From the NCBI GenBank assembly GCA_028909515.1, contig GCA_028909515.1_4811.1: DNA of 64,000 nucleotides. One strand, given 5' to 3'. Positions 1 to 64,000 of this stretch are shown here, piece after piece. This DNA is from a phage. Positions within the stretch are counted from its first letter, which is position 1; every line of letters starts with the position of its first letter. The position numbers and the translations under genes were made by a program. The notes beneath the pieces are model-generated. The model worked only from the letters and a program-made list of their open reading frames with translations, was not told where the DNA came from and searched no databases.

Positions 1-1332
1 AGGAGGGTTTTGCGTTCCATAAAAATAAGGCTCAGGTCCATTTGGATTCTGAACAGGGTCGCAGACGCAAATCGAGTACCCAAACAAAAGAGCATCAGAC
101 CCTTCAGGCAATTCACGAGTTTGAGTTGATCCAGCGGCAGTCGCCTTCAACTCTATTGAGAAGCTGGTACTTACTCCAGAAGCAGCGGTTGCCGTCTGCT
201 CTACAATCCAGATTCTATACCAATCGCCGCCGATTGCTTTTATGCCACCACGGCTTGATTCCCTTCTTACTCCATCAAATTTTCCTGTAATGAAGTAGCT
301 CAAAGACGGGTCCAAGTTGAACTGTCCGGTGACAGGGTCAAACAGCTTTCCATTACTCGATGCATCACTATTCTCTGTAACAGAAACAGAAGCGACGTTT
401 TCAGAAAGCACCTTTATGTAGAAGCTATAGCAAACGTTAACGCCAGCCTGCGAAGGAAGGGCAATTGACTGTGCGCTTGGATTATTAGCCAAAGAATACA
501 CAGGCTCACCGCTTGAAGCCGTCTTGACGACCCTTACTGCGTTGGCAAAATTCTCTATTGCCTCACCTGGGTAATCGCCACACAACTGTCCATAGTAATC
601 AGGGCCGCCGTACTGTCTGGTGTCGCCGCCGACAAGGCCTGTGCCGGAACCATTCCCCCATGAGTACCAGTCTGGATGCGCCATCCGTGACACGGTGCCT
701 GATACTCCGCTGATGGTCAGCCCGGCGTTGTTGCCATGGCTTAAAAGTATCTGCTTATAATCGTGCTGAATCTCAGTTGACCCCTGCCAGTCGTACAGAA
801 GGAATGAGCCATTGGTCGATTCAGACGAAGACACCGCGCCTTGAGTGTTGTCTGTCACATATGCGTAGCGTGATGAAGAGTAATCCCAAGCTTCTCCACG
901 GTTGAAAATCCACTTAAGCATGCGGTTGATACTTTCGATGCGGCCATCACTTGTGAGCGTCAGATAACGAAGCTTAAGAAGTATGCGCGCTTCTTCGATA
1001 TTCTTTACAACCTTACCGCCAGCACCAAAGAAGTTGCCGCCGATGTTGTCAGCGCCTTCAAAGTTGTCGCGCGTCGGTCCGAACGCCCAGTTGTGTTCAT
1101 AATTGCTTAAGTCCACAAAGTCTCTTGGTATGCAAAGAATGTCGCACCAAATATAAATGCCCATTGCATCACAAGTGTCAATGTTGAAAATGTTGTTGTA
1201 CCAGTCAGTCCAAAACTGATCTTGGTATCTTTCATACCAGTCACTTTTCTTTTGCACCAAAGACGTGATGTTTGGTGCATTGTTCTGCATCCACTTAAGG
1301 TTTTGCAACAGGTTTGTGTCAAACTTTTGCAT
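1..1332 (-). CDS. Structural protein, probable tail fiber or distal baseplate component; only the N-terminal 444 codons are in the window
   Basis: ATG at 1332-1330 preceded by GAGGAA, 4 nt after the stop of the upstream gene. Frame translated by hand stays open to position 1. Gly-rich stretch GNGSGTGLVGG. Product is a guess from position after the baseplate genes. Confidence 0.5.
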   Translation of the reverse strand, partial: MQKFDTNLLQNLKWMQNNAPNITSLVQKKSDWYERYQDQFWTDWYNNIFNIDTCDAMGIYIWCDILCIPRDFVDLSNYEHNWAFGPTRDNFEGADNIGGNFFGAGGKVVKNIEEARILLKLRYLTLTSDGRIESINRMLKWIFNRGEAWDYSSSRYAYVTDNTQGAVSSSESTNGSFLLYDWQGSTEIQHDYKQILLSHGNNAGLTISGVSGTVSRMAHPDWYSWGNGSGTGLVGGDTRQYGGPDYYGQLCGDYPGEAIENFANAVRVVKTASSGEPVYSLANNPSAQSIALPSQAGVNVCYSFYIKVLSENVASVSVTENSDASSNGKLFDPVTGQFNLDPSLSYFITGKFDGVRRESSRGGIKAIGGDWYRIWIVEQTATAASGVSTSFSIELKATAAGSTQTRELPEGSDALLFGYSICVCDPVQNPNGPEPYFYGTQNPP

Positions 1333-1338
1333 AGTTCC

Positions 1339-2610
1339 TCACACAAATTTAACGTTGATAAAGCCGCGCATAGTATTCGCCTTATCCCAAGGATTGGCAA
1401 TCCACTCGCTGCCGTAATCGGATGGATAATTTGGCGCTGCCTGTCCGCTTTTCACTGCTGCAATCTTGCAATCTTTAATATACAAGCCTGGATACTCGCA
1501 AGACACTGCTGAAGCAATTTCAAAAGAAGATTGAGATTGACCTACTGTATATCCTTGCTCACCGTTAAAATTGCCATTGCCGTAATTCAAAACAGCAGCA
1601 ATAATAGATTCAGCGTCGGCGGTCGCGGTGCCTCTTGAAACAGTAATGTCGACATACAAGTCATATATTACTGCAGTGTTGAACTTAACAAAATAAGACA
1701 GTTGTGATTCTTCGTCGACAACTTCTATTCCATCAGGCGAGTTGACTGGATTGCCCTGATTGGTCGCGCCAAAGTCCCACGGCTGGCCGCCCATCTTCGC
1801 TTTGAAAATAGTCTCAGCAAAAACTTGCTTATCGAACGTTCCGCTTGCGCACACCCACACACCGTTAGGCGTTGAAAAGGTGATACCGCGTACCGTTCCA
1901 GGTAATCCCGTGTCGTTCTCCACGACCATCACCGATTCCACGCCGTCGACCGACATGGCACGGGCGCGAATGGCACCAAGCGATGCAATGCCCTGTTGGT
2001 AAAGACGCTTAACGCGAGCGGCCTTTAACGCTCCGTCTCCCATGTATTGCGTGCCTGGTACAGTCGTCGTTGCTGATGTTGAATACGTTCTTGACCATCC
2101 GATGACGTCATAGCCTTGCACCACGGTAAACTCTTCATCAGGCGCAACAGTAAATGAGCCATACTCTTTTGATGCAAGAGTCATGTTGCTTGTCTTGCCA
2201 GTCGAAGTGATTTGAACGTCTTCTAGAACATACCAGTATGTACCGTTTGAATCCGTCAGTAAACTTCCAGCAGGAATATCCAACAGCGGCGTTCCTTCTG
2301 CTGTAATTCCTTTCAGCATCGTGCTGATGTTTTTAGTTCGCTCAATCCCAAGCAATGCCGCGATGGCATCAAGGTATACGCCATACGAATAATTTGGGTT
2401 GATGAGACTTCCCAGCTCGGCGTTGTTCTTCATGACTGAAGTTCTTGCCAAAGTCTCTGTCGCGATTAAGGTGCCTTGCGGTGTCGAGGCATCAACGTCA
2501 AGCCCGACCCCTAGTGACTCAATCCATTCACTTTGAACGTCAGCCAGCAAATCGGCTGTGTCGATGGTTATTACACCAGTGCTTACTATGTAAGAATATT
2601 GTGCACTCAT
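1339..2610 (-). CDS. Baseplate wedge protein (gpJ-like)
   Basis: 423 aa ORF. Called from size and position downstream of the spike-like protein; no motif confirmed. Confidence 0.4.
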   Translation of the reverse strand: MSAQYSYIVSTGVITIDTADLLADVQSEWIESLGVGLDVDASTPQGTLIATETLARTSVMKNNAELGSLINPNYSYGVYLDAIAALLGIERTKNISTMLKGITAEGTPLLDIPAGSLLTDSNGTYWYVLEDVQITSTGKTSNMTLASKEYGSFTVAPDEEFTVVQGYDVIGWSRTYSTSATTTVPGTQYMGDGALKAARVKRLYQQGIASLGAIRARAMSVDGVESVMVVENDTGLPGTVRGITFSTPNGVWVCASGTFDKQVFAETIFKAKMGGQPWDFGATNQGNPVNSPDGIEVVDEESQLSYFVKFNTAVIYDLYVDITVSRGTATADAESIIAAVLNYGNGNFNGEQGYTVGQSQSSFEIASAVSCEYPGLYIKDCKIAAVKSGQAAPNYPSDYGSEWIANPWDKANTMRGFINVKFV

Positions 2611-3359
2611 TCTATCATATCCCCAGTTCTGTTTCCAGGTCCGTTACCTATGTGACCGTGAGTGGATACATTTGTGCCGCCGATTGTTGTGCCAGTCGGA
2701 AGCGTTGCCGTCGTTCCTTCTTTCCCTTCTATACCACCATTGAATGTCGCCTTTCCATTCACTATCAATTGTTGGTCGATAGTGGTAATTGGTGTTTTCA
2801 CGTTTACCCCAGCTGATGCGGTTATGTTTATCGAGTCATCACTTAATGCGATTCGGACAGCGCCGCTGAGTGACTGGATTACCATTGAGCCTGCATCCTC
2901 TCCGCTTATGGTGTATTTTCGGAATACATCCGGTATGAACAGTCCATCAGCGAAAGTTTTCACGCGACCATTGGTAGGCGCGGTCGGCTTCAATTCTTCA
3001 AGGAATGTCGACAACTCGCGGTCGCCAGCGAATATCCAGCCCAAATCACCTTCTTTCAAAGGAAAGTTGACTACGAAGCCGCCGCCGCCGATTGCCAATA
3101 CAGGAATTGACACCAAAGGTTGACGCTCCACTGGTTTATCATCAAGACTTACGAAATGAATAACAGGCTTTATGACTGCTAAATTCTGTTTGCGGTCATA
3201 AGATATTACTTGTGCAGGAATCATGCCGTCAGTGGTATACTTGCCACGGTCCAGCATTCCCTGCAGCGCGGCAAACATACTTGATTTGTCAGTTTGGTTG
3301 GGACTTGTAAGTTGGGTTAACTTTTCTGCCATCATAGACTCCTTATATCTGATCAACAA
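2607..3359 (-). CDS. Baseplate spike or hub protein (gpV/gp138-like)
   Basis: 250 aa ORF overlapping the next gene by 4 nt. Gly-rich core GGGGFVVNF. Assignment from position only. Confidence 0.35.
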   Translation of the reverse strand: MLIRYKESMMAEKLTQLTSPNQTDKSSMFAALQGMLDRGKYTTDGMIPAQVISYDRKQNLAVIKPVIHFVSLDDKPVERQPLVSIPVLAIGGGGFVVNFPLKEGDLGWIFAGDRELSTFLEELKPTAPTNGRVKTFADGLFIPDVFRKYTISGEDAGSMVIQSLSGAVRIALSDDSINITASAGVNVKTPITTIDQQLIVNGKATFNGGIEGKEGTTATLPTGTTIGGTNVSTHGHIGNGPGNRTGDMIE

Positions 3360-3391
3360 TTATAATCTATAAGGAGTCTATAAGCAATATT

Positions 3392-3913
3392 TTAGCGATT
3401 TGACTTTGATTCTTTAATGGCAGCTTCGTTTGAGTAGGCTTCATTAAGTGATTTTGCTATTAGTCCATCAAACATAGCGAATGCATCACGCAATGAATAA
3501 TATTCTTCCAATTCTTTTAACGAAGCAAGACCATTGTTTATTAGGCTTGCGACCATCGGCTCAAGATAATTAGGCTCTACGGTCGGGACGTCGGCCAAGA
3601 ATCTATTTGGAATCTTAGTACCTTTCCAATCACTGAGGAATCCAAAATTGTGCTTCTTCACCGCTTCCATTAGAACTTTCAATACAAGGTTTGGCGGCAA
3701 GTGATTTGGCACACTTTTCACTTCTTCACTGATGGCCTTCTCAGAGTTTAATCTGACTTTAGTTCCGTCATATTTAATAACATGGCATTCACTTAATAAT
3801 TCAAGTGGAGTTAATATGCTTATCGCATCAACCATTTCAAACGCGTCTATTGCGCTGAATTGATGTATTTCATAAGTAACTCCAAAAAGCTCAATTACTT
3901 TATTCTTTCTCAT
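3392..3913 (-). CDS. Tail/baseplate module protein
   Basis: 173 aa ORF in the co-oriented tail gene array. Confidence 0.4.
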   Translation of the reverse strand: MRKNKVIELFGVTYEIHQFSAIDAFEMVDAISILTPLELLSECHVIKYDGTKVRLNSEKAISEEVKSVPNHLPPNLVLKVLMEAVKKHNFGFLSDWKGTKIPNRFLADVPTVEPNYLEPMVASLINNGLASLKELEEYYSLRDAFAMFDGLIAKSLNEAYSNEAAIKESKSNR

Positions 3914-3915
3914 AT

Positions 3916-4788
3916 TTAGGCCGATGGTGCAACGCCGCCCGTCACCGTAAATATGTCATCACGACTTGCTAAATCATATTCAAGTTGCATGATGACAAAT
4001 GTAGTGTCGTTCAAGCTTGGGTTTAAGACTGATTTGAATTTCACACCTTGGGCAAGCTTCAAATCCGCGTTATACATGCAAGTGAAGTCAGCGCCCCACT
4101 CGTTCCACATCGGTATTCCGACAAATTCCTCAATCACCGTTATCTGTTCTGGATTCAGAATTTTGTCTTTATCCTTGACGATGAGCGTATCATCATCGAT
4201 ATATGCCGCAATAGAGTTCCTTTGATAGTTTTGAATCTCAAGCAGCAAGGCAGCTGCAACATATGTTGTTCGGCCTGGGTTCACAAGACGTTGATTGTTA
4301 ATCGACGTATCGCATATAACAGTATCAATATCCATTTGCTTTGCTGACCACTCCACAAACTCTTTGAAGGTTGGGTTTGACGGTGCAGCTTGAGTGATAA
4401 ACTTAGTCCTGTTTATCTGGTTGGTGTAGCAAGTGATGCGTATGACGATGTTCGGCGGCGGCGCTGTTATCTCGACAGTCGTCACCTGTCCCTTGTATAC
4501 CAAGTTGCTGCTGATTACGTTCCCCTCTCTGTACCCAGCTTCAATAGTCACGTTGACATAGTTCGCCGCCAACTGGCCTTGATCACGCAGACGTTTGTTG
4601 AATGCCGTGAAGTTGGAAAGCAGGTACTCTCTCAAGTACCCTGTCAATCCTGCAACTTCGATTGTGGCCTTATTCTGCACGGAAAGTGCTGCCTTTTTGA
4701 TTCGGCATCTGAGCATCAATCCTTCATCAAGCACTTGGCTTGTGCCATCCGGCATAGATAAGGTGACTTTAAGTATTCTCTTTTTCAA
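3916..4788 (-). CDS. Tail/baseplate hub-like protein
   Basis: 290 aa ORF immediately downstream of the tape measure gene. Confidence 0.4.
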   Translation of the reverse strand: MKKRILKVTLSMPDGTSQVLDEGLMLRCRIKKAALSVQNKATIEVAGLTGYLREYLLSNFTAFNKRLRDQGQLAANYVNVTIEAGYREGNVISSNLVYKGQVTTVEITAPPPNIVIRITCYTNQINRTKFITQAAPSNPTFKEFVEWSAKQMDIDTVICDTSINNQRLVNPGRTTYVAAALLLEIQNYQRNSIAAYIDDDTLIVKDKDKILNPEQITVIEEFVGIPMWNEWGADFTCMYNADLKLAQGVKFKSVLNPSLNDTTFVIMQLEYDLASRDDIFTVTGGVAPSA

Positions 4789-4792
4789 ATTA

Positions 4793-6973
4793 TCACCACT
4801 TCAAAGGTGTAGCAGTAAGGTTGTTTATGTCGTTGATATCATCTTGTTCAAGCACTCGTTTCGTTTCGAATGCCGTGCTGCGCGGGTCTTGAGCGCCGTT
4901 GACGTTGATGACAACATTTTTCTGACCCATAGTAATATCACGCCCACCAGGTCGACTATTCGCGGAAAGGTCGCCGCCGTATTTCTGGAATGCTTCAAGT
5001 TGGAATGCAGCAAGACGAGCGTTTTTCATCGCTTCGGCTTGAATGTTTGGTCTTACACCTGGAGTTGAAGCAAGCTGCATGTTTTTAATATAATCCCTTT
5101 GCGTTCCAAGTTTAAGGTAAGTTTGAGCAAAGTCAATATCACCTTTGTTAACTTGCCCCTGCATTAACTGCTCAACAGGCACGTTCAGGTATCCTGCAAT
5201 GGCTTCTTGCAACTGCCTGTATTGCACAGTTTGGCGCGATTGGCCTTGTACTGGTGCATAGCTGCCCTTTGGCGCTTCCGCTCCGCTACCGCTAAGGACT
5301 GGCGTTACTGGTGCACCTTGCGGCGCTGCCGTGGCATACTCACCATTGGATTGTCGGTCGAGAGCGGCCATGACCTTTCCAGGATACGCGCGTGTGTTCT
5401 TGCCCCAGCCGCTGCGGTCGTAGCCACCGTGATACATCGTCAGCGCAAGATTCCAATCGCCGTTGGCAGCGTTTAAATACTCTTTCAAAAGTTGAGCGCC
5501 GCCCATAATGTTTTGTCGGGGGTCACTGCCATCTGTTATTCCAAGACCCTTGAAGTTGGAAGGCATGATTTGCATCAAGCCAGTCGCGCCTGCTCCGCTC
5601 ACAGCATTTGGATTGAATCCAGATTCAACTTCAGTCACAGCTTTCATCATCGCTACAGGTATTCCATAGCGTTTTGAAGCTTCCTCATATATCGAGTCAT
5701 ATGCTGTCGGGTTGCCTGATCCAAGATTATTCCCTACGGTCGCGCCAGTATTCAATGCTGGTGTTCCAGGCATCGCGGATTGACCTGCACTTCGCCCTAT
5801 CTCACCAGCCCATGCAGCCCACGCTTGTCGCTCATCAATGACGCCAGCAAAAGTTGAAACAGCACTTGAAAACAGGTTGATGTCGCGAGTGAAAAGCGCC
5901 TGTGCAGAACGTTGTTCAGCTGCGTTCTGCTCTTGATTCCTCTGGCGTTTAATATCGCCATCAGCCATTTGTGTGATCCATCGGTCAACAGCTCTTTCGT
6001 GACGTTCATTTACAGCGGCCTGCTTGTCGAACGGATGTTTCAAGTCAGAGATGAAGTTGTCGACAAATTCGCTCCATCCGTCAGACATTCTTTGGAACAT
6101 CATTTGGAATCCTTCGACTGTATCAGCAGTTTTGCTGACAAGAGTCGAGAATGCAGGCATGACATTTTCACCAATTACCAGCTCAATACGCCGCCAATCT
6201 TCTTGAATTTGCCCCATACTATTTCGTATAGTCTCAAGAGCAGCTTGTTGGCGCTGCAGCTTTGCCGTTTCCTCATCGCTTATGCGCGTGCTTTCTTTTA
6301 CAGACTGGTTGCGCTCGCGAAGGGCGCGGACTTCATCAGCCGTGAATCCTGCCAATGCACCAATAGCACGAGCGGTCTGCTCATTAACGCTTCTCAGCTT
6401 TGTTCCAATTTCATCAAGCAGCTGGTTTGTGTCTTTTATGCCGCCGTTACTGTTGAAAGGACTTGTGCCCATCTTGTTAAGCAATAAGTTGTCCTTGTTC
6501 ATTACATCAGGGTTGGTGTATGCATTGAACGCCAAATTAGAAGCTTTACTGATTAAATCACGCGACCCCTGTGCGCCAAGGATTCCACCTGAACTTTCAT
6601 TCAACTGTCGTTGTAATTGTTCGACACCCATTGGAGAGAGTCCGGCTTCAAAGCCAAGCTTTCTTTGCGCTTCGTATTCTTTTCGAACATCAACGATGGA
6701 TTTGACAACGACGGCCAATCCTGCGACAACAGGAACGAGCGCGGCAAAGCGATATGTCAGCCGCGCAAGCATTCCGTCAATTGACCCTAGCTCACCAGTA
6801 AGGGGCTTTAGCTCGCCAAAAATATCTTTGAATGCTCCAGAGAAATCTTTGCCAGCTGATTTTGCCTTTTTGTTTGTCTGATCAACTTTATCTTGCAATT
6901 GCTCAAGACGATTGATGGACTCTTTCAAGTCCACCGTATATTGAAGTACAAATTTTTCTAATGAGTCAGACAC
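4793..6973 (-). CDS. Tail tape measure protein with lytic transglycosylase (SLT) domain
   Basis: 726 aa. Coiled-coil-like N-terminal half. SLT family motifs read directly: TEVESGFNPNAVSGAGATGLMQIMP and TMYHGG. Confidence 0.65.
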   Translation of the reverse strand: MSDSLEKFVLQYTVDLKESINRLEQLQDKVDQTNKKAKSAGKDFSGAFKDIFGELKPLTGELGSIDGMLARLTYRFAALVPVVAGLAVVVKSIVDVRKEYEAQRKLGFEAGLSPMGVEQLQRQLNESSGGILGAQGSRDLISKASNLAFNAYTNPDVMNKDNLLLNKMGTSPFNSNGGIKDTNQLLDEIGTKLRSVNEQTARAIGALAGFTADEVRALRERNQSVKESTRISDEETAKLQRQQAALETIRNSMGQIQEDWRRIELVIGENVMPAFSTLVSKTADTVEGFQMMFQRMSDGWSEFVDNFISDLKHPFDKQAAVNERHERAVDRWITQMADGDIKRQRNQEQNAAEQRSAQALFTRDINLFSSAVSTFAGVIDERQAWAAWAGEIGRSAGQSAMPGTPALNTGATVGNNLGSGNPTAYDSIYEEASKRYGIPVAMMKAVTEVESGFNPNAVSGAGATGLMQIMPSNFKGLGITDGSDPRQNIMGGAQLLKEYLNAANGDWNLALTMYHGGYDRSGWGKNTRAYPGKVMAALDRQSNGEYATAAPQGAPVTPVLSGSGAEAPKGSYAPVQGQSRQTVQYRQLQEAIAGYLNVPVEQLMQGQVNKGDIDFAQTYLKLGTQRDYIKNMQLASTPGVRPNIQAEAMKNARLAAFQLEAFQKYGGDLSANSRPGGRDITMGQKNVVINVNGAQDPRSTAFETKRVLEQDDINDINNLTATPLKW

Positions 6974-6976
6974 AGT

Positions 6977-7393
6977 TTACCCCTTATTTGGAGTCTCGCC
7001 GCTGAGGAATGGCGCGATTAATCGCATCGATTCGCCGATGAATGCTGCAGCCATTTCGCCGCCAGCCTGTTCCCAGTAGCCTTCACGCTCGGCGTGGGTG
7101 TCTGGGTTTATACCGTTCTCCATGAGAACTGCTTCAAATACTTCTTTAAGGTTTTCCCAGTCACCAAGATGGTTGTCAATTAGTGCACCAGTGCTTAATG
7201 GGATTTCTTGCCCCACGTCAAGCTCGACTTTTGCAAAGCTCAACACTTCCATCGTATACTCTGAACGAAAAGCAGGGTCTTTCGACATTGCAAATTCTAC
7301 GAATCGACGCTGAATATTCCAGCCTTCCATCGCAGTCATTTTGTTGATTTTAATTTCTACTGTACGACCAGTTTGTTTGTTGGTGATCTTCAT
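6977..7393 (-). CDS. Tail assembly chaperone-like protein
   Basis: 138 aa acidic ORF directly upstream of the tape measure gene. Confidence 0.35.
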   Translation of the reverse strand: MKITNKQTGRTVEIKINKMTAMEGWNIQRRFVEFAMSKDPAFRSEYTMEVLSFAKVELDVGQEIPLSTGALIDNHLGDWENLKEVFEAVLMENGINPDTHAEREGYWEQAGGEMAAAFIGESMRLIAPFLSGETPNKG

Positions 7394-7394
7394 T

Positions 7395-7955
7395 CTATAT
7401 TCCTACTGTTGATTTTATTTTATTATATAACGAACTCACAGTTGTAGTCAAACTGACTGGTTCTTTAATAGCAACACCATTTGATGATTCGTCTGCGGAT
7501 TGTTTAGGGTCGAAGCTTCCTTGAATGCTAAATGACGTTTGCTCGAAAGTTATTACTATTGAGACGCCATTCAAGTTTTCTTCTGACTGGGTTATTTCAA
7601 CGTCAGACATCGACATTTTACTGGCAATGATGCTTCGGGAAGTTATTGAAAATGTGACTTCGTCATCATCAAATGCATTTATGATATTTTCAATTGTAGA
7701 CTGATCATTGCAAATTACGTTTAACGCCATATGGGCTGGCATTACAACCTTTGCCGCCTGTAAATTGCTTACTGATGATGTGCTTGACACTTCGACGACC
7801 TGCATTGCTGTACCAGCAAGAGGGAATTGAGTTGTTTCTGCGGGGGATGTTATTTCTGCAGAAACAGGTGAAAGCCTTGTCCAGACAGGAAGACCTGTTG
7901 ACTCATTCGTTATGGTCAAAGATTGACCAGAAAGCAGAATCGAAACGAAGTCCAT
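7395..7955 (-). CDS. Tail module protein
   Basis: 186 aa ORF, tightly packed in the tail array. Confidence 0.35.
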   Translation of the reverse strand: MDFVSILLSGQSLTITNESTGLPVWTRLSPVSAEITSPAETTQFPLAGTAMQVVEVSSTSSVSNLQAAKVVMPAHMALNVICNDQSTIENIINAFDDDEVTFSITSRSIIASKMSMSDVEITQSEENLNGVSIVITFEQTSFSIQGSFDPKQSADESSNGVAIKEPVSLTTTVSSLYNKIKSTVGI

Positions 7956-8488
7956 CAGAACATCCCCTTGATACCATTCATCACCTTTGTAGCAACGCCA
8001 GTGACGCTGGCAGAAGTTTCTTTTATGTATGCAATGCCGCGCTCTATTACTGTTGAGTCGCCTGCCTGCGCTGTTTGAATAGACACATCCTGCTGTGTTA
8101 ATATCTCATGGAATACCAATTGTATGGGTTGCGACGTTATATTGTCAGCGTCCTGGCTGAAGTTGTTATTTTGCAGCACCATACGTTCGAATATTAAACC
8201 ACGGGAATTAATTGTGTATATAGTCGACCTGTTTTGCAACATCTTAGCTATTGCATCTGATGCGCTTTTTGTTTGTGCTATCACGGTGACAGTCAGTATT
8301 CGCGGCATCTTTACTCTGCCATCGACAATATAGCTGCCATCTTCCCTTTGGTTTTTGAATATCTTTGCTTGGAGTCTTATTTTGACGTTGACTATTGCCC
8401 ATCCAAGCGTGGATACTTCTCCAAGGTTGAAGCTCTTTATCGTGAAGCTTCTGTTTGATAAACTATATGACAATAAATCGATAGCCAT
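7955..8488 (-). CDS. Tail module protein
   Basis: 177 aa ORF, start overlaps the upstream stop. Confidence 0.35.
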   Translation of the reverse strand: MAIDLLSYSLSNRSFTIKSFNLGEVSTLGWAIVNVKIRLQAKIFKNQREDGSYIVDGRVKMPRILTVTVIAQTKSASDAIAKMLQNRSTIYTINSRGLIFERMVLQNNNFSQDADNITSQPIQLVFHEILTQQDVSIQTAQAGDSTVIERGIAYIKETSASVTGVATKVMNGIKGMF

Positions 8489-8985
8489 TAAATGGACCCC
8501 AATATGCTCTGCACCACGCCTTTTGCAATTTGAGACGTGCTCTGTGCGCCGCCGTAGCTGGCAAACACAAATGTGTATCGGTTTGTCTTGCGACGGCCTG
8601 ATTGCTCTATGGAGTCACCAAGCGGACCGCTGATTATTGTTCCGTTCGAGAATGCCACCCTTCCACCGTCAGGATATGTGATAAGCATTGATGTCACATC
8701 CTGAATTGGCAACCACTTGAATCCACCTTTACGGGCAGATAATAAAAGCTTAAGATTTATGTCATCTTCAGTGTTTGGAATGACCGCAATGGATACGCGA
8801 ACGACGGCGGCTTTGTCGTATATGCAAATGCCGCCGTCGTAAGTAAGTTGATAGCCTACTGATTCAACTTCCTCAATAATTAGCGAATCCTGGTCATCAG
8901 ACAAAGAACTGATATTCAGCCCAACAGGGAAAGATTGAAGAGCGACAATTCTAATGCTTGTGCCAAATCCACTAATATTGACCAT
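8488..8985 (-). CDS. Tail tube-like protein, paralog 2
   Basis: 165 aa. N-terminus MVNISGFGTSIRIVA matches MINVSGFGASIRLVA of the 9936-10403 product, with further shared blocks. Confidence 0.5.
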   Translation of the reverse strand: MVNISGFGTSIRIVALQSFPVGLNISSLSDDQDSLIIEEVESVGYQLTYDGGICIYDKAAVVRVSIAVIPNTEDDINLKLLLSARKGGFKWLPIQDVTSMLITYPDGGRVAFSNGTIISGPLGDSIEQSGRRKTNRYTFVFASYGGAQSTSQIAKGVVQSILGSI

Positions 8986-8987
8986 GT

Positions 8988-9254
8988 TTACTCCGCAGAT
9001 GCAGATTTAACTGCAGCAAGAATTTCATCCTTATAAGAAAGACCCTTGATGTCGATGCCATTTTCTTTGGCATAAGACTTCAATTCTGAAACACTCATGG
9101 AATCAAAATCGAGTTTTTGTTCAGTGGCCTTTTCTTCGACCTGCTCTTTGATTTCTGCAACAGGCTCGACTTTCTTGTTGAACATCTCTGATGCGTCTTC
9201 AAATTTTTCGCCAAATTTCATGACGCCATTTGCAAAATGAATTACTTGTGCCAT
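8988..9254 (-). CDS. Hypothetical tail module protein
   Basis: 88 aa acidic ORF. Confidence 0.4.
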   Translation of the reverse strand: MAQVIHFANGVMKFGEKFEDASEMFNKKVEPVAEIKEQVEEKATEQKLDFDSMSVSELKSYAKENGIDIKGLSYKDEILAAVKSASAE

Positions 9255-9610
9255 TATTGATTACTCACCTTTATACGTTCGCCATAAATAGTCACCACTT
9301 CTGCAGTGAATCCAAGGATACCGTTTTGGATGGTGACAGTCAATGAGTCGATTCCGGCAACGTCTGCTTTCTTCAGAATAGCATCTGCAATCGACTTTCG
9401 CGCACCGTCTTCGTCAACGGGCGACTTGAAAACGGTCCCCAAATAATCGACACCGTTTTCTATATCGTACAAGTCTTCACCAAGTCGCATCTGGTGCGCT
9501 GCCTTGATTACTTGCACCATCGCTTTTTCTCCTGAAAGAATATTTAAGTTTCTTCCATCAGGTAGAAAAAGATCATTATTTTCGTTAACTTCAATTGTTA
9601 GAGTTGTCAA
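9254..9610 (-). CDS. Hypothetical tail module protein
   Basis: 118 aa ORF with overlapping start/stop. Confidence 0.4.
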   Translation of the reverse strand: MTTLTIEVNENNDLFLPDGRNLNILSGEKAMVQVIKAAHQMRLGEDLYDIENGVDYLGTVFKSPVDEDGARKSIADAILKKADVAGIDSLTVTIQNGILGFTAEVVTIYGERIKVSNQ

Positions 9611-9936
9611 ATTGCAAACTCCGCTTCAGCAGTGGCCTGGAATTCAGCCAACTCAGATTCTGACATGTAATATAGATTACAGCCGCCAGAGTTAAAACTT
9701 TCATAATCAGGTACGCTGTCGAAAATGAAATTACCGTACCCAATCATAAGATACTTATAAGGCACCATTGGGATACCACCAAAACAGCGCACCCCTTGAA
9801 TCAAAAGTTCACCGTTGCGGTATACGTCGGCGCACATATGCTCGATAGCGGCAAAAATGTGCAACTGCCAATATGCACCGTCAACGTTAAAGCTGATATT
9901 CTGGTTAGGTACGCTGTCAAGTGGTATTTGATACAT
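9607..9936 (-). CDS. Hypothetical tail module protein
   Basis: 109 aa ORF with overlapping start/stop. Confidence 0.4.
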   Translation of the reverse strand: MYQIPLDSVPNQNISFNVDGAYWQLHIFAAIEHMCADVYRNGELLIQGVRCFGGIPMVPYKYLMIGYGNFIFDSVPDYESFNSGGCNLYYMSESELAEFQATAEAEFAI

Positions 9937-10403
9937 TATAAAATCTCTTGGTTGCTCACGCCAGTTTTGACTACGTTCTCAAACTTGAAGCGATATTGAC
10001 GTGTTTTCACACGACCTTGAGACTGGATGCCAGGAATTACTGAACCAGTTGTCAAGGTGCCTTTATTCAGCGTGATAACCATTCCAGAAGGATAAGTCAG
10101 CACAAGTGTGATCACGTCTTTTGCGGAGTTCTTACGCTTGCCTACGCGGTTTGCAGCCGCGAGAACGTCCAAGTTGACATCACTTTCAGAAGTAGGGATG
10201 ATGTTCACGCCTACTTCAAGCGGGTTTGCACGGTTCCATACTACCAAGTCACCGTTAAGGCCCATTGCGGCCTCAGAGATTTGCAGGTCCGGCGCGTCAA
10301 TCGGATCAGCATCATCTGCAAAATCAGAAAGAGTCACACCATTCGGAAAAGTGTTTGATGCTACCAAACGAATCGAAGCGCCAAAACCGGAAACGTTAAT
10401 CAT
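9936..10403 (-). CDS. Tail tube protein
   Basis: 155 aa ORF directly downstream of the sheath-like gene. Paralog of the 8488-8985 product. Confidence 0.5.
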   Translation of the reverse strand: MINVSGFGASIRLVASNTFPNGVTLSDFADDADPIDAPDLQISEAAMGLNGDLVVWNRANPLEVGVNIIPTSESDVNLDVLAAANRVGKRKNSAKDVITLVLTYPSGMVITLNKGTLTTGSVIPGIQSQGRVKTRQYRFKFENVVKTGVSNQEIL

Positions 10404-10450
10404 TACAGATTCCTCTCAGAGAGATGGCCGCCAGTTACGGCGGCAATTAT

Positions 10451-11989
10451 TTAAATAAGAACGTCACGACCTTCAACGCGACGCACAGCATCATCTTTAG
10501 AGTAGATTAGCGTGTATGTTGCATAGTATTCGGTGCGGTTATCGGAAGTGGTTTCAGTGTCAAAATCGACAGTCAACCAATAGCCGATAGTCTCAACCTG
10601 CCGCCAAGCAGTGTTGTCACCGGAAGTTTGCGTGATGTACTGTTTCTGGATTTCCGTCAGCGCCTTACCGACAGAGATGGTGCCGTTAACCTTCGCGTTG
10701 TCAACAGCAACTTGAATCATGGCTTGTACAGTCGCTTTGCCTTCTTCGTTCGCAGGCACGCGACCAAGATTCAAGAACATGCTGAACAGCTGAGAAGTGA
10801 TAGCAGATTTAAGCCACATCTCGTTGGCATAAGTGTTCATGTCAACTGCTGCGGTAGACCCGCCCATCAGAACGCCACGCTGGAAGAAGGCGAGCGTTTG
10901 ACCAGCTTGCTGAGTAGCGCCGATATAGTTTGCACGGTTTTGATCAGCAGTATCTGCGCGTGAATCAGTCGATACAGTAACATTTCGAGTGTCAAACTGA
11001 TAATACATGTAGTTTTGAGTTGCGTTTACAGTATTATAGTTTGTCGCTGCGAGAATTTCAGCAGGTGCCTGGTCGATGTAATCATTCGCAAGGTTGGTTG
11101 CACGGATCATCATGCCAACGCCTGAGTAACCTTTCAGCGCGGTATAGTATGAGCCGATGTTGGCGAATGCAGTCGAGAACAGATACATGTACATATTGTT
11201 CTGCGAGTGAGTCCAAGCTGCAACAGCTGTGATTTCTTCCAGCGTTCGGTCTGCTCCAGCGAAAAGGAATGAGCCAAAGTTGTTGGAAATCTCTACAGAT
11301 GCCGCGATGGCTTCTACCGGACTTGCTACACCCTGACCAGCGACCGTAACGGTGCCAGTAGTCGTCCAACCAAGCGCCTGAGATGGGTCTGTCGGTTGAC
11401 CTGTTACGTTAATCGAAAGGTTTCCAGCGCCAGCGGTCGACGGGGCGGCTTCCAAAGTGAACTGCTGGGTGTTGGCATTCCAATACACTTCTGCATCAGC
11501 AAGTGCAGGCACCGACGTGCCACCTTCTGCTGCAAACTTGGTGTTGATTGCCGTTTCCAAAAGTTCCGCTACATTGGCAAGGCTTGTTGCCGCTGAAAGG
11601 TTGATGGCGTCAGTCAGGTAATCTGTGCCGTCATAAGTAATACTTAAGATAGCGCCAGTGAATGCCTGAAAAGTAGCAAGTGTTTTAGGCTCAGTATCGC
11701 CGATAACCATTGCAGGAATCGCCGTGGATACAACGCGAGAAAAGCTGATTGAATCAGGCGAGTTGATTTGCTTGCTGATGAATCCAAAATACAGTGCTGC
11801 GCGCTTGTATTCTTCGGAAGAAAAACCGAAATATGATCCAACGGCATCAGCAGTTGAAAATTCTGCTACAATGCCTGGCGGCAGAACTGTATTGGAAGTC
11901 ATGATGCGAAGCGACAGTTTGCGAACTGCAACAGCCGCGCCTGCTCCGACCCCTGATACAATTTTAATATAACGAGATTGACTGATCAC
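10451..11989 (-). CDS. Tail sheath-like protein
   Basis: 512 aa ORF immediately upstream of the tube gene. Size and order fit a contractile tail; no motif verified. Confidence 0.45.
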   Translation of the reverse strand: MISQSRYIKIVSGVGAGAAVAVRKLSLRIMTSNTVLPPGIVAEFSTADAVGSYFGFSSEEYKRAALYFGFISKQINSPDSISFSRVVSTAIPAMVIGDTEPKTLATFQAFTGAILSITYDGTDYLTDAINLSAATSLANVAELLETAINTKFAAEGGTSVPALADAEVYWNANTQQFTLEAAPSTAGAGNLSINVTGQPTDPSQALGWTTTGTVTVAGQGVASPVEAIAASVEISNNFGSFLFAGADRTLEEITAVAAWTHSQNNMYMYLFSTAFANIGSYYTALKGYSGVGMMIRATNLANDYIDQAPAEILAATNYNTVNATQNYMYYQFDTRNVTVSTDSRADTADQNRANYIGATQQAGQTLAFFQRGVLMGGSTAAVDMNTYANEMWLKSAITSQLFSMFLNLGRVPANEEGKATVQAMIQVAVDNAKVNGTISVGKALTEIQKQYITQTSGDNTAWRQVETIGYWLTVDFDTETTSDNRTEYYATYTLIYSKDDAVRRVEGRDVLI

Positions 11990-12001
11990 GTCGGTGTCCT
12001 C

Positions 12002-12487
12002 TTATTTAATGACTTGGCTGCTGACAGATTGCCACATGAGGCTGGTGTGAATCAAAGGTTTGTCGAATCCTTTCACACGTACAGTATATCTGGCGTTTGG
12101 CTGCCACGGTCCGTTTTTAATTGATTCGACAATCTTTGCTTCCATCGCAAGCCCAATTTGACCCAATGCCTGTCTAGCGTCTATTTTACCGGAAAAAATT
12201 TTTTTAGCAATTTTATTCTCTATTTCACTGCGCTCACTAACGAATAATTCATAGGCGTATCTCATGAATGGTCTGGGTGGCACTTCTACCCTGACTGGTC
12301 CTTGTCCAAAGTTCAAAACGGCTATGTGACCAAATTCATTAAGCCGCGCAACTTCTGACACCAGAATACCTTCTCCACCAGTTTCTGAAGGGTATCTGGT
12401 AGAGTCAAACCATCCTGCCTCAACAGTAAGACCCTTCATTGATTGAAGCGCCTTTATCTGTTTTTCTATCATTTTTGATTTTGTCAT
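12002..12487 (-). CDS. Neck or tail completion protein
   Basis: 161 aa ORF between the head and tail blocks. Confidence 0.35.
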   Translation of the reverse strand: MTKSKMIEKQIKALQSMKGLTVEAGWFDSTRYPSETGGEGILVSEVARLNEFGHIAVLNFGQGPVRVEVPPRPFMRYAYELFVSERSEIENKIAKKIFSGKIDARQALGQIGLAMEAKIVESIKNGPWQPNARYTVRVKGFDKPLIHTSLMWQSVSSQVIK

Positions 12488-12488
12488 A

Positions 12489-13070
12489 TCACACCGGAAT
12501 ATCGCCTAAATCGTTATTAACAGCTCTTGCAACAGCAGGCGTGTCAATTGAAATTGCGTTTCTGTGAAGGATTACCAAATCAAAAGAAGGGAATGATTCA
12601 AACTGCGACATGTCGTCATAGAACTTTTCATTGTTGTTCATGTCGACTCTATATACTGAAGCCTGATGCTTTTTAAACCAATCCCTTAAATTAGCCTTGT
12701 GGGTTATGAATCTTGCCAAATAAGTCAAAACGTCATTAGCCGTAGGCTTTTCTGGATTGCCAGGGACTTCTGGGAATAAGCCGCTAATTTGAAAACGTGT
12801 TGCGTATATCTGATCTTCAATATCTTTAAATTTGCCATTAACGAATTGAGATTCATCATTGACAAATTCATTCTTTCTCATCGACCAACCGAATGGAACT
12901 GAGAATAAAAGGTTAAACCAAATCTGATCACCAGTCGGAATGCCCTGCTGAGTCGGTTGGTATTTTTTCTGGACCGGAACAGCAGAAAGGTCTGCACGAC
13001 TATACGCCGCCAGACCTTCTTCAATTCGCGTTGCCAGCATGTCAATCAGGTCGACATCTGTCATATACAC
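12489..13070 (-). CDS. Neck or head-tail joining protein
   Basis: 193 aa ORF. Confidence 0.35.
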   Translation of the reverse strand: MYMTDVDLIDMLATRIEEGLAAYSRADLSAVPVQKKYQPTQQGIPTGDQIWFNLLFSVPFGWSMRKNEFVNDESQFVNGKFKDIEDQIYATRFQISGLFPEVPGNPEKPTANDVLTYLARFITHKANLRDWFKKHQASVYRVDMNNNEKFYDDMSQFESFPSFDLVILHRNAISIDTPAVARAVNNDLGDIPV

Positions 13071-13071
13071 C

Positions 13072-13458
13072 TCAAGTAGACACTGGAAAGCTTTGTTTTA
13101 CTTCCACGGCAAGGCAAGACGTCCAACCATCTTGGTCAAACCATGTCGTTTCATCTTCCATCTTGTACGTTTTGCCACCAAACACGAAATAGTCGCCGGA
13201 AGCGTCGCGGTCAAGGTCAACAATGTCTTTGTCCACCCAGATTTTGACATAGTTCTTTTGAAGCTCTAATCCAAGCTCAACGTATTGGTTTCGAAGAACA
13301 GCCTGCACCGAAGCAAGTAGGGTGATTGGTTCTTCATATGTAGTTACATAGTTGCGCATCTTATCAAGGGTGCGCCCCTTGTACATGTAATATTGAATCG
13401 GTTGGCGACCGATGACCTTTGTCGCAACTCGATATAAGTTTACGCCAGGAATCCTCAC
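13072..13458 (-). CDS. Head-tail connector protein
   Basis: 128 aa ORF. Confidence 0.35.
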   Translation of the reverse strand: MRIPGVNLYRVATKVIGRQPIQYYMYKGRTLDKMRNYVTTYEEPITLLASVQAVLRNQYVELGLELQKNYVKIWVDKDIVDLDRDASGDYFVFGGKTYKMEDETTWFDQDGWTSCLAVEVKQSFPVST

Positions 13459-13919
13459 CAGAATACCCCACCAATTTTACGAAATCCTTCGCGCTCTGGA
13501 AGCCCACCGAATGACAAGCCGCCAACGGCCAGTGCTTGAAGAAGCGCCCACAACGCCATGCCATAAGGAGTGCTTGACAGCCAGTATTCCCAGCCATCAC
13601 TCGCAGGCGGCGCAACTTTGTTCACTGTGATGTCACCAATTGTTGCGCCAGTCACGAAGCCGCCTTGTTCAACTCCGTCACCAGAAGACACAGACACTTG
13701 CTGGTCTGCGGCTATGCATAAAAGATGAGCCGTCATATATTCCAATGCCAGCTCCAATTTACTGCCATTTAAAACACGACAAGGACTGTCTTGTGATTCA
13801 ATAAATTCACATGCCATGTCATAGAATACTTGAAGTGTTGTGTCAGGAAATTTAACCTGATCGGCAAACTGTGGAAATTTAATTCTGAACTTTTCGTAAT
13901 CTAATGACATGGCATTCAC
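13455..13919 (-). CDS. Head-tail connector or head completion protein
   Basis: 154 aa ORF, 4 nt overlap with the next gene. Confidence 0.35.
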   Translation of the reverse strand: MNAMSLDYEKFRIKFPQFADQVKFPDTTLQVFYDMACEFIESQDSPCRVLNGSKLELALEYMTAHLLCIAADQQVSVSSGDGVEQGGFVTGATIGDITVNKVAPPASDGWEYWLSSTPYGMALWALLQALAVGGLSFGGLPEREGFRKIGGVFW

Positions 13920-13924
13920 CTTAT

Positions 13925-14389
13925 TTAAACGCGGAATAAATCATCGTCTTGGTCGCCGCTCAATTTTACCTTGATGCGCTTGTCAGCAGTTTCACGCGTC
14001 ATAGGCGCAAACGGGTCGTCTGACATGCCGCGAACTTCTTTAGCGACGGCCTTGTGATTGCCAACAATGTCGTGATTTACGACTTTCACCAAACCTTTTT
14101 CAAGATGCTGCTTAAACACGTGATGGTCTTTAAGATGCTCAAAATCTGCATCGCTTACAACGGTGACGATTCCTTCAGGAGTCCACAAAGGTGCACCATC
14201 AGCGCCTTTTGCCATTTCACCAAAGCCGGAAGTTGCTGAAGTAAGACCAGCGCCGCCTTTGATCAGAATTTGTTTGCGGATATTTGGAAGAGCGCCTGAA
14301 CCAGCTTTTGCATTCGGGTTTTCTTTCACTTCCGTATAGAAGGTGTAGTTAACTGACATAGACATAGTTGAAACGATGTATTTTGACAT
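13925..14389 (-). CDS. Capsid-associated protein
   Basis: 154 aa ORF directly downstream of the putative major capsid gene. Confidence 0.35.
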   Translation of the reverse strand: MSKYIVSTMSMSVNYTFYTEVKENPNAKAGSGALPNIRKQILIKGGAGLTSATSGFGEMAKGADGAPLWTPEGIVTVVSDADFEHLKDHHVFKQHLEKGLVKVVNHDIVGNHKAVAKEVRGMSDDPFAPMTRETADKRIKVKLSGDQDDDLFRV

Positions 14390-14504
14390 TTTGTAGTCCT
14401 ATTTATATAAGCCTCAGATAAGCCCCTACAGCCCTTGAGGTCTATTGATATGGGGCGAAGCCTTTCGACCACGCCCCATGTGTTTTACTGTGTAATCACA
14501 GCAA

Positions 14505-15644
14505 TTAAATACCAGTCATACGGACGACTGCGAAAGGACGCTTGAGCAGAACGCCTGCTGTTGCGTTTGCGTAGTCTTCAACGTAGCTCTTAGCACGCTT
14601 TTCAACGCCCAGAGTCATGAACTTGGTCTGAACCAGCTGACTGAATACGGAACCATCATCGCTTGAACCATCGATTGAGGAATCGATGTGATCAGCGTAC
14701 AGGTATGCCACGTTCAAGAAAGTCGGGTCGCTGCCAAGTGCGCCGTTGAGTTCCGGTGCAGACTTGATCTTCATCTTCGGATAAGTCTGAGTGATCCAGT
14801 CACGTACAGAAATACCGAAGTCAGTGGTGTTGGACAGCCAATCGATAGAGTTGGTCGGCAGCGCCAGAGTCATGTCAACCTTCTCTGGATCAATCTGGTC
14901 CTGAGAGTTCACACGAATTTGACGAACCATCAAACGGATGTCTGCAGTCACCTGCTGGAAGGTCGCAGTAGCCCAGCCGGAAGTGGTGTTGGAAGTCATC
15001 GCCGCTGGCAGGTTTGGATCATTCAGGAAGCCGAACGTGCGGTTGTTCCCGTTGTACCAACCATAGAAGCCGATTGCGTTACGCATGATTTCCAGAGACA
15101 CAGCAGCCTGCTGGCGCTTGGTTTCTGCGGAGTTCAGACGCATCGCAGACGCGCGGCCTTCTTCCAGCATACCAACTGCCATACCCATTTCGCCACGAAC
15201 GATAGAGCGACGTTCAAAGTTTACGTTCCAGCTTGCCAGAGGAATAGCGGTGAAATCACCATATTCAACTGCGGTGCCAGCTGGTTCAACGATTCCCTGA
15301 ACGATTTCTGCATCTTCCCACTGGCCAACGGTATCAATACCAACCAGCTCGTCGATTTTACGAGCGGCGGTCATGATTTTGACGAAGCCAGGCAACCACT
15401 GCTGCAGGAACTGCAACGGGGTCGGGATTGACGGAGTGGTCTGCGGCGCAGTAAACGCGGCGTCACCTACGCGGAAAGCGCCTGCACGGTTTAAGTGCTC
15501 AATCTGATCACGCACAATCGCGGAATCAAAAACAATACCGATACGAGCAAGCTGGGAAACAGCCGCGTCGGTAACGGATTGCATATCAAAAGGGCGCACC
15601 TTGCTCGCTGGGAGGCGAGAGTGTGTTTGGCTAATGCGAGTCAT
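14505..15644 (-). CDS. Major capsid protein (putative)
   Basis: 379 aa. ATG at 15644 with AGGTGA upstream. Followed by a 115 bp structured intergenic region. Assigned from size and position after the scaffold gene. Confidence 0.5.
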
Positions 15645-15658
15645 TATTCACCTGCCTA

Positions 15659-16276
15659 TTAACGAGTCAATTGTACAATGGTATAAGTGGAAGACTGGAC
15701 GCTTGGGCCGGAAAGGGCAATAGCAGTCGGGTCAATCACGATACCGCCTGGAATGGCAACCATGCCAGTTGGCAGTGAGCCAGTATAGGCGATAATTGCA
15801 CCGATAGGCAAGTTGTTCGGGTTGTTGCCGCTGGAAATGCCTTTAGGTACATAAGCGAGCAGGTCGCCGTAGTTCAGCGTCTGCGGACTGGTGCCAGGGT
15901 TGAATACTTCAACTACGAGGCCCGTGCACATATCGTAAAACTCGCCTTCGCTATATTGAGGCAGAACCATGCTGGCACCCAAAGGACCAGTAGAGTTGCC
16001 ATACAGAGCGTAACGCTTGCTGTTGCCAAGGATGCCATAATAATTGGTGCCGCCCAGTTCAACTTCAAAGTCCTGCGCGCCCAATGTTTTGGTTTGACCA
16101 GTACCCATCAAGGATACGTCAGCCTTAAAACCGAACACACGGCTGATGGCGTTTACGTTTGCGCCTTCGTTGGCGTTGGCAATTCGGCCTGGCTTCCCAC
16201 GCTGTGGGCCGTCGCGAACGATGTCGCCAGGAAAGCCAGTTGTATATTGACGGCCTACACTAGTTTGGAAAGTCAT
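15659..16276 (-). CDS. Capsid decoration or head protein
   Basis: ORF track gives 15659-16297. Internal ATG at 16276 has an AGGGGA site and sits just after the scaffold stop. Confidence 0.4.
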   Translation of the reverse strand: MTFQTSVGRQYTTGFPGDIVRDGPQRGKPGRIANANEGANVNAISRVFGFKADVSLMGTGQTKTLGAQDFEVELGGTNYYGILGNSKRYALYGNSTGPLGASMVLPQYSEGEFYDMCTGLVVEVFNPGTSPQTLNYGDLLAYVPKGISSGNNPNNLPIGAIIAYTGSLPTGMVAIPGGIVIDPTAIALSGPSVQSSTYTIVQLTR

Positions 16277-16278
16277 GT

Positions 16279-17700
16279 TTATTCCCCTTTCAACCAAGCT
16301 TCAAATGCTTCGTCAGTTGCTGCAGAATCCGCAGCGGCCTTTTGTTTTGCGACTACACGCTGTTTTTGACCGTGTTCAACGCCGCGCAGATAGTTATCCA
16401 CCACGTCAAACTCAGCACCATCAACGCACTTCAAGCCTAACTTTTTAGCGCCATATTTCGCTACGGACTTGGAATCCATAGTTGCATGATCAAAGGCACC
16501 AACAACTTTAGACAGGCGCTGGTAGAGGCTATTCTTACGAGCAGAATCAGCGTAGAAAGCAGCAACTGCTGAATCAGATGCCATTGAGTGTTCCCCTTTT
16601 GCTGGACCTGGCGACGCTTTCGCCGCTTTTGTCGGTTTGTCATCTTTTTCGACCGAAGCCCCCTTTACGTTGCTGTTTTGCAGGCCGCTAACCACATCTT
16701 CAGCTTTGTCGCAAGGTGATACATCTTCAGCCTTGACTTCAACTTCTTCTTCGTCTTTGACTTCGGCTTCAACTTCTTCTTCATCACCTACCGCGCCACC
16801 TTTCAGTTTTGCAATAAGCGCTTCGATTTGGCTGATCAATTGCGGAAGTTCGCCGCCAGCGTGAGATTCAGTTTCAACTTCAAACTTCTCTTCACCTTCT
16901 GGGGTTTCTTCTGCTTCTGCCTTGACTTCTGGATCAACCATTACTTCTTCACGATTTTCGGTTGAGTCCTTCTCTTCTGCTTTCACTTCAACTTCATCCT
17001 GATGAGCAGCTTCAGTGCTCTCTTCGTTCAGAAATTGTTCGAGCGCAGGGATCAGTGATTTCAGCTGTTCAACAGCATTATCACGCGCTTTACCTTTTAA
17101 CGGTTTTGGCATGTCTAAATCCTCGTTGGATGGTGTTACAGTCGTCAAACAAAGATGGTCAAAGCAACGACCATCCAGCACCCGTGCACCTGGTACTCGA
17201 CCAACGTCCACGAGAGCAATGTGGTTGCCGCGAAGAGTTGTCTGCACCACTTCATACGGCTGCCCGTCAAACTCTCCAGACTGTATGATGAATTCACAGT
17301 CATAGCCCAAAGACAAGTCAACCTTTCCAGAATCGATGGCCTTCTTCAGACGACGGCTAAACACTTTAAGGTCGCCGCGCATCCATGGCTTGTCATAATA
17401 AACATTGCCAGTCAGAACGCCATCAACGCCATACTCTTCGGGTGCTGTGTTATCCTCATCACCTTCAAATCCAGAAAGCATTTCGTGATTGTCGATGAAA
17501 GGGATATTTTTGAATGAATCTATCGCTTCGGGGTCTTTCACCGCTGACTCAGGGCGATAGACTTTTACGATGCGATTCGGATCACCATCAAGACCAACTT
17601 GACCAGCAGAATAATCAAAAATGCCAAATGACGAAATTGGACAACCCATAATCGTCAAGAATCCATTTTTGTCAATTTCGCGTGCCGTTTGCATTCGCAT
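16279..17700 (-). CDS. Prohead scaffold protein, possibly fused to a protease
   Basis: 473 aa. Globular N-terminal ~200 aa, then a long E/K/A-rich acidic stretch typical of scaffolds. GAGGGTGG site upstream. Confidence 0.45.
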   Translation of the reverse strand: MRMQTAREIDKNGFLTIMGCPISSFGIFDYSAGQVGLDGDPNRIVKVYRPESAVKDPEAIDSFKNIPFIDNHEMLSGFEGDEDNTAPEEYGVDGVLTGNVYYDKPWMRGDLKVFSRRLKKAIDSGKVDLSLGYDCEFIIQSGEFDGQPYEVVQTTLRGNHIALVDVGRVPGARVLDGRCFDHLCLTTVTPSNEDLDMPKPLKGKARDNAVEQLKSLIPALEQFLNEESTEAAHQDEVEVKAEEKDSTENREEVMVDPEVKAEAEETPEGEEKFEVETESHAGGELPQLISQIEALIAKLKGGAVGDEEEVEAEVKDEEEVEVKAEDVSPCDKAEDVVSGLQNSNVKGASVEKDDKPTKAAKASPGPAKGEHSMASDSAVAAFYADSARKNSLYQRLSKVVGAFDHATMDSKSVAKYGAKKLGLKCVDGAEFDVVDNYLRGVEHGQKQRVVAKQKAAADSAATDEAFEAWLKGE

Positions 17701-17788
17701 CCACCCTCAAATAAGTATTGTGTATTATATCTAATGAAAAAAACTTAGGCAAACAATAATTATGGTTTGAATATGTATAACAACCGAT

Positions 17789-18090
17789 ATAGCCGCGCCT
17801 TTATTAGTGTGATACGGATGATACGGATAAAATGAGGCGTATTTTTATCCGTATCGGTGTATAAGCCGCGCTATCACTGGTGTGCTACGGATGATACGGA
17901 TGATACGGATACTTTTCATATATAAGAGTTTATAAAAAAATAAAATTAAATTAGATATATAATTTTAAATTAATTTATTTGAATTCCTATATAGTACGGC
18001 GGCAACGCGTATCATCCGTATCATCCGTAAGATTCTTTTGAAAACAACAACTTACTTGATACGGATGATACGTCATTATACGTATAAAAC
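17789..18090. repeat. Iteron-like locus 1: 9 bp ACGGATGAT repeats in both orientations around an AT-rich core
   Basis: A ~40 bp unit ending in TACGGATGATACGGAT occurs twice as a direct repeat. A 9 bp-stem hairpin lies between the copies. An AT-rich core at 17913-17995 is followed by inverted copies GTATCATCCGTATCATCCG. Confidence 0.6.
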
Positions 18091-18116
18091 TTGCGGCAAT
18101 CCTTTGCCGATGAATT

Positions 18117-18253
18117 CAGTGAATATTAAATAGCACTCCTGCCACTAAAACGCCAATCAACATCGAGTCATAAACAGCCCATTTCCAAGAAAGCAAAGAG
18201 TTGCAATTAATATTTCGCACTTTAACATAACGTGACTGAATAATCTTTTGCAT
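18117..18253 (-). CDS. Small membrane protein (46 aa)
   Basis: Not in the ORF track. ATG preceded by AAAGAGGAAG, overlapping the stop of the fiber-repeat gene. Hydrophobic C-terminal half. Confidence 0.3.
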
Positions 18254-18263
18254 AACTTCCTCT

Positions 18264-19184
18264 TTAGTTCAGCTTAATTGCGGTGATCTGTCCGTAAACG
18301 GTAGATGTCAACGCGTCGGTGCACTGATAGTTTAAATACACATTACCAGGCGCGGCAAGAGTAATTACTTTTGTTGGGATGTTGCCGCCGAAGCGACCTG
18401 CAGCCCGAATGCCAGCTGACATGGCAAATGCATCATCCGTAATATCTGAATTGCTTGTTGACAATTTGACTGTAATTCCGGTATTCGCTTGAACGCCTGC
18501 TGTCGCGACAGTCAACTGACTTGCTGTTACAAGCCATTTCCCTGCAGGAAGGTTTAAGGTTGCCAGATTGACCAAAGTTGTTGGAGGATTGCTGACGCTA
18601 TTAGTGGCATTCTGGACGGTACTTGCTGCTGCATTAAGCACACCAGACCCATCAATTGATAGAGTTGTACCGACCTTTACGCCGCCTAAAGTAGATGCTG
18701 AGGCAATCGGCAATGAGTATTGGGTGACGCTGATTGTTCCATCGCCTGCGACGCTTATTCCGGTGCCTATTTTGACGCCACCAAGAACGGAGGCTGTTGC
18801 CGCTGGTAACGTGTATTGGTTGCCGCTGGTTTTCACAACTTTGACCGCGACAGCGTTTTTCGACCCTCCAGACTCCATGCCTATAATCACTGCTTCGCCA
18901 AAAGCAATGGTGATTGTTGATGCAGTCAAGCCAGTTTGAACGTCTGTGATGTTCATCTTAGGCACAGACAATGTCAGGTTAGGCTTGCTGGTCGAATCGC
19001 CATCATTGCCAATCATAAAGAATTGACCTACTGAGTTATACCCTGATGCAAGCGGCGGGCTCAGTGGAACAATCAAGTTTTTATCAGAAGTGAATTCTGA
19101 GACAATTGCCAAGCCATTAGCATACACTGCAGGCAAGACTGGAGTTTGTCCAGATAGAGGGAATGTGTTGATTGGTATCGTCAT
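18264..19184 (-). CDS. Fiber-repeat protein inside the head module
   Basis: ORF track gives 18264-19277 from a GTG. ATG at 19184 has a GAGGT site and follows the MuF stop. Two repeats: TLPAATASVLGGVKIGTGISVAGDGTISV and SLPIASASTLGGVKVGTTLSIDGSGVLNA. Confidence 0.5.
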   Translation of the reverse strand: MTIPINTFPLSGQTPVLPAVYANGLAIVSEFTSDKNLIVPLSPPLASGYNSVGQFFMIGNDGDSTSKPNLTLSVPKMNITDVQTGLTASTITIAFGEAVIIGMESGGSKNAVAVKVVKTSGNQYTLPAATASVLGGVKIGTGISVAGDGTISVTQYSLPIASASTLGGVKVGTTLSIDGSGVLNAAASTVQNATNSVSNPPTTLVNLATLNLPAGKWLVTASQLTVATAGVQANTGITVKLSTSNSDITDDAFAMSAGIRAAGRFGGNIPTKVITLAAPGNVYLNYQCTDALTSTVYGQITAIKLN

Positions 19185-19191
19185 AATGACC

Positions 19192-20043
19192 TCAGATAAT
19201 TGGTATTTTCCTGCATTTGCAGTGTATTGCCCATCCAGGAGGACCGATGTCACCCTTTTTGAACTTAAGTTCTCCACCTACTTCCCATAAGCGTTTGTCA
19301 TCAAGCTTGAATCTCATGCCGTCGACGTGCTCATGTGATATTCGCGGCTCTTTGCCTGCTCCTGAATGCGCCCACTCAAATTCCTCAACGCCATTCTGTC
19401 GCATCCTTTCATCACTTAATACGCAATAAAGTTTGCTCGTTTGGTCTTTGGCGATAAGGTCTACGCGTTTTGCAGAGAAGTGTTTTACATTCCTTAGTGC
19501 CGCCTGAATGCCTGACGTGCCTTGTTGCGCTGGGTCTGGCGAAGTCAGCGAAAGCATCACCGCTTCGTACACCCTGTTGTGAATATCTTCGCCAACCTTA
19601 GTCACTAAAGTCGTGTTGAACGTCTCGCTTGTTTTAAGAGTGTTCTCAACGAATTTATTATATGTGGCTTTTGGCGCTTCTATTCCTGCAGATTTAAGAC
19701 TTGCAAATGTAGCAGAAGTGGCACCCTTTTCAACTGACTTGATGAAATCTGCGGCAATCTTTGACCCGACACGGGCGAAAGCCTTTGCCCATTTCAGTTG
19801 CAGTCGCTTCATCAAGGTCTGAAAAGTTGAATCAGCAGAGTCTTGCGCAAAGAACTTTTTAACCTGCTTCTTTTCAAGCCACTCAGCAATTCCTGCTTGA
19901 TAGTCGTCAATCATCGCATAGCAAAGACCTTTCATCTCACGACGATAGGCCATCGCAATAGCATTGGATGGGATTATCGGACTGCCGCGCCCGATTCTAT
20001 CGGGTGAGCGGCGTTCACGTTTTTTCGAAGCTTTAAAAGCCAT
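19192..20043 (-). CDS. MuF-like minor head (head morphogenesis) protein
   Basis: C-terminal motif HEHVDG...PGWAIHCKCRKIP resembles the MuF/SPP1 gp7 family. ATG at 20043 overlaps the portal stop. Confidence 0.6.
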   Translation of the reverse strand: MAFKASKKRERRSPDRIGRGSPIIPSNAIAMAYRREMKGLCYAMIDDYQAGIAEWLEKKQVKKFFAQDSADSTFQTLMKRLQLKWAKAFARVGSKIAADFIKSVEKGATSATFASLKSAGIEAPKATYNKFVENTLKTSETFNTTLVTKVGEDIHNRVYEAVMLSLTSPDPAQQGTSGIQAALRNVKHFSAKRVDLIAKDQTSKLYCVLSDERMRQNGVEEFEWAHSGAGKEPRISHEHVDGMRFKLDDKRLWEVGGELKFKKGDIGPPGWAIHCKCRKIPII

Positions 20044-20044
20044 A

Positions 20045-22420
20045 TCAACCTTGCTTCGGTGAATTAGTAGGATTATTGAGTGCTCCATATGCTTGAGAGC
20101 AATCACCCTTCAACCACTCCTTGAATGAGTTTACATCCAATTCGTGAATTGAGTCGAAGCCGTTCCAACCGTTACCAAATGATGCTTGATAAGCTTCTTT
20201 CGCTTCTTCTGCTGAATCAAATCCAAGCATACACTTGTGTTCATCAAATTCGCCAGAATAATTATCATTTTGGTTAATGATGAATACTTTAGGCGACTTC
20301 ATATTTGGCCCAACAAAGCAGTCGACTTCATCACCATCAGCACCCTTGGTGCCTTTGATGAATCCGTAGTGGTGCGGCATCTTAACTGCCCATTCACCAT
20401 CAAGGCTGTTTCCCCTACGAATGCTGTTGCGAGGATTCTCAATACCAAGAATCATCCCGTGCAACTTCATCTTAGGTAGCGATGCGGCATCCATCTTCCC
20501 TACGTTGTGTCGCAAGTTGACGACATTTCCTTTTACGCTTGGAAGCGTGGACGGTTGCACCGACCTTGCATCTTTTTGAGGGTCAAAATCCACATCCTGA
20601 CCTTCTTTAAGGTAATAGTCAGCAATACCCTCCAGACCTTCTTTCAGTTGCGTTAGGACATCAACGTGATGGCTTGATTCATCATCGGTATCATCCATGT
20701 TAATCTCAACTGGTGCTCTGTCAGGGTTTTCTGCCAACTCACCACGCGCGGCACCTTCCGGCATAATACCAGTTTCGCTGTAGAACTGGCCGCCCATCTT
20801 GACAACGTCAGCCTTAGCCTGTTCAATATCGGCCTTGCCTTGCAGAACTTCACCAGCAGACTTGCCAAGCAACGCCATATTCTCTGGAGACATCCCTGGG
20901 GTTTCTTCTGCCGCGTCTTCCGGCAAACGGTTGTAGCCACTGTTTTTGTCGTCCTTGATGCGGTCGCGCTCTTCATCAGGGGAGATGACGCCAGCATCAA
21001 TGAGAGTCTTGCCAGTGTTCGCTCGTTTGTCGTTAATCTCTGCAAGCTGAGTAGCAGTAAGTGAACCAACTGGCTCCCATGCCACTTTAACGTCGACTTC
21101 AACACCTTCAGATTTCAAAAGGATTTTATAGTGACGGTCAAGAATCTTCGTCAAATCGTGCTGCTGACAAGTTTCCAATTCTTCGTGATAGCTGACCATT
21201 TCGAACTCACCAGTGGCGTTAAAGCCTTTAGGTGAAGTCCCTAACAGTTTTGTCGACGGAACTTTTGCGATTGCGGCCACCAACTGGTACTGGTTCATGA
21301 TGATGCTGTCGAAGTCTGACAAGTTGATGTCAAACTGGTCCATCTCTTCTTTCTGACCAAGCACTTTTACCGCATAGTTGTCGCGGTACTTAATCCACAT
21401 CATCAAACGTTCGGCAAACGACCGCTCATTGGCAATCGCCTTGTCAACGTCGGTCCGCAGCGTGGTTGTACGCTTAGACATCGCCAGCAATGGCGCTTCG
21501 TTAGCGGTACGTTCAGCGGCATAGATACGTTCATAAATCTGCTGAGTCAGAGGAATGCCGCCGTATATATAAGTCGGCTTGAGAATATCAGCTGGCTCAT
21601 CGTTGCGCAAGATGATTAGGTGGCTGCGATGATAACGCTGTCCACTGATCACCCAGTATTCTGGATCATAGAAATGCTGTGACGCAGGGTCTGCAGTGTT
21701 TTCAGACGTCAAGAATGGCATCATCCAATAAGGGTCAACCTGAATGATTCCCTTATAAGACCCCTTTGTCACACCATCGATGTTAAAAGGTTTGCTATAA
21801 TATTCTGGGTCATCGCTGCGCACATCAAATATGATGACACGGATGCCAAAAATATTCTTGAATCGTTCGGCTTCAACTAAGTGCTCTTTGATGTTAAATT
21901 CTTTATCAATTTGCTTCAGGCGTTCGCTTGCCTGCACAGACAATTCTGATTCAGAGCTTGATTTTACTTCCCAACCTTTACGTACTGCATCGCGGCCTAC
22001 CATTGAGCAAGCCTTATTCACCAGCCAGTGCTGCGCGATAATTGCGCAAGCTTGATAGCCGATGAATGATTGTGACAAGTACCAGTTTTGCAACTGAATA
22101 GGGACTGTGTATGGATTCACCTGCCCTTCTGAACTGATGTTCTTCAAAGCATTATCCATAACTTTTTTGGATACGGTTGCTGAATCTACTGAGCGACCTT
22201 TGATGATTGCAACACCGTCTCCGTTGATATCAGGCTCATATAAAGGGAAGTCATCAACCGTTTTAAAGGTCGGTCGATTGCTTTCAGTCTTTTCCCAGCG
22301 TTGACCGCTGCCGCGCCTTTCAAGGCGTTCAAACGGTGCCAATGGGTCGCCTGGCGGCATCTCCGCTGGTTCGGCTTCTGGTTGCGTCTTCTCCCAGAGT
22401 TTTATGCCAAGAATTTTCAT
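20045..22420 (-). CDS. Portal protein with a pyrophosphatase-like C-terminal domain
   Basis: Large ORF between terminase and the MuF-like gene. ATG at 22420 with AGGTGG upstream (track gives a TTG at 22453). C-terminus contains HHYGFIKGTKGADGDEVDCFVGP. Confidence 0.6.
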   Translation of the reverse strand: MKILGIKLWEKTQPEAEPAEMPPGDPLAPFERLERRGSGQRWEKTESNRPTFKTVDDFPLYEPDINGDGVAIIKGRSVDSATVSKKVMDNALKNISSEGQVNPYTVPIQLQNWYLSQSFIGYQACAIIAQHWLVNKACSMVGRDAVRKGWEVKSSSESELSVQASERLKQIDKEFNIKEHLVEAERFKNIFGIRVIIFDVRSDDPEYYSKPFNIDGVTKGSYKGIIQVDPYWMMPFLTSENTADPASQHFYDPEYWVISGQRYHRSHLIILRNDEPADILKPTYIYGGIPLTQQIYERIYAAERTANEAPLLAMSKRTTTLRTDVDKAIANERSFAERLMMWIKYRDNYAVKVLGQKEEMDQFDINLSDFDSIIMNQYQLVAAIAKVPSTKLLGTSPKGFNATGEFEMVSYHEELETCQQHDLTKILDRHYKILLKSEGVEVDVKVAWEPVGSLTATQLAEINDKRANTGKTLIDAGVISPDEERDRIKDDKNSGYNRLPEDAAEETPGMSPENMALLGKSAGEVLQGKADIEQAKADVVKMGGQFYSETGIMPEGAARGELAENPDRAPVEINMDDTDDESSHHVDVLTQLKEGLEGIADYYLKEGQDVDFDPQKDARSVQPSTLPSVKGNVVNLRHNVGKMDAASLPKMKLHGMILGIENPRNSIRRGNSLDGEWAVKMPHHYGFIKGTKGADGDEVDCFVGPNMKSPKVFIINQNDNYSGEFDEHKCMLGFDSAEEAKEAYQASFGNGWNGFDSIHELDVNSFKEWLKGDCSQAYGALNNPTNSPKQG

Positions 22421-22582
22421 TGTTAACGCCACCTGACAGTGAAAGGGAATCAATCTATATTATAAATATTCATGTGTTTGTAAGCAAATGATATGTATAG
22501 TAATCATAAATAGTTCATAAAATATTTTGCTTTTGTATCATTTTGAGTTATATTTTAGTTAACCAAACGAAAGGAGATTGAA

Positions 22583-22999
22583 ATGAGCACAACAATTGTA
22601 TTTGTCGTCCTTCATCAAGGCGAAGTAGTAAACGTATGCGAATATGAAGAGCTGGCAAAAGCCACTGCTGCGCGATATGAAGGTGCCACAGTTGACCCTT
22701 GGATTTTGGATGCGCGAAACGTGTTGCAGGCGACCATGGATGAATGGCTTTTAGGTCGCAAGGTGTATCCGGTTGAAAACATCGAATCCATTCAAGGCGA
22801 AACGGTATACTTTGAAGATGAATGCGTTCGCGGCATTGGTAAATTTATGGGATTGTGCCCATCTTCATCCAAAAATAAATTTTATCGTATTCAAGTTGAA
22901 GAAAACGATATGTTTGACAAAGTAACGCGCTCGATTGTTCCTGGCGGCGGCACTCCAATCTTTATGGCAGAATCAGACATCAAGGGGATTATCAAATGA
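22583..22999 (+). CDS. Hypothetical protein (moron in the late module)
   Basis: 138 aa. Strong AAAGGAGA site 6 nt before the ATG. Opposite strand to the flanking portal and terminase genes. Confidence 0.5.
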   Translation: MSTTIVFVVLHQGEVVNVCEYEELAKATAARYEGATVDPWILDARNVLQATMDEWLLGRKVYPVENIESIQGETVYFEDECVRGIGKFMGLCPSSSKNKFYRIQVEENDMFDKVTRSIVPGGGTPIFMAESDIKGIIK

Positions 23000-23235
23000 G
23001 AACGTTAACCGAACTCGATGTTTTGAAAGACGTTGCAGCCGCGCTAGGCGTAGAAGTATCCGAAAAGGCGACACTAGGTGCTTTGCGTCGGGATTTACTC
23101 GAAGCCGTTGACCGCAACGATTTTGACCGTAAGTGTATGCAAAAGAAGATTCGTCAGGCGGTAAGAGCGGGTAAGCGATTCCGTGCCAGGTCATTTGCTG
23201 CAAGAAAACTCGACCTTCAGCACGGAATGCTTTGA
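22996..23235 (+). CDS. Hypothetical small basic protein (moron)
   Basis: 79 aa, Arg/Lys-rich, start overlaps the stop of the 22583 gene. Confidence 0.4.
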   Translation: MRTLTELDVLKDVAAALGVEVSEKATLGALRRDLLEAVDRNDFDRKCMQKKIRQAVRAGKRFRARSFAARKLDLQHGML

Positions 23236-23238
23236 TTG

Positions 23239-24699
23239 TTAAAGGTTAGAGAAGAAGCCGGATGCTGCAACGATTGGTTTCATCAATGCCATGATTGCTG
23301 CGTCCGCTTTGTTAGGTGATTTAACTCCACGCTTTGCCATGTCCTTTTTGGATTCAACTTTGAACTTGCCAAGAACAGACGTATCTTTGCGCGGCGCTGA
23401 CATCTCAAAAAGAAACGTCTCAATCTCTTCAGTAGTCCAAGCTGGAATTCCAAGTTCTGGTATGCCATCTGTGTCAATTGAAATCAACTCATCAGTCGGA
23501 TATACGGCCTGCCCAGTCGCATACTCGTATGTCTTTCTGAATCTCTCTGCAATCTCAGTCCACTTTTGCGCTTTTATGTTTGCGAAATGGTCTTTATTGA
23601 GTATTTCAACGTGTGGTAGTTCAAGAAAAACGTCATCAGGATCATCAACAGACCCTTGCGCGTTGAACGCATTAAATTCGATTCTTGGAAATGATGGATT
23701 TTCATGTATCGCATACTCGTTTAGTTCATCAAATTTTGAACCAGCAAAAGCGCCGACACCGATGGCGTCATAAGTTATAGAAGCGCCAAATGTAAGCGCA
23801 TCTTTCCAAACTCCGCTTGCCGATTTCAACAATTCATCTTCCAGACCTTCCCATGTCTTGATGCCGCGCAATACGTTTCCTGTAACGAATGCAGTGGCGT
23901 TAAGGTCGTCGCCATCGTCCGCTACGTCAAAGCCTATACGGTTAGACCCTGACAAACTCCAACCCAGCGTAGGGTGTTTGTGGAGGTTAAGCGCGGCCTT
24001 AACGAATGCGCGGTTGATTACAGATTTATCGCCGCCAGTCTTCGGCACGCCGCCATAAACGTGCTCTGCCTTTTTCGGGTCACGCTCGTACATGCCTGCA
24101 ATAACGTCCAGCATTGTTTGCGACAAGAATGGATTGTCTTGCCAGTTTATCTTTTTGACAATGGCATTCTTCGGCGGTCGCATGACAAAGTTTTGATAGA
24201 CGAAATCGGCCTCTTCATCAGGGTTAAAGATAATCCATATTTCGGACCCTTCTTTACGGATTGTCGGCTCAATAATGTCCCACTGTTCTTCAGTAAGCGC
24301 GTGCGCTTCTTCCAGCCAAAGAACATCAACGCCTTCTGTTGATTTGATTTCATCAACGTTACGTGCGATACCATAAAATAGAAATTCAGATTTAGTTCTT
24401 TTGTGTTCGATAGAGTTCTTTAATAAATTGAACTCATCTTTAAAATCAGAAATCTCTATTTTGTCTTTTAATAGAGTATATACAGATTCAGAAATCTTGT
24501 TCTGGAATTGTCGAACGCAAAGGAATTTTAATTTGAAGTTTGCCGCCAAATAAATAGCAAAACCAGCGGCATCGTGCGATTTGGAAGATGCACGACCGCC
24601 GTATATTACTTTGTATCGCGCTTTTGTCTTCCAGACTTCTTTTAAAGCAGGATTCAACTGGTACATGAATTTCCAATTATGTGTTAATATTTTATTCAT
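23239..24699 (-). CDS. Terminase large subunit
   Basis: 486 aa. Walker A VIYGGRASSKS and Walker B-like VLWLEEA in the N-terminal ATPase; acidic nuclease-like C-terminal half. Confidence 0.85.
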   Translation of the reverse strand: MNKILTHNWKFMYQLNPALKEVWKTKARYKVIYGGRASSKSHDAAGFAIYLAANFKLKFLCVRQFQNKISESVYTLLKDKIEISDFKDEFNLLKNSIEHKRTKSEFLFYGIARNVDEIKSTEGVDVLWLEEAHALTEEQWDIIEPTIRKEGSEIWIIFNPDEEADFVYQNFVMRPPKNAIVKKINWQDNPFLSQTMLDVIAGMYERDPKKAEHVYGGVPKTGGDKSVINRAFVKAALNLHKHPTLGWSLSGSNRIGFDVADDGDDLNATAFVTGNVLRGIKTWEGLEDELLKSASGVWKDALTFGASITYDAIGVGAFAGSKFDELNEYAIHENPSFPRIEFNAFNAQGSVDDPDDVFLELPHVEILNKDHFANIKAQKWTEIAERFRKTYEYATGQAVYPTDELISIDTDGIPELGIPAWTTEEIETFLFEMSAPRKDTSVLGKFKVESKKDMAKRGVKSPNKADAAIMALMKPIVAASGFFSNL

Positions 24700-24775
24700 A
24701 TTATAGTTTGCTTGTACAAGCTATATCAAGTAAAATTATGATTCCAGCTTAGTAGTGGATAAAGGGTGATCTTTC

Positions 24776-24802
24776 GGCCAGATTTTTTCTGGCCATTTTT
24801 TT
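24776..24802 (+). terminator. Rho-independent terminator-like hairpin
   Basis: GGCCAG, 7 nt loop, CTGGCC, then ATTTTTTT. Lies in the divergent region between terminase and the plus-strand operon. Confidence 0.5.
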
Positions 24803-24822
24803 GATTAAAATTCACAAAAAGT

Positions 24823-24850
24823 TTGCCTTTCTGAAACTCTGCGTTATAAT
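24823..24850 (+). promoter_or_regulatory. Sigma70-like promoter for the plus-strand operon
   Basis: TTGCCT, 16 nt spacer, TATAAT, then GGAGGT site and ATG at 24877. Confidence 0.5.
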
Positions 24851-24876
24851 CATATTAACTCAAAACCGGAGGTAAT

Positions 24877-25092
24877 ATGAAACTCATCGACCGTGCCATC
24901 AAAGCCATAGATAACCATTCCACAGCTATTGCATTCGTAATGGGATTCTGTTTTACTGCTGCGTTTGGCGACGTTCACACATTCAAGTCTGTCATCTTGT
25001 GCTGGTCTATCTGGTCCCTCATTTCTCTGGTTTTGATTCTTCCGATGACGTGGCTTGTCCTTACTTGTCTGGAATCTCAAGGTGAAGACTGA
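24877..25092 (+). CDS. Small membrane protein, holin-like topology
   Basis: 71 aa with two hydrophobic segments and a charged C-terminus. GGAGGT site. Confidence 0.45.
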   Translation: MKLIDRAIKAIDNHSTAIAFVMGFCFTAAFGDVHTFKSVILCWSIWSLISLVLILPMTWLVLTCLESQGED

Positions 25093-25313
25093 TGAGACTA
25101 TCAATCAAAGAGCGGGCAAAACGGCCCAAAAGGAGTGAGTCAAAAGCTAAATACACGTGCATAGGCGGTCCATTCGACGGGCAGCCTATATGGCTTTCAA
25201 AATCTAATCCATCGACGGTTGAATTCAGCCTTCATGGAATGCGCGGCAGATACCTGCTAAACAGAGAAACAAGCGTCAGTACATTTGTGGAGTGGAAAGA
25301 AAATGGCAAGTGA
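25092..25313 (+). CDS. Hypothetical protein
   Basis: 73 aa basic ORF, start overlaps the upstream stop. Confidence 0.4.
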   Translation: MRLSIKERAKRPKRSESKAKYTCIGGPFDGQPIWLSKSNPSTVEFSLHGMRGRYLLNRETSVSTFVEWKENGK

Positions 25314-25536
25314 ATTAACTTTAAAAGTACCAAAAGAAGTGCTAGATAAGGCATATGCAGATTCTGTAAAAGAATTGGCCGTGGTGCTTGGGATTGAAAA
25401 TGAATTTAACGTTCAATTGCAATTCCTTAAGGACACGCTTCAAATTAAAGAGAATAGAGAAGTTGGAAGCGGTGCGCCTTTAGCTCTGGCAATCCTCTAT
25501 GCGGGTCTGATTTTGCAATCTGGAGATGAACTGTGA
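25303..25536 (+). CDS. Hypothetical protein with hydrophobic C-terminus
   Basis: Internal ATG (MASELTLKV) chosen over the track start at 25285. Confidence 0.35.
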   Translation: MASELTLKVPKEVLDKAYADSVKELAVVLGIENEFNVQLQFLKDTLQIKENREVGSGAPLALAILYAGLILQSGDEL

Positions 25537-25731
25537 ATCGTTGGTGTAGTTGGAAGCTGAAACGACTCGCCTGGGCCAATGCCGCCAATTCTGCTGGGGT
25601 TATCACCGCTGGCGTTGGTTCGGTATGGGATGGCGAAGGCCGTTGGGATTCGCTGTGTGGCACGCGCCTATTCTTTCGCGTAAAATAATTATCACCCTTC
25701 CCGATATGGGAAGGGAATTAAAGAGGTTATC

Positions 25732-26073
25732 ATGAACAACACTTTATCACAACTGTTAATCTGGACTATCGCCGCTATCATCGGCACCGTTATTATGATG
25801 TCAAGTGCAAAGGCTGAAACGGATATTTGCGGCAGACTGATTTCTGAAAACGGCGAAATTTATTATGGCAACTCAAAAGGTGATTACATATCACCTGAAG
25901 TTTGCGCTCAGAAGAAAGCAGAGCTGCAAAAGCAGTATCATGAAGATCAATCTATATCTCAAGCCACGCTGATTGAATTAAGTATATCAGCCATCATCTT
26001 TCTAATCGTTTTTATGCTCATTATTAAACCAAATAATGGCAGCCATCGTCATATTCCTCTCAAAAGAAATTAA
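25732..26073 (+). CDS. Membrane or secreted protein
   Basis: 113 aa. Signal-peptide-like N-terminus and a C-terminal hydrophobic segment. Confidence 0.5.
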   Translation: MNNTLSQLLIWTIAAIIGTVIMMSSAKAETDICGRLISENGEIYYGNSKGDYISPEVCAQKKAELQKQYHEDQSISQATLIELSISAIIFLIVFMLIIKPNNGSHRHIPLKRN

Positions 26074-26111
26074 GGTTATAATACGGTTGTCGACAAAACG
26101 AGGACCGTAAA

Positions 26112-28499
26112 ATGCCAAGGCTAATATTCAAAAACAACTTTGAGGTCGCGCTTGCCCAGCCAACGACGACTTCAGACACCACCATCACAATTCGCTCAGG
26201 GTCGGGCTTTCCGACCTTGGGCGCAAACGAGCGTGTAGTGGCGACAATAGTCGACGCTGCGACAGGCCTCCAATTCGAAATCATCACAGTAACCGCCGTC
26301 GTCGGTGATGTCCTGACCGTTCAGCGTGCACAGGAAGGGACTGCAGCGCGTGCATGGGCTGCTGGTGATTTGCTTTCCATTCGAACTACTGCTGCATCTT
26401 TGACCAACACCGTCCGAAATTACGGCGCAATGCCATCAGGCATCAACTTGAATGCTCTTACAGGAAGTTGGTTTGGACAGTATTATCAGCCAGTAAGCTC
26501 AAATGCGCCAACAAACTTGAACTACCCAATAGCAGAGGCTGGCGTTTTACAAGTACTTCAAACTTCTGCAAATGGTTCAGAAAGCTGCATCCAAATATAT
26601 ACCACTTTTCAAAATAACATCACATTCCAAAGGACTTTTGTTGAATTATCAAGTTCATGGTCTAACTGGTCGAGAATAAGAAGGTTTACCGACATAGTAG
26701 GCATAGAGGCTGGCGGAACAGGTCAAACAACCATTCAGGGGATGAAGTCTGCTTTTGGATTCGGAACAGTCGCTGATCAAGACATCGTTCCAACTTCCAT
26801 GGGCGGCACAGGGTCAGCCGACAACGCGCAAGCATGGTTGAATATTCGCCCTCAAGGTTCAACGCCGCTTGCTGGCGACCCAGTGAATGATTATGATGCC
26901 GCGACCAAGCGTTGGGTAGAGAACTTGGTGAACACAGGCACCGTTGGCCCAAGCATGAACGGTGTAATGAACTATGGCGTCGGCGACTTCCACTTGCGTG
27001 ACAGTCGTGCATACATTCAACCATACGAAGTTGTTGCCGATGGGCAGTTGTTAAACCGCGCTGACTGGCCTGAGCTTTGGGCTTATGCGCAAATGCTTAC
27101 GCCTATTGCTGATGCCGACTGGCTTGCTGACCCACTTAAGCGCGGCAAGTATTCTTCAGGCAACGGCACAACAACATTCCGTGTACCAGACCGTAACGGT
27201 GTTCAGACAGGCAGCGTCAGAGCGCTATTTGCGCGCGGTGATGGCGGCAACTCGTCGAACGACGGAATGATCATGGAATCCTTCCTGCCAAACATCACTG
27301 GCAGCATCAACTTCCACGGGTCCGGCCCTGCAAGTGAACCAGGATCGGGAACGGTTGTCGCAAGTGCTGGCGGCGCATTCGTCAATGGAGAAGGATTCAC
27401 CATTCCGCGATATGTTAGAGGCGTTTCGCTTTTAAGTTCTGGTGCGAACTCTTTGGGAAGCGTTGCGCTAAGAGCTTCTAACTCAAGCCCAGCTTACGGT
27501 CGTAACAACCTTGCAACAGATGAAGTATTGCCGCGCAACTTTTCAGGCGTTTGGGTTATTCGTGCATCTGGTGGATTTGTTGCTGCTAAAACTTCTTGGG
27601 AGGTTGTGAACGGTGACTCAGTTCTTCCAGGCCCAGGTACCACTGTTGACGGCGGCGAAGTAAAATCAAAATATAATGTTGGAACGACTCTGCAAGCCCA
27701 ATTTAGTATGCGCGCACGCGCAGACGTTGGCGGGAACTATTATGGGCGTTTGAGCGTTTATAATGCTGCAAAAAGCGTCACCACTGTATATGATTTTGAC
27801 GATACTGGTGCTATCACGCTTCCTCAAAACGCGTCAATAAGATCAGGGTCGATGAAATTCGACTTTGCCCAATCCACAGGCGAAGTGTATTGCGCCACCT
27901 CAAGATTGCGCGTCGCCCCGTTATCAGGCGGCCAAACGATGGGTATTACATCGCTCGGCGGCGGAGGCTTGCCTGCTGAAAGTGCCTGGTTCGAGCACTG
28001 GGGCAATAGCACAAGCGGAGGTTCAGACAGAACGCGAGCGACAGTGGTTGAGTGCAAGGTTGGTGCTGATTACATGTGGTACTCGCAAAAGTTGACCACA
28101 GGAGCAAAAGAGTTGCGCGTCAACGGCGCTTGCATCGCAACGGCATTCACACAATCATCTGACAGAGACTTGAAAGAAAACATCCAAGTCATTCCAGATG
28201 CAACGGCAGCTTTGAGAAAGATGAGCGGCTATACATACACCTTAAAAGAGGATGGCATGCCGCATGCTGGTGTCATAGCGCAAGAAGCAATGGAAGCGAT
28301 TCCAGAGGCTGTCGGCTCTCAATATAAATATCCAGAAGGTGATGAAGAAGGACTAATCCCTGAAAGATATTACACCGTTGACTATTCTGCAGTCACAGGC
28401 CTTCTGGTTCAAGTTTGTCGTGAAGCTGATGAAAGAATAACGGCGCTTGAAGAGAGGATTGCGAATCTGGAAGCGTTAATAAAAAGTATGGCGAAATAA
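26112..28499 (+). CDS. Tail fiber/spike protein with C-terminal intramolecular chaperone (S74-like) domain
   Basis: 795 aa. C-terminal SDRDLKENIQ...GVIAQEAMEAIPEAV matches the self-cleaving chaperone domain of endosialidase-type fibers. Followed by a terminator. Confidence 0.75.
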   Translation: MPRLIFKNNFEVALAQPTTTSDTTITIRSGSGFPTLGANERVVATIVDAATGLQFEIITVTAVVGDVLTVQRAQEGTAARAWAAGDLLSIRTTAASLTNTVRNYGAMPSGINLNALTGSWFGQYYQPVSSNAPTNLNYPIAEAGVLQVLQTSANGSESCIQIYTTFQNNITFQRTFVELSSSWSNWSRIRRFTDIVGIEAGGTGQTTIQGMKSAFGFGTVADQDIVPTSMGGTGSADNAQAWLNIRPQGSTPLAGDPVNDYDAATKRWVENLVNTGTVGPSMNGVMNYGVGDFHLRDSRAYIQPYEVVADGQLLNRADWPELWAYAQMLTPIADADWLADPLKRGKYSSGNGTTTFRVPDRNGVQTGSVRALFARGDGGNSSNDGMIMESFLPNITGSINFHGSGPASEPGSGTVVASAGGAFVNGEGFTIPRYVRGVSLLSSGANSLGSVALRASNSSPAYGRNNLATDEVLPRNFSGVWVIRASGGFVAAKTSWEVVNGDSVLPGPGTTVDGGEVKSKYNVGTTLQAQFSMRARADVGGNYYGRLSVYNAAKSVTTVYDFDDTGAITLPQNASIRSGSMKFDFAQSTGEVYCATSRLRVAPLSGGQTMGITSLGGGGLPAESAWFEHWGNSTSGGSDRTRATVVECKVGADYMWYSQKLTTGAKELRVNGACIATAFTQSSDRDLKENIQVIPDATAALRKMSGYTYTLKEDGMPHAGVIAQEAMEAIPEAVGSQYKYPEGDEEGLIPERYYTVDYSAVTGLLVQVCREADERITALEERIANLEALIKSMAK

Positions 28500-28507
28500 T
28501 TCACTCA

Positions 28508-28532
28508 AGGCGCTGAAAAGCGCCTTTACTTT
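28508..28532 (+). terminator. Rho-independent terminator
   Basis: AGGCGCT, GAAA loop, AGCGCCT, then TTACTTT. Confidence 0.6.
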
Positions 28533-28580
28533 ATGCGCTATTAAGTTATACTCATTATACGTTAACAAGTGAGGTGTTTT

Positions 28581-28787
28581 ATGGAAATTAAAGTGTTGCC
28601 CGATTTTGTAAAAAGTATCGAAGCCAAAGGCATGACCATCAAGGCCAAAGGCAGTCTCGTTTGCATTGATAAAAAGCAAAGCGATCAAAGTATATCACTT
28701 GATGATATCAAGACTATGCAAAAACTCAACAAGAAAGGTGCTTTGCACGAGTTCTTAACGGATATTGGAGCAGTGGACAATGGATAA
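28581..28787 (+). CDS. Hypothetical protein
   Basis: ATG MEIKVLPDF with a GAGGTG site; track start is 28569. Confidence 0.4.
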   Translation: MEIKVLPDFVKSIEAKGMTIKAKGSLVCIDKKQSDQSISLDDIKTMQKLNKKGALHEFLTDIGAVDNG

Positions 28788-28881
28788 AGAGGCACGACGT
28801 TTTGCATTTTGGGGCACGGTTTGTGTTGTCGCCCTGTTTGGAATTGTTTACGCAATCATCCACGCTGCTGCAGCATGAATT

Positions 28882-29277
28882 ATGATCATTGATATTGAAA
28901 AGGCGCTTAAGCGCGAACTGACACCAGGTGCAACTCCTGGTGAAGAGGCTTATTACCGACCCAAGCCGCAACGCACCAATGATATTCCGGTCGCCAAGCG
29001 TACAGTGAATAAGAACGGCCAGCGGTCGCGACCACGCTCTATCCGGTCCGGTGAGAAGCTGAAAACGATTCGCCAATGTCTACAACGCCTCGAAATCATG
29101 GGTTGTCGCGCTTATATCGACCCTGATGGAAAGGTTTTGGTGAGAATTGGCAATAGTACACATCTGCAAGACGGATTGCCCTGCGGCGAATCCAGACCCA
29201 TAGCGAAGACCGACCGTGTGGCTACTGGCCGCGAAATTGAGGAAAGCTGGTTGGGTGCTTTCTTATTAAAATATTGA
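28882..29277 (+). CDS. Hypothetical protein
   Basis: 131 aa, basic, Pro/Arg-rich N-terminus. Confidence 0.4.
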   Translation: MIIDIEKALKRELTPGATPGEEAYYRPKPQRTNDIPVAKRTVNKNGQRSRPRSIRSGEKLKTIRQCLQRLEIMGCRAYIDPDGKVLVRIGNSTHLQDGLPCGESRPIAKTDRVATGREIEESWLGAFLLKY

Positions 29278-29284
29278 GGTTGAC

Positions 29285-29533
29285 ATGAATCAAAATGAAT
29301 CAGTAGCATTCTTACAATGGCTGGAAGGTGTGGTGGAGTATTACGCTCCAAAAGACCGCTTCATCTTTCAAGGAAAAAGTTACAAGCGCAAAGGGCAGGC
29401 CCAGAAAGCTGCGCGCAAGTACTGGAAAGAAGTTTATTCAGAATTTTTCTCTCAGATGGGAATCATCGGCGCAACGGTGTCCGGCGACCCTGCACAATTG
29501 GTATCGATTGATGAATCCAATCGTCACAATTAA
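29285..29533 (+). CDS. Hypothetical protein
   Basis: 82 aa ORF. Confidence 0.4.
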   Translation: MNQNESVAFLQWLEGVVEYYAPKDRFIFQGKSYKRKGQAQKAARKYWKEVYSEFFSQMGIIGATVSGDPAQLVSIDESNRHN

Positions 29534-29608
29534 TAAATCGATTTGAATGCCGCGCTATGCGGCTTTATTATAGTTATTGTTAATCACCCAAATATTAAAG
29601 GTAATGAT

Positions 29609-29989
29609 ATGTCAAATAAAAATGATTCTATGAGCCACACATATACTAAAGGCAGCGGCACCGCTTTTGGTTCAAGTATGAAAATTGACGCTCCATCTTG
29701 CTATTCTGATGGATTGGAAGTTGGCAACCGTGACTTGACATGGGTTTTACGTCGCCAATCCGATTTAGAAGAGAAGTTGGAAAATATTGAGCGTTCTCTT
29801 GAAAGTCTGCGCGACCAGCTTTTTGGTTGTTCTGGAGATGAGTCAAAACCTGTATCATATGCAGCCAATCGCGGTTTGATTGATAATATGCTTGCTATTA
29901 CCGCTCGATCAATTGGTAAAACTGTGTCCATTGAATCATTGATCAGCCAGATTGCGGATGGCTTTGGTGATGCCCATAAGAGTGAGTAG
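29609..29989 (+). CDS. Hypothetical protein
   Basis: Internal ATG (MSNKNDS) chosen over the track start at 29543. Confidence 0.4.
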   Translation: MSNKNDSMSHTYTKGSGTAFGSSMKIDAPSCYSDGLEVGNRDLTWVLRRQSDLEEKLENIERSLESLRDQLFGCSGDESKPVSYAANRGLIDNMLAITARSIGKTVSIESLISQIADGFGDAHKSE

Positions 29990-30009
29990 TGGGTGTTGGT
30001 TATTTAACC

Positions 30010-30038
30010 GTGAATCGTGGGTCGTGAATCTTGGGTCG
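30010..30038. repeat. Tandem direct repeat GTGAATC(G/T)TGGGTCG, two copies
   Basis: Read directly at the left edge of the island. Confidence 0.6.
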
Positions 30039-30253
30039 CTTAGTGCGGCCCTTTCTTTTGCCTGCCGTGCAGGAGTGTACTGCAAATTTACTGTGGGTAC
30101 AAAATAGTACGGTACTGTCTAGGATTTTTTCTTTGAAAAGTTAGTGGACCAAATGTGTCGTATTTTGATTAGTGTACTACAAATTTCATCAAGTACCAAA
30201 ACGCACCAAAAGACCCATGCCATAAAAACCACACGAACGCAATAATCAATCGC

Positions 30254-30338
30254 CGTTACAGTTTCCAGCGTTACAATTCGAAAGCGAATGATTCGAAGCA
30301 TAATAATATGAAGCATAATGATTCGAAAGCGAATGATT
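30254..30338. repeat. Nested direct repeats in non-coding DNA
   Basis: ATTCGAAAGCGAATGATT twice, GAAGCATAAT twice between them, CGTTACA twice just upstream. The 18-mer contains a 5 bp palindrome. Confidence 0.6.
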
Positions 30339-30463
30339 GCGTGTAGGATAATATCGGTGGGGATTATTCTAGATGCATGTAATTTCGCATGCGTACTATT
30401 TTCGGACGAAGGGTCGGCATATTCCTCGTTTTAGTTCGGAACGAAGGGAAAGTTTTGCGCCTT

Positions 30464-30537
30464 TATAAAACAACGACTTACGCGACCCTCCCTAACGGTC
30501 CGATATAGGTGTCTATATAAAACAACGACTTACGCGA
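30464..30537. repeat. Perfect 22 bp direct repeat TATAAAACAACGACTTACGCGA, two copies
   Basis: Copies at 30464-30485 and 30516-30537. Confidence 0.7.
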
Positions 30538-30662
30538 TGTTCTCCATTTAACGTAATACCCGTTATGCGAACTAAGGCGCATCTCGGCGAAGATTATGCG
30601 ACGACGAAGGGAAGGATAAAGGAGTTTTCGCGGAGAAGCGCATCGGGATAGGGACGAAGAAA

Positions 30663-30681
30663 AGCCGCGACTAAGCGCGGC
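30663..30681 (-). terminator. Weak terminator-like hairpin after small acidic gene A
   Basis: GCCGCG, 6 nt loop, CGCGGC, followed on the minus strand by TTTTCTTCG. Confidence 0.3.
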
Positions 30682-30701
30682 CTATTAGTAACGGAAGGGT
30701 A

Positions 30702-30992
30702 TTATAAGGAGACGATTTTAAAATAAGTTACTTCGCCGCCAAGTTGCGGGACCGCGATATATTCGCCGCCGATTTCGGTAATCGTATAGACGAAGCCGTT
30801 GATGGTTACGCGGTAGGATACTACGTCCTCGTCGCGATACTTGTAAAGGTCGAGGAAGTTGATCGGCTCATAAATAGACTCGATAGTCGCGTCTACGTTA
30901 GAGAGATAAACGCTCTCTAAGGTTTCGCCAAATACGTTAGAGTTTTCGGAAGTCTCGACGCGAGCGGAACGGATAGCGGATAAAGTAATCAT
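30702..30992 (-). CDS. Small acidic protein, paralog A of a three-member family
   Basis: 96 aa. AGGAG site. Blocks shared with B and C, for example SVYLSNVDATIE with EVYAANVDQTIE. Confidence 0.55.
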   Translation of the reverse strand: MITLSAIRSARVETSENSNVFGETLESVYLSNVDATIESIYEPINFLDLYKYRDEDVVSYRVTINGFVYTITEIGGEYIAVPQLGGEVTYFKIVSL

Positions 30993-31016
30993 AATATTCT
31001 CCTAGTTAGTCGGGAG

Positions 31017-31037
31017 GGTAGCGACCTATTCGCTACC
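31017..31037 (-). promoter_or_regulatory. Leader hairpin in the 5' UTR of gene A
   Basis: On the transcribed strand: GGTAGCG, loop AATAGGT, CGCTACC. Lies between the -10 element and the ribosome-binding site. Confidence 0.5.
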
Positions 31038-31058
31038 TCATCCCCTCTCGATATAAAC

Positions 31059-31088
31059 ATTATAGTCTTAGTGTACGAATAAGTAAAG
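31059..31088 (-). promoter_or_regulatory. Sigma70-like promoter of gene A
   Basis: Transcribed strand reads GTGCTTTACTT...TTCGTACACT...TATAAT then GTTTATATCGAGAGG. Shared with the promoters of B and C. Confidence 0.5.
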
Positions 31089-31097
31089 CACTTTTCG

Positions 31098-31399
31098 TTA
31101 TTCTGCGATAAAATATTTATAAGCTTTATCGCCTTCTATATCGAGATACTCGACGATAATTAACGCTTCGCCGCGCGGCGTAACGGTTTCGATGAGGGTT
31201 ACGGTTTCGTCGTCGGCCCGAATGAAGCGGATGGCGCTACGTTCGGCGTACTTAATCTCGTCGAAGGAAAGGCCGACGAAGGCGACCGCGCGGACTTTAA
31301 TTCCGCTCCACTCTAGTTCCGCGTTAACGGCTTTAAGAAGAGAAGCGACGGTTAAGCGGTCTTCGTCGTAAGTAAGAAGAGAAGAAATTAAAGTAGCCA
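31098..31399 (-). CDS. Small acidic protein, paralog C
   Basis: ATG MATLISSLL with a GGGAG site, chosen over the longer track ORF (31098-31457). Confidence 0.5.
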
Positions 31400-31457
31400 T
31401 AATAAAACTCCCGATGCTAGTAGAAGGAAGGGCCATCACCCGTCTCGATATAAACAA

Positions 31458-31485
31458 GTATACGCGAGTGTACGAAGAAGTAAAG
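31458..31485 (-). promoter_or_regulatory. Sigma70-like promoter of gene C
   Basis: Transcribed strand reads CTTTACTTCTTCGTACACT...TATACT then TGTTTATATCGAGACGG. Back to back with the promoter of B. Confidence 0.45.
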
Positions 31486-31528
31486 AAAAAAAGATAAAAT
31501 AATTTATCTCATTTTTATCGAAAAAGTG

Positions 31529-31557
31529 CTTTACTTTTTTCTACACTATATTATAAT
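31529..31557 (+). promoter_or_regulatory. Sigma70-like promoter of gene B
   Basis: GTGCTTTACTTTTTTCTACACT...TATAAT then GTACTCATATCGGGACGG. Confidence 0.5.
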
Positions 31558-31580
31558 GTACTCATATCGGGACGGGATGA

Positions 31581-31601
31581 GTTAACGAATAGGTCGTTAA
31601 C
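31581..31601 (+). promoter_or_regulatory. Leader hairpin in the 5' UTR of gene B
   Basis: GTTAACG, loop AATAGGT, CGTTAAC. Same loop as the gene A hairpin; two stem positions differ and both are compensated. Confidence 0.5.
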
Positions 31602-31625
31602 GCCTCTCCCAACTAGGAGTTTAAA

Positions 31626-31910
31626 ATGGCTATTCTTAACGTTTCTTCTATTCGCAACGCTATCGTCGAGAACTACGGCGTAAAACAAATTTTATCCGAA
31701 GTCTACGCCGCGAACGTAGACCAAACTATCGAGGCGGGTGGGGTAACGGTCGCCGAGGCTTTTAAACTTTACGCGGCGCTACCGGAATCGGACCGCGAAG
31801 CCTTCGAAGTAAACGTTAACGGATACTTCTTCGAAGCGGTCGAAATCGGTAACATCTTACTCGTTATGGGCGAAGAAGAATTTGAGACCTTCTCCCTCGT
31901 CGAAGCGTAA
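31626..31910 (+). CDS. Small acidic protein, paralog B
   Basis: 94 aa. AGGAG site. All 7 Leu codons are non-CTG and both Gln codons are CAA. Confidence 0.55.
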   Translation: MAILNVSSIRNAIVENYGVKQILSEVYAANVDQTIEAGGVTVAEAFKLYAALPESDREAFEVNVNGYFFEAVEIGNILLVMGEEEFETFSLVEA

Positions 31911-31990
31911 GAGAGGATTTTTAGAGCGTCGTGCGCGGCGCTTTAATAAAATTCTTTCGCGCCTAGCGCCCTAACAAATAGGAGTTTATT

Positions 31991-32617
31991 ATGGTTAGCT
32001 TAAATCGTTTCTCGACTAGCGGCGACGTTATCGCAACTAAGACCGCCGACCTCGTTGCATTTTATAATGCAAATTCCGGTTCGAAGCCGATTAAGAAATT
32101 TGCGGACCGCCGGACCGCCGAGACTCGCGTAATCGCGTTAATCGAGTCCTTAAACGCGCTCGATGAGCCGTCCAACGAATCGCCCATTCCCGACGCGAAG
32201 CCGCGCGAGGAAGTGTCCAGCGATGTAAAAACGCATAAGGCGCGCGCGGTCGTTAAAAAGGCCGAGCCGACCCAGGAAGAACTCGACGCGATGAGCGATG
32301 AAGAGTATGAAGCCTTCGTTAAGAGCGGCTTAAACGATAGTGCGAATTGCGTAGTGCAAAATGGAACTCCTTCCCATCGCCGTTCGAATAGCGAAGGTAT
32401 TGCAAAAAGTTGGGATAATAAGGAAGTGGCGCAAAAGCGTCTTACTCGTAACGGTGTTATGGTCGAGGGTGTAGGCGAGTTCAAATCGGTCCGCGTAGCG
32501 TTCGCCGCGCTGGGCTTACCGGATAGCAAGCATATTCGCTTCCGCATGAAGCTTAAAGAAGCTGGACGCTTAAACTTCGAGTTCGGCAACAAGTCCTACA
32601 CCTTCCAGATTATCTAA
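31991..32617 (+). CDS. Hypothetical protein with island-type codon usage
   Basis: 208 aa. AGGAG site. CpG-rich codons. Contains two copies of the ATAGTGC(A/G)AAT DNA motif in different reading frames. Confidence 0.5.
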   Translation: MVSLNRFSTSGDVIATKTADLVAFYNANSGSKPIKKFADRRTAETRVIALIESLNALDEPSNESPIPDAKPREEVSSDVKTHKARAVVKKAEPTQEELDAMSDEEYEAFVKSGLNDSANCVVQNGTPSHRRSNSEGIAKSWDNKEVAQKRLTRNGVMVEGVGEFKSVRVAFAALGLPDSKHIRFRMKLKEAGRLNFEFGNKSYTFQII

Positions 32618-33545
32618 TCGAATGGCGGCCCTTCGGGGTCGCTTTTCATAGTGCAAATTGGTGGATTATGAATACTCTTATTCTCATCGCTACGTTGTCC
32701 ATCGGAAGTGGTCGCACCTTATCCCTTTATGACCATAGTGCAAATTGCGCTTACCCTACGCGCGTTGCGGCGATAGTTAATAGTGCAAATAAGATGCTAT
32801 TCGAGACTTGCTGGCGGGTCGATAACGAGAAAGGTCGGGTAGTCTTAGGTTATAGTGCAAATCTGCTGGTGGAGTCGTTCGATTGGACGGCTGAAGGTCG
32901 TAAATTGTTACGTAAAGTGACTAAAAGATGACTTATAATAATACACTTTCTAACGCGTTTATGGTTGCAACCTTCCCCGTCGTATTACCGACGGCCCTAG
33001 AAGTGGAGAAAATGTGTTCTAGGGCCGTTTTATAGTGCAAATTGGCTAGTGGCGGGAGAATTGCTCGCCTTCTTTGGCCGCCTCTCCAAAATCCTTGTAG
33101 AAATCGTCCATAGAACGGCCCATTTTACTATTGCCGTTTTCATCAATCATCGTGATGCCGTAGATGATATTCAGTTCACGAATAGCATTAAGCTTGGCTG
33201 ACGCCGCGACTTCTGGATCACGCACAAGCTTGACCAAATTGTGAATTGCACCTTTTACGCTCCACAAATCCTTGAGTGGCATCTCTTCCATACGCTTTTT
33301 GAAGCGCATTTTGTAGTATGGGTTGCGTTGCGCGCAAAGGATTCGCTGGCCAGTGTAGTTATCCGTTGCAACTTCCATTCCAAATACTAGTGCAAAAGCT
33401 GCGCGCATGTCATGGCCCTGAATAACAAGGTCAATGAACTCATCGAATAAAGCCTGATTGTGCTCTGCAAATCGCGGGTCTTCAAAGTCTTCAGGCATCG
33501 CTACATAATCTTGACTCATAGTGCAAAATCCCATAGTGCAAATTA
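32336..33545 (+). repeat. Same-orientation array of an 11 bp motif, ATAGTGCAAAT, at least 8 copies
   Basis: Copies near 32336 (variant), 32351 (variant), 32648, 32735, 32780, 32852, 33032, 33518 (variant) and 33534. Present in coding and non-coding DNA and in different frames. Confidence 0.6.
33046..33534 (-). CDS. Hypothetical early protein
   Basis: 162 aa. The start region overlaps two copies of the 11 bp motif; an alternative ATG lies at 33519. Confidence 0.45.
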   Translation of the reverse strand: MGFCTMSQDYVAMPEDFEDPRFAEHNQALFDEFIDLVIQGHDMRAAFALVFGMEVATDNYTGQRILCAQRNPYYKMRFKKRMEEMPLKDLWSVKGAIHNLVKLVRDPEVAASAKLNAIRELNIIYGITMIDENGNSKMGRSMDDFYKDFGEAAKEGEQFSRH

Positions 33546-33744
33546 ATAGTGTGAATTATACAATGGATGGACATTATATTCAAGTGCAGATTGATGTTCA
33601 TTATGGCTATAAACGTACACAAATCATAGTGCTGATAGAGTTGCGGACCGTGGTGCGTGGTGTACTGTTTGATACGTATAAAAGAAATCCATCCCTTTCG
33701 CCGCTTGCTATGCAAATCAATGACTTAGCCGCTGCTGGCTGGTT

Positions 33745-34120
33745 GAAGCGTATCATGACGTATCATCCGTATTGCCGCAAGTCTTTGTTTTTACTTATAT
33801 CTTACGGATGATACGTATAAATATAAGTTTAGTATAAGTATGAGGATGTAGAAAAAAATTAATTTAAATTAATTCAAAATGGAGTTAATTAATTTTCTGG
33901 AATTCTATATATATTATGTTTGCACCCGTATCATCCGTATCAGCGTATTTTTCCTTATAAATCAATAGCCCAATGATACGTCATGATACGTATGAATGAC
34001 TGCCTTCGCGGCAAAACAATCCCAGTGTATACCAACAATCCCAGGCGCGGCGCACCACAGGGCCACGGTACAATATCCTGTGAAGAGGTGACTCTCATTT
34101 CCTTATACGTATCATCATGG
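33745..34120. repeat. Iteron-like locus 2: GATACG-type repeats in both orientations around an AT-rich core
   Basis: GTATCATCCGTAT, ACGGATGATACG and GATACGTCATGATACG flank an AT-rich stretch at 33840-33920. Homologous to the locus at 17789-18090. Confidence 0.55.
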
Positions 34121-34483
34121 ACTACGATTACTAAAACTAAAAACATTATTAAAATTCTGAGCACCAACACCACAAGCACCAAGACCCACGGCTAACGCAC
34201 CGTTAGCCAATACTCCACGATAAAATATCCTATAAATTACAAACAATCCGCGTATATAATAGCACCATAATTATTTATTTTTGATTCAATATTTACACTA
34301 AAATAAGCCATTGTATTTTCCTCACTGTTCTATCCGTATTATTTAGTGGATTAAACTGTCATAAATACTTATAAACGTTGATTGCCACAATATGCAATAA
34401 TCTTGATAAATTATTATAATATTTTCGCTCTCTTAAATTACAGCCTTGAATCGTAAATAACCACAAAAAGCCTCACATTACAC

Positions 34484-34514
34484 AGGCAAACAAAAAGGGC
34501 CAATCGGCCCTCTT
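34484..34514 (-). terminator. Rho-independent terminator at the end of the minus-strand early operon
   Basis: On the minus strand: GGGCC, 4 nt loop, GGCCC with extended pairing, then TTTTTGTTTG, directly after the stop of the 34529-34981 gene. Confidence 0.55.
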
Positions 34515-34528
34515 AACATTAATCATAA

Positions 34529-34981
34529 TTAAAATATAAAATTCTTCACTCCAAGCCTTTTGAATTCTTTCCTTAACATTATATTAAACTTCTTCAATTT
34601 AGTTTTATTCATCCTTAGCGGATTGTAGGTGAACACCTTTTCTATTACTTCCTTACGCATCTTTGAGCGCATATTAGTTAAGTAATAATTCTTGAACATA
34701 TTAATAAGGTGATTGGCTTCCAGCTTAAGCTCAATTACTTCTTCCGATTCATCAAGCTCAAGCAGTCCTTTTTGCGTAAGAATATCTCTTAATATATCCT
34801 GACATTTCTTGCAATCACCTTTGCCTAAAAGCGAGTCGATGTAATCGCCGCTGACGCGCTCATCACCGAAATAAGTTGCGCGACCACAAAGGCTTTGCAC
34901 TTCTCCTTCATCAAAGTAGTGCGCACGATGAGCCCACTTCGGTATGGCCCAACCAGCGGCGATAAGCTTTTTACCCATCAC
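34529..34981 (-). CDS. Hypothetical early protein with Cys-rich N-terminus
   Basis: 150 aa. CGR...CKKC zinc-binding-like motif. Lys-rich C-terminal half encoded by AT-rich DNA. Confidence 0.4.
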   Translation of the reverse strand: MMGKKLIAAGWAIPKWAHRAHYFDEGEVQSLCGRATYFGDERVSGDYIDSLLGKGDCKKCQDILRDILTQKGLLELDESEEVIELKLEANHLINMFKNYYLTNMRSKMRKEVIEKVFTYNPLRMNKTKLKKFNIMLRKEFKRLGVKNFIF

Positions 34982-35403
34982 CCCTCCTTAACAACCCGAT
35001 AAGCAATAATGTCGCTGCCTTTGAGTGCTCCTATATGACCCCAGTGAAGATGGTCAGAAAGTCTCGACAGTACTTTATCACCTCCATTGCGCAGCTTGTA
35101 TTCAACAATCTCGCCAGGCACCGGATTCTCGCCACCAAACCACACGGTCCACGCTTCCTCCTTCGGCGCATCATCATCCACGCCTATAGTGGCAACAACG
35201 TCGTGCAACTGCTTAACGAGCGCCCACGCATCACGGACCTGCGAGCGTAATGCAACCAACTCGCGTTGCGCTTCACCATATTTCGCTTCCAGCGCGGCAT
35301 AGTCCTCATATTCAACGTAGCCGCCTTCATCATCCTTTACAACTTCGCAGGTGCAAGCGTGCTGCGTGCAATAATCAACATCGTAACGTTGTATCATGAT
35401 CAA
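34978..35403 (-). CDS. Hypothetical early protein sharing a C-terminal domain with the 36803-37303 product
   Basis: 141 aa. C-terminus WTVWFGGENPVPGEIV...SDIIAYRVVKEG. Confidence 0.5.
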   Translation of the reverse strand: MIMIQRYDVDYCTQHACTCEVVKDDEGGYVEYEDYAALEAKYGEAQRELVALRSQVRDAWALVKQLHDVVATIGVDDDAPKEEAWTVWFGGENPVPGEIVEYKLRNGGDKVLSRLSDHLHWGHIGALKGSDIIAYRVVKEG

Positions 35404-35660
35404 TACTCCTTGTTTACTTCTTCAATTATTTTTTCGGCCAATTTGATTGCCTGTTCTTTGTTTAACACCAAACATGATGTTTCACTGTATATCGACAGCT
35501 CAACAAGATTGCAACCTCCTTCACCATCGTTGTAAAACTGAATGCTGCACACATCGCCGTCATTATCTTCAAACTCAAAGGTTGGGCATTCAGGGGTCCG
35601 AAGATTGCTCCTGTCCTTGAACATTTCTTTTAAGCAATCATTAATCATTTTAAGCTCCAA
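35400..35660 (-). CDS. Hypothetical small acidic early protein
   Basis: 86 aa, overlapping start/stop. Confidence 0.4.
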   Translation of the reverse strand: MELKMINDCLKEMFKDRSNLRTPECPTFEFEDNDGDVCSIQFYNDGEGGCNLVELSIYSETSCLVLNKEQAIKLAEKIIEEVNKEY

Positions 35661-36136
35661 GTATTTAACAGGGTGTTTCGTAAGTTCTGCACTTCTATCT
35701 TGAGAAGGTCAATTTGCAAGTCACGATGGGCCAGTTCAGCGGCGATGTCCGACTTGCTGTAAAGTCCTTCATGAGTCATGGCATAGATGTGGCGCGTATA
35801 ATAGCCGCCCTCGTCGAGTTGCTCGATGTCACGCTGCCCGACTGCGTATTGTTTATCGGTCGATGGCGCTGGGTCCTGGATTTTGATTGATTCGACTTCC
35901 TTCAATGAATCGCGTGATGCTGGCCTGTTCTCTTCGAACATCTTTCCATCACCAATTTGCTTGCACCAAAGCGAATCGCCAATTGCGTATCCCCACTGGC
36001 CGCGCCAATCGTTCCATGCAGGCTTCCCCTCATACGCCCAGATGGTTCCGTTAGAGTCACGCGCAACGAATCGCGCACGAGCGTCTATTTCGTATTCTTT
36101 ACCTTCAAAATTGATGCGCTGCGTTTTGTTAGTCAT
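35645..36136 (-). CDS. Hypothetical early protein with a Trp-rich motif
   Basis: 163 aa. Motif VARDSNGTIWAYEGKPAW...GQWGYAIG recurs in the 39240-39557 product. Confidence 0.45.
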   Translation of the reverse strand: MTNKTQRINFEGKEYEIDARARFVARDSNGTIWAYEGKPAWNDWRGQWGYAIGDSLWCKQIGDGKMFEENRPASRDSLKEVESIKIQDPAPSTDKQYAVGQRDIEQLDEGGYYTRHIYAMTHEGLYSKSDIAAELAHRDLQIDLLKIEVQNLRNTLLNTWSLK

Positions 36137-36465
36137 GATGCATCCTTAGTTGGATAGAATTTAGGGTTGTTCTTATAGAACGCCTTGAGCCATGCCTTTG
36201 CTTCAGCAATGCTGCTGAACTCTTCCTTGGAGAGTCCGGTGCGGTCCTCGCCTGCGACCTTGAAATGGATGCGCACCTTGAGACGAAGGTTGGTTGCTCT
36301 CGCGTAGTGGCCTTCATAGCCGTCATGGTTAAGGCTTACTATCGCGGCGAGCATCTCGCAGTCTTCTTTATCGGGATTGCCGCTGTAACAAATCGGCCAG
36401 CCACGACGTTGGAATGACCTGTATGAGCCTGTCGGCTCAGGGTCCACGTACCATTTCAATTTCAT
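36133..36465 (-). CDS. Hypothetical early protein
   Basis: 110 aa ORF. Confidence 0.45.
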   Translation of the reverse strand: MKLKWYVDPEPTGSYRSFQRRGWPICYSGNPDKEDCEMLAAIVSLNHDGYEGHYARATNLRLKVRIHFKVAGEDRTGLSKEEFSSIAEAKAWLKAFYKNNPKFYPTKDAS

Positions 36466-36803
36466 TTAACCTTCTCCAATTGGAATCTCGTTTCAGGAAA
36501 GCCCGCAACAAACATGTCACGGCCCTCTACATCACGCTTCACAAACCATCTCATGCCGTTAACAACCGTGAAGACAATTTGCTTTCCATCAATAATAAGT
36601 CCTTTTGCCTCATAAAGCAAATAAGACTGACCGACCTTGAAGATTGACAGTTCTTTGCCTGTGCTGGTGCACTTGAGCCGCCACTTGGTGAGATTGGATT
36701 CACTCGCCTCGATGTCAACAATCTTACCGCGCAGCGGCGATGTGCGCTGAAGCTCGGCCATCTGTTCATCGAACGTTAGCTCACGGCCTTCTTGCTCTTC
36801 CAT
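36462..36803 (-). CDS. Hypothetical early protein
   Basis: 113 aa ORF. Confidence 0.45.
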   Translation of the reverse strand: MEEQEGRELTFDEQMAELQRTSPLRGKIVDIEASESNLTKWRLKCTSTGKELSIFKVGQSYLLYEAKGLIIDGKQIVFTVVNGMRWFVKRDVEGRDMFVAGFPETRFQLEKVK

Positions 36804-37303
36804 TATTCCTCCACGACGCGATAAGCGATGATGTCATACCCCGATTCTTTATGACTCCAACGCCATTTTTCGGATTTTGAAGGAAAAATCGTCTTTGTGC
36901 CTTGCCTTACCGCCACGCGGACTAACTTGCCAGGCACCGGATTGTCGCCGCCATCCCAATCAATCCAACCGTCAGCAGTCTTTTGTTTATCCTTCAAATG
37001 CTCATGCTTCTCACCGATGTGGGCGACAGGTTGACGGCTTCCGTAATAGAATGCTAATGCAACGTCGTAGGATGGATGAGTATTCGAAAGACAGATGTCA
37101 TCGCACCAAAGCTCCATGGTGCGCGACTTAAGCGTCATCATGTTAGTATACCACTCGATGGTGTAGTGGTCGTTAAGGTTGCCGACGATATAGAAGTTGC
37201 GACAAAAGTGCGCAGCGTCATCCGACTTCTCGCGGCTATAGCTTCTGATTGCGCCTGCCTTTACAGCCATTTCCAATACTGCTTCGAGTTGTTCGATTTT
37301 CAT
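36803..37303 (-). CDS. Hypothetical early protein sharing a C-terminal domain with the 34978-35403 product
   Basis: 166 aa. C-terminus GWIDWDGGDNPVPGKLV...YDIIAYRVVEE. Confidence 0.5.
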   Translation of the reverse strand: MKIEQLEAVLEMAVKAGAIRSYSREKSDDAAHFCRNFYIVGNLNDHYTIEWYTNMMTLKSRTMELWCDDICLSNTHPSYDVALAFYYGSRQPVAHIGEKHEHLKDKQKTADGWIDWDGGDNPVPGKLVRVAVRQGTKTIFPSKSEKWRWSHKESGYDIIAYRVVEE

Positions 37304-37536
37304 TTCTTTGCTCCTAGTTCAATTTGATAGCCGATTGACAATTCATTTTCGCCGATGTTGAATGCATCAACGGGCTGCGACATCACCGCTTTTAAATATA
37401 CCTTCTTGCGCCGCTTCGCCTTGTACAGACAACGGTCGCCGCTGCGGTTGTAGATGTTAAGCCAGGTGCGCTTGCTAATCTTATACGGCACATGCGGCTT
37501 GATGAACAGTAAACGGGCTTTAAGGTTGGATGTCAT
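37300..37536 (-). CDS. Hypothetical small basic protein
   Basis: 78 aa ORF. Confidence 0.35.
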   Translation of the reverse strand: MTSNLKARLLFIKPHVPYKISKRTWLNIYNRSGDRCLYKAKRRKKVYLKAVMSQPVDAFNIGENELSIGYQIELGAKK

Positions 37537-37831
37537 AATAGTATTTTCCTCCTCTCATGTTCTCTTTAATTCCTTGTAATGCCTCGCGACCCTTCTTTGT
37601 CATCACCACGGATGAATAGCGCGTCGGGTCTTTCTCTCCTGGCACCGCCCAATCAACAAGGCCCAACCGGAATAAGACAGGGATTGATGGCGCATTGATG
37701 TCGTGAAACAGTGATGGCCGCTTTTCATAAGCCTTCTTGCAATCGCCGCGCAGCATGTATGGCGTTCCGTCTTCCATGCGATATAATGTCTGAATCTGAG
37801 CTAGGCTTAATCTCATTGCTGTCTTCTCCAA
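37520..37831 (-). CDS. Hypothetical early protein
   Basis: 103 aa ORF. Confidence 0.4.
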   Translation of the reverse strand: MEKTAMRLSLAQIQTLYRMEDGTPYMLRGDCKKAYEKRPSLFHDINAPSIPVLFRLGLVDWAVPGEKDPTRYSSVVMTKKGREALQGIKENMRGGKYYYDIQP

Positions 37832-37998
37832 ACTGCGTGTAATGTTTTCTGGTCAAACTTGGACAGCGTTTCACGCTCCGAAGCCTTAAGGAATCGCGTG
37901 CCAAAGAACAGCATGCCTTGCGGCGTTTTAACGAGTGACACGCCTTTGTTGCGGTAGAAGCTTACCAGTGCTGATGCGTTATGGACTTCGGTACTCAT
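37813..37998 (-). CDS. Hypothetical small protein
   Basis: 61 aa ORF. Confidence 0.3.
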   Translation of the reverse strand: MSTEVHNASALVSFYRNKGVSLVKTPQGMLFFGTRFLKASERETLSKFDQKTLHAVWRRQQ

Positions 37999-38360
37999 AA
38001 AACGCCTCCAAAAGTCGCAACACGAATGCCGCGACGCTCAAACGTTAACATAGGATTAATACCCGTCGCGCAGGTGATGTAAGCGTCATCGGCGACAAGG
38101 TCATAACCGCCTGCGCAAAGAATGAAGGTCGTGTCGCTGTTCTTCAAGAGCATAACAGCAGCTGCCGCACCTTTCTTGTTCTTAAAGAAGAATACTGGTT
38201 CACCGCCTTCTTGCGTCTCTTTGAACTCCTGAATAGCGCCGCACTCTACTGCGGCCTGCATCACCTTCAACAACTTGCTCTTCATCGCTTCGGTGCTCAT
38301 AATAACCTCTCCTTTGCTTGATGAAGTAAGTATAATACAGACAAATAAAAAGGCAAGCAA
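37995..38360 (-). CDS. Hypothetical early protein
   Basis: Track ORF of 121 aa with a TTG start; an internal ATG (MSTEAMKSKLL) is the more likely start. My reading of the sequence near 38280 was one base out of register with this ORF. Confidence 0.4.
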   Translation of the reverse strand: MLAFLFVCIILTSSSKGEVIMSTEAMKSKLLKVMQAAVECGAIQEFKETQEGGEPVFFFKNKKGAAAAVMLLKNSDTTFILCAGGYDLVADDAYITCATGINPMLTFERRGIRVATFGGVL

Positions 38361-38378
38361 TTAGCTCACCTTTTTGAA

Positions 38379-38639
38379 TTAAATCTGATCGGCTTCTTCG
38401 TGTAGACCAACTGACCTTAACTTACGCCGCAAGTAAGCTTTCTTTTCACACTCGCGTCCGGCTGGCGTGACGCGGTACTTTAATGTGTTCTCTCTATTCT
38501 TGCGTCGGTTGTTCTCGTCGAGTAGCTCTACCAGCGCCTTTGCGTCGTCGAGTGTTAACACCACGGGCCGCGACCCATTAACGGCCTGTCGAAGCTTCCG
38601 CGCGGCAAGGGCCAGTGGCGTCATCGGTCCCTTATTCAA
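38379..38639 (-). CDS. Hypothetical small basic protein, possibly DNA-binding
   Basis: 86 aa, Arg/Lys-rich. Likely ATG at MTPLALAARKL. Same register caveat near 38580. Confidence 0.4.
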   Translation of the reverse strand: MNKGPMTPLALAARKLRQAVNGSRPVVLTLDDAKALVELLDENNRRKNRENTLKYRVTPAGRECEKKAYLRRKLRSVGLHEEADQI

Positions 38640-39028
38640 GCCAACTCCTTATTCATCGGCGTGATGGACAAGACCTTTACTTCAGTGATGTCGCGGTTGT
38701 ATTCGCGCTTGATTTGAAGAATCTGGGATTGGATGCGCGCGATGAAGTGCGGCGTGACTCCTTCCTTAACGTTAATCCAGGCCGCAAGCTGCATTGAGTC
38801 GATGTCGCTTCTCATCACCGTTGGGCAGTTGATGGTACTTGGTGCACCGTTCGCGCCGTAGGCCAGTTGGGAATCATAAGCCGAATACCTGAACGCAACC
38901 AGGAACATTCGCTCTTCAAGCTGGCTTTCGCTTCTTGGATTCTTATCGCAACCAGACATGTGCTGCACAAACTCTTCATGCGGAAGGTGCATGACGTCGT
39001 GGCAATAAGGGCAACGTTTCATTCTCAT
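38636..39028 (-). CDS. Zinc-finger-like early protein
   Basis: 130 aa. N-terminal CPYCH...H...C motif. Confidence 0.45.
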   Translation of the reverse strand: MRMKRCPYCHDVMHLPHEEFVQHMSGCDKNPRSESQLEERMFLVAFRYSAYDSQLAYGANGAPSTINCPTVMRSDIDSMQLAAWINVKEGVTPHFIARIQSQILQIKREYNRDITEVKVLSITPMNKELA

Positions 39029-39261
39029 TTTGCATACTCCATAGCATATCGCTGCAACTTGAATGCAGCCTTGTTTAGTTGCTTGTGTCTTGCGTACAAG
39101 CGCTCACGTTCTTCTTCAGGGCAATCGGCACGAAGAATAGACATGGCAATACTTGACATGGCATTAAGGGTGCGCTGAAAGGCAGACACCATGCGCAACT
39201 CATTGCGCTTATTAAAAGACAACTTACCCAGCGCGGCATTCATAATTGCACCTCGACACAC
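39025..39261 (-). CDS. Hypothetical small protein
   Basis: 78 aa ORF. Confidence 0.35.
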   Translation of the reverse strand: MCRGAIMNAALGKLSFNKRNELRMVSAFQRTLNAMSSIAMSILRADCPEEERERLYARHKQLNKAAFKLQRYAMEYAK

Positions 39262-39557
39262 GATTCACTGGCCTTGAAGCTCCAGCCTTCCAGACCGACT
39301 TCGCCGCAACAGCGCACCTTTGCCCAGCCAGTCATGAGCCATTGGTGATACTTTTCGAAGTATGTCGGCTTTTCTGAGTAACAATGAACAAGGCCGTTAT
39401 CGTCAATGGCCACGTAACGCGTCCAAGGTGCAACGGGTACAACTACGTCGGGGTGGCCTTCTGGCCAAGGCTTGGTGTGTACAGCTGTGTTCAAGTCTAT
39501 GTTTAACACGCTTCCTAACCGCTCGTCTTGTTCCTTGTCGATGCCTAAGTAAATCAT
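39240..39557 (-). CDS. Hypothetical early protein with a Trp-rich motif
   Basis: 105 aa. Motif VAIDDNGLVHCYSEKPTYF...WLMTGWAKV, as in the 35645-36136 product. Confidence 0.45.
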   Translation of the reverse strand: MIYLGIDKEQDERLGSVLNIDLNTAVHTKPWPEGHPDVVVPVAPWTRYVAIDDNGLVHCYSEKPTYFEKYHQWLMTGWAKVRCCGEVGLEGWSFKASESCVEVQL

Positions 39558-39641
39558 AATTCACCTCACTTGTTCGCCTTGATGAAAAGAGTATAAATAT
39601 TGATAAAAGAAAAGGCAAGCATTTAGCTCACCTTTTGATAT

Positions 39642-39836
39642 TCATTTCTGCTTTATGTATTCATCAACTATGTCGATTATGTATCGATGCTCAACAAGCC
39701 ACTCAAGCATACTTTCCGGTCTTACGTCGCCGTTTGGAACGCTTCCATAAAGCGTGCAACTGGCATAACAATCCATGAAGTTCTTTATTGCAGCGGCCTT
39801 ATCAAGAGTTTTCTGTATGTCTAGTTTAACACTCAT
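39642..39836 (-). CDS. Hypothetical small protein
   Basis: 64 aa ORF. Confidence 0.35.
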   Translation of the reverse strand: MSVKLDIQKTLDKAAAIKNFMDCYASCTLYGSVPNGDVRPESMLEWLVEHRYIIDIVDEYIKQK

Positions 39837-39854
39837 AAATCACCTTTTTGATAT

Positions 39855-40187
39855 TCATTTTACATAGTGGAGTAGATCAATCTCTATCTGATCACGCGTC
39901 CTTGTTATCTTTGTATCACCCGTCCGGTGAGAGAATCGATAGATGGTCAACTCTCCGTCACCTCCCCTATCGAACTTCATGTTGGCTAGTCGACAAGCAT
40001 ATATTGCATTAAGCTTATTACCATAAGACAAGATGTTAAATGTCAAAACGGTATTGCCCATCCTCACATTCTCTTTTATGCACCTCTTTAAGAAGTAATA
40101 GGACTCGGCAAAAGCGTTTTGTCTTTTCCAGATTTCTTTAACCTTCTCACGCTCATGCGCGGCGAGTATCTGATCACGGGTCATCAC
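39855..40187 (-). CDS. Hypothetical early protein
   Basis: 110 aa ORF. Confidence 0.4.
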   Translation of the reverse strand: MMTRDQILAAHEREKVKEIWKRQNAFAESYYFLKRCIKENVRMGNTVLTFNILSYGNKLNAIYACRLANMKFDRGGDGELTIYRFSHRTGDTKITRTRDQIEIDLLHYVK

Positions 40188-40420
40188 TGCACCTCTGTTA
40201 TTCCGGTAATTCGAACGATGACGGTGTCATCCAAATTGAACTGCTGCCGCGCGACGCGTTTGATGTCGTCCTTAAGGTCGGCAATCAACTCCCTTGTTAA
40301 CACTGTACGCTCTGAAACGTCATATTGAACGTCAAAGGTATACTCGCCATAGAATACCGCGCCATTGGGAAGCTGCACGACATAGAATGCCATATACATG
40401 GCGTTGATATAATCTTCCAT
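40184..40420 (-). CDS. Hypothetical small protein
   Basis: Internal ATG (MEDYINAM) chosen; the longer track ORF (to 40534) overlaps the upstream gene. Confidence 0.35.
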   Translation of the reverse strand: MEDYINAMYMAFYVVQLPNGAVFYGEYTFDVQYDVSERTVLTRELIADLKDDIKRVARQQFNLDDTVIVRITGITEVQ

Positions 40421-40767
40421 TATACATTCTCCACGGGTCGACGGATGAGTTTGCGTAATCCTTCGGGCCATACCTTCTTGATGACGGCCTTCGCTGGGCT
40501 TGATGAAAGCTTCTTCAGCTTCAATAGGACACATCCTTCATCATCGTTCGGTTGCACCTGGATAACGACTCGCGCTTGTCGGTCGATGACCATGACATCA
40601 CCAATGCGAATGTCCTTCACCAACACGCCCATCTCCTTCGTGCCGGATACACCAATCACATGGTCACATCGAACGCGCGGCGGGAGTAGCGTTCCACCGT
40701 CAGCCATCTCACGCACGCGCTTCTTAATCTCTGCACCGTATAACACTTCGTCTTTAACATGAGCCAT
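40420..40767 (-). CDS. Hypothetical early protein
   Basis: 115 aa ORF. Confidence 0.4.
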   Translation of the reverse strand: MAHVKDEVLYGAEIKKRVREMADGGTLLPPRVRCDHVIGVSGTKEMGVLVKDIRIGDVMVIDRQARVVIQVQPNDDEGCVLLKLKKLSSSPAKAVIKKVWPEGLRKLIRRPVENV

Positions 40768-41248
40768 GGTCGAGTACCTTATAAAGAGTGCAAGAAGGGC
40801 TGCTGAATTCCCTTAATGCATAAGCCACGTTCAAGCTGCCAGGTTCTTTCTTTGCGTTTGTCACTTCCATGTATTGGCAGCCGTTTATGCTGTATCGTCT
40901 TACTACAACAGCATTGAAAATCTGACTGCCGTAATAGACGCAGACGATAACATCACCGACTTCTATTTTATCAGCCGGAACAGGCTTAAGGCGCGGCTTT
41001 TTATCAACATAAGTTTGAATAGGAACTCTTACGCAACGTGATTGATGGTGAATAGGTCTTGTTGCACCTTTGACGTTGCGCTTCAGTAATTCATCAATGG
41101 CATAGTCAACATCACCACTTTCGAACTGCTTCATGATGAAGTCTCTTACCTTTACGCGAAGGTTAACATCTGCTTCTGCACGTCTCAATGCGTGTAAAAT
41201 TTCTTCACACTCTTCTTTGTTTAACATTAAAGGGCGATGGATGATCAT
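40754..41248 (-). CDS. Hypothetical early protein
   Basis: 164 aa ORF. Confidence 0.45.
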   Translation of the reverse strand: MIIHRPLMLNKEECEEILHALRRAEADVNLRVKVRDFIMKQFESGDVDYAIDELLKRNVKGATRPIHHQSRCVRVPIQTYVDKKPRLKPVPADKIEVGDVIVCVYYGSQIFNAVVVRRYSINGCQYMEVTNAKKEPGSLNVAYALREFSSPSCTLYKVLDHGSC

Positions 41249-41250
41249 AA

Positions 41251-41406
41251 TTAACCTCTTATTTGTGACACAAAACGTTTATAATGTTCTTTGGCTAGGA
41301 CGCGTGCGCGCTCTTTCGTATGGCCGCTGGCTTCAAGTACGCGGCGAAGCTGCTTGATTGCGTCTGCCTTACTGATTTTATTATCGCTAAATTGATGTTT
41401 ATTCAT
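41251..41406 (-). CDS. Small basic protein (51 aa)
   Basis: Not in the ORF track. ATG overlaps the upstream stop (ATGA). Confidence 0.3.
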   Translation of the reverse strand: MNKHQFSDNKISKADAIKQLRRVLEASGHTKERARVLAKEHYKRFVSQIRG

Positions 41407-41624
41407 GCTTCACAAGCAGCCTTGATTTGACGTGGAGTTACAATGACGACTTCACCAACCAGTGACTTGTCATCTTCTTTTACTGTATCGATTCTTACAC
41501 GGTAATGATTGCGACCGCGTGAATCGGTAAGGTATTCATCCAGCTCAAGGATGGTGCCTGCACGCATATTCTGTCCTGACATCCAACGGATACGGTCGCC
41601 AGCCTTAAGGGTTTTCTTGCTCAT
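41403..41624 (-). CDS. Hypothetical small protein
   Basis: Internal ATG (MSKKTLKAGD) chosen; the longer track ORF overlaps the 41632-41910 gene. Confidence 0.35.
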   Translation of the reverse strand: MSKKTLKAGDRIRWMSGQNMRAGTILELDEYLTDSRGRNHYRVRIDTVKEDDKSLVGEVVIVTPRQIKAACEA

Positions 41625-41631
41625 CTTCAAC

Positions 41632-41910
41632 TCACTTATAATATTTAAACATAGCCGCGCAAAAGTCTTGCATGGCATTCTTGATTTGCTTCTTGAACAA
41701 CGGGTCATGCATCGTTTCAACATTCGTCTTAATCCGAACGTGACCGATAACATCAAACGCAGTCGCTGGCATCGGCTCATAGATTTCATGATCGTTCAAG
41801 ATTATATCTAGCTTTGACTCAGAAATCACGGGATAATTCTTGCCAGCAGTAAATTGGTCATCAATAGATGATGTGCACTTGACAAAGAATACTTTGTATG
41901 TAGTAATCAT
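41632..41910 (-). CDS. Hypothetical early protein
   Basis: 92 aa ORF. Confidence 0.4.
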   Translation of the reverse strand: MITTYKVFFVKCTSSIDDQFTAGKNYPVISESKLDIILNDHEIYEPMPATAFDVIGHVRIKTNVETMHDPLFKKQIKNAMQDFCAAMFKYYK

Positions 41911-42116
41911 AGAGAATCCTTCGGGCCGCAGTAGCGCCCGTCCAGGTAGCGGTCATATTGGATTAAAGCGAATGTTTTTAGCGAAAGGTTACGGCGCTTA
42001 AACAGATGACCAGTTGCTGGATTCTGCTCGTGCGCCGTTGGATAAAGGCGTGACAGGTAGTGGATGAGGACTTGTAAAGCCCTACGTTGATTTGTGATTC
42101 TTCCCTGTGTATTCAT
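41907..42116 (-). CDS. Hypothetical small protein
   Basis: 69 aa ORF; overlaps the alternative 42082-42306 ORF, so the boundary is uncertain. Confidence 0.3.
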   Translation of the reverse strand: MNTQGRITNQRRALQVLIHYLSRLYPTAHEQNPATGHLFKRRNLSLKTFALIQYDRYLDGRYCGPKDSL

Positions 42117-42345
42117 GGCTGAATCTACCCTCTGTCAATATCCGGTCATGGATGACTATACCAGTACAGCGCAGGCGGTTGGCATTGCTTCGCGCCTTTG
42201 CTGCTTGATGAGGATTGAACAAGCCAAACAAACTAGCCTTAAAAGCAAACTGGTAATATTTGATTAAGGTACTAAGTGCTAACTCAATCCTGTCTAAATT
42301 AATCATAATATCACCTCGTCAGAAAAGCAAATATTTTGATGATAA

Positions 42346-42993
42346 TTATCCTGTGGCCTGCATATTGCGTACATACTTCTGCTCTAATGAATAGATGAAG
42401 TCGGCGACAGTTAATCCCTTCGTGTGCCATTCATACATGGTGAAGCCTGTATTCAGGAAATAGCCGCGCACCTTGTCCATCGCTTCAGCTTCCTCCATTG
42501 AAGCCATCAGCGCGGCGACGTTGTCATAAGAAGGCACAAATCCCTTCTTGCGTAGCGCATTGCGCAAATCTTTAGTTCTGAATCCAATCTTGCAAGGGTC
42601 ATCACGGCCCGTGGATGATGCAACCTTCGGTAGCGCAAGGAACTCTTTAAGGAACATTGCAATGTTCAAGTCTCCTGCGTCATCAAGCTTCTGGATTCGG
42701 TTGCGACCGCGACCCTTGAATTCACTTGCACGAGGGTGAGCGCCAAAACAGTGCGCCCCTTCCAGTTTAGGGTCGATGATCATTACATCTTTACCAATGC
42801 GCAGCTCTACGTAGTAAAGATAAGACTCATCGACAAGCTTTGTGCGCTTGCAAGTGATTGAGTCCTTATCATAACCAAAGCCACGCAACACGGTTGAAAT
42901 CATCCGGTTCATTTCTTCGCCGTGAACGTCACTCTCTTTGTTCAGTTCACCAAGATTTTGAAAGAATTTAGCGATGTTGATTGCTTTATTCAT
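42346..42993 (-). CDS. Hypothetical early protein
   Basis: 215 aa ORF directly downstream of the helicase. Confidence 0.45.
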   Translation of the reverse strand: MNKAINIAKFFQNLGELNKESDVHGEEMNRMISTVLRGFGYDKDSITCKRTKLVDESYLYYVELRIGKDVMIIDPKLEGAHCFGAHPRASEFKGRGRNRIQKLDDAGDLNIAMFLKEFLALPKVASSTGRDDPCKIGFRTKDLRNALRKKGFVPSYDNVAALMASMEEAEAMDKVRGYFLNTGFTMYEWHTKGLTVADFIYSLEQKYVRNMQATG

Positions 42994-44663
42994 CAGAATT
43001 CATCCTTATCTCTTCCCAAAGAACGTTTACGCTCAATAACCTTCTTCAAGAATTCAATATCTTCAGGGTCAGACTCATCGCGGATGAGATACGCTAAGAT
43101 GGTCATCAAATCAGAAATGTATTCCCCTGATTCATTCTTAATCAGCGGCGTAAAGTAACCGCGCTGGTTGCGATAGGTTGCAGGCTCAAAACCAAGCTTC
43201 GACATGTGCGGCGCAAGGGTACGAGAGAAAGGCGACTTGCCGCACTTCGCTCTGAATCCCATAGCAATAGCACCACTGGTGATGTGCCAGCGTCCGCTGT
43301 GATGTCGGTCATAAGGCGCGGTGATGACGACTTCAACAAGGTCGTTGTCAACCATCTCATCACGGATAACGCCGCGCGCACGTTCCATTTCGTTCTTGCT
43401 GAACTCAGTAAGCATGCGAGATGTTTCACCAACAAACGCATTGTAACCTGCTTCGCCGTGCTTCTCCATCCACGCAGCACACTCAGCCATCAACTGCCAA
43501 ACGTCTTCTTTCAAAGTGGAAAGGTCAGCTTGGAAATCTTTCGACCAGTTCGGTTGCCCGTCCTTGTCAGCGAGTTGGCCAACAAAGATAGGATACACAC
43601 GACGGTTGCCCGTGTCATCGCGCTGCATACCTGCGTATTCATTGCCGTCCATGATAGCAATCCACTGGCGTGGTTTAACCTGCGTATCTTCAAATTTGAA
43701 GTCCAGGTCATCTTCTGTCTTAGTCAGGAATGCTTTCATGTTTTCGATGTCGGCCTTTTTAAAGCCTGTCATCTCGCCGACGTTCGCGATAATCGAGCGA
43801 CCCGTAATAGCTCGCAAGAACGGGTTGAAGTTTTGCGCGGCTAAGTTTAACGGAATCGGTGTTGCGTGGCGGTCGTTCATAATAGCTTCGCAAAGCAGCT
43901 TGCTAAAATAACTCTTCCCTGCGTTCTGGCCGCCGATGAGCGCGATGGAGATTGGCGCTTGACAGCCAGGGTTGGTCAGGCGGTTATAGAGCGATAGCCA
44001 AAAATACACACCGATTTGTCGGTTTAACTCTGTATCGAATGGTCGGAATAGCTCGATAAGGTATTTCTCGATGCGCGCAGTACCGTCCCATTCAGGCAGC
44101 TTCTTGTAGAAGAAGTCCATCAGGTCGTCGCGCTGATAACGCATGGCCCATTCCTTATAGGATTGAGCGACCTGACGTGAGTTTGGGTTGGACAATCCTG
44201 CTGCGTCGACAGCGGCAACTATCTCTGTGACTTCCAAAGTACGGTCGGTGAATGTTTCGCCGCGATGGTCGACTAAGCGCCCACGAAAAGTATCTTTGTG
44301 AGGGAATGGAACAACGCCACTTCCCTTATCAAACAACGCGTCGAAAACCGCATAACGGTTCATGTCACTCGTCCTGTCTGCCTGTAGAACGAAGTCATCT
44401 TTGGTAGGCTTGTAGTGAGGGAACTTGATTACCTGAAGTGAGGCGAGCAAGCGTGCTCTTTCAACCAAGTCTTCTTCACCGTAGCATTCCATGCGCTCTG
44501 AATCTTTTTCAACGGCTTTATGTTGAAGGCTGATTTTAGCTCTGGTGCCTTGCTGCTCTGCCGCCTGCATTTCTTCCGAAACGCCTGCATCTTGAATTTC
44601 GTCAAAGATTGCACCAAATTCATCACCTGTATCCTCTGGAAGATTGTCATTATTAATTGACAT
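42993..44663 (-). CDS. P-loop NTPase, replicative helicase (SF3 / primase-associated type)
   Basis: 556 aa. Walker A IALIGGQNAGKSYF. Sits downstream of the primase-like gene. Family assignment is inferred. Confidence 0.55.
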   Translation of the reverse strand: MSINNDNLPEDTGDEFGAIFDEIQDAGVSEEMQAAEQQGTRAKISLQHKAVEKDSERMECYGEEDLVERARLLASLQVIKFPHYKPTKDDFVLQADRTSDMNRYAVFDALFDKGSGVVPFPHKDTFRGRLVDHRGETFTDRTLEVTEIVAAVDAAGLSNPNSRQVAQSYKEWAMRYQRDDLMDFFYKKLPEWDGTARIEKYLIELFRPFDTELNRQIGVYFWLSLYNRLTNPGCQAPISIALIGGQNAGKSYFSKLLCEAIMNDRHATPIPLNLAAQNFNPFLRAITGRSIIANVGEMTGFKKADIENMKAFLTKTEDDLDFKFEDTQVKPRQWIAIMDGNEYAGMQRDDTGNRRVYPIFVGQLADKDGQPNWSKDFQADLSTLKEDVWQLMAECAAWMEKHGEAGYNAFVGETSRMLTEFSKNEMERARGVIRDEMVDNDLVEVVITAPYDRHHSGRWHITSGAIAMGFRAKCGKSPFSRTLAPHMSKLGFEPATYRNQRGYFTPLIKNESGEYISDLMTILAYLIRDESDPEDIEFLKKVIERKRSLGRDKDEF

Positions 44664-44729
44664 TTAATCCTCCTGATACGGCTTTGTTATATTGTTGCAT
44701 GGATATATCCTTTCAGGGTGCGGTAAATA

Positions 44730-44749
44730 AACGCCAGAAATCTGGCGTT
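44730..44749 (-). terminator. Perfect 9 bp inverted repeat, possible weak terminator or operator
   Basis: AACGCCAGA, short loop, TCTGGCGTT. Only a weak T-tract on the minus strand. Confidence 0.3.
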
Positions 44750-44799
44750 GTATATTAATATAGTAAAACTCAATTTAAAGCAATATAACTGGTGAACTA

Positions 44800-45090
44800 T
44801 CAGCAAGGAAATTGGTTGGCGTATGCCTTTCTCAATTTGTTTACTGATTGAACAGCATGAAGGTATTGGCAATCGGTGAAGATGCGGCGCAAATGATCCA
44901 TAGAAGACAGGTCATCGTTAGTAACCACCAGAATCTCTTCCGAAGGGCAGCCAGCTTCTTTGACAATCTCATTGAGATTTGCGCCACTAATTTCTTCAAC
45001 ACGTTTCACCTCATCGATACCGTAAACATCAACGGCAACTTCGATGTCGTCATCGCTGATATTTTCACCATAAAGAATTACAATATTCAT
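44800..45090 (-). CDS. Hypothetical acidic early protein
   Basis: 96 aa ORF. Confidence 0.4.
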   Translation of the reverse strand: MNIVILYGENISDDDIEVAVDVYGIDEVKRVEEISGANLNEIVKEAGCPSEEILVVTNDDLSSMDHLRRIFTDCQYLHAVQSVNKLRKAYANQFPC

Positions 45091-45209
45091 CCGCTCACCC
45101 CTGCCAAATAATATGCCATATCCAATACATATAATAGCCCCAGGATGATGACAAGGGAAATGATTAATGTGTATTTCTTTACGGCTTTCATAAGTATCTA
45201 TACCTAAAT

Positions 45210-45476
45210 TTACTGTTGAGGATCACCAATGGAGTCTGTCGCATCCCATTCAACGCGTGCTGTGCGCTCTGCTGGTGGGCAACCTTCGCCAGCGTAAAGC
45301 TCCACAACGCCTTCATGAGAGCAGCACTGGCACTCTACAAGGTCGCCATCTTCCCAGGCACCTTCCTCCGCGTTGCGATGCTGCCGCACCTTGATAACAT
45401 CGCTCGCACAGTTAGGACAAGTCGAGAGATTGCTGGCAACGTTCCAGATGAACTCGTTACGGAAAGCACCCATGCT
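45210..45476 (-). CDS. Zinc-ribbon protein
   Basis: CPNC...CQCC motif. Internal ATG (MGAFRNEF) chosen over the track start at 45554. Confidence 0.4.
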   Translation of the reverse strand, partial: SMGAFRNEFIWNVASNLSTCPNCASDVIKVRQHRNAEEGAWEDGDLVECQCCSHEGVVELYAGEGCPPAERTARVEWDATDSIGDPQQ

Positions 45477-45765
45477 ACACCTCTTGATCTCTTTGCTGTT
45501 GAATCGCGGCTGAAGCTTCGTCAAAATTGACTGGCTCAACGGTGAACGTTGCACTGACTGTAAGGTCTTTAATAGTCAGCAGTGTGTTGAATCGCTCGGC
45601 CTGAAGATTCATAGCTACATGCGTGGATACGTTAAGGATTGCACCAACAACTTCCTCCACTGCGTAGCCTGCAAACAAGGGGAGAATCTGGTTGACAAGC
45701 TTAAGCTCGTTTTCAACACGAAGCTTTTGTGCTTCTTCAACGGTCATCATTTTTGGTTCGTTCAT
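45475..45765 (-). CDS. Hypothetical early protein
   Basis: 96 aa ORF. Confidence 0.4.
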   Translation of the reverse strand: MNEPKMMTVEEAQKLRVENELKLVNQILPLFAGYAVEEVVGAILNVSTHVAMNLQAERFNTLLTIKDLTVSATFTVEPVNFDEASAAIQQQRDQEV

Positions 45766-45972
45766 TTTTATTCCTTAACAAATTCAGAGTAGTGTTTGGC
45801 CGCAGCCGCTTGATGGTGAGCCATGACTCCTTGAAGGGTCGGAAGCTCTGCTGGTTTAGGTTCTAACGACTTTAACAGACATTCAACCTCGATGTTCAAT
45901 TCTTCGCTTTGCATAAATCACCTCTGCTTCAGTTCATAAAATGATTATAGTTACTATGAAAGTAAAAGCAAA

Positions 45973-47055
45973 CTATTTTATGCCACCTGCACGACGATTT
46001 ATCATGTCAAGTTGATTCTCAATATAAGGCATGACGATTGCTTCAACAAAAGCGGTCCAACCTTTCTTGCCTTCCCCTTTACGGTGACAGTCGTGGGCGC
46101 AACCGAACACAAATTCATGTTCTGCACCAGGGATAGGGCCGCGAAAGTAAGCGCCATACGGGTCGCCGTTGGTGTGTTCTTCACCCCAAGGACAGATTAT
46201 GCGGCACTTGCCTGACATGTTCTCGATGACGTCACCATCAGACCCTTCACCCATCTTGCTGCGCGCTAGAATCTGCTGGGCTATTTTATACCAAACAGCA
46301 TCATACTTGTATTCATCGACGTCAATTTGAATCTCACGCTTTTGCGGCATGACGACGTGAAAGCCAAATGCCTGACAAATGTCTTCGATGGTGTAGCGCA
46401 ATGAGTAGTCTGCATGGACAAGTCGGCAGCGGAACGGGTCGCCGTTCTCATCGACATATTTATAGGGGCCGTCATGAGTCACACGCTTGTTGTTGATGCA
46501 CCCAGGAACACGGCCCACGCGCGTTACGTCTTTAATCGTGTTGTCGCCGCCCTTCTTGAGTACCATGTTAACGAAAGACCCAAGGAACGCTTTGAACTGA
46601 ATAAGATGGTCAATCGGTTCTTTAAAGAAGTACCAAAGCTGGTGGTTGTTCGGTGAAGTCTCGACGATGACAGTCGGCTTCAGTCGCTCAAAAAAGAATT
46701 CCAAATCTAAATCGCCTTTGGACCCTTTACCGTGACCGATGTCGTCGACCATCATCGCCATGCCGTGACCAAAGGCCGACTCTGTACGCCAGTATCGCAT
46801 CTCACCCGTCTTTGGGTTGGGAGACTTACGCATTGAACTGATGCAAGCATAGCCGTTTTGGTGCTGCATGAGCGGCTTTCCCAACTTCCAAGGCTTAGGC
46901 CAGAAGCTGCTGTTAATCTTCTTGCCGCGCTCGTCAGTCTGCACCGTTGCTTCAGGCGCAAACACCGTCATGACGCGCTCATCTTCTGGAATGCCTCTTT
47001 GGAGTTCTGTTAAAAACTCTTCGATTATTTTTGCTTCTTCTCTTAAACTAGCCAT
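45973..47055 (-). CDS. Primase-polymerase-like protein (archaeo-eukaryotic primase type, putative)
   Basis: 360 aa. Motifs MVDDIGHG and NHQLWYF, C-terminal Cys/His cluster CPWGEEH...CAHDCH. Lies upstream of the helicase. Family is inferred. Confidence 0.45.
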   Translation of the reverse strand: MASLREEAKIIEEFLTELQRGIPEDERVMTVFAPEATVQTDERGKKINSSFWPKPWKLGKPLMQHQNGYACISSMRKSPNPKTGEMRYWRTESAFGHGMAMMVDDIGHGKGSKGDLDLEFFFERLKPTVIVETSPNNHQLWYFFKEPIDHLIQFKAFLGSFVNMVLKKGGDNTIKDVTRVGRVPGCINNKRVTHDGPYKYVDENGDPFRCRLVHADYSLRYTIEDICQAFGFHVVMPQKREIQIDVDEYKYDAVWYKIAQQILARSKMGEGSDGDVIENMSGKCRIICPWGEEHTNGDPYGAYFRGPIPGAEHEFVFGCAHDCHRKGEGKKGWTAFVEAIVMPYIENQLDMINRRAGGIK

Positions 47056-47215
47056 CTTTCTTTCCTTTGGTGATCAATACCTGCAGTATAATATTGAGTG
47101 ATACAAAGTCAACAATATTTACCATTTAGTTCACAATTTCGATTTACTTTGCTTTATACTATATCTGCAATTATACTATCAGAAAATATTTCCGCACTAA
47201 CAAAGGTCGCCTGAA

Positions 47216-47542
47216 ATGAACGAAAAAGAGACGAAGCAACGCGAACGTGCAACACACGTCGGAATCGTTGAGTCCTTCCTTAATACAAGATTGAATTCAA
47301 GCCTAACAATCATGCGATTCCTGGGTCAACCAGACAGAATCAAATTTATTTTTGCCGCAAATCCGGTATCGCTGTACATCCCTGTTGAATCCATGGCGTA
47401 CTTAGTGCGCGACGAGAAAGGATGGAAGATACCAAACACAACTGTTTTCTTCAGCCATGTTGATGGTGAGATGTTTGAACGAAAAGAAGATTGCCATTTT
47501 ATTCCAGTATATCTGGACCTTGAAAGCGTAGTGGAGTTATAA
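47216..47542 (+). CDS. Hypothetical protein
   Basis: 108 aa, first gene of the plus-strand block, stop overlaps the helicase start. Confidence 0.4.
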   Translation: MNEKETKQRERATHVGIVESFLNTRLNSSLTIMRFLGQPDRIKFIFAANPVSLYIPVESMAYLVRDEKGWKIPNTTVFFSHVDGEMFERKEDCHFIPVYLDLESVVEL

Positions 47543-48726
47543 TGAACATTCCAGAATTTAATGATGAGCCAGTTATTCAGTTTAACGCGCAACAAATCGA
47601 TGCCATCGAGAAGGCCGTTGCATGGTACAAGCGATTGCAGGACGGTAAAACGACGAAGCGCGTGTTTTTCATTGCTGGCTATGCAGGGACTGGTAAAACC
47701 TCTATTGCTCGCGAGATTGTGCGCCGATGTGTCGGTGAGTACGGCGCTATCTATATTGCGCCGACCGGAAAGGCTGCAAGCCGATTAAAGCAAAAAGGCT
47801 GTCGTGGAGCTAAGACCCTCCACCAGTTCATCTATAACGTGCGCGGCGTAAATGACGATAATGAGCCAATCTTTTCGAGAAAGTCAAAGCTGGATGAAAG
47901 GCCGCACCTTGTTGTACTCGATGAAGCGTCGATGGTTGGCGAGTGGGACACAGAGCGCCTTCTTGATCACCGCATCCCTGTCCTGGCATTAGGCGACATT
48001 GGACAAGTACCTCCGGTAAAATCCGCCGCCTACTTTACTGAAGATGCCGTTGACGTACTGTTAACAGAAATCATGCGGCAAGGGAAAGAGTCCAATATAA
48101 TCCGCGCCTCCTTCTTCGTGCGCCAAGGCAACCGCCTTCCTCCGCGTGAATACGATGACGTCAAAGTATTGGCAGAATCGCCGCGCGTTACTGCATTGAA
48201 GAAATTCATGGGCGAAGATGATCAAATTATTTGCTCCTATAATAGCACCAAAGATAAATGGAATTCATTATTACGGCAAGTGAGCGGACGTATAACGCCA
48301 ATGCCAGGAATCGGCGAGAAAGTTATTTGCACCTTCAACCAGCACGGGCCAGGATTCTGTAATGGCGAGCAAGGGATTGTTATTAGCTATGAGCCAGTGC
48401 CGGACTTTGAAAGGGACGAGGACGAGTCCAATGAAATAATGTATGTCAATTTGCGCTCGCTTACCGATGGCAAAGATATAAAGGTTAAGATTAATCCTCT
48501 TTCCTTCTCTACTGATCAGGAAGTGCGCAAAGAGGCCCAACGCGCTGTTGGAGGCATGGACTATGGCTATGTCATCACGGTGCACAAATCACAAGGCAGC
48601 GAGTGGGACAATGTGTGCGTGCTGGAAGAAATCTTACGCGGCGTTCCGTACTCCAAGATGATGTACACCGCTGTCACCCGTGCTAAGAAGAATCTGACCG
48701 TGTACCGTGATTTGAAAGCGCGTTAA
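47542..48726 (+). CDS. Dda/RecD-like SF1 DNA helicase
   Basis: 394 aa. Walker A AGYAGTGKTS, Walker B VVLDEASMV, C-terminal VITVHKSQGSEW. Confidence 0.85.
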   Translation: MNIPEFNDEPVIQFNAQQIDAIEKAVAWYKRLQDGKTTKRVFFIAGYAGTGKTSIAREIVRRCVGEYGAIYIAPTGKAASRLKQKGCRGAKTLHQFIYNVRGVNDDNEPIFSRKSKLDERPHLVVLDEASMVGEWDTERLLDHRIPVLALGDIGQVPPVKSAAYFTEDAVDVLLTEIMRQGKESNIIRASFFVRQGNRLPPREYDDVKVLAESPRVTALKKFMGEDDQIICSYNSTKDKWNSLLRQVSGRITPMPGIGEKVICTFNQHGPGFCNGEQGIVISYEPVPDFERDEDESNEIMYVNLRSLTDGKDIKVKINPLSFSTDQEVRKEAQRAVGGMDYGYVITVHKSQGSEWDNVCVLEEILRGVPYSKMMYTAVTRAKKNLTVYRDLKAR

Positions 48727-48885
48727 TGTTGACGTAAATTTACGAAAAATAAAACTGAAAATCAGTTTAATTAAAGTGGCATTGCCGCCATAGTTTTTAG
48801 TTGCTACTGGCGGCGACTGAAGGCATAATTAAGTTATCCCAAACGGGGAATATAAAATAAACTAATTTATTTAAGGACTGTGAAT

Positions 48886-49725
48886 ATGGCCGAAGCAATC
48901 AAAGTATTATCTAAAGAAGAAAAACAAGCAGCCGCAGCAGAACGTCGTCGCGTGGCTGAAGAAAAACGCCTGGCTAAAAAGAAAGAAGCCGAAGAAAAAC
49001 GCCAGAAGCGTGAGCAGGAAAAACAAGCCAAGCGTGAAGAAGCTGCGCTGAAACGCAAGCAGGCTGCTGATGAGAAGGCTCAGAAGCGTGCTGAAGAAGC
49101 AGCTAAGAAAGCTAAAGAGCGTGCAGAAAAGGCTGCTGCTAAGAAAGCAGAGCGTGAAGCCGCTAAAGCAGCAAAAGAAATCGAAAAGGCAAAGGCTAAA
49201 GAAGAAGCCAAGCGCCTGAAAGCTGAGCAGGCTGCGGCCAAGAAAGCAGAGCGTGATCAAGCCCGTGCTGCAGCGAAGGCCGAAAAAGAGAAGGCCAAAG
49301 AAGAAGCTAAAGCGAAACGCAAGGCAGAGCGTGAAGCTGCTAAGATTGCGGCGAAAGAAGCTGCAGAACAGCAGAAAGAACAGCGTAAGAAAGAAGCTGA
49401 AGAACGTCGCAAAGCCATCGCAGAACGTAAGGCTGCTAAAAAGGCAAACGGTCAGCGTCGTGCAAAAGCCACTCACTTCATCTACACTGGCAATGGCCTG
49501 AGCCAGCCGCAAGAGCATTCCACCCGTGGACGCGTTCTGGCGGCGATCAAAGAAGGCGAAGTTGGCGTGGCGCAGTCTATCGATGAGCTGGGCGAAAAAG
49601 TTAAAGATCAACTGTTTGGCGCTTCCGTTCGCTCCTACCTGAGCAAGCTGGAAGAGATGGGCCACATCGAGTTTGTCGATGTTGAATCCAACGGCGATGC
49701 CGAAGACGGTGATCAAGCGGAATAA
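48886..49725 (+). CDS. Charged Glu/Lys/Ala/Arg-rich protein with a globular C-terminal domain
   Basis: ATG at 48886 with an AAGGA site (track begins at a GTG, 48880). About 190 aa of KAAK/EEKR low-complexity sequence, then an ~80 aa non-repetitive tail. Confidence 0.55.
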   Translation: MAEAIKVLSKEEKQAAAAERRRVAEEKRLAKKKEAEEKRQKREQEKQAKREEAALKRKQAADEKAQKRAEEAAKKAKERAEKAAAKKAEREAAKAAKEIEKAKAKEEAKRLKAEQAAAKKAERDQARAAAKAEKEKAKEEAKAKRKAEREAAKIAAKEAAEQQKEQRKKEAEERRKAIAERKAAKKANGQRRAKATHFIYTGNGLSQPQEHSTRGRVLAAIKEGEVGVAQSIDELGEKVKDQLFGASVRSYLSKLEEMGHIEFVDVESNGDAEDGDQAE

Positions 49726-49751
49726 CCTGTAGGACGGTTATAGCGGTAATT

Positions 49752-49778
49752 GACCCACACTTGTTGTGGGTCTTTTTT
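49752..49778 (+). terminator. Rho-independent terminator
   Basis: GACCCACA, 5 nt loop, TGTGGGTC, then TTTTTT. Confidence 0.65.
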
Positions 49779-49804
49779 CGTCTGTACTAAATAGAAATGA
49801 CTTG

Positions 49805-49833
49805 TTGCTGTAAAATAATTTAGCTATTATACT
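49805..49833 (+). promoter_or_regulatory. Sigma70-like promoter upstream of the flavoprotein gene
   Basis: TTGCTG, 17 nt spacer, TATACT. Confidence 0.4.
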
Positions 49834-49857
49834 TCTCATATCACCCACAAAGGACAA

Positions 49858-50853
49858 ATGAACATGAAACAACCTGTAATGATTATCGGCGGCGGACTGG
49901 CAGGACTTATCACCGCGTGTCACTTCCCGAACTCTATTGTGTACGAAGCAGGGGAACGAGCGCAACAGCACAAGGCACTGCTACGCTTTCGCGGCGAAGA
50001 AGTAAGCCGTATTACCGGAATCCCTTTTAAGGCCGTGACAGTTGACAAGGCTGTGTATTTTCGCGGTAACTACTACCACGACCATTGCCCAATCAACCTT
50101 GCCAATATGTATTCCATGAAGGTCACCAATCAGTTTGGCAGTCGTTCAATCATGAAGCTTAAAACTGCAACGCGTTATATTGCGCCTGATGACTTTTATG
50201 ATCAGCTTGTCGACAAACTGGGTGACCGCATATTCTTTAATACTCCGGTTGATACTCTTTGCGGCTATAGCGAGACGCCAATCATCAACACGTCGCCGCT
50301 GCCAGTAATGATGAAGCTTGCTGGGATTGATCAAAAGCTTGATTTCTCATTTGATAAAGCAAACATTCGCGTTTACCGCTTTAAGATTAAACGTAAGTGT
50401 GATTTGTATCAGACAATTTACTTCCCTGACTACTCCGTCAGAACTTACCGCGCATCAATTACTGGTGACACGCTTATCATTGAAACAATTCCTTTGGTCA
50501 GCGTGAGTGAAGCTGCAGTTGAAGCCGCTGGCGGCATCACCCGTTATCGCGACATGAAGCTGCGCGCGGAAGTGGACGAAGTTCTGACCGCTTTTGGTCT
50601 TTCATGGAATGACATCTCTTTGGAAGAAGTTGAAAAGGTTGACCAGAAGTATGGCAAGATTGTAGACATTCCGAAAGACTTGCGACACGCCTTACTGCTC
50701 CAGCTGACTATGGATTTGAACGTATTCAGTGTTGGCCGATTCGCTACATGGCGCAACATCTTGCTTGATGACGTAGCTCATGACCTTGTTGAAGTTGAAA
50801 AACTCATCAAAGCAAATAACTATCAAAAATTTGCTTATATTGCTAATAAATAA
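49858..50853 (+). CDS. FAD/NAD(P)-binding oxidoreductase-like protein
   Basis: 331 aa. N-terminal Rossmann motif VMIIGGGLAGL. Exact family not resolved. Confidence 0.5.
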   Translation: MNMKQPVMIIGGGLAGLITACHFPNSIVYEAGERAQQHKALLRFRGEEVSRITGIPFKAVTVDKAVYFRGNYYHDHCPINLANMYSMKVTNQFGSRSIMKLKTATRYIAPDDFYDQLVDKLGDRIFFNTPVDTLCGYSETPIINTSPLPVMMKLAGIDQKLDFSFDKANIRVYRFKIKRKCDLYQTIYFPDYSVRTYRASITGDTLIIETIPLVSVSEAAVEAAGGITRYRDMKLRAEVDEVLTAFGLSWNDISLEEVEKVDQKYGKIVDIPKDLRHALLLQLTMDLNVFSVGRFATWRNILLDDVAHDLVEVEKLIKANNYQKFAYIANK

Positions 50854-50895
50854 TTTGCTTTCTTCTTCAATGTGCGTATACTTTAATCATTGAAG
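50854..50895 (+). promoter_or_regulatory. Sigma70-like promoter with an inverted repeat straddling the -10
   Basis: TTTGCT, 17 nt spacer, TATACT. CTTCAATG at 50865-50872 pairs with CATTGAAG at 50888-50895. Confidence 0.4.
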
Positions 50896-50918
50896 CAGAA
50901 CTCATAGAGGAAACGAAA

Positions 50919-51365
50919 ATGAAACGAATCACTGGAATCGCGCTTGCCGCGACTGCTATTCTCGGCACCATGTATATGGAAGCGACTGAAGCCGCCGTCC
51001 GTACTTCCGATTCAATCGCTGTTTACGATTGTGAAGCGATGGACGGTAAGACCGCAGCAACGACTGGTGCGAAGATTACCACTTACATCGGTGTGAATGA
51101 GCAAGAAGGTCTGAATATTCAGATTCAGGGATTCACGGGAAAAGGCGCCAACCGGACTCCGTGGATGCAGCGTTTCACTTTCGTTCAACCTCGTTCAACT
51201 GGCGCCTTTATCAACCTGATTGGTGAAAACCGTTCTGGTGCAGAAATCTTTACATCAATGAGTTCCAATAATGAACCAAAGAAAAGTTTTCAGTTGCTTT
51301 ATAACGCACAATTCGTTTATCATTGCACCTTCTCTGGTGATCAGCAACTAGTTAACTACCGTTAA
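50919..51365 (+). CDS. Secreted or periplasmic protein
   Basis: 148 aa. Signal-peptide-like N-terminus MKRITGIALAATAILG. Confidence 0.5.
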   Translation: MKRITGIALAATAILGTMYMEATEAAVRTSDSIAVYDCEAMDGKTAATTGAKITTYIGVNEQEGLNIQIQGFTGKGANRTPWMQRFTFVQPRSTGAFINLIGENRSGAEIFTSMSSNNEPKKSFQLLYNAQFVYHCTFSGDQQLVNYR

Positions 51366-51378
51366 TAGGATAATTAAA

Positions 51379-52182
51379 ATGAAAGTTGAATTAATTCGAT
51401 ACACCCAAGATGCACTTGACCTTTTGCTGGAAACAAAGAACACGCGCATGACTGGTAAGCCAGTCTCTGAGATGACAGAATCAGAGAAGCAAGAGCACTG
51501 GCGATACATGCTTGACACAATCAAGTCGCCTTTTGATTTTGTGGACTATATCTTTGACATCACTGATGTATCAAAGAATATGACTCATCAGATGGTGCGC
51601 ACGCGCACAGGTGCATATCAAGAACGTACAAGCCGCGCTCAGGAATCTTCTGCTTTTGATGCGATTCGTCCTGCCAAATTTACTTACCCAGAGGATGATC
51701 CAAAGGGATGGACTCGTCATGACGAGAAGGCTGCTGAACTGGCAGAGAAATGGGATGATGCGATGGCCACGATTGACGCCCTCTACCAAGAGCTTCGCGC
51801 GGCTGGCGCAGAGATTCAAGATGCACGTGCCGTGTTGCCTTCTAATATGCAAACGCATATCATGGCAAAGTTCAACTTGCGAACGCTGCAACAGATGGCG
51901 TCAAACCGCTTGTGCACGCGCACCCAAGGCGAGTATCAGGAAGTTTTCCGTGCGATGGTAGCTGAAGTCCTCAAGGTGCATCCGTGGGCTAATCCTTTAC
52001 TACAGCCGCAATGCATCGGCATGGGCAAGTGCGCATTCCCTCGCCATGGCAAGGCCCATTGCCCTTGGTATCGTGATTGGATGGATACCACTGCACAGCA
52101 AGAAGAATTACGCATCCAGTTTTGGAATGCAATGCCAATCACCAATAATCCGGTTGCCAAAGATGGAGTATCAAAAGGATGA
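51379..52182 (+). CDS. ThyX-like protein (flavin-dependent thymidylate synthase fold) with altered signature motif
   Basis: 267 aa. C-terminal ARAVLPSNMQTHIMAKFNLRTLQQMASNRLC resembles ThyX. The canonical RHR...S motif position reads VRTRTGAYQERTS. Confidence 0.55.
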   Translation: MKVELIRYTQDALDLLLETKNTRMTGKPVSEMTESEKQEHWRYMLDTIKSPFDFVDYIFDITDVSKNMTHQMVRTRTGAYQERTSRAQESSAFDAIRPAKFTYPEDDPKGWTRHDEKAAELAEKWDDAMATIDALYQELRAAGAEIQDARAVLPSNMQTHIMAKFNLRTLQQMASNRLCTRTQGEYQEVFRAMVAEVLKVHPWANPLLQPQCIGMGKCAFPRHGKAHCPWYRDWMDTTAQQEELRIQFWNAMPITNNPVAKDGVSKG

Positions 52183-53051
52183 GCATTAAAAACAGCGAAA
52201 TCTTAAACGTATTCGACCTTGACGGAACGCTGTTTGATGACCGTTGGCGCTTAGACCGCATCAAGGTGGCAGGTCCGTTGTCAGACTATGATGACTATCA
52301 CAGCGGTATTGGTTATGATCAGTTCTATCCTCACATTGCATCAGCAGTAGAGTCGGCATCTCTTCGCGGTGAGGCGGTTGAATATTGGACTGCAAGGCCA
52401 GAAAAATACAGACAAGTGACTTTTGAACGTCTGGACAATGTTTTCCCTTTTGATGAATTTACAATCAAGATGAGAGACTATGGCGACAAACGTCCATCAA
52501 CTATCATGAAATCTGCATGGCTATCGCACGCATTGCGGCACGGTGATTATCGAATCATCAATGTATTCGACGACCGACAAGACGTACTCGCGCGGATGCA
52601 AGATGAAGCATTGTATTATAATTCCGTTGCTCAAAATAAAATCGCTTTTACATTTAATCTTTGCAAGGCAGGTGAAGTGGTGCAACAATTAGCAATTGAT
52701 CCAAGCGCAACAGGGCAAGAAGAGACTAAGGCTGTGGAAGTTGAACAATCTCCGGCAACTGCCGCCGATATTCTTGATGCAATGGCAGCAACCTTCCGTG
52801 AGCGCAACGCTGTCTATGGCGATAACGCTGTGATGGTAGGTCAGGTTATGCAGGTGCTTTTCCCTAATGGCGTAACGTTGAAAACGCCGGAAGACTACCA
52901 CATGTGGCATCTGTTCGAGCTTAAGATTGTCAAGCTTACACGCTTTGCAATCAGCGGCCTGAAGCACGAAGACTCTATACACGATGATGGTGTTTACAGC
53001 GCCATGTGTGAACGTCTTGTAAACACCCATAATATTAATTTCAATAAATAG
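52179..53051 (+). CDS. HAD-family phosphatase fused to an unassigned C-terminal domain
   Basis: 290 aa. Motif I LNVFDLDGTLFDD and motif IV INVFDDRQD in the N-terminal ~150 aa. Confidence 0.55.
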   Translation: MSIKNSEILNVFDLDGTLFDDRWRLDRIKVAGPLSDYDDYHSGIGYDQFYPHIASAVESASLRGEAVEYWTARPEKYRQVTFERLDNVFPFDEFTIKMRDYGDKRPSTIMKSAWLSHALRHGDYRIINVFDDRQDVLARMQDEALYYNSVAQNKIAFTFNLCKAGEVVQQLAIDPSATGQEETKAVEVEQSPATAADILDAMAATFRERNAVYGDNAVMVGQVMQVLFPNGVTLKTPEDYHMWHLFELKIVKLTRFAISGLKHEDSIHDDGVYSAMCERLVNTHNINFNK

Positions 53052-53095
53052 TTTACTTGTGCGTTTCGATGAGTTATATTTACCTCATCGAAACG
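53052..53095 (+). promoter_or_regulatory. Sigma70-like promoter with an 11-12 bp inverted repeat straddling the -10
   Basis: TTTACT, 17 nt spacer, TATATT. CGTTTCGATGAG pairs with CTCATCGAAACG. The leader TCATCGAAACGAA recurs at 59915. Confidence 0.45.
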
Positions 53096-53116
53096 AAGTC
53101 CAAAAAGGATAAATAA

Positions 53117-53800
53117 ATGAAAAAAGTAATTGTTGTAACAGGTTCCAATTCCGGTCTTGGTAAATCTATTTTTGACACCCTTGGCGCTTACGGTCATAAC
53201 GTGCTTGGCATCGATTCAGCATACGGATATGACGTCCGCGATGCTAAACAGATGAAAGAAATTTTAAGCCCATATGATGTTGAAGGCTTGATCAACTGTG
53301 CTGGTGTCAACTCTAACAACTGGTTCGAAGATGTTAACTACGAAGAGTTCAATCGCGTTATGCACACCAACGCCTTCTCTTTCGTCAACACGACTCAGGC
53401 CGCGCTGAAAAGTCTTATCGACAACAAAGGCTTTGTGATCAACATCGTTTCCAACGCTGCGCATATTCCTATGACGTCCAGCTTGTGTTATAATGCATCC
53501 AAGGCTGCTGCGCTTATGATCAGCAAGCAGATGGCTCACGAACTTACGCCTAAGTACGGCATCACGGTATTCTCTATTAGTCCTAACAAGTTGCGCGGCA
53601 CTGGCATGTCTAAACAGATTGAAGATGCCGTTTGTGCGACTCGCGGCTGGACTCCTGAATACGCTGCTGAATACCAGAAAAAGGCATTGATGAATGGATT
53701 GGAGACTGAGCCGCAAGTAATTGCCGACTTCATTCGCCATATCTTAATTACGGGCGCATGGCGCTTTATGTCTGGCACTGATATTCCATTTGGTAAATAA
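53117..53800 (+). CDS. Short-chain dehydrogenase/reductase (SDR) family oxidoreductase
   Basis: 227 aa. Motifs VIVVTGSNSGLGKS, NCAG and catalytic YNASK. Confidence 0.75.
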   Translation: MKKVIVVTGSNSGLGKSIFDTLGAYGHNVLGIDSAYGYDVRDAKQMKEILSPYDVEGLINCAGVNSNNWFEDVNYEEFNRVMHTNAFSFVNTTQAALKSLIDNKGFVINIVSNAAHIPMTSSLCYNASKAAALMISKQMAHELTPKYGITVFSISPNKLRGTGMSKQIEDAVCATRGWTPEYAAEYQKKALMNGLETEPQVIADFIRHILITGAWRFMSGTDIPFGK

Positions 53801-53896
53801 ATCACGAACATTTTAAGTTGTCACACCCGCTCCTGAAAAGAAACAGGACGAAGACAACACAGTAATTAATCAATAATATTTAATTAAGGAAACAAA

Positions 53897-54448
53897 ATGC
53901 CACATTTTAAAATTGAACAAATCGCCCTGTCAATTCCAGATGCTCAGCGCGCACAGGATTTCTTGGCTAAAATCGGCCTGACGGAATGGTTCCATGATCA
54001 TGTTGTTGCTACTGGTCGCGTATTTGAAGCTGATGACTTTAAAGGTCGTCGCGACGATTGCACCAATGAAGCTGACTTGCGCTTCAACTATCAGGCTGGC
54101 AACGGTACTGATGGCGGCGCTGGTAAGCCTCTTGAGCTTGAAATACTTGACTACACAATGGGCTGCAACTGGATTAACGAAAACATCGAATATATCGATG
54201 CGCATGACAATCAGGTCAGCCACCTTGGCATGCATGTGACTGCCGCTGAACTTGCTGAATGGCGTAAGTTCTTTAGCGAAGAAGGCATTCAGGTTGCACA
54301 GGAAGTTGTAACTGACTCTCATACCAACCCGAACATTGCTGGTCAACGTCGTTACAACTATGTGATCTTTGATACGCGTGAAATCATCGGTGTTGATTTG
54401 AAGTTTATCGTGCGCTTGAATCAAGACGGTACTCCGTACACTGTATAA
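53897..54448 (+). CDS. Hypothetical protein, possibly glyoxalase/VOC-like
   Basis: 183 aa. N-terminal KIEQIALSIPDAQRAQDFLAKIGL pattern. Weak assignment. Confidence 0.35.
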   Translation: MPHFKIEQIALSIPDAQRAQDFLAKIGLTEWFHDHVVATGRVFEADDFKGRRDDCTNEADLRFNYQAGNGTDGGAGKPLELEILDYTMGCNWINENIEYIDAHDNQVSHLGMHVTAAELAEWRKFFSEEGIQVAQEVVTDSHTNPNIAGQRRYNYVIFDTREIIGVDLKFIVRLNQDGTPYTV

Positions 54449-54464
54449 CGAATCGTGAATCTGT

Positions 54465-54489
54465 GGCCGTCCTAATGGGCGGCCTTTTT
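54465..54489 (+). terminator. Rho-independent terminator
   Basis: GGCCGTCC, 4 nt loop, GGGCGGCC (one G-U pair), then TTTTT. Confidence 0.6.
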
Positions 54490-54502
54490 GTAGGAGGCTA
54501 AT

Positions 54503-55045
54503 GTGTTATTTCTCCCTTATGACTTCGAAACAACCGGATTGACCGTGCACCCGAAAGCGCCGCTTGGGATGCAGCCGCGCCCTATTGAATTTGCAGGTCT
54601 GTTGACAGACGGCAAAGAGATTCTTGAAACGTTTGAATTCATAATTAATCCTGAAATCGTGATTGAAGAAATTATCACAAAGATTACCGGATTAACAAAT
54701 GAAGACCTTGAGTGCAATCCACCATTCATCAATTTCGTCCCGCAGCTAAAAGAAATCTTCAAGAAGACTGATGCAACTATCGCGCACAACCATGCGTTCG
54801 ATAAAAACATTCTTGATTATGCACTACAGCGCGAAGGACTTACGCTTGATGATGTTAATTTTCCAGAAATAAACATATGTACAGTTGAGCAAACCTTGCC
54901 TATTTTTGGCCGAAGAGTTAAGCTTCAAGAGCTGTATGAATTATATTTCGGAAAATATGAACAGAAGCACCGTGCATTAGACGACGTAATATTACTGCAC
55001 AAAGTCTGCCAACAAATTGGCGTATATGACATCTGGAGTAAATAA
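54503..55045 (+). CDS. DnaQ-like 3'-5' proofreading exonuclease
   Basis: 180 aa. GTG start with AGGAGG site. Exo motifs LPYDFETTGL, AHNHAFDKNIL and HRALDDV. Stop overlaps the polymerase start. Confidence 0.8.
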   Translation: MLFLPYDFETTGLTVHPKAPLGMQPRPIEFAGLLTDGKEILETFEFIINPEIVIEEIITKITGLTNEDLECNPPFINFVPQLKEIFKKTDATIAHNHAFDKNILDYALQREGLTLDDVNFPEINICTVEQTLPIFGRRVKLQELYELYFGKYEQKHRALDDVILLHKVCQQIGVYDIWSK

Positions 55046-57942
55046 TGTTTCCACAATTGAGAGTTCGCAGCGGTTACACGTTCAAAGAAGTTTATGGACG
55101 GCATCCTGAAATTATAGCACGGCTCAAAGAGTTGGGCTGCGAAGTCGCGGCATTAGTTGATAACAACACATGGGGTCACGTCCGCTGGGAAAAGGAATGC
55201 CAGAAAAATGATATTAAGCCTATGTTTGGGATGGAGATTCCAATCATCGACCCTGATGCGGACCCTAAAAAGGGATTCAAACCGAAGGCTTGGATATTGG
55301 CCCTTGACTTAAAATCTTTTTACAACGCTACGACACTTGCAACGCAGCGTGGTGGCCTTACCCGTGCAGAGTTCGGTGCGCTTGATGGCGTCGTTAAATT
55401 CTGTGGCGGTGCCGTTGAGCTGCTGCGGCCAGAGGACTACGATTATATAGACGTCAACCCATCATCGTTCCTTTTGGCTAAGCGCCAGGTGTTGGCTCAC
55501 CGCAGCAACGGAAGGCCGCTGGTTTTAACCGGATACAACCACATGCCTTCACCTAAGCACGTTGACTTTGCTTATGCTTGGGAAGTGCGCGACACGGTCA
55601 AGCCGCACTGCATCGTTGACGCGGAAGACTTGCGCAAACAGCTTAAAGGCATCTTGACTGAAGATGAGCTCAATCAGGCAACGGCCAATGCTGTTGACAT
55701 AGCAAACGGCATAGTCGGACTTGACCTGAAATTGCGTAAGGCACCGATTATTCACCTTGCTGGTGACATGGTAAAGCTTGCTCGCGAGGGGATGGAGTAT
55801 CGTCTCAAAGCAGGTCACATCAAAGAGTGGACTCAGGAATATGAGGACCGCTTCAACGAAGAAATTCACCAGATTCAGCTGAAAGATTTCGACTCATACT
55901 TTCTGGTAGTAGCGGACCTTGTACGATTCGCAAAAACAAAAATGCTCGTCGGGCCTGCTCGCGGCTCATCGGCTGGTTCACTTGTTTGCTATTGCCTCGG
56001 CATCACGGAAGTGGACCCAATCCCGTATAAGCTGCTGTTTGCCCGATTCATCGACGTAAGCCGCGCCGACCTTCCTGACATCGACATCGACTTTGAAGAT
56101 ACCAAACGCTACATGGTGTTTGATTATCTTAAAGAGAAATATGGCGAAATGAACGTTGCAAAGCTTGGCAACATCAACACGCTTAAGGCCAACTCAGTAA
56201 TGGCGCAGGTTGGTAAGAAGTTCAACATTGGATACCACGAAACGGCCAACATTAAAAACGCACTGCTTGAATACTCATCCGGTGACGCCCGTTATGGTCA
56301 CGGCCTGGAGGATACCTTTGCAACAACGACCACGGGCCAAGAGTTTGTGGCGAAATATCCTGACGCCGCGCGTTGCATGGGTGACCTTGAGATTCACCCG
56401 TCTCACACAGGTGTTCACGCAGCGGGAATCATTGTGTGTAATGACCCAATCTCTGATTACTGTACTGTAACTGCAGAAGGGATTGCGCAAATCGATAAGC
56501 CTGACAGCGAATACCTAAACCTTTTGAAGCTTGATGCGCTGGGCCTTCGTACTCTCGGAATCATTTCTGATACTGGCGTGATAGATGCTGAAACGCTGTA
56601 CGGAATCAAGCTTGATGACCAAAGCGTCCTTGACATCCTTAACGAAAACAAGATGTCAGGCATCTTCCAGTTTGAAGGCGACGCTGTACGCTCAGTAACC
56701 AACTTTGTGCACGTTGATAACTTTAACAAAATCGATAACCTGACAGCACTTGGCCGACCTGGCCCGTTGTCGTCCGGTATGGCCCAGAAATACATTGAAC
56801 GCGCGGCAGGACGTGCGCCGATTGAGTACGACGTGCCGCAGCTTGAGCCGTACTTAAAAGAGACTTACGGCGTGTTTCTTTACCAAGAGCAAATCATGGC
56901 CGTGGTTAAAGAGATTGGTTCATTTGACTGGGCGAAAACATCCGCTGTACGTAAGGCGATGTCAGGTCGTAAGGGTGAGGAATACTTTAACAAGCTTGGC
57001 GAAGACTTCGTTGCAGGAGCAATAAATAACGGCGTACCGGAAGCGGATGCAAGAAAGCTTTGGCAAGCGATGGCGACGTTCGGGTCATGGGGCTTTAACA
57101 AGTCACACTCCGTATCATACGCGGTCGTGACCTACTGGACCTTGTGGCTTAAGCGACACTACCCGTTGGAATTTGCCGCTGCTTGCTTACGCGCTGCTAA
57201 GGACGAAGACCAGACGATTGCGATATTACGTGAACTTGCGAAGGAAGGCGTGGATTATGTGCCAATCGACCCTGATCACTCTTCAATGAACTGGACCATC
57301 GCTAACGGAAAGCTAATCGGCGGCATCATGAACGCAAAAGGATATGGCATGGTGAAGGCAATGAAGTATATCGAAGCACGTGAAGCCGGAACCTTAACGC
57401 AAAAGCAAAAGGATGCATTGGCCAATGCTGAAGTCAAATACGGCGACCTTACAGAGATGCACACAAAGTTCGGATGGGCATATAATGACCCCTATCTGAT
57501 TGGCGTTACTTCCGGTGCTTCAATACGCCAGATGAAGGAAGTCGGCGATGACGAGCGTGCAATAGTGATCGGCAAGTTGACCAAGAAAGTGCTGGCTGAC
57601 GAGAACGAAGCGACACGCATCCGTAAACGTCTTGAGCGCGGCATTTATACAAAGCACGGCAAACTTAAAAAGGGTCTTCAAGCTGATGGCCGCTACGCAG
57701 AGTTTGACCAGTATGGAAACAAGCTTGAGACTCAGTTCATTGACCTTATGTGCAAGGACGATTCGACCGACTCGCCAATGCGCTTCAGGATTCGTCCAGA
57801 GAAGTTCCAGAAATACGGGAAATACATTGCAGAGAACGTCGGGAACGGCGCATTCTTCCTGATGAAAGGCCGCAAACTTGAAGGCATTGACATGTTCATC
57901 GTCGACGTTATCAAACAGGTGTATCCAGATGGCAACAAATAA
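55045..57942 (+). CDS. DNA polymerase III alpha-like (DnaE family) replicative polymerase
   Basis: 965 aa. Catalytic LPDIDIDFED and SYAVVTYWTLWLKRHYPLEFAAACL. N-terminus QLRVRSGYT sits where PHP domains carry a His-x-His metal site. Confidence 0.8.
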   Translation: MFPQLRVRSGYTFKEVYGRHPEIIARLKELGCEVAALVDNNTWGHVRWEKECQKNDIKPMFGMEIPIIDPDADPKKGFKPKAWILALDLKSFYNATTLATQRGGLTRAEFGALDGVVKFCGGAVELLRPEDYDYIDVNPSSFLLAKRQVLAHRSNGRPLVLTGYNHMPSPKHVDFAYAWEVRDTVKPHCIVDAEDLRKQLKGILTEDELNQATANAVDIANGIVGLDLKLRKAPIIHLAGDMVKLAREGMEYRLKAGHIKEWTQEYEDRFNEEIHQIQLKDFDSYFLVVADLVRFAKTKMLVGPARGSSAGSLVCYCLGITEVDPIPYKLLFARFIDVSRADLPDIDIDFEDTKRYMVFDYLKEKYGEMNVAKLGNINTLKANSVMAQVGKKFNIGYHETANIKNALLEYSSGDARYGHGLEDTFATTTTGQEFVAKYPDAARCMGDLEIHPSHTGVHAAGIIVCNDPISDYCTVTAEGIAQIDKPDSEYLNLLKLDALGLRTLGIISDTGVIDAETLYGIKLDDQSVLDILNENKMSGIFQFEGDAVRSVTNFVHVDNFNKIDNLTALGRPGPLSSGMAQKYIERAAGRAPIEYDVPQLEPYLKETYGVFLYQEQIMAVVKEIGSFDWAKTSAVRKAMSGRKGEEYFNKLGEDFVAGAINNGVPEADARKLWQAMATFGSWGFNKSHSVSYAVVTYWTLWLKRHYPLEFAAACLRAAKDEDQTIAILRELAKEGVDYVPIDPDHSSMNWTIANGKLIGGIMNAKGYGMVKAMKYIEAREAGTLTQKQKDALANAEVKYGDLTEMHTKFGWAYNDPYLIGVTSGASIRQMKEVGDDERAIVIGKLTKKVLADENEATRIRKRLERGIYTKHGKLKKGLQADGRYAEFDQYGNKLETQFIDLMCKDDSTDSPMRFRIRPEKFQKYGKYIAENVGNGAFFLMKGRKLEGIDMFIVDVIKQVYPDGNK

Positions 57943-58351
57943 CCGTGAACAGAAATACATATTCGTGCCTTTGAAGAAGCATTCAGAATCAATCTTGAAG
58001 CTTCAAAGAATCGAATCAATGACGGGTGATGGTGTGCCGGACGTAATCGGCACCAACCGGAAAGGGCGCGGCTTTTGGCTTGAAATGAAGTTCTTTGAAT
58101 CGTGGCCTGCAAGGGCCACCACTCTTCCTTTCAAGAGCGCATTTGAGAAAGGTCAACAAAGCTTTTTGACTTCTTGGAGTGATTGGAAATTCTCGTCATT
58201 CGTGTTGCTGAAGGTGGACTCTGAAAAGGCTTATTATTTAGTTCACCCTTCATTGCGATTAAAAGAATATACTAAGCATGAGATTCTGGCTATGGTCGCC
58301 GCGAGCGGGTCCATCCATCACATCATCAAGTATTTAGAGGAATTGTCATGA
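57929..58351 (+). CDS. VRR-NUC-like nuclease
   Basis: ATG MATNNREQ overlaps the polymerase 3' end. Motif GVPDVIGTNRKGRGFWLEMKF resembles a PD-(D/E)xK site. Confidence 0.5.
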   Translation: MATNNREQKYIFVPLKKHSESILKLQRIESMTGDGVPDVIGTNRKGRGFWLEMKFFESWPARATTLPFKSAFEKGQQSFLTSWSDWKFSSFVLLKVDSEKAYYLVHPSLRLKEYTKHEILAMVAASGSIHHIIKYLEELS

Positions 58352-59871
58352 AAACACAAGGGATGCGCCACCAGCTTCTGGCGCTTGATAAAGCAGGCCG
58401 CAGAAAATACTTTGCCTATTTCATGGAACAGGGTCTTGGTAAAACTTGGACCGCTTTGGCAGAGTTTGAAAAGCACTTCACTGCTGGCGCGTTCGATGCC
58501 ATGGTCGTCATCGCTCCAAACGGTGTCCACTCCAACTGGATTCGTCGTGAAGCACCAGAACACCTTTCCATCAAGTGGATTGGGCACTACTGGCGCGGCA
58601 ACGACAAGATGAAGACTAAAAAGGGCAAGGTGCTTTGGGAGAAGATGTTTGCTGATCACTACCCTGAAGGCGAAGTGCCTGCGCGCATCTTCTCATTCAA
58701 CATCGATACCGTCAACACACCAGTAGGTTATCAACACATCGAGTCGGTCTTGAAGAAATACCGCTGCCTGATGATCATTGATGAATCGACTCGCATCAAA
58801 AATAACACAGCAAAACGCTCCATCAAGGTCGTGGAATTGGGTCGGCTGGCAAAGGCCCGTCGAATCCTTTCTGGCACGCCGCTGCCGCGCTCGCCTGCGG
58901 ATATTTACATGCAATATCACTTCCTTGAAGCAGGCTTGCTCGGCACCAAATCTTTCCGCGCCTTCAACTCTGAATTCACTGTGCTACTTGAAGCGCACGA
59001 CCCAGAAATGCAAGCCATCCTCAAGAAAATCGGCGGCAATGGCTATGGGATTCCGCAAGTGCCGCGCAAAGACCAGTTTGGCCGACCGATGTACAAAAAC
59101 CTTGACAAGCTTATCCGGCTGATGGAACCGCACTATTTTCGTGCGACAAAAGCGGAATACTTGCCTGACCTTCCAGAGAAGGTGTATAAGTTTATCGACT
59201 TCGAGCTGTCGCCTAAACAACGCGATGTCTACGATGAACTCAAGAATGAGTACAACTATTTGATGGAATACAAGGGCGAAGAAGAAAACGTTAAGTTTGA
59301 GATGATCGCATCTCGCACTAAGATGAAGCAGGTTACATCAGGCTTTGTTAAGGTGTATGATGAGATGGTCTACATGGAAGACAACCCACGATTCACGGCC
59401 TTTAAGGACTATGTGGAAGGGGTGCTGGAAGACGACCCAGAGCGCAAATTCATTGTTTGGGCCATCTTTAAGGAAGAGATGAACCAGATTAAGGATTGGC
59501 TTGAGTCTGAAGGAGTGGTCACTGGTGTATATAACGGTGAGACGTCAAAAGAGCAGCGTGAGTTCTTGATTGATGACTTCCAGAAGAACACAGTCGAGAA
59601 CGGTGGGACGCAAGTGCTTGTTTGTCACGCTGCAGCGGCAGGAATCGGTATCACGCTTACCGCCGCCGACTTGGCAATCTATTATTCTTGCAACTATGAC
59701 AACGAGTTGCGCAAGCAATCTGAAGACCGAAATCACCGAATCGGCACAAAATCAAGCGTGTTGTATGTTGATTTTATTGGTGTTGATACCATCGACGAAG
59801 AAATTCAGCGTTCATTAAGTATGAAGTCTATGCTTGCTGATCACATCCTCGACGGCAAAAAGATGAATTAA
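58348..59871 (+). CDS. SNF2-family helicase
   Basis: 507 aa. Motif I MEQGLGKTWTAL, motif II MIIDESTRIKN, C-terminal block QSEDRNHRIGTKSSV. Confidence 0.8.
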   Translation: MKTQGMRHQLLALDKAGRRKYFAYFMEQGLGKTWTALAEFEKHFTAGAFDAMVVIAPNGVHSNWIRREAPEHLSIKWIGHYWRGNDKMKTKKGKVLWEKMFADHYPEGEVPARIFSFNIDTVNTPVGYQHIESVLKKYRCLMIIDESTRIKNNTAKRSIKVVELGRLAKARRILSGTPLPRSPADIYMQYHFLEAGLLGTKSFRAFNSEFTVLLEAHDPEMQAILKKIGGNGYGIPQVPRKDQFGRPMYKNLDKLIRLMEPHYFRATKAEYLPDLPEKVYKFIDFELSPKQRDVYDELKNEYNYLMEYKGEEENVKFEMIASRTKMKQVTSGFVKVYDEMVYMEDNPRFTAFKDYVEGVLEDDPERKFIVWAIFKEEMNQIKDWLESEGVVTGVYNGETSKEQREFLIDDFQKNTVENGGTQVLVCHAAAAGIGITLTAADLAIYYSCNYDNELRKQSEDRNHRIGTKSSVLYVDFIGVDTIDEEIQRSLSMKSMLADHILDGKKMN

Positions 59872-59884
59872 TATCAAAAATAAT

Positions 59885-59930
59885 TTGACTTGTCACGGAA
59901 GATGAGTCATAATTACTTCATCGAAACGAA
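59885..59930 (+). promoter_or_regulatory. Sigma70-like promoter with a conserved leader
   Basis: TTGACT, 17 nt spacer, CATAAT, then leader TACTTCATCGAAACGAAACAG, nearly identical to the leader at 53081. Confidence 0.5.
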
Positions 59931-59945
59931 ACAGAGGAATACAAA

Positions 59946-60209
59946 ATGGTACGCATCCTTGAACGTTACAAAAATGAAGCTACTGGTGCAATCGCTTTCA
60001 AACGTCTTTTGGTCAAAGAAATTGACGGGATGTTCCGCGTTGTTAAAGAGTTTGATTATGGCAACGGTGCTGGGGTGAATACCGTTATTATGCCTGGCAT
60101 CAAGGCATATAAAACATTGAAAGGCGCTGAGAAGGCTTTGGCGGCTTGGAAACCTGAACGTTATCAAATGACCCGTGTTGAAGGGCTAATGCAAGAAGGT
60201 AAAATATGA
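59946..60209 (+). CDS. Hypothetical protein
   Basis: 87 aa ORF. Confidence 0.4.
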   Translation: MVRILERYKNEATGAIAFKRLLVKEIDGMFRVVKEFDYGNGAGVNTVIMPGIKAYKTLKGAEKALAAWKPERYQMTRVEGLMQEGKI

Positions 60210-60763
60210 GCAATATTAATTGGGAAGATGATTTGCCGCAGGTCGCTCCTGAGAGCATTCAAGAGCGCCTTGCGCGCTTAGTATCTGAACTGGCAGAACG
60301 CCAAGAAGCTTTGACAGAGCTTGAAGATGAAGCTGATATGCAAAAGCAGCGAATCAGTGAAATCAAAACTGTTCTGCTTCCTGGCGTTATGGATGAGCTT
60401 GGCGTGTCCGAAATCAAGCTTGAGGACAAGACCAAAATCAAGGTCGAGTCCAAGGTGAACGCTTCAATCAAGAAAGAAAACGAATTAAAAGTTTTCGATT
60501 GGCTTGTCAACAACGGTTACGGCGGCTTGATCAAGTCCAGCGTCACGGCTGAGTTCGGTCGCGAAGAAATCGAACAGGCGCAAGAGATTGTTGCCGCGCT
60601 GCGTGAAGATGGTGTTGAAGCCACGTTGAAACAAGGCGTTCATTCTGCTACACTGAAGTCGTTTGTAAAAGAACAGCTGGAAGCGGGCAATCCAGTTAGT
60701 GAAGATATTAGCGTTTTTGAATACAAAGAAGCTAAAATAACCTTGCCTAAAAGCAAAAAGTAA
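60206..60763 (+). CDS. Hypothetical acidic protein
   Basis: 185 aa. Acidic, helix-like N-terminal region. Confidence 0.4.
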   Translation: MSNINWEDDLPQVAPESIQERLARLVSELAERQEALTELEDEADMQKQRISEIKTVLLPGVMDELGVSEIKLEDKTKIKVESKVNASIKKENELKVFDWLVNNGYGGLIKSSVTAEFGREEIEQAQEIVAALREDGVEATLKQGVHSATLKSFVKEQLEAGNPVSEDISVFEYKEAKITLPKSKK

Positions 60764-60822
60764 TTTAACCTTTATCTTGAAATCAGGTTGCCACGAAACT
60801 TGATACTATAGGAAAATATCAA

Positions 60823-61683
60823 ATGTCTAAGAAAGAAACCACCGAAGTTGCAGTGAAAAACACCCAGATGTCCGCTATGGCTGATTTTGTCGACATGACC
60901 GATTTTGGCGCTGGTTTTGAAGGTGCCGATGCCGATGCGTATGCCATTCCTTTTATCGTCGTACTGCAGAAGATGTCTCCTATGGTCGACGAAGATGATC
61001 CGAAACACGTTCCTGGCGCAAAAGCTGGCATGCTTTACAACACCGTTACTGGTGAGTTGTATGACGGCAAGAAAGGCGTGCAGATCATCCCTTGCGCATT
61101 CAAACGCACCTTCATTCTTTGGGGCGGTCGCGAGTCCGACGATAAAGGCTTTAAAGGTGAATTCACCAAAGAGCACGTTGATGCAGAAGTCGCGGCAGGC
61201 CGCGCTGTTGAGATCAACGGTAAGGTATTCGTGCCGGACGAAAACGGCAAGGTGCACGAGAAGAAATCTCCTTACTACGCAGATACACGCAACCACTTCG
61301 TAATTCTGTTGAACGAAGAAACTGGTGAATTTGGTAGCGCAATGCTGTCTCTGACTTCTTCCATGATCAAGCCGTCTCGCATGCTGATGACCGCCCTGCA
61401 GCAGAAGAAAGTTCAGACTCCGCAGGGTCTGAAAACGCCGCCGACCTTTATGAACATTGTTCGCATGGGTACTGCATCCCAGTCCAAAGACGGCAATACA
61501 TGGTCTGTTCTGAAGTTTGAGCTGGAAGGTCTGGTGCAGGACAAAGGTCTGTACGAAGTCGCCAAGGCATTCCACAACGACGTAGTTGGCGGTAACGTTA
61601 ACATCGACCGCAGCAAGCAGGAAGAAGCAAGCGGTGCCGCTGGTCCTGTCAATGAAACTCCGACCGACGCAGAAGAGTTTTAA
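60823..61683 (+). CDS. ssDNA-binding protein-like (acidic C-terminal tail ending in Phe)
   Basis: 286 aa. C-terminus ETPTDAEEF resembles SSB interaction tails. No OB-fold verified. Confidence 0.4.
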   Translation: MSKKETTEVAVKNTQMSAMADFVDMTDFGAGFEGADADAYAIPFIVVLQKMSPMVDEDDPKHVPGAKAGMLYNTVTGELYDGKKGVQIIPCAFKRTFILWGGRESDDKGFKGEFTKEHVDAEVAAGRAVEINGKVFVPDENGKVHEKKSPYYADTRNHFVILLNEETGEFGSAMLSLTSSMIKPSRMLMTALQQKKVQTPQGLKTPPTFMNIVRMGTASQSKDGNTWSVLKFELEGLVQDKGLYEVAKAFHNDVVGGNVNIDRSKQEEASGAAGPVNETPTDAEEF

Positions 61684-61702
61684 TCGACAATCAAATCAAC
61701 AA

Positions 61703-61728
61703 GGCTGCCGTTTGGCGGCCTTTTATTT
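61703..61728 (+). terminator. Rho-independent terminator
   Basis: GGCTGCC, GTTT loop, GGCGGCC (one G-U pair), then TTTTATTT. Confidence 0.55.
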
Positions 61729-61740
61729 ATCTGGTGCATC

Positions 61741-62256
61741 ATGATAGAAAGAATTGTACCGCTCCTGAAGATTCTGGCCCTTGTTGGCGCGTTTGCCGCT
61801 GGATCATACGTTGAAGACCTGCAGCAAACCAACGCATCACTGGCCAAGGATAATCAATATCTGACATCGCTTAATGAGCGTAAGGACAAGATAAATGCAC
61901 TCGAAGAGCAAATTGCAACTTTACAGGTTGAATCGGCATCGGCATATGAGAAGGGTCGCCAGGAAGCGCAACTGGTTGCTGATGACACTATTGCTCGTTA
62001 CAAGTCTGGGAATGTCAAGTTGCGCGAGCAACTCAGCTGCTCCCGTGAGTTACTCAGGAGTGTGCCCGACTCTGCGACCACTGGACGCCTCTCTATCCCA
62101 GAAGGAAACTGTGGACTATCAGAAGAGGATGTCAGATTTCTTGTTCAGTTCGCCGCAGAAACAAATCGATTAAAAGAGAAAGTTAATAGCTTGATTGATA
62201 CTTATAATCAGGCTAAAATAAAAATCGATCAATTCAATGCATCAAAGGAAAAATAA
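61741..62256 (+). CDS. Inner-membrane spanin (Rz-like)
   Basis: 171 aa. N-terminal transmembrane segment LLKILALVGAFAAG, then a coiled-coil-like domain with one Cys. A lipoprotein ORF is embedded in the +1 frame. Confidence 0.55.
   Translation: MIERIVPLLKILALVGAFAAGSYVEDLQQTNASLAKDNQYLTSLNERKDKINALEEQIATLQVESASAYEKGRQEAQLVADDTIARYKSGNVKLREQLSCSRELLRSVPDSATTGRLSIPEGNCGLSEEDVRFLVQFAAETNRLKEKVNSLIDTYNQAKIKIDQFNASKEK
61895..62173 (+). CDS. Outer-membrane spanin (Rz1-like lipoprotein), embedded in the Rz-like gene
   Basis: ORF lies wholly inside 61741-62256 in another frame. Hydrophobic stretch then Cys (LLLVTSLGMSSC), Pro-containing mature part. True start uncertain. Confidence 0.4.
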   Translation: MHSKSKLQLYRLNRHRHMRRVARKRNWLLMTLLLVTSLGMSSCASNSAAPVSYSGVCPTLRPLDASLSQKETVDYQKRMSDFLFSSPQKQID

Positions 62257-62880
62257 ATGAAACAGATTTATGCAAACATTCGCCAGTGGGCTTCTGACCG
62301 TAACATCATCCAAGGTTGCGACCTTAAGGACCAATACCCGAAGCTTATCAGCGAGTTTGGGGAGTTAACCGACCACGTTGATCAACTCCATGACCTTGTG
62401 TTCTTCGACCCTGAAATTGGATATACAGAGCAGGCCATCTGTGACTTGCAAGCTGCAATCAAGGACGACATTGGCGATTGTCTTGTTGTGTTGACCATCC
62501 TGGCGGCGCAAAACGGTACTGAAATCGAAAACATTAATGGCGGCGGTTGTGCTGATAAAGGCGCTCACCCTCATTCATTCATCCTTCGCCTGGCAAAGAC
62601 CCTTGGACGGCTTGGTGATGCTATTGCTAAGAATCAGACCATGGATATTGACGTCACCATCATGGCCGCAGTCGATTACCTTTCCGGCGTAGCTCATGAT
62701 TATGGCCTTCGCTTATCCGACTGTGCGCAAGCGGCCTACGAAGACATCAAGGACCGCAAAGGTGTCATGTACAACGGAACGTTCATCAAATCTACTGATC
62801 CAGCTTATGAGCACTCCTGCAAAATGGTAAAGAAGCTGGAACTTGAAGACCGTGTGATCAGAGAAGTTACAGGACAATAA
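62257..62880 (+). CDS. MazG-like nucleotide pyrophosphohydrolase (putative)
   Basis: 207 aa. Motifs KLISEFGEL and DDIGDCLVVL. Weak assignment. Confidence 0.45.
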   Translation: MKQIYANIRQWASDRNIIQGCDLKDQYPKLISEFGELTDHVDQLHDLVFFDPEIGYTEQAICDLQAAIKDDIGDCLVVLTILAAQNGTEIENINGGGCADKGAHPHSFILRLAKTLGRLGDAIAKNQTMDIDVTIMAAVDYLSGVAHDYGLRLSDCAQAAYEDIKDRKGVMYNGTFIKSTDPAYEHSCKMVKKLELEDRVIREVTGQ

Positions 62881-62882
62881 TT

Positions 62883-63845
62883 ATGACAGCATTAAAACCA
62901 ATGAAGGGTTGCCAACGTAAGCAGATTATCGAGCGCGGCGAGGACGTGCCGCTGCCTTGCGGACTGTCATTCAAGGTCGATGGCATACGTGCAATGGCGT
63001 ATGACAACTTGCCAATGGGCACTTCCGGCATGCCGTTGCGCAACGTTCAAATCAAAAAAGAGTTCCTCTTTTTGGGTGAACTAATTCACGGACTTGATGG
63101 AGAGCTAATCGACGGAAATCCAAATGATAAGAACGTCATGCAACAGGCCTATACTGCATGCATGAATACTGATGCAATCACTAACTTTACATGGTGGGTG
63201 TTTGATGACTTCAGCGACCCTGATCTGCCTTTTGAAAAGCGTTATGCAAACTATCGAGCTAGAGTTGCTGAAGTTAATCAGCATCTCATCAACCATGGTC
63301 GACGCCCATTCCTTCGCGCTCTCGAATATCGAAACATCGAAAATATGGAACAGTACGCGGCGATGCAAATCGAAGCAGACCAGCTTGGATATGAAGGCTT
63401 GTATGGCAAGTCTTGGACGGGCAAATATAAGCATGGCCGCGCGACGCCGAAGTCACGTGATGTGTGGAAGGACAAGCCGTGGACCGATGAAGAAGGGTTG
63501 ATCATAGACTTCGTTGAGATGATGGAGAACAACAACGAAGCATTCATTGACGAATTGGGTCGCACCAAGCGTTCAAAAGAGGCTGAAGGTTTAGTTGCGA
63601 AAGGATACCTTGGCTCATTCGTAGTCGTCAATCCAAAATATGTGGATGAGAAAGGTGAAATGATTCCTTTCCGCGTCTCCGCTGGTTCAATGCCTATGGC
63701 AGAGCGTAAAATGCTTTGGGAGAATCGCGAGAACTATCGCGATAAATACCTAACGTATAAATTCTTTAACTTTGGCATCGTCGACGTGCCGCGCTCTGCT
63801 TTGTATAAATGCTTCCGTGATATTACCGATATGGAGTATTTTTAA
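62883..63845 (+). CDS. ATP-dependent DNA ligase
   Basis: 320 aa. Adenylation motif I FKVDGIR, motif III FLGELIHGLDGEL, motif IV EGLII, motif V WKDKPW. Confidence 0.75.
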   Translation: MTALKPMKGCQRKQIIERGEDVPLPCGLSFKVDGIRAMAYDNLPMGTSGMPLRNVQIKKEFLFLGELIHGLDGELIDGNPNDKNVMQQAYTACMNTDAITNFTWWVFDDFSDPDLPFEKRYANYRARVAEVNQHLINHGRRPFLRALEYRNIENMEQYAAMQIEADQLGYEGLYGKSWTGKYKHGRATPKSRDVWKDKPWTDEEGLIIDFVEMMENNNEAFIDELGRTKRSKEAEGLVAKGYLGSFVVVNPKYVDEKGEMIPFRVSAGSMPMAERKMLWENRENYRDKYLTYKFFNFGIVDVPRSALYKCFRDITDMEYF

Positions 63846-63919
63846 GACACTAGATAAATAATTGATGCGGATAATCTATCGCGTCGTTTTATAGAATTTA
63901 ATATACAGTGTATACATAA

Positions 63920-63945
63920 AGCCGGAAATCTCCGGCTTTTCTTTT
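63920..63945 (+). terminator. Rho-independent terminator
   Basis: AGCCGGA, AATC loop, TCCGGCT, then TTTTCTTTTATTT. Confidence 0.65.
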
Positions 63946-64000
63946 ATTTACCTTTCGCCTTATTTACTTTCAAAACCTTCGGCCTATACTATTAATATTC

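What the first reader, a model, noticed from the sequence alone, without database searches (positions are those of the whole stretch)
29990..30701. About 700 bp with no convincing ORF but dense direct repeats
The stretch contains a tandem GTGAATC(G/T)TGGGTCG pair, nested repeats of an 18-mer and a 10-mer (30254-30338), a perfect 22 bp direct repeat 52 bp apart (30464-30537) and recurring ACGAAGGG tracts. Such long non-coding repeat-rich stretches are unusual in a compact phage genome and are candidates for small RNAs, protein-binding arrays or an origin.
Basis: seen in the sequence. Interest (0 to 1): 0.6.

Follow-up and report, generated by a model that had tools for sequence, protein, structure and literature searches.

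The report
Conserved non-coding DNA at terminal-repeat boundary
This gene-free, repeat-rich 700 bp is real and strongly conserved, and it straddles the edge of the phage's 3.7-kb direct terminal repeat, so it most likely holds DNA signals that define one physical end of the packaged genome rather than a small RNA or a hidden gene.

Summary
The window is a Wifcevirus, a ~68-kb E. coli myophage. Four relatives whose ends were placed from sequencing reads or from duplicated record ends (Mansfield, Ro157lw, WFH, SP13) put one boundary of their ~3.6-kb direct terminal repeat (DTR) at the position homologous to window 30208|30209, inside the finding. Convergent terminators flank the stretch. It has no indels over 30100-30700 in 15 aligned relatives. 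Its diversity (0.043) is 2-5 times lower than at third codon positions of neighbouring genes. A ~185-bp core (30159-30342) is detectably homologous to the equivalent DTR boundary of Pantoea phage Kyle, a different genus, and the two independently placed termini fall on the same alignment column. That core is a box just outside the repeat, the cut position, and a 15-bp-period array of dyad-symmetric CGAAT-G-ATTCG sites inside it. Best reading: a cis-acting end-formation and packaging region with protein-binding arrays (inferred, not shown). The small-RNA, gene and DnaA-box (T5-type) readings found no support. An origin is not excluded. This is a new member of a known kind and of moderate interest.

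The parts
29990..30058 (+). 3' end of the rightward (tail-fibre side) operon. It holds a variable 14-bp tandem repeat (30009-30038) and an intrinsic terminator hairpin GGGTCGC-TTAGT-GCGGCCC (30033-51) followed by TTTCTTTT.
   Evidence: Terminator scan; TRF. Copy number varies among 16 relatives. Diversity pi is 0.092, the least conserved part apart from 30342-30391.
30074..30089 (.). First copy of the 16-nt direct repeat AGTGTACTGCAAATTT, on the unique-sequence side ~120 bp outside the DTR.
   Evidence: Repeat family D6. No other copy in the window at up to 3 mismatches apart from 30171.
30162..30208 (.). Terminus-adjacent conserved box just outside the DTR. It includes the second copy of the 16-mer (30171-30186). 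In genome orientation it reads TGGTGCGTTTTGGTACTTGATGAAATTTGTAGTACACTAATCAAAAT.
   Evidence: The best local alignment with Pantoea phage Kyle falls at +5..+48 outside the boundary in both phages: score 35 against a null of 18.9 +/- 2.2, maximum 26 of 500. It is part of the nhmmer hit at E=9.8e-9. pi is 0.039.
30208..30209 (.). Inferred boundary of the direct terminal repeat, which is one physical genome end. The DTR side starts AAAGACCCATGCC...
   Evidence: The record ends of WFH, SP13 and Ro157lw and the PhageTerm DTR annotated in Mansfield all map here. PhageTerm use is stated in PMC6753283 and PMC6454146. Kyle's boundary falls on the same alignment column. WFC alone ends 81 bp further out, at 30128.
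30209..33880 (.). The direct terminal repeat itself (3672 bp in this window, assembled as a single copy). The finding covers its first 493 bp.
   Evidence: The other boundary, 33880|33881, maps from the record starts of WFC, SP13, Ro157lw and Mansfield. The window holds no second copy.
30254..30341 (.). 15-bp-period array of 5-6 units. The core units are the 11-bp dyad CGAAT-G-ATTCG plus an AAAG spacer. It lies 45-130 bp inside the DTR and is a candidate protein-binding array.
   Evidence: TRF period 15. 4 of the 5 CKAATSATT matches in 64 kb lie in 30285-30338. In Kyle all 5 matches in 8 kb lie within 140 bp of its boundary, against 0.28 expected. The array is colinear in the nhmmer alignment. 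Bas100 lacks exactly 45 bp, three units.
30392..30448 (.). Pair of 22-nt imperfect direct repeats, 35 bp apart, each ending in CGAAGGG.
   Evidence: Repeat families D5/D2. pi is 0.027. In most relatives the first copy reads GCGAAGGG.
30464..30537 (.). Perfect 22-bp direct repeat TATAAAACAACGACTTACGCGA (30464-30485 and 30516-30537), 52 bp start to start. Copy 1 is also one arm of an imperfect inverted repeat with 30410-30433.
   Evidence: Copy 1 has pi 0.006 and copy 2 has pi 0.032. The window has no further copy at up to 4 mismatches, so it is not a general promoter motif.
30603..30664 (.). Two GACGAAGGGAAG-like tracts (30603-30614 and 30653-30664), 50 bp apart.
   Evidence: Repeat family D2. 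pi is 0.05.
30662..30683 (-). Intrinsic terminator of the leftward DTR genes (30702-30992 and 31098-31457). It resembles the 30033-51 terminator in inverted orientation.
   Evidence: Terminator scan; inverted pair I2. Invariant in all relatives, pi 0.0. Annotated as a terminator in WFC and Mansfield.
33046..33534 (-). Small terminase (TerS) homologue encoded inside the DTR, ~350 bp from the other terminus. It is a candidate binder of terminus-associated repeats.
   Evidence: phmmer against PDB 7UXE (phage E217 small terminase) gives E=6e-34. Kyle has the same layout, with TerS at 357-839 of a 3603-bp DTR.

Best explanation
The stretch is the cis-acting DNA region around one boundary of the phage's ~3.7-kb direct terminal repeat. 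This is the boundary far from the small-terminase gene.

In replicating concatemers the packaging nuclease has to cut at 30208|30209 to make one of the two ends of the virion DNA. The 493 bp to the right are therefore the last, gene-free 0.5 kb of the packaged chromosome at one end, and an internal copy at the other end.

A ~185-bp core (30159-30342) carries the signals:
- a conserved box just outside the repeat;
- the cut position;
- 45-130 bp inside the repeat, a 15-bp-period array of dyad-symmetric CGAAT-G-ATTCG sites.

The array most likely binds an oligomeric phage protein (small terminase or another DTR-encoded factor) that positions the cut, in the manner of cosN plus cosB. The remaining Wifcevirus-specific repeats (the CGAAGGG pairs and the 22-mers 52 bp apart) are probably further protein-binding sites serving end formation, repeat duplication or end protection. 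Convergent terminators on both sides keep transcription out.

Shown: the position of the boundary in relatives, purifying selection, absence of coding or RNA signal, and cross-genus homology in register with the terminus. Inferred: that the boundary is the same in this phage, that proteins bind the repeats, and which process they serve.
For: 1. Boundary. The duplicated ends of the WFH, SP13 and Ro157lw records and Mansfield's PhageTerm-annotated DTR all map to window 30208|30209. The other boundary maps to 33880. PhageTerm DTRs of 3673 bp and 3533 bp are reported in PMC6753283 and PMC6454146, and '~3.7 kb' in PMC6563267.

2. Constraint. Window 30100-30700 has no indels in the 15-relative alignment. 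pi is 0.043, against 0.10-0.20 at third codon positions of eight neighbouring genes. The region is 94-97.5% identical across nearly all Wifcevirus records, against 89-94% when the flanks are included.

3. Cross-genus homology. A profile of the Wifcevirus region hits the equivalent DTR boundary of Pantoea phage Kyle (TerS 43% identical) at E=9.8e-9. The hit is colinear over window 30159-30342, and the two termini fall on the same column.

4. Motif clustering. CKAATSATT is clustered next to the boundary in both genera. The box and the array are unique in the 64 kb.

5. Insulation. Convergent terminators flank the region.

6. Alternatives tested and not supported: no coding signal, no Rfam match, no covariation.

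7. Precedent. T5 has a highly conserved untranslated repeat region lying mostly in its long terminal repeat and overrunning into unique DNA (bioRxiv 10.1101/866236).
Against: - The termini of this particular phage were not measured. The boundary is transferred by homology.
- The WFC record ends 81 bp further out, at window 30128.
- The two DTR boundaries share no sequence beyond chance, so a single recognition motif for both cuts is not evident.
- The TerS of the relative E217 showed no appreciable DNA binding in vitro (PMC9611059).
- Bas100 lacks three of the array units, so the full array is dispensable.
- Only 30159-30342 is shared with Kyle. The 22-mers and CGAAGGG repeats are not, so their link to end formation is weaker.
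- How Kyle's ends were determined is not known to me.
- No binding or cutting experiment exists.
Confidence: 0.55

Rival explanations
1. T5-like entry control. The repeat region at the inner end of the leading terminal repeat acts as an injection-stop or entry-pausing signal, so that the genes of the 3.7-kb repeat are expressed before the rest of the genome enters.
For: The position and anatomy parallel T5 Repeat Region 3: untranslated, repeat-dense, more conserved than the repeat's ORFs, mostly inside the long terminal repeat and overrunning into unique DNA (bioRxiv 10.1101/866236). The DTR carries small genes of unknown function.
Against: There are no DnaA boxes even at one mismatch and no IHF consensus in 29990-30701. 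DnaA-box pairs are the conserved feature of the T5 signal in that paper. There is no sequence similarity to any phage outside Wifcevirus and Kyle. No homologues of T5 pre-early proteins were detected with Pfam or PHROGs. Two-step transfer has never been reported for this group. It is not known which end enters first.
Confidence: 0.1
2. Replication origin. The 15-bp array acts as iterons for a phage initiator, and the adjacent A+T-rich units (30296-30322) are the unwinding element.
For: The array is tandem and dyad-symmetric with an A+T-rich middle. The region is strongly conserved and insulated from transcription. Copy number varies, as in iteron arrays.
Against: There are no DnaA boxes. No recognisable initiator gene lies next to it. 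The conserved core is in register with the genome terminus in two genera, which an origin does not require. GC skew follows gene orientation and gives no origin signal here. Another repeat module with an A+T-rich core (17.7-18.3 kb and 33.7-34.1 kb) looks at least as origin-like.
Confidence: 0.12
3. The stretch encodes one or more small RNAs or micro-proteins expressed between the two terminators.
For: Some annotators small ORFs here (Mansfield, kaset, SP13). One 31-aa ORF (30373-30468) is intact in all 16 relatives. The minus strand of 30390-30509 folds better than shuffles, z = -2.8.
Against: There is no third-position bias in any ORF, and eight of nine are broken in some relatives. There is no Rfam match even at E<=10 beyond noise. 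Only weak promoter-like sites (9 of 12 matches) were found and no internal promoter-terminator unit. 0 of 36 predicted pairs show a compensatory change and the covariation term is +0.22. The window-specific hairpin at 30373-30394 is not kept in relatives.
Confidence: 0.08
4. Operator array for a phage transcription regulator. The dyad sites and other repeats bind a repressor or activator that times expression of the flanking operons, unrelated to genome ends.
For: The 11-bp dyad symmetry is typical of dimeric helix-turn-helix regulators. Six relatives carry an extra 69-aa gene next to the region that is annotated 'transcriptional regulator'.
Against: Both flanking operons end here rather than start here, so there is no promoter to regulate. 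The 69-aa gene is absent from this window and from most relatives, which nevertheless keep the array. The register with the terminus in Kyle is unexplained by this reading.
Confidence: 0.08
5. There is no specific function. The stretch is a spacer between convergent terminators that has accumulated slippage repeats.
For: The 14-bp tandem repeat and the 45-bp array deletion in Bas100 show that slippage and recombination do occur here.
Against: Diversity is 2-5 times lower than at synonymous-like sites of neighbouring genes, with no indels over 600 bp. The core is conserved in another genus.
Confidence: 0.04

Closest known systems
Phage T5 'Repeat Region 3' / injection stop signal at the inner end of the 10-kb left terminal repeat (Davison, bioRxiv 10.1101/866236)
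   Same: Both are long direct terminal repeats. Both have an untranslated region dense in direct and inverted repeats that lies mostly inside the repeat and overruns into unique DNA: 270 bp in T5, and ~150-220 bp here. In both, the region is more conserved among relatives than the repeat's own ORFs.
   Different: There is no sequence similarity and there are no DnaA boxes. The region is shorter (0.6-0.7 kb against 1.2 kb). The virus is unrelated (myovirus of Lindbergviridae against the siphovirus T5). There is no evidence of two-step DNA transfer or of A1/A2-like proteins.
Lambda-type cos site (cosN nicking site plus cosB array of small-terminase binding sites), and SPP1/SF6 pac with repeated TerS boxes (from established knowledge)
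   Same: A precisely positioned end lies next to an array of short repeated sites within ~50-150 bp. A small-terminase gene lies in the same genomic neighbourhood.
   Different: The ends here are blunt-type direct repeats of 3.7 kb, not cohesive ends or headful cuts. There is no IHF consensus. The TerS gene is 2.8 kb away, next to the other boundary. No binding data exist.
T7 concatemer junction, with short repeat arrays (SRL/SRR) flanking the 160-bp terminal repeat and a pac signal beside it (from established knowledge: Dunn & Studier 1983; Chung & Hinkle 1990)
   Same: Non-coding arrays of short repeats sit directly at the terminal-repeat boundary. A recognition sequence lies in unique DNA beside the repeat.
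   Different: The repeat is 23 times longer. There is no phage RNA polymerase promoter or origin at the junction. The terminase is unrelated and the repeat units are different.
Pantoea phage Kyle (Kylevirus) DTR boundary at record position 3603
   Same: It is a true homologue. The box, the terminus position and the CKAAT-S-ATT dyad array are colinear (E=9.8e-9). The DTR gene layout is the same, with TerS ~350 bp from the other end.
   Different: Kyle's array reaches to within ~10 bp of the terminus and mixes both orientations of the motif. The window's 22-mers and CGAAGGG repeats have no detectable counterpart.
Twort-like staphylococcal phages, with 12-bp inverted repeats marking both borders of the long terminal repeat (from memory: Lobocka et al. 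2012)
   Same: Short sequence marks at long-terminal-repeat borders are proposed as terminase signals.
   Different: Here the two borders share nothing beyond chance: best local score 8.5 against a null of 9.7 +/- 1.1.

Membership tests
Boundary of a direct terminal repeat (physical genome end of a DTR-packaging phage) | The sequence on one side of the point is present at both ends of the virion DNA of close relatives. | tested here: met
   The WFC, WFH, SP13 and Ro157lw records carry the repeat at both ends. WFH, SP13 and Ro157lw end at the homologue of window 30209.
Boundary of a direct terminal repeat (physical genome end of a DTR-packaging phage) | The boundary was placed from sequencing reads (read-start peaks, doubled coverage). 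| not testable with these tools
   No reads are available for this window. This was done by others with PhageTerm for Mansfield (3673 bp; PMC6753283) and Ro157lw (3533 bp; PMC6454146). Both map to 30208|30209.
Boundary of a direct terminal repeat (physical genome end of a DTR-packaging phage) | The boundary position is conserved among relatives. | tested here: met
   Four Wifcevirus records plus Pantoea phage Kyle share the same alignment column. WFC is the one exception, at +81 bp.
T5-type injection stop signal (Repeat Region 3) | An untranslated, repeat-dense region at the inner end of a long terminal repeat that overruns into unique DNA and is more conserved than the repeat's ORFs. | tested here: met
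   compared with bioRxiv 10.1101/866236.
T5-type injection stop signal (Repeat Region 3) | Paired DnaA boxes (TTWTNCACA and one-mismatch variants) within inverted repeats. | tested here: not met
   None of the 98 matches at up to 1 mismatch in the 64 kb lies in 29990-30701.
T5-type injection stop signal (Repeat Region 3) | Two-step DNA transfer dependent on pre-early proteins encoded in the repeat. | not testable with these tools
   The DTR proteins have no Pfam hit, and their PHROG families have unknown function. An infection experiment is needed.
cos/pac-type terminase recognition site | A defined cleavage position with adjacent repeated binding sites for the small terminase. | tested here: inconclusive
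   The defined end and the adjacent dyad array are present and conserved across genera. Binding by TerS is unknown, and E217 TerS bound DNA poorly in vitro (PMC9611059).
cos/pac-type terminase recognition site | A host-factor (IHF) site between the cut and the binding sites, as in lambda cosB. | tested here: not met
   There is no WATCAANNNNTTR in the region.
Twort-like long-terminal-repeat border marks | The same short sequence, direct or inverted, at both borders of the repeat. | tested here: not met
   +/-150 bp around 30208|30209 and 33880|33881 share nothing above the shuffled null.
Iteron-type replication origin | Three or more tandem initiator-binding repeats next to an A+T-rich unwinding element. 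| tested here: inconclusive
   There are five to six 15-bp units with an A+T-rich middle, but the units are dyad sites and the array is short.
Iteron-type replication origin | DnaA boxes and/or an adjacent initiator gene. | tested here: not met
   There are no DnaA boxes, and the neighbouring proteins have no replication-related family match.
Small non-coding RNA gene | Its own promoter and terminator, a conserved structure with compensatory changes, or a known family match. | tested here: not met
   0 of 36 pairs compensatory and no Rfam hit.
Protein-coding gene | An ORF kept open in relatives, with substitutions concentrated at third codon positions. | tested here: not met
   no third-position bias, and eight of nine ORFs are broken in 2-16 relatives.

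The most novel reading that the evidence does not exclude
The 185-bp core (box, cut position, dyad array) is a dedicated signal that defines the end of the terminal repeat and is shared across genera. A sequence-specific protein array would set where the second terminase cut falls and so fix the length of a multi-kilobase direct terminal repeat. It would be the first defined cis signal for the formation of long terminal repeats, a process whose mechanism is still described as unknown (Casjens & Gilcrease 2009, as quoted in PMC6454146). The Wifcevirus-specific distal repeats might in addition act as a T5-like entry checkpoint in a myovirus reported to have an exceptionally short infection cycle (PMC11990801).
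Probability: 0.25. Interest if true: 0.7.

Novelty: new member of a known kind. Interest (0 to 1): 0.45.

Why it matters
Long direct terminal repeats are common in phages such as T5, SPO1, the Twort-like phages and this group. How the two precise cuts are specified, and how the repeat is duplicated, is still unclear. Here the boundary sits in a compact, strongly constrained module that is conserved across two genera and unique in the genome. This gives concrete sites to mutate in a group of E. coli phages that can already be rebuilt from synthetic fragments (PMC11074155). It also has practical value. Annotators should not call genes here. Genome records of this genus should be opened at 33880 and the repeat closed at 30209. 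Engineered or therapeutic derivatives should leave this stretch intact.

Tried and rejected
- **Rfam.** At gathering thresholds on the whole window, and at E<=10 on the region, only noise was found.
- **tRNA or tmRNA.** None.
- **RNA fold scan.** Both strands were scanned. Only one 120-nt window reached z<-2.5, and it showed no covariation.
- **Nine small ORFs.** Tested for conservation and codon-position bias, and rejected.
- **DnaA boxes, IHF and Chi.** Absent from the region.
- **Host or plasmid origin.** No match in 5,426 E. coli genomes or in PLSDB plasmids.
- **A shared motif at the two DTR boundaries.** None.
- **The 22-mer as a general phage promoter.** No other copy at up to 4 mismatches.
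- **The GTGAATCGTGGGTCG unit elsewhere** (39254 and 59382). These sit in ordinary contexts and are chance matches.
- **More distant homologues.**
  - A blastn 'distant' search found only Wifcevirus.
  - The IMG/VR scan for the box found only Wifcevirus and Kyle plus 8 chance hits.
  - The metagenome scan gave 30 loci, of which only 4 (all Wifcevirus) match the profile.
  - Salmonella phage PCSE1 has no homologous module.
- **Serratia phages MyoSmar and MTx.** I first took their non-coding region to be the same boundary. Protein comparison showed it is the TerS-proximal one. Their TerS-distal boundary is also non-coding (~345-370 bp) but has no detectable similarity to the window.
- **The two flanking terminators as ends of a mobile element.** Their resemblance to each other in inverted orientation was considered and dropped. 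No other copies exist and there are no target duplications.
Full report
**What the window is.** The 2.1 kb around the finding matches 29 phage records at 89-94% identity. All are Wifcevirus: E. coli and Shigella myophages of ~68 kb, including WFC, WFH, ECML-117, FEC19, Mansfield and Bas98-101. The group is now placed in or near Lindbergviridae, with the Pseudomonas PB1-like phages as distant relatives (PMC11990801).

**The observation.**
- The tandem 14-mer is at 30009-30038.
- A 15-bp-period array at 30254-30341 contains the exact 18-mer ATTCGAAAGCGAATGATT twice.
- The perfect 22-mer is at 30464 and 30516.
- ACGAAGGG occurs three times in the stretch and only once more in the 64 kb.

Repeated 9-mers cover 132 bases, against 16 +/- 16 in shuffles. 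The stretch ranks in the top ~3% of all 712-bp windows. The 22-mer is one of only two loci in the whole window with exact direct repeats of 20 nt or more.

The stretch lies between convergent genes. A rightward gene ends at 29989 and a leftward gene occupies 30702-30992. Each has an intrinsic terminator, at 30033-30051 (+) and at 30683-30662 (-). About 610 bp therefore sit between two terminators.

**No gene and no recognisable RNA.** Nine ORFs of 31-65 aa were checked against 16 relatives. None has an excess of third-position changes, and eight are broken in 2-16 relatives. Rfam gives nothing at gathering score and only noise at E<=10, and there is no tRNA. A fold scan of both strands gives one 120-nt window below z = -2.5, on the minus strand of 30390-30509. 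On 14 distinct sequences, 0 of its 36 predicted pairs show a compensatory change, and the covariation term is unfavourable. The hairpin at 30373-30394 is specific to this window.

**The key context: a terminal-repeat boundary.** Mansfield's record annotates a PhageTerm-predicted direct terminal repeat at 1-3673 (PMC6753283). The WFC, WFH, SP13 and Ro157lw records carry the repeat at both ends. Ro157lw's 3533-bp repeat is also a PhageTerm result (PMC6454146).

I mapped the last bases of these records onto the window. WFH, SP13, Ro157lw and Mansfield all place the boundary at exactly the same homologous position, window 30208|30209. On the repeat side the sequence starts AAAGACCCATGCC. WFC alone ends 81 bp further out, at 30128. 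The other boundary maps to 33880|33881 in four records. In this window, where the repeat was assembled once, the repeat is therefore 30209-33880. The finding consists of 219 bp of unique DNA plus the first 493 bp of the repeat. Those 493 bp are the gene-free tip of the virion chromosome at one end.

**Constraint.** In the alignments with relatives (16 for the region itself, 15 for the wider locus), 30100-30700 has no indels. Diversity over 30059-30661 is 0.043. This compares with 0.10-0.20 at third codon positions, and 0.004-0.11 at first and second positions, of eight neighbouring genes. The non-coding core alone is 94-97.5% identical across nearly all records, which is higher than with the flanking genes included.

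Three variable features stand out.
- The 14-bp tandem repeat is a slippage VNTR: one copy in most relatives, two here, more in Mansfield.
- Bas100 lacks exactly 45 bp, three units of the 15-bp array, by recombination between the two 18-mers.
- Six relatives carry an extra 69-aa gene inserted at ~30717, beyond the terminator and so outside the core.

**Cross-genus evidence.** The 162-aa protein at 33046-33534 matches the solved small terminase of phage E217 (7UXE, E=6e-34). Its homologue in Pantoea phage Kyle (43% identity) sits in the same place, ~350 bp from the start of a record that also carries its repeat at both ends. That repeat is 3603 bp.

At Kyle's TerS-distal boundary there is again a non-coding stretch between convergent genes, with an array of CGAATGATT and CTAATCATT motifs just inside the repeat. 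A profile built from the 17 Wifcevirus sequences hits Kyle 3654-3490 at E=9.8e-9. The hit covers window 30159-30342 colinearly, and in that alignment the window boundary (CACCA|AAAGA) and Kyle's boundary (GGTC|AAGGG) fall on the same column. An independent local alignment anchored on the two boundaries gives its best hit at +5..+48 outside the repeat in both phages: score 35 against a null of 18.9 +/- 2.2 and a maximum of 26.

The motif CKAATSATT is clustered next to the boundary. 4 of its 5 matches in the window lie in 30285-30338, and all 5 matches in 8 kb of Kyle lie within 140 bp of its boundary, where 0.28 are expected. The array units are 11-bp dyads, CGAAT-G-ATTCG here and CTAAT-C-ATTAG in Kyle, separated by AAAG. 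This is the form expected of sites for a dimeric or ring-shaped DNA-binding protein, which is an inference.

Scans of IMG/VR and of metagenome contigs found no further genera. The Serratia relatives MyoSmar and MTx have PhageTerm repeats of 3559 and 3566 bp (PMC6753285). Both boundaries of their repeats also lie in non-coding DNA of ~345-390 bp, but with no detectable similarity to the window.

**How it most likely works.** The two precisely placed ends require sequence-directed cutting of concatemers. That is established for T7 and lambda and is an inference here. The only part of this stretch conserved beyond the genus is in register with the cut, and it is unique in the genome. I therefore read 30159-30342 as the recognition and cleavage module for this end, with the dyad array as the protein-loading part. 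I read the Wifcevirus-specific repeats (the CGAAGGG pairs and the 22-mers 52 bp apart) as accessory binding sites whose role is open: end protection, repeat duplication or entry control. The convergent terminators would shield the module from transcription.

Several points count against this reading, or at least limit it.
- WFC's discordant end.
- The lack of any motif shared with the other boundary.
- The poor DNA binding of E217 TerS in vitro (PMC9611059).
- The dispensability of three array units in Bas100.
- The absence of any experiment.

**Comparison with known systems.** The nearest functional analogue is T5's Repeat Region 3, the proposed injection stop signal. It is untranslated, packed with repeats, highly conserved, mostly inside the long terminal repeat, and overruns 270 bp into unique DNA (bioRxiv 10.1101/866236). 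The defining DnaA-box pairs are absent here and there is no homology, so this is not a member of that family. It resembles lambda cos (cut site plus binding-site array) and the T7 concatemer junction (short repeat arrays at the repeat border) in layout only. Unlike the Twort-like phages, the two borders do not share a mark. The terminal repeat of Wifcevirus is already published (PMC6563267, PMC6753283, PMC6454146). None of the ten papers in the library that mention the genus appears, from the titles, abstracts and passages I checked, to describe this non-coding module.

**Verdict.** The feature is best described as the conserved cis-acting region at one boundary of the direct terminal repeat. 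It is a new member of a known kind, of moderate interest. Its value is that it points to specific, testable sites for the still unexplained formation of long terminal repeats.

Noticed in passing
window 33535-34528 (terminus at 33880|33881): The other DTR boundary also lies in ~1 kb of non-coding, repeat-dense DNA. The terminus sits in an A+T-rich core flanked by inverted arrays of GGATGATACG / CGTATCATCC, including a perfect 18-nt inverted pair at 33749-33766 and 33973-33990. The part outside the repeat (33900-34500) is highly variable among relatives (pi 0.24-0.40, ~45% gaps). It has no significant similarity to the same boundary in Kyle.
   Followed up: partly
window 17700-18263: A second ~560-bp non-coding module has six exact GGATGATACG copies in inverted arrays around an A+T-rich core. 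It aligns with the 33730-34010 terminus region. 10 of the 15 matches at up to 1 mismatch in the window lie in these two loci, against 3.3 expected in the whole window. The motif at the TerS-proximal end is therefore not specific to the terminus. It may mark origins or a regulator's sites.
   Followed up: partly
window 33046-33534 (-): The small-terminase homologue (PDB 7UXE, E=6e-34) is encoded inside the terminal repeat, ~350 bp from a genome end and as a lone gene. Kyle, MyoSmar and MTx have the same layout. Pseudomonas relatives with a homologous TerS are reported to package by headful without a terminal repeat (PMC12390725), so the packaging mode seems to have changed within this lineage.
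   Followed up: partly
relatives, at the homologue of window ~30717 (for example L011 4289-4498): ECML-117, vB_Eco4M-7, SP13, Ro157lw, FEC19 and F13 carry an extra 69-aa gene on the minus strand, annotated 'transcriptional regulator' in some records. It lies between the 96-aa gene and the terminator and is absent from this window.
   Followed up: no
L024 (Bas100), homologue of window 30276-30320: Bas100 lacks exactly 45 bp, three 15-bp units, of the dyad array. This is consistent with recombination between the two 18-mer repeats.
   Followed up: yes
L003 end (WFC record), homologue of window 30128: The WFC record's terminal repeat extends 81 bp further than in WFH, SP13, Ro157lw and Mansfield. 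WFC and Bas99 also differ at window 30221 (C to T), close to the consensus end. Whether this is a real shift or an annotation difference is unknown.
   Followed up: no
window 48880-49725 (+): This is the most repeat-dense place in the window, but it is coding: a 281-aa ORF rich in Lys, Ala and Glu with ~99-bp periodic repeats and a strong AT skew.
   Followed up: partly
window 30037-30057 and 30657-30677: The two terminators that bracket the region resemble each other in inverted orientation: 21 nt, 76% complementary, with the same CTTAGT loop. No further copies occur in the window.
   Followed up: partly
whole window: The Chi sequence GCTGGTGG occurs 4 times against 1.15 expected (3 of 100 shuffles reach 4). 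One copy is inside the terminal repeat (32865) and none is in the finding.
   Followed up: no

Follow-up and report, generated by a model that had tools for sequence, protein, structure and literature searches.

The three small acidic protein genes, A, B and C, found between positions 30,702 and 31,910 of the window (the whole stretch of 64,000 nucleotides that was analysed) on balance probably form an immediate-early ("pre-early-like") module of a Wifcevirus, driven by the host polymerase and devoted to host takeover or anti-defence. This reading is based on their location in a terminal repeat near a DNA end, on their conserved host-type promoters, on the variable content of the slot behind one of these promoters, and on the restriction phenotype of these phages. 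The sequence-only reading had proposed a function in host takeover or counter-defence for what it took to be three paralogs; the same four points provide circumstantial support for this proposal, but no fold or family match was obtained and only two of the genes are paralogs. The genes are embedded in a 1.8-kb island from which the dinucleotides TG and CA have been largely eliminated. We found no earlier description of such an extreme, conserved and region-specific purge of one dinucleotide pair.

The A/B/C locus lies in the terminal repeat of a Wifcevirus

The source of the 64-kb window is a Wifcevirus, i.e., a myovirus of E. coli. Positions 30300-33000 showed 92 to 96% identity to 29 Wifcevirus genomes (about 68 kb; myoviruses of E. 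coli and Shigella), in which every gene under the match is annotated as "hypothetical protein". When the ends of the phage WFC record were mapped on the window, its last 600 nt aligned with positions 30722-30128 and its first 600 nt with positions 33880-33280, the physical right end of WFC corresponding to position 30128 and its physical left end to position 33880. This mapping indicates a direct terminal repeat of about 3.75 kb (30128-33880), collapsed to a single copy in the assembly. Korf et al. described a repeat of about 3.7 kb at both ends of WFC. For phage Mansfield, the PhageTerm annotation gives a direct terminal repeat of 3673 bp (1-3673), with an inner boundary near window position 30209, about 80 bp further in.

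The A/B/C locus is inside this repeat, and about 260 bp separate the start of the TG/CA-free island from one of the physical ends of the virion DNA. Moving inward from the right end (30128), one finds a 15-bp tandem repeat, non-coding repeats, a terminator, genes A and C (both transcribed toward the end) and a gap between divergent promoters, followed by gene B, a gene encoding a 208-aa protein, a gene encoding an 87-aa protein and the gene of the small terminase subunit. The non-coding, TG/CA-poor stretch between the DNA end and the terminator (30392-30664) contains four repeats of the GACGAAGGG type and two copies of the 25-nt repeat CTWTATAAAACAACGACTTACGCGA. These repeats are a candidate injection stop signal, as in the two-step entry of T5-like phages, though the resemblance is only suggestive. 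The terminator, a hairpin followed by a T-run on the minus strand (30662-30683), stands at the end of the C-A transcription unit and is also annotated as such in Mansfield and WFC.

Three near-identical promoters of the host type

The claim that each gene is preceded by a near-identical promoter was borne out: the sequence TTTACTT-N5-TACACT occurs exactly three times in the 64-kb window, each time at this locus. If up to two mismatches were allowed, there were 7 matches in comparison with 1.3 expected, a number that was reached in none of 100 shuffles. PA (31059-31087, minus strand) consists of TTTACT and TATAAT separated by 17 nt containing GTACACT; PC (31457-31484, minus strand) of TTTACT and TATACT separated by 16 nt containing GTACACT; and PB (31530-31557, plus strand) of TTTACT and TATAAT separated by 16 nt containing CTACACT. 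All three resemble sigma-70 promoters, with hexamers spaced within the range of 16 to 18 nt and scores of 9 to 10 out of 12. Exactly these three promoters were present in 10 of the 10 Wifcevirus loci examined. The -35 hexamer TTTACT corresponds to a version of the consensus TTGACA without TG and CA. The CA in the spacer has been kept amid otherwise CA-free DNA, which suggests that it has a specific function. The idea that TACACT could be the -10 hexamer of a second, overlapping promoter was rejected, no plausible -35 hexamer being found for it.

An element with the sequence TTATATCGAGA is conserved around the predicted transcription start, at 31046-31056 for PA and at 31443-31453 for PC (both on the minus strand), with a variant, TCATATCGGGA, at 31562-31572 on the plus strand for PB. 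This start-region element is also found 3' of promoters in the Serratia phage MTx and in the metagenomic contig L146, which represents an uncultured third lineage; GTGC is found 5' of PA and PB only. The 19-nt core of PC (CTTTACTTCTTCGTACACT) is identical in L146, and promoters related to these, with CTTTACTT and with CAC in the spacer, are present in the Serratia Myosmarvirus phages. A scan with the promoter core gave matches in Wifcevirus contigs only.

PC and PB are divergent, with a gap of 45 nt between them. PC and PA face the DNA end, up to the terminator, while PB faces gene B and then the 208-aa gene. PB would thus drive B and presumably also the 208-aa and 87-aa genes. Depending on the isolate, the same PB with its leader is followed by B, by an acidic protein of 104 aa that is unrelated to B and takes its place (B', the WFC variant), or by no small gene. 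One extra gene each is present in RCIP0363 and in Ro157lw, and in Ro157lw the 208-aa gene comes directly 3' of PB.

Two paralogs and one unrelated small acidic protein

The three small acidic genes announced by the sequence-only reading all exist, with the coordinates given for A and B; according to the ORF listing, C ends at 31400 and not at 31399. Gene A (30702-30992, minus strand), with AGGAG 6 to 7 nt 5' of its ATG, encodes a protein of 96 aa with a pI of 4.23. It occurs as two alleles that share 63% identity and have an invariant N-terminus of 23 residues in common. Gene C (31098-31400, minus strand) encodes a protein of 100 aa (pI 4.57) and gene B (31626-31910, plus strand) one of 94 aa (pI 4.05). 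The net charge of the three proteins ranges from -7 to -12, and is -15 for the WFC variant.

The view that all three are paralogs had to be narrowed. A and B are homologous, both by BLASTP (33% identity, E 5e-7) and by hhalign (93% probability, E 3e-7), while no alignment of C with either A or B was obtained by BLASTP or by profile comparison. The locus therefore comprises two paralogs and one small acidic protein unrelated to them in sequence. We also considered a superfamily that would unite A and B with C, B' and the small proteins of Myosmarvirus, and rejected it, because profile comparison does not join them. The resemblance of A, B and C is explained in part by a constraint at the DNA level, as indicated by their residue bias: His, Gln, Cys, Trp and Met together make up 2.0% of the proteins encoded in the island versus 10.2% of those encoded in the rest of the window.

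An exhaustive HMM search in 1.8 billion representative proteins yielded just one further member of the A family, P0040 (103 aa). In L146, the homologue of A is adjoined by a homologue of C (125 aa), their identity to A and C being 36% and 30%, respectively. The exchangeable PB slot, filled with B, with B' or with nothing, and the two alleles of A with their invariant N-terminus are typical of genes involved in conflicts with the host.

The 208-aa gene found 3' of B (31991-32617, plus strand) is TG/CA-poor only in its first ~200 nt, and is kept in Pbunavirus, Myosmarvirus and other phages. Its product matched phrog_4730, which has no assigned function, and no defence-related model or solved structure.

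The statement that no fold could be assigned to A, B and C still holds. No significant match was found with Pfam, PHROG, PADLOC or PDB profiles, even with widened alignments, and the Pfam search yielded nothing but noise at E<=1. No homologue of T5 A1, A2 or dmp was found among the three proteins with PHROG and Pfam, these same searches recognised no nuclease or A1/A2-like protein at the locus, and there was no sequence or profile match with the Ocr/ArdA family (Pfam, PDB). The AlphaFold2 models of A (with B as sole alignment partner; pLDDT 46.8) and of C alone (pLDDT 46.3) were unusable; at this low confidence (pLDDT 46-47), they consisted mostly of beta-strands rather than helices.

Hairpins in the leaders of A and B

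Folding predicted a hairpin of 8 bp in the 5' UTR of gene A (GGTAGCGA-ATAGG-TCGCTACC; 31017-31037, minus strand) and another one, also of 8 bp, in the 5' UTR of gene B (GTTAACGA-ATAGG-TCGTTAAC; 31581-31601, plus strand), with the same loop and compensatory changes in the stem. No such hairpin was predicted in the leader of C. In the window, the motif CGAATAGGTCG is present only in the leaders of A and B. It is also found once in each of the Myosmarvirus genomes examined (SMP, MyoSmar and MTx), 5' of a gene encoding an acidic protein of 104 aa. In an alignment of the four distinct versions of the hairpin, both sides had changed in 5 of the 8 base pairs and 96.9% of the cells were paired, which was equalled by no shuffle. 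Rfam assigned no family to the leader and gave a single chance-level match (E=2) elsewhere in the region. A scan of further viral contigs for the motif, amounting to about 120 loci, was not fruitful, as all matches beyond Wifcevirus and MyoSmar were due to chance and had neither hairpin nor island.

An island depleted of TG and CA

The TG/CA-free island extends over 1.8 kb, from a sharp left edge at 30391 to about 32200, the right edge fading over positions 32030-32340. It contains 62 TG and CA in 1810 nt, i.e., 3.4 per 100 nt versus 14.2 per 100 nt in the whole window, some of those that are left being at essential promoter positions. The observed/expected ratio is about 0.28 for TG and for CA, while it amounts to 2.0-2.2 for CpG and 1.2-1.4 for TpA. 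Depletion affects each of the eight trinucleotides in which TG or CA occurs, most of all CAG/CTG (1 observed versus 62 expected). The depletion spans genes on both strands and non-coding DNA, and continues past the terminator. No other 200-nt window of the 64 kb has 10 or fewer TG and CA.

The island was present in all 10 Wifcevirus loci, including their alternative cassettes (2.9 per 100 nt in B' and 2.6 per 100 nt in the extra gene of RCIP0363). It was also found in the Serratia Myosmarvirus phages SMP, MyoSmar and MTx, and, with 1.9 per 100 nt, in L146, its length being about 1.8 kb in each of the three lineages. In MyoSmar, it starts about 200 bp from the end defined by PhageTerm. No island was observed in the 8-kb loci surrounding the homologue of the 208-aa protein in one Salmonella phage and one Pbunavirus.

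Further evidence on the origin of the island was obtained from 232 single-base differences between Wifcevirus islands. Changes creating TG or CA reached about half of the mutational opportunity, accounting for 22.5% of the transitions versus 41.3% possible (P=5e-6) and for 8.7% of the transversions versus 24.8% possible (P=3e-5), while changes destroying TG or CA were over-represented. This bias indicates that the signature is maintained in place and is not a leftover of horizontal transfer.

Restriction sites in the terminal repeat

According to the BASEL paper, EcoP1_I is the only one of the restriction systems tested to which Wifceviruses are not resistant, and no protection mechanism is known for them. 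EcoCFT_II, with a similar number of sites as EcoP1_I, does not restrict them. The site table of that paper lists, for Bas99, 5 sites for EcoKI, 3 for EcoCFT_I, 38 for EcoRI, 8 for EcoRV, 92 for EcoCFT_II and 89 for EcoP1_I. Recounting the sites on the complete genomes of Bas99 and Bas100 reproduced the numbers of the table for EcoRI, EcoRV and EcoP1_I; Bas99 has 19 EcoRI sites, and the value of 38 is explained by the counting of both orientations. We inferred that EcoCFT_II recognises CACAG, as this was the sole 5-mer whose numbers agreed with the published ones for both phages, 92 for Bas99 and 87 for Bas100.

The terminal repeats of Bas98-101 contain no site for EcoRI, EcoRV or EcoCFT_I, 0-1 site for EcoCFT_II (taken as CACAG) and 0-1 site for EcoKI, in comparison with 5-7 sites for EcoP1_I (AGACC, both orientations). 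The pattern is the same in the repeat of the window, just outside both boundaries of which there are CACAG and EcoRI sites. T5-like phages are reported to be resistant when restriction sites lie outside their terminal repeats, and restriction of Autographiviridae is reported to follow a leading-region rule. The Wifcevirus plating data fit the T5-like rule, in which only sites in the repeat count, mainly through the contrast between AGACC and CACAG, the latter being a deduced site; this contrast alone is informative, because less than one site is expected by chance in the repeat for EcoRI, EcoRV, EcoKI and EcoCFT_I.

Bas99 and Bas101 have one EcoKI site within the island, made by the sequence 5' of PA, and are nevertheless reported to be resistant, which fits the rule only if one site is insufficient. 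Type I enzymes cut linear DNA with a single site poorly. We also considered that a TG/CA-specific DNA modification could cause the resistance, and rejected this idea, since EcoRI sites contain no TG or CA and are still not restricted.

Discussion

If the A/B/C locus is an immediate-early module, as we think is somewhat more probable than not, it would be part of the first DNA to enter the cell and would be transcribed by the host RNA polymerase within seconds from three strong promoters, the transcription starts of PA, PB and PC being expected within TTATATCG. As small acidic effectors, A, B and C would disarm the defences of the host or seize control of it while the remaining genome is not yet exposed, in the manner of the pre-early region of T5. 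Through the avoidance of TG and CA, the unprotected leader would be poorly recognised by nucleases that read sequence, be they the restriction enzymes of the host or an activity by which the phage itself degrades host DNA, and the hairpins in the leaders of A and B may stabilise or regulate the early mRNAs. An argument against the T5-like aspect of this reading is that just one of the two physical DNA ends has the island nearby.

A more specific proposal, which is possible but which we would hold only tentatively, is that of a "stealth leader": the leading ~1.8 kb, purged of TG and CA and kept so in at least three lineages, would enable naked first-entering DNA to escape a nuclease or sensor of short TG/CA motifs, and the acidic proteins encoded in this leader would provide a T5-like shield of the remaining genome against type I, II and III restriction. 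The TG/CA depletion is absent from the first-entering DNA of T5, and the analogy with this phage does therefore not explain the island. Enterobacterial type III enzymes have CAG-containing sites such as CAGCAG and CAGAG, and avoidance of TG and CA removes these as well as CACAG, the site deduced here for EcoCFT_II. Yet it eliminates just about half of the possible 5-6-mers, which means that the selective gain per dinucleotide would be weak.

An alternative that we consider unlikely, though not negligible, is that A, B and C are early factors acting in host shut-off, host DNA degradation or completion of DNA entry (the job of A1 and A2 in T5), and that the island spares the first-entering DNA from a loosely specific nuclease of the phage itself, which would be active at a time when no more than the leader has entered the cell. 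Selection strong enough to alter both amino-acid usage and the -35 hexamer is easier to reconcile with a lethal effect of each site than with the avoidance of scattered restriction sites, the evidence from position and promoters is the same for this explanation as for the immediate-early takeover or anti-defence module, and very short latent periods have been reported for Wifceviruses. However, no nuclease or A1/A2-like protein was recognised with PHROG and Pfam, the 62 remaining TG and CA, including those at essential promoter positions, have persisted, and T5 DNA lacks the signature. It is less probable still that at least one of the three proteins is a DNA mimic with anti-restriction activity, of the Ocr or ArdA type. 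Their small size, their acidity (-7 to -12, and -15 in the WFC variant), their location at the front of the genome and the resistance of Wifceviruses to type I systems would agree with this, but no Pfam family was matched, the charge is considerably smaller than in Ocr, the low-confidence models are mostly beta-strand rather than helix, and EcoRI is also resisted, while no DNA mimic is known to act against type II enzymes.

That the locus merely contains ordinary orphan early genes, their look-alike proteins and odd composition being due to a cassette recently acquired by horizontal transfer from a source of unusual composition, appears very improbable. The restriction of the homologues to few phage lineages and the variable content of the slot would be expected in this case. 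Against it, cassettes that are not homologous have the same composition, as have non-coding DNA and three lineages between which the identity of the proteins is 30-36% or nil, the single-base differences show that selection against TG and CA continues within Wifcevirus, and the A and C families have remained adjacent across lineages. Finally, there is hardly any reason to believe that the avoidance acts on RNA rather than DNA, e.g., to escape a host endoribonuclease. It is true that the island essentially coincides with the early transcribed region and that mRNA-cutting toxins with short recognition sites exist; but TG and CA are equally depleted (0.28 each), even in Myosmarvirus, where all genes of the island are on one strand, and the depletion extends through non-coding DNA past the terminator.

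The immediate-early module that we favour offers a candidate answer to the puzzle raised by the BASEL study, i.e., how Wifceviruses resist all tested restriction systems but EcoP1_I without known DNA protection. It singles out A, B, C and the gene encoding the 208-aa protein as candidate genes, and the terminal repeat as the candidate vulnerable DNA. If the island does reflect evasion of nucleases, it would amount to a novel viral strategy for concealing the DNA that is first to enter. It may also provide a sequence signature with which leading regions and loci of anti-defence could be recognised in other phages, and the conserved promoter with its plug-in slot could possibly be used in the engineering of therapeutic E. 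coli phages.

Comparison with known systems

One of the closest parallels is the pre-early region of T5 and BF23, in which early genes are also contained in a long direct terminal repeat behind strong, divergent promoters of the host type, and which goes along with resistance to type I, II and III restriction unless sites are present in the repeat. Differences are that the repeat is 3.75 kb long in Wifcevirus versus about 10 kb in T5 and BF23, that no homologues of A1, A2 or dmp were found, that T5 has no TG/CA-free island, and that Wifcevirus is a myovirus related to Pbunavirus.

The host-takeover module of Bacillus phage SPO1 is a cluster of genes encoding small proteins in the terminal redundancy, with a strong early promoter for each gene or for a few genes and with strong ribosome-binding sites. 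The Wifcevirus locus resembles it in that genes of small proteins with their own strong promoters are located in a terminal repeat, but there is no sequence relationship, the Wifcevirus genes are far fewer, the two phages have different hosts and SPO1 is not known to have a compositional island. As for T7-like leading regions (Ocr; early region of Murciavirus), there was no evidence at the Wifcevirus locus for the transcription-driven DNA entry of these phages, the Wifcevirus genes have no homology to Ocr, and avoidance in T7-like phages concerns specific motifs rather than a whole dinucleotide. What the two would have in common is that variable anti-defence genes are carried on the DNA that is injected first and that restriction depends on the sites present there.

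Genes of the terminal repeat and the island

The conserved core of the operon behind PB, the promoter of the small acidic protein gene B, is a 208-aa protein (phrog_4730), encoded downstream of B at window 31991-32617, with homologues at loci L016-L018. This protein is kept in 356 phage records, about 295 of which are Pseudomonas phages, mostly Pbunavirus genomes, the others including Serratia, Salmonella and Xanthomonas phages. A small terminase subunit gene (window 33046-33534), annotated as such in the Wifcevirus Mansfield on the basis of an HHpred match to the small terminase subunit of phage Sf6, is located inside the direct terminal repeat and is therefore present in two copies per virion genome.

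In some isolates, the island, a stretch of TG/CA-poor DNA within the repeat, holds additional small genes. That of RCIP0363 encodes 50 aa and lies between the small acidic protein genes A and C (L009, 1808-1960; 2.6 TG+CA per 100 nt), while Ro157lw, which lacks B entirely, carries a 69-aa gene downstream of A (L015, 1409-1618; 6.2 TG+CA per 100 nt) that is possibly a recent arrival. In the non-coding part of the island (window 30392-30664) there are four repeats of the GACGAAGGG type, and CTWTATAAAACAACGACTTACGCGA occurs twice, 52 nt apart. An Rfam search of this part gave no match, and the annotation of its short ORFs differs from record to record.

Repeats near the DNA ends

Just beyond the TG/CA-poor island, 140-230 bp away from the position inferred for the right physical end, we found four copies of a tandem repeat with a 15-bp period, of the GAAGCATAATGATTC and GAAAGCGAATGATTC types (window 30267-30354). 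They are candidate binding sites, which could serve an end-recognition, packaging or injection-stop function. Another motif, GATACGGATGATACG, occurs in ten copies versus 1.2 expected when up to three mismatches are allowed. It forms two clusters in AT-rich intergenic DNA, at window 17811-18072 and 33759-33941, the second of which lies across the genome's physical left end. Window 18017-18082 is also matched by 67 nt near the left end of phage WFC. GATACGGATGATACG may act as an iteron or bind a regulator.

Restriction sites

For EcoCFT_II, a type III system, the BASEL paper shows the recognition site in a figure only. Judging from the published site counts (92 in Bas99 and 87 in Bas100) and the genomes of these two phages (L020-L023), this site is probably CACAG. 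A site for the type I system EcoKI (AAC-N6-GTGC) is present inside the island in Bas99 and Bas101 (position 1790 of L010 and L012, about window 31089), because of one added A in a run upstream of PA, the promoter of A. The window lacks it, since the spacing there is AAC-N5-GTGC.

Comparison with phage T5

The first-step-transfer DNA of T5 (L145, 1-14000) showed no TG/CA depletion, unlike the Wifcevirus island. Its CpG observed/expected ratio was mostly 1.1-1.5 and fell to 0.5-0.9 just past the repeat, a milder compositional boundary, which is different in kind from that of the Wifcevirus island.

What the first reader, a model, noticed from the sequence alone, without database searches (positions are those of the whole stretch)
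31017..31601. Covarying hairpin in the 5' leaders of genes A and B
Leader A (minus strand) carries GGTAGCG-AATAGGT-CGCTACC and leader B (plus strand) carries GTTAACG-AATAGGT-CGTTAAC. The loop is identical; two of seven stem positions differ and both changes are compensated. Both hairpins are flanked by GGGATGAG upstream and a CTCCC tract that could pair with the AGGAG ribosome-binding site. This is evidence of selection on RNA structure and fits a translational operator, thermometer or riboswitch-like platform. The paralog C leader lacks the hairpin.
Basis: seen in the sequence. Interest (0 to 1): 0.8.

Follow-up and report, generated by a model that had tools for sequence, protein, structure and literature searches.

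The report
Conserved hairpin in phage early-mRNA leaders
Two early genes of an E. coli phage (genus Wifcevirus) start their messages with the same small RNA hairpin, which evolution has kept folded; it most likely boosts or stabilises early expression, but its exact job has not been measured.

Summary
Hairpin A (31017-31037, minus) and hairpin B (31581-31601, plus) exist as described. Each is an 8-bp stem with an AUAGG loop.

The window is a Wifcevirus coliphage. The hairpins lie inside its ~3.7 kb direct terminal repeat. Each sits just downstream of one of three near-identical sigma-70 promoter/leader modules (A, B, C).

In about 35 related genomes and contigs the stem keeps pairing. Pair 2 occurs as G-C, U-A or C-G, and pair 5 as G-C, A-U or G·U. 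Three single-sided changes are all G·U on the sense strand. One mismatch (kaset) is compensated in EC150.

Each hairpin caps a longer 5'-proximal hairpin, whose lower stem joins the purine-rich first transcribed bases to the CU tract. That lower stem also covaries. Leader C has a shorter hairpin at the same position, with a different sequence in different relatives. T7 promoter A1 has the same first ten transcribed bases and an analogous covarying 5' hairpin.

So selection on RNA structure is supported. Riboswitch, terminator and DNA-operator readings are rejected, and the anti-SD/thermometer reading is weakened. My best guess (0.4) is a 5' structure that stabilises or insulates the mRNA. The conserved 11-nt apex hints at a bound factor (0.25). 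This is a new member of a known kind, of moderate interest.

The parts
31059..31087 (-). Sigma-70-type promoter of module A (TTTACT, 17-nt spacer, TATAAT), preceded by an A-rich tract
   Evidence: Promoter scan, 10 of 12 matches; sequence; shared CTTTACTT-N6-ACACT motif
31041..31054 (-). Predicted start and initial transcribed sequence of A: ATATCGAGAGGGGA. The predicted +1 is near 31052. ATCGAGAGGG is identical to T7 A1 +1 to +10.
   Evidence: The start site is inferred from spacing to the -10 box and is not mapped.
31017..31037 (-). Upper hairpin A: GGUAGCGA-AUAGG-UCGCUACC
31012..31044 (-). Extended 5' hairpin A: lower stem GGGA (31041-31044) pairs with UCCC (31012-31015); internal loop UGA/C; then the upper hairpin
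   Evidence: Minimum-free-energy folds; lower-stem variants UUCC and GCCC
30999..31003 (-). Shine-Dalgarno AGGAG of gene A (start codon 30990-30992)
   Evidence: RBS annotated in phage Mansfield
30702..30992 (-). Gene A: 96 aa, acidic (pI 4.2), unknown function, found only in Wifcevirus
30662..30683 (-). Terminator-like hairpin after gene A
   Evidence: terminators annotated at the same place in Mansfield, WFC and WFH
31530..31557 (+). Sigma-70-type promoter of module B (TTTACT, 16-nt spacer, TATAAT)
31564..31580 (+). Predicted start and initial transcribed sequence of B: ATATCGGGACGGGATGA
   Evidence: The start site is inferred.
31581..31601 (+). Upper hairpin B: GUUAACGA-AUAGG-UCGUUAAC
31569..31610 (+). 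Extended 5' hairpin B: lower stem GGGA-C-GGG pairs with CUC-UCCC; internal loop AUGA/GC; then the upper hairpin
   Evidence: The lower stem is re-made as GACGGG/CCCGUC (L065 lineage) and AAGGAG/CUCCUU (L203).
31615..31619 (+). Shine-Dalgarno AGGAG of gene B (start codon 31626-31628)
31626..31910 (+). Gene B: 94 aa, acidic (pI 4.05), paralog of A. It is followed by the 208-aa and 87-aa genes of the same operon.
31457..31484 (-). Sigma-70-type promoter of module C (TTTACT, 16-nt spacer, TATACT)
31430..31441 (-). Short 5' hairpin of leader C: GGGU-GAUG-GCCC. The position is conserved but the sequence varies among relatives.
31098..31400 (-). Gene C: 100 aa, acidic. Not detectably related to A or B.

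Best explanation
The two hairpins are real, selected RNA stem-loops. Each is the top of a two-part hairpin that begins about 5-9 nt from the predicted 5' end of an immediate-early mRNA. These mRNAs are made by host RNA polymerase from near-identical strong sigma-70 promoters in the phage's terminal repeat.

The lower stem pairs the purine-rich, SD-like first transcribed bases (GGGA...) with the downstream CU-rich, anti-SD-like tract. An AUGA internal loop and the 8-bp upper stem with its AUAGG loop sit on top.

Most likely mechanism (inferred, not shown): the structure forms as soon as it is transcribed. It locks away both the decoy SD-like tract and the CU tract, so the true SD 8-10 nt downstream stays available. 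It also shields the 5' end from 5'-end-dependent decay (RppH, RNase E). The result would be fast, high and context-independent expression of the first genes of a very fast phage.

The nearly invariant 11-nt apex (CGA-AUAGG-UCG), shared by the A and B leaders, suggests that a factor may additionally recognise it.
For: Structure shown:
- 96.9% of stem cells pair across 8 distinct hairpins, and 0 of 500 shuffles reach the covariation score.
- Pair 2 occurs as G-C, U-A or C-G. Pair 5 occurs as G-C, A-U or G·U.
- All three single-sided transitions give G·U on the sense strand and C·A on the antisense strand (96.9% vs 92.2% paired).
- The kaset mismatch is compensated in EC150.
- All 14 A/B variants fold locally into the same two-part hairpin, at -17 to -21 kcal/mol, with the lower stem re-made by different sequences.

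Generic structural role:
- Leader C carries five different hairpin sequences at the same position in close relatives.
- Kylevirus and Asteriusvirus early leaders have unrelated hairpins in the same layout.
- T7-like A1 leaders have a covarying tripartite 5' hairpin after the identical ATCGAGAGGG.

Constraint on the leader:
- The promoter plus leader is 99-100% identical where the downstream coding sequences are only 75-82% identical.

Context:
- The region lies in the direct terminal repeat.
- One study, cited in the BASEL collection paper, reports a 3-5 minute cycle for the genus.
Against: - No start-site mapping or half-life data exist. The predicted 4-5 unpaired 5' nucleotides are at the upper limit for protection by a 5'-terminal stem-loop (from my knowledge of the ompA work).
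- A generic stabiliser would not need the conserved apex and the GAUGA internal loop.
- In the Kylevirus relatives, the homologous 208-aa gene has the same promoter class but no hairpin, so the hairpin is not indispensable.
- SD accessibility in predicted folds is variable.
- In T7 the A1 leader is cut away from the coding mRNAs by RNase III, so the analogous hairpin there cannot act as their 5' stabiliser.
Confidence: 0.4

Rival explanations
1. Operator for a trans-acting RNA-binding factor. A phage or host protein recognises the apical stem-loop (CGA-AUAGG-UCG, perhaps together with the GAUGA internal loop). It would coordinately repress translation, or trigger decay, of the A and B early transcripts as a form of early shut-off. 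Leader C would escape this control.
For: The 11-nt apex is identical in A and B although the outer stem differs at two pairs and the proteins are only 33% identical. It is unchanged even in the most divergent B leader, L203, whose upstream region is 82% identical. The element is present in exactly two copies per genome. In ECML-117-type genomes, where gene B is absent, it travels with the promoter module rather than with the gene.
Against: The upper hairpin ends 13-14 nt upstream of the SD and 24 nt upstream of the AUG, outside a typical operator position. One natural loop variant exists (AAUGGGU in L203). No candidate binder was found. A, B and C are acidic and mostly beta-strand. The 208-aa protein could not be modelled (pLDDT 40). 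Overall divergence among the genomes is low (5-8%), so loop invariance within the genus is weak evidence.
Confidence: 0.25
2. Co-transcriptional element that acts on RNA polymerase. The purine-rich initial transcribed sequence is selected for initiation and promoter escape. The hairpin forms right behind the polymerase. It would prevent backtracking or R-loop formation by the G-rich nascent RNA, or modify elongation in the manner of a put RNA.
For: The first 10 transcribed bases are identical to T7 A1. A -10/ITS stretch of 24-25 nt is shared with Asteriusvirus terminal-repeat promoters. In every group the G-rich tract is paired with a downstream CU tract. In T7 the equivalent covarying hairpin is not part of any mature coding mRNA, which points to a transcription-level role there.
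Against: This model does not need the conserved apical loop. No terminator lies between the hairpin and the genes that would require antitermination. Nothing resembles the two-stem put architecture or a boxA/boxB pair (sequence; Rfam negative). No paper in the searchable library reports such a role.
Confidence: 0.15
3. Anti-SD switch or RNA thermometer. The CUCCC tract alternately pairs with the SD (off) or with the 5' GGGA tract (on), with the hairpin acting as a clamp.
For: CUCC can pair with GGAG. In an 80-nt fold of leader A the minimum-free-energy structure uses this pairing, and P(SD unpaired) is 0.03. L203 leader B has a 5-bp CUCCU/AGGAG option.
Against: The L065/L191/L193 lineage replaces the tract with CCCGUCGAGA, which keeps 6 bp with the 5' strand and has no complementarity to the SD. 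Local co-transcriptional folds always choose the 5' partner. Only 4 bp are available in the window.
Confidence: 0.07
4. DNA-level palindromic operator (8-5-8 inverted repeat at about +16 to +36) bound by a dimeric repressor that shuts the early promoters.
For: The position and geometry resemble a classical operator just downstream of a promoter. Some relatives carry a small gene annotated 'transcriptional regulator' downstream of gene A.
Against: Symmetric compensatory differences are not expected for half-site recognition. Single-sided changes preserve pairing only on the sense strand. EC150 has a 1-nt insertion in one arm, which an RNA bulge tolerates but which would change half-site spacing in DNA. 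Complementarity extends asymmetrically into the lower stem. The regulator gene is absent from the window and from many genomes that keep the hairpin. A and B proteins are acidic and show no HTH.
Confidence: 0.05

Closest known systems
5' leader of the phage T7 early promoter A1 transcript
   Same: The host sigma-70 promoter is at a genome end. The first ten transcribed bases are identical (AUCGAGAGGG). A GGGA/UCCC stem carries a further stem-loop on top. The hairpin covaries among relatives: GGC/GCC becomes GGU/ACC, and UCGA/UCGA becomes UCA/UGA.
   Different: The T7 upper stem is 3 bp with a GAAUA loop, against 8 bp with AUAGG here. No gene follows directly in T7, because the leader is removed by RNase III. 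The phage families are unrelated. I could find no described function for the T7 hairpin.
5'-terminal stabilising stem-loops (ompA 5' UTR type; synthetic 5' hairpins)
   Same: A stable hairpin lies close to the 5' end and upstream of a free SD. Structure is conserved more than sequence in the lower stem and in C-type leaders.
   Different: The predicted 4-5 unpaired 5' nucleotides are borderline for protection. The apex sequence is conserved. Stabilisation has not been measured.
Phage translational operator hairpins (MS2/PP7 coat-protein operators, T4 gp43 operator)
   Same: It is a small stem-loop with a conserved loop in a phage mRNA leader, and the stem covaries.
   Different: Those operators include or abut the SD or start codon and have a known protein partner. 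Here the hairpin ends 13-14 nt before the SD and no partner is known.
Lambda nut boxB and HK022 put RNAs
   Same: They are promoter-proximal RNA stem-loops in early phage transcripts that act in cis.
   Different: There is no boxA, no GNRA-like pentaloop and no two-stem put architecture. There is no downstream terminator to read through, and Rfam gives no match.
Bacillus phage SP82 polypurine 5' stabiliser
   Same: A purine-rich, SD-like sequence sits at the extreme 5' end of a phage early RNA.
   Different: Here the purine tract is paired within a hairpin rather than left free to bind ribosomes. The host is also different.

Membership tests
5'-terminal stabilising stem-loop | Hairpin begins within about 0-4 unpaired nucleotides of the mRNA 5' end | tested here: inconclusive
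   The start site is only predicted from spacing to the -10 box. Folds leave 4 (A) or 5 (B) unpaired nucleotides.
5'-terminal stabilising stem-loop | Structure, not sequence, is what is conserved | tested here: inconclusive
   Met for the lower stem and for C-type hairpins, which take many sequences at one position. Not met for the A/B apex, whose 11 nt are nearly invariant.
5'-terminal stabilising stem-loop | Lengthens mRNA half-life | not testable with these tools
   Needs a rifampicin chase or reporter assays.
Translational operator hairpin | Hairpin overlaps or abuts the SD or start codon | tested here: not met
   The upper hairpin ends 13 (A) or 13-14 (B) nt before AGGAG and 24 nt before the AUG.
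Translational operator hairpin | Cognate RNA-binding protein | tested here: inconclusive
   No candidate was found. A, B and C are acidic. The structure models were of low confidence.
RNA thermometer / anti-SD switch | SD sequestered in a conserved, imperfect helix | tested here: not met
   The SD lies outside the conserved helix. The 4-bp CUCC/GGAG option is lost in the L065 lineage.
Riboswitch | Match to a known aptamer, or a multi-helix ligand pocket | tested here: not met
   Rfam gathering search: 0 hits in the window. E-value search: one chance hit at E = 1.1 on the opposite strand. The element is a single hairpin of about 34-42 nt.
Intrinsic terminator / attenuator | GC-rich hairpin followed by a U-run | tested here: not met
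   The hairpins are followed by CCCUCCCGAC (A) and GCCUCUCCC (B). Neither was called by the terminator scan.
RNase III processing site (T7 R1.1 type) | About two turns (roughly 20 bp) of coaxial duplex | tested here: not met
   Only 12-15 bp in total, including the lower stem.
DNA palindromic operator | Conserved half-site sequence and fixed half-site spacing | tested here: not met
   The arms differ between A and B by compensatory changes. EC150 has a 1-nt insertion in one arm. The wobble changes are strand-specific.
Lambda nut (boxA + boxB) | A boxA element plus a boxB hairpin with a GNRA-like pentaloop | tested here: not met
   The leader sequences contain no CGCUCUUA-like boxA. The loop is AUAGG.

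The most novel reading that the evidence does not exclude
The A/B apical stem-loop, with the GAUGA internal loop, could be a specific docking site for a factor (RNA polymerase-associated or RNA-binding) that coordinately controls the two divergent immediate-early operons. It could also be one elaborated member of an unrecognised class of 'initial-transcribed-sequence hairpins' shared by host-polymerase early transcripts of unrelated coliphages (T7 A1, Wifcevirus, Kylevirus, Asteriusvirus), acting co-transcriptionally on the polymerase.
Probability: 0.2. Interest if true: 0.7.

Novelty: new member of a known kind. Interest (0 to 1): 0.4.

Why it matters
Wifcevirus phages are reported to complete infection within minutes, yet their early gene control has not been studied. 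A compact, strongly conserved promoter-leader module could explain very rapid early expression. It would also be a ready-made, portable expression part.

The same design recurs downstream of T7 A1, one of the most used promoters in transcription biochemistry, and in jumbo coliphages. The design is the identical first transcribed bases followed by a covarying 5' hairpin. This suggests a general rule for how phages build their first host-polymerase transcripts, and it can be tested directly with simple reporter, decay and in vitro transcription assays.

Tried and rejected
- My first pattern search used the wrong spacer length and found nothing. It was corrected.
- IMG/VR scans with the loop pattern and the promoter pattern returned mostly chance hits. 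Only Wifcevirus contigs carried a complementary 3' arm: 29 hits with 7 of 7 pairs, against a chance distribution peaking at 2-3 pairs.
- The covariance model R1 found no further copy in the window, nor in the T7, Kylevirus or Asteriusvirus loci.
- Rfam found nothing.
- Pfam and PHROGs gave no family for A, B or C.
- Autoregulation by A or B was rejected: the proteins are acidic, and the mostly beta-strand model has low confidence (pLDDT 63).
- The 208-aa operon protein was examined as a candidate factor. The homolog list held only proteins 98-100% identical. The single-sequence model was unusable (pLDDT 40). The PDB hit to the NusA N-terminal domain is not significant (E = 0.23).
- A loop complement (ACCTATT) that could form a kissing partner occurs nowhere else in the window.
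- A fourth module suspected at 25695 turned out to be an unrelated terminator-like hairpin.
- Literature searches found no description of the element, and no function for the T7 A1 5' hairpin.

Full report
**What the window is.** Region 29500-33500 is 92-95% identical to 29 Wifcevirus records: E. coli and Shigella myophages of 67-72 kb, including TH32, WFC, WFH, ECML-117, FEC19, Mansfield and BASEL phages Bas98-101. The Mansfield annotation places the homologous stretch inside a 3,673-bp direct terminal repeat. The WFC/WFH paper reports a repeat of about 3.7 kb. By offset from the Mansfield locus, the repeat corresponds to roughly window 30.2-33.9 kb. The finding therefore lies among the small, unannotated genes of the terminal repeat. 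By analogy with other terminally redundant phages these are probably immediate-early genes (inference).

**The observation.** The first and last 'loop' bases pair, which gives an 8-bp stem and an AUAGG pentaloop. The isolated hairpins fold at -11.7 kcal/mol (A) and -6.9 kcal/mol (B), with z-scores of about -4.7. The two stems differ at pairs 2 and 5, and both differences are compensated. For random placement of four differences this has p of about 0.002. A and B proteins are paralogs (33% identity, E = 5e-07). C is not detectably related to either.

**Anatomy.** The hairpins are parts of three promoter-leader modules. Each module has, in order:
- an A-rich tract;
- CTTTACTT-N6-ACACT, which contains the -35 box TTTACT;
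- TATAAT (TATACT in C);
- 4-6 nt;
- ATATCG(A/G)GA(G/C)GGG;
- a hairpin;
- a CU-rich tract;
- ACUA(A/G)C;
- the SD, then 7-8 nt, then AUG.

Counting from the -10 box, transcription should start at an A of ATATCG (inference). The hairpin region would then begin 5-9 nt into the RNA. 'GGGATGAG' is thus part of the initial transcribed sequence.

RNAfold pairs GGGA with the UCCC of the CU tract. This makes a two-part hairpin: lower stem, AUGA internal loop, upper stem. Leader C has only a short hairpin, GGGU-GAUG-GCCC, at the same place.

**Evidence from relatives.** I collected about 35 Wifcevirus loci from GenBank phages, IMG/VR, metagenomes and Logan assemblies. These yielded 17 distinct A/B leaders, plus further variants from the Logan contigs, notably L203.

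*Upper stem:*
- Pair 2 is G-C in A, U-A in B and C-G in L203-B.
- Pair 5 is G-C, A-U or G·U (G·U in the B leaders of ECML-117, RCIP0319, SP13 and F13).
- Pair 3 is U-A, or U·G in two independent cases (Bas99-A and Eco4M-7-B).
- kaset and L203-A carry an A·A mismatch at pair 3. EC150 carries the same 5' change with a re-matched 3' arm, GGAAGCG/CGC-C-UUCC.
- On 8 distinct hairpins, 96.9% of cells pair, and 0 of 500 shuffles reach the covariation score. Slid registers pair only 14-53%.
- The reverse complement pairs less well (92.2%), because all three single-sided transitions are G·U on the sense strand and C·A on the antisense strand. This, and the bulge in EC150, argue for RNA rather than a DNA palindrome.

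*Lower stem:* it is re-made by different sequences.
- A leaders: GGGA/UCCC, GGGA/UUCC (Mansfield) and GGG/CCC (TH32).
- B leaders: GGGA-GGG/CUC-UCCC, GGGACGG/CCG-C-UCCC (ECML-117), GACGGG/CCCGUC (L065, L191, L193) and AAGGAG/CUCCUU (L203).

All 14 variants tested fold to the same architecture at -17 to -21 kcal/mol.

*Leader C:* its hairpin appears as GGGC-GAUG-GCCC, AGAGGC-GAUG-GGCCUCU, GGGAG-GCGUU-CUCCC, GGGAG-ACACC-CUCCC and GAGAGGGGC-GAUGA-GCCUCUC. The position is conserved while the sequence is free.

*Apex:* the core CGA-AUAGG-UCG is constant in A and B, with one loop variant (AAUGGGU in L203-A).

*Leader versus gene:* the promoter plus leader is far more conserved than the genes it drives. 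It is 99-100% identical where the downstream coding sequences are 75-82% identical. Some alleles of protein A are only 61-63% identical. In ECML-117-type genomes gene B is missing, and the B-type leader directly precedes the 208-aa gene.

**How specific is the element?** A covariance model of the ITS plus upper hairpin (R1) scores 55 bits on the two known copies. Nothing else in the window scores above 13 bits, and nothing matches in the T7, Kylevirus or Asteriusvirus loci. Rfam has no match. The A/B-type hairpin is therefore specific to the genus.

**Wider context.**
- The first ten transcribed bases of A and C (AUCGAGAGGG) equal T7 A1 +1 to +10.
- The T7 A1 RNA folds as UCGA/UCGA + GGGA/UCCC + GGC-GAAUA-GCC. 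Among T7-like phages this hairpin covaries: GGC/GCC becomes GGU/ACC in Yersinia phage R and in 13a, and UCGA/UCGA becomes UCA/UGA in the HZ2R8 group.
- Kylevirus Pantoea phages are true relatives, with homologs of the 208-, 87- and 162-aa genes. They use the same promoter class. Some of their leaders have unrelated hairpins and some have none, including the leader of the 208-aa homolog.
- Asteriusvirus jumbo coliphages share TATAATGTTTTAYATCGAGAGGGG in their terminal repeats, followed by GAGGGGAA-loop-UUCCCCUC hairpins and an SD.
- In other phages GAGAGGG is itself the SD, as in ATCGAGAGGGAATAGATG.

The general design, a purine-rich start paired to a following CU tract, therefore recurs in unrelated phages. 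The Wifcevirus A/B leaders add an extra, sequence-conserved upper stem-loop.

**Interpretation.** It is shown that a conserved RNA structure on the sense strand sits near the 5' end of two early leaders. Function is inferred only.

I favour (0.4) a cis-acting 5' structure that protects the 5' end and insulates the SD from the flanking SD-like and anti-SD-like tracts. The reasons are that the position is conserved while most of the sequence is free, and that unrelated phages build the same layout.

The conserved apex keeps a factor-binding operator alive (0.25). The T7 parallel, where the leader is not part of the mature mRNAs, keeps a polymerase-level role alive (0.15).

The anti-SD/thermometer idea is weakened by the L065 lineage. 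A DNA operator is contradicted by strand-specific wobble, by the bulge and by the asymmetric lower stem. Riboswitch, terminator and RNase III site readings fail their defining features.

**Novelty.** No paper in the searchable library describes this element or assigns a function to the T7 A1 5' hairpin. I class it as a new member of a known kind, namely conserved 5'-UTR stem-loops of phage early mRNAs. Interest is moderate. It would be higher if the apex proves to be a factor-binding site, or if the cross-phage 'ITS-hairpin' design proves to act on RNA polymerase.

Noticed in passing
window 31042-31052 (minus), 31439-31449 (minus); L186 99-108: The initial transcribed sequence ATCGAGAGGG of leader A (ATCGAGACGGG in C) is identical to T7 promoter A1 +1 to +10. 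T7-like A1 leaders carry a covarying tripartite 5' hairpin.
   Followed up: partly
window 31041-31064 (minus); L189 1490-1545 and 2490-2545; L207, L234, L235, L239, L262: A 24-25 nt -10/ITS stretch, TATAATGTTTTAYATCGAGAGGGG, is shared with many early promoters in the terminal repeats of Asteriusvirus-like jumbo coliphages. Each of these is followed by a GAGGGGAA/UUCCCCUC hairpin and an SD.
   Followed up: partly
window 31033-31041 (minus) and 31577-31585 (plus): Two-codon mini-ORFs sit on the 5' side of the hairpins, directly after the SD-like GAGAGGGG: AUG-AGG-UAG in A and AUG-AGU-UAA (UAG in ECML-117) in B. The AUG is lost in EC150, kaset and L203-A, and is GUG in ECO71P1, so it is probably not essential.
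   Followed up: partly
hairpin apices: window 31026-31031 (minus) and 31587-31592 (plus); L186 116-121; L187 about 2515; L189 about 1524: The hexamer GAAUAG recurs at or near the apex of 5' hairpins in four phage groups (T7 A1, Wifcevirus A/B, Kylevirus, one Asteriusvirus leader), but in different structural registers. Whether this is chance or function is unresolved.
   Followed up: no
window 30702-31100 and 31518-31910, compared with L002, L006, L192, L201, L206: The promoter plus leader is 99-100% identical where the downstream coding sequences are only 75-82% identical (protein A alleles go down to 61%). The modules behave as conserved linkers between mosaic early genes.
   Followed up: partly
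L202 (phage F13), between genes F13_0027 and F13_0026: There is a second copy of the A-type promoter, leader and hairpin. Its SD is followed by AATATTACGCGCGG instead of an ATG, so it looks like a duplicated leader without its gene.
   Followed up: no
window 31401-31436 (minus): The AUG inside the leader C hairpin loop is in frame with gene C. Some GenBank records (SP13, F13) start gene C there (112 aa), although the SD GGGAG precedes the downstream AUG.
   Followed up: no
window 31991-32617 (plus): The basic 208-aa protein of the B operon is 98-100% conserved across more than 100 Wifcevirus entries and has Kylevirus homologs at 46-48%. Its only PDB sequence hit is a non-significant match (E = 0.23) to the NusA N-terminal domain.
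   Followed up: partly
L196, L197, L200 (AV128, RCIP0363, ECO71P1): An extra 51-aa gene lies between genes C and A in some relatives. A 69-aa gene annotated 'transcriptional regulator' lies downstream of gene A in ECML-117, FEC19, SP13 and F13, but is absent from the window.
   Followed up: no
window 25690-25715 (minus): The perfect hairpin CCCTTCCC-ATAT-CGGGAAGGG, at the end of a convergent gene pair, is terminator-like and unrelated to the leader modules.
   Followed up: no
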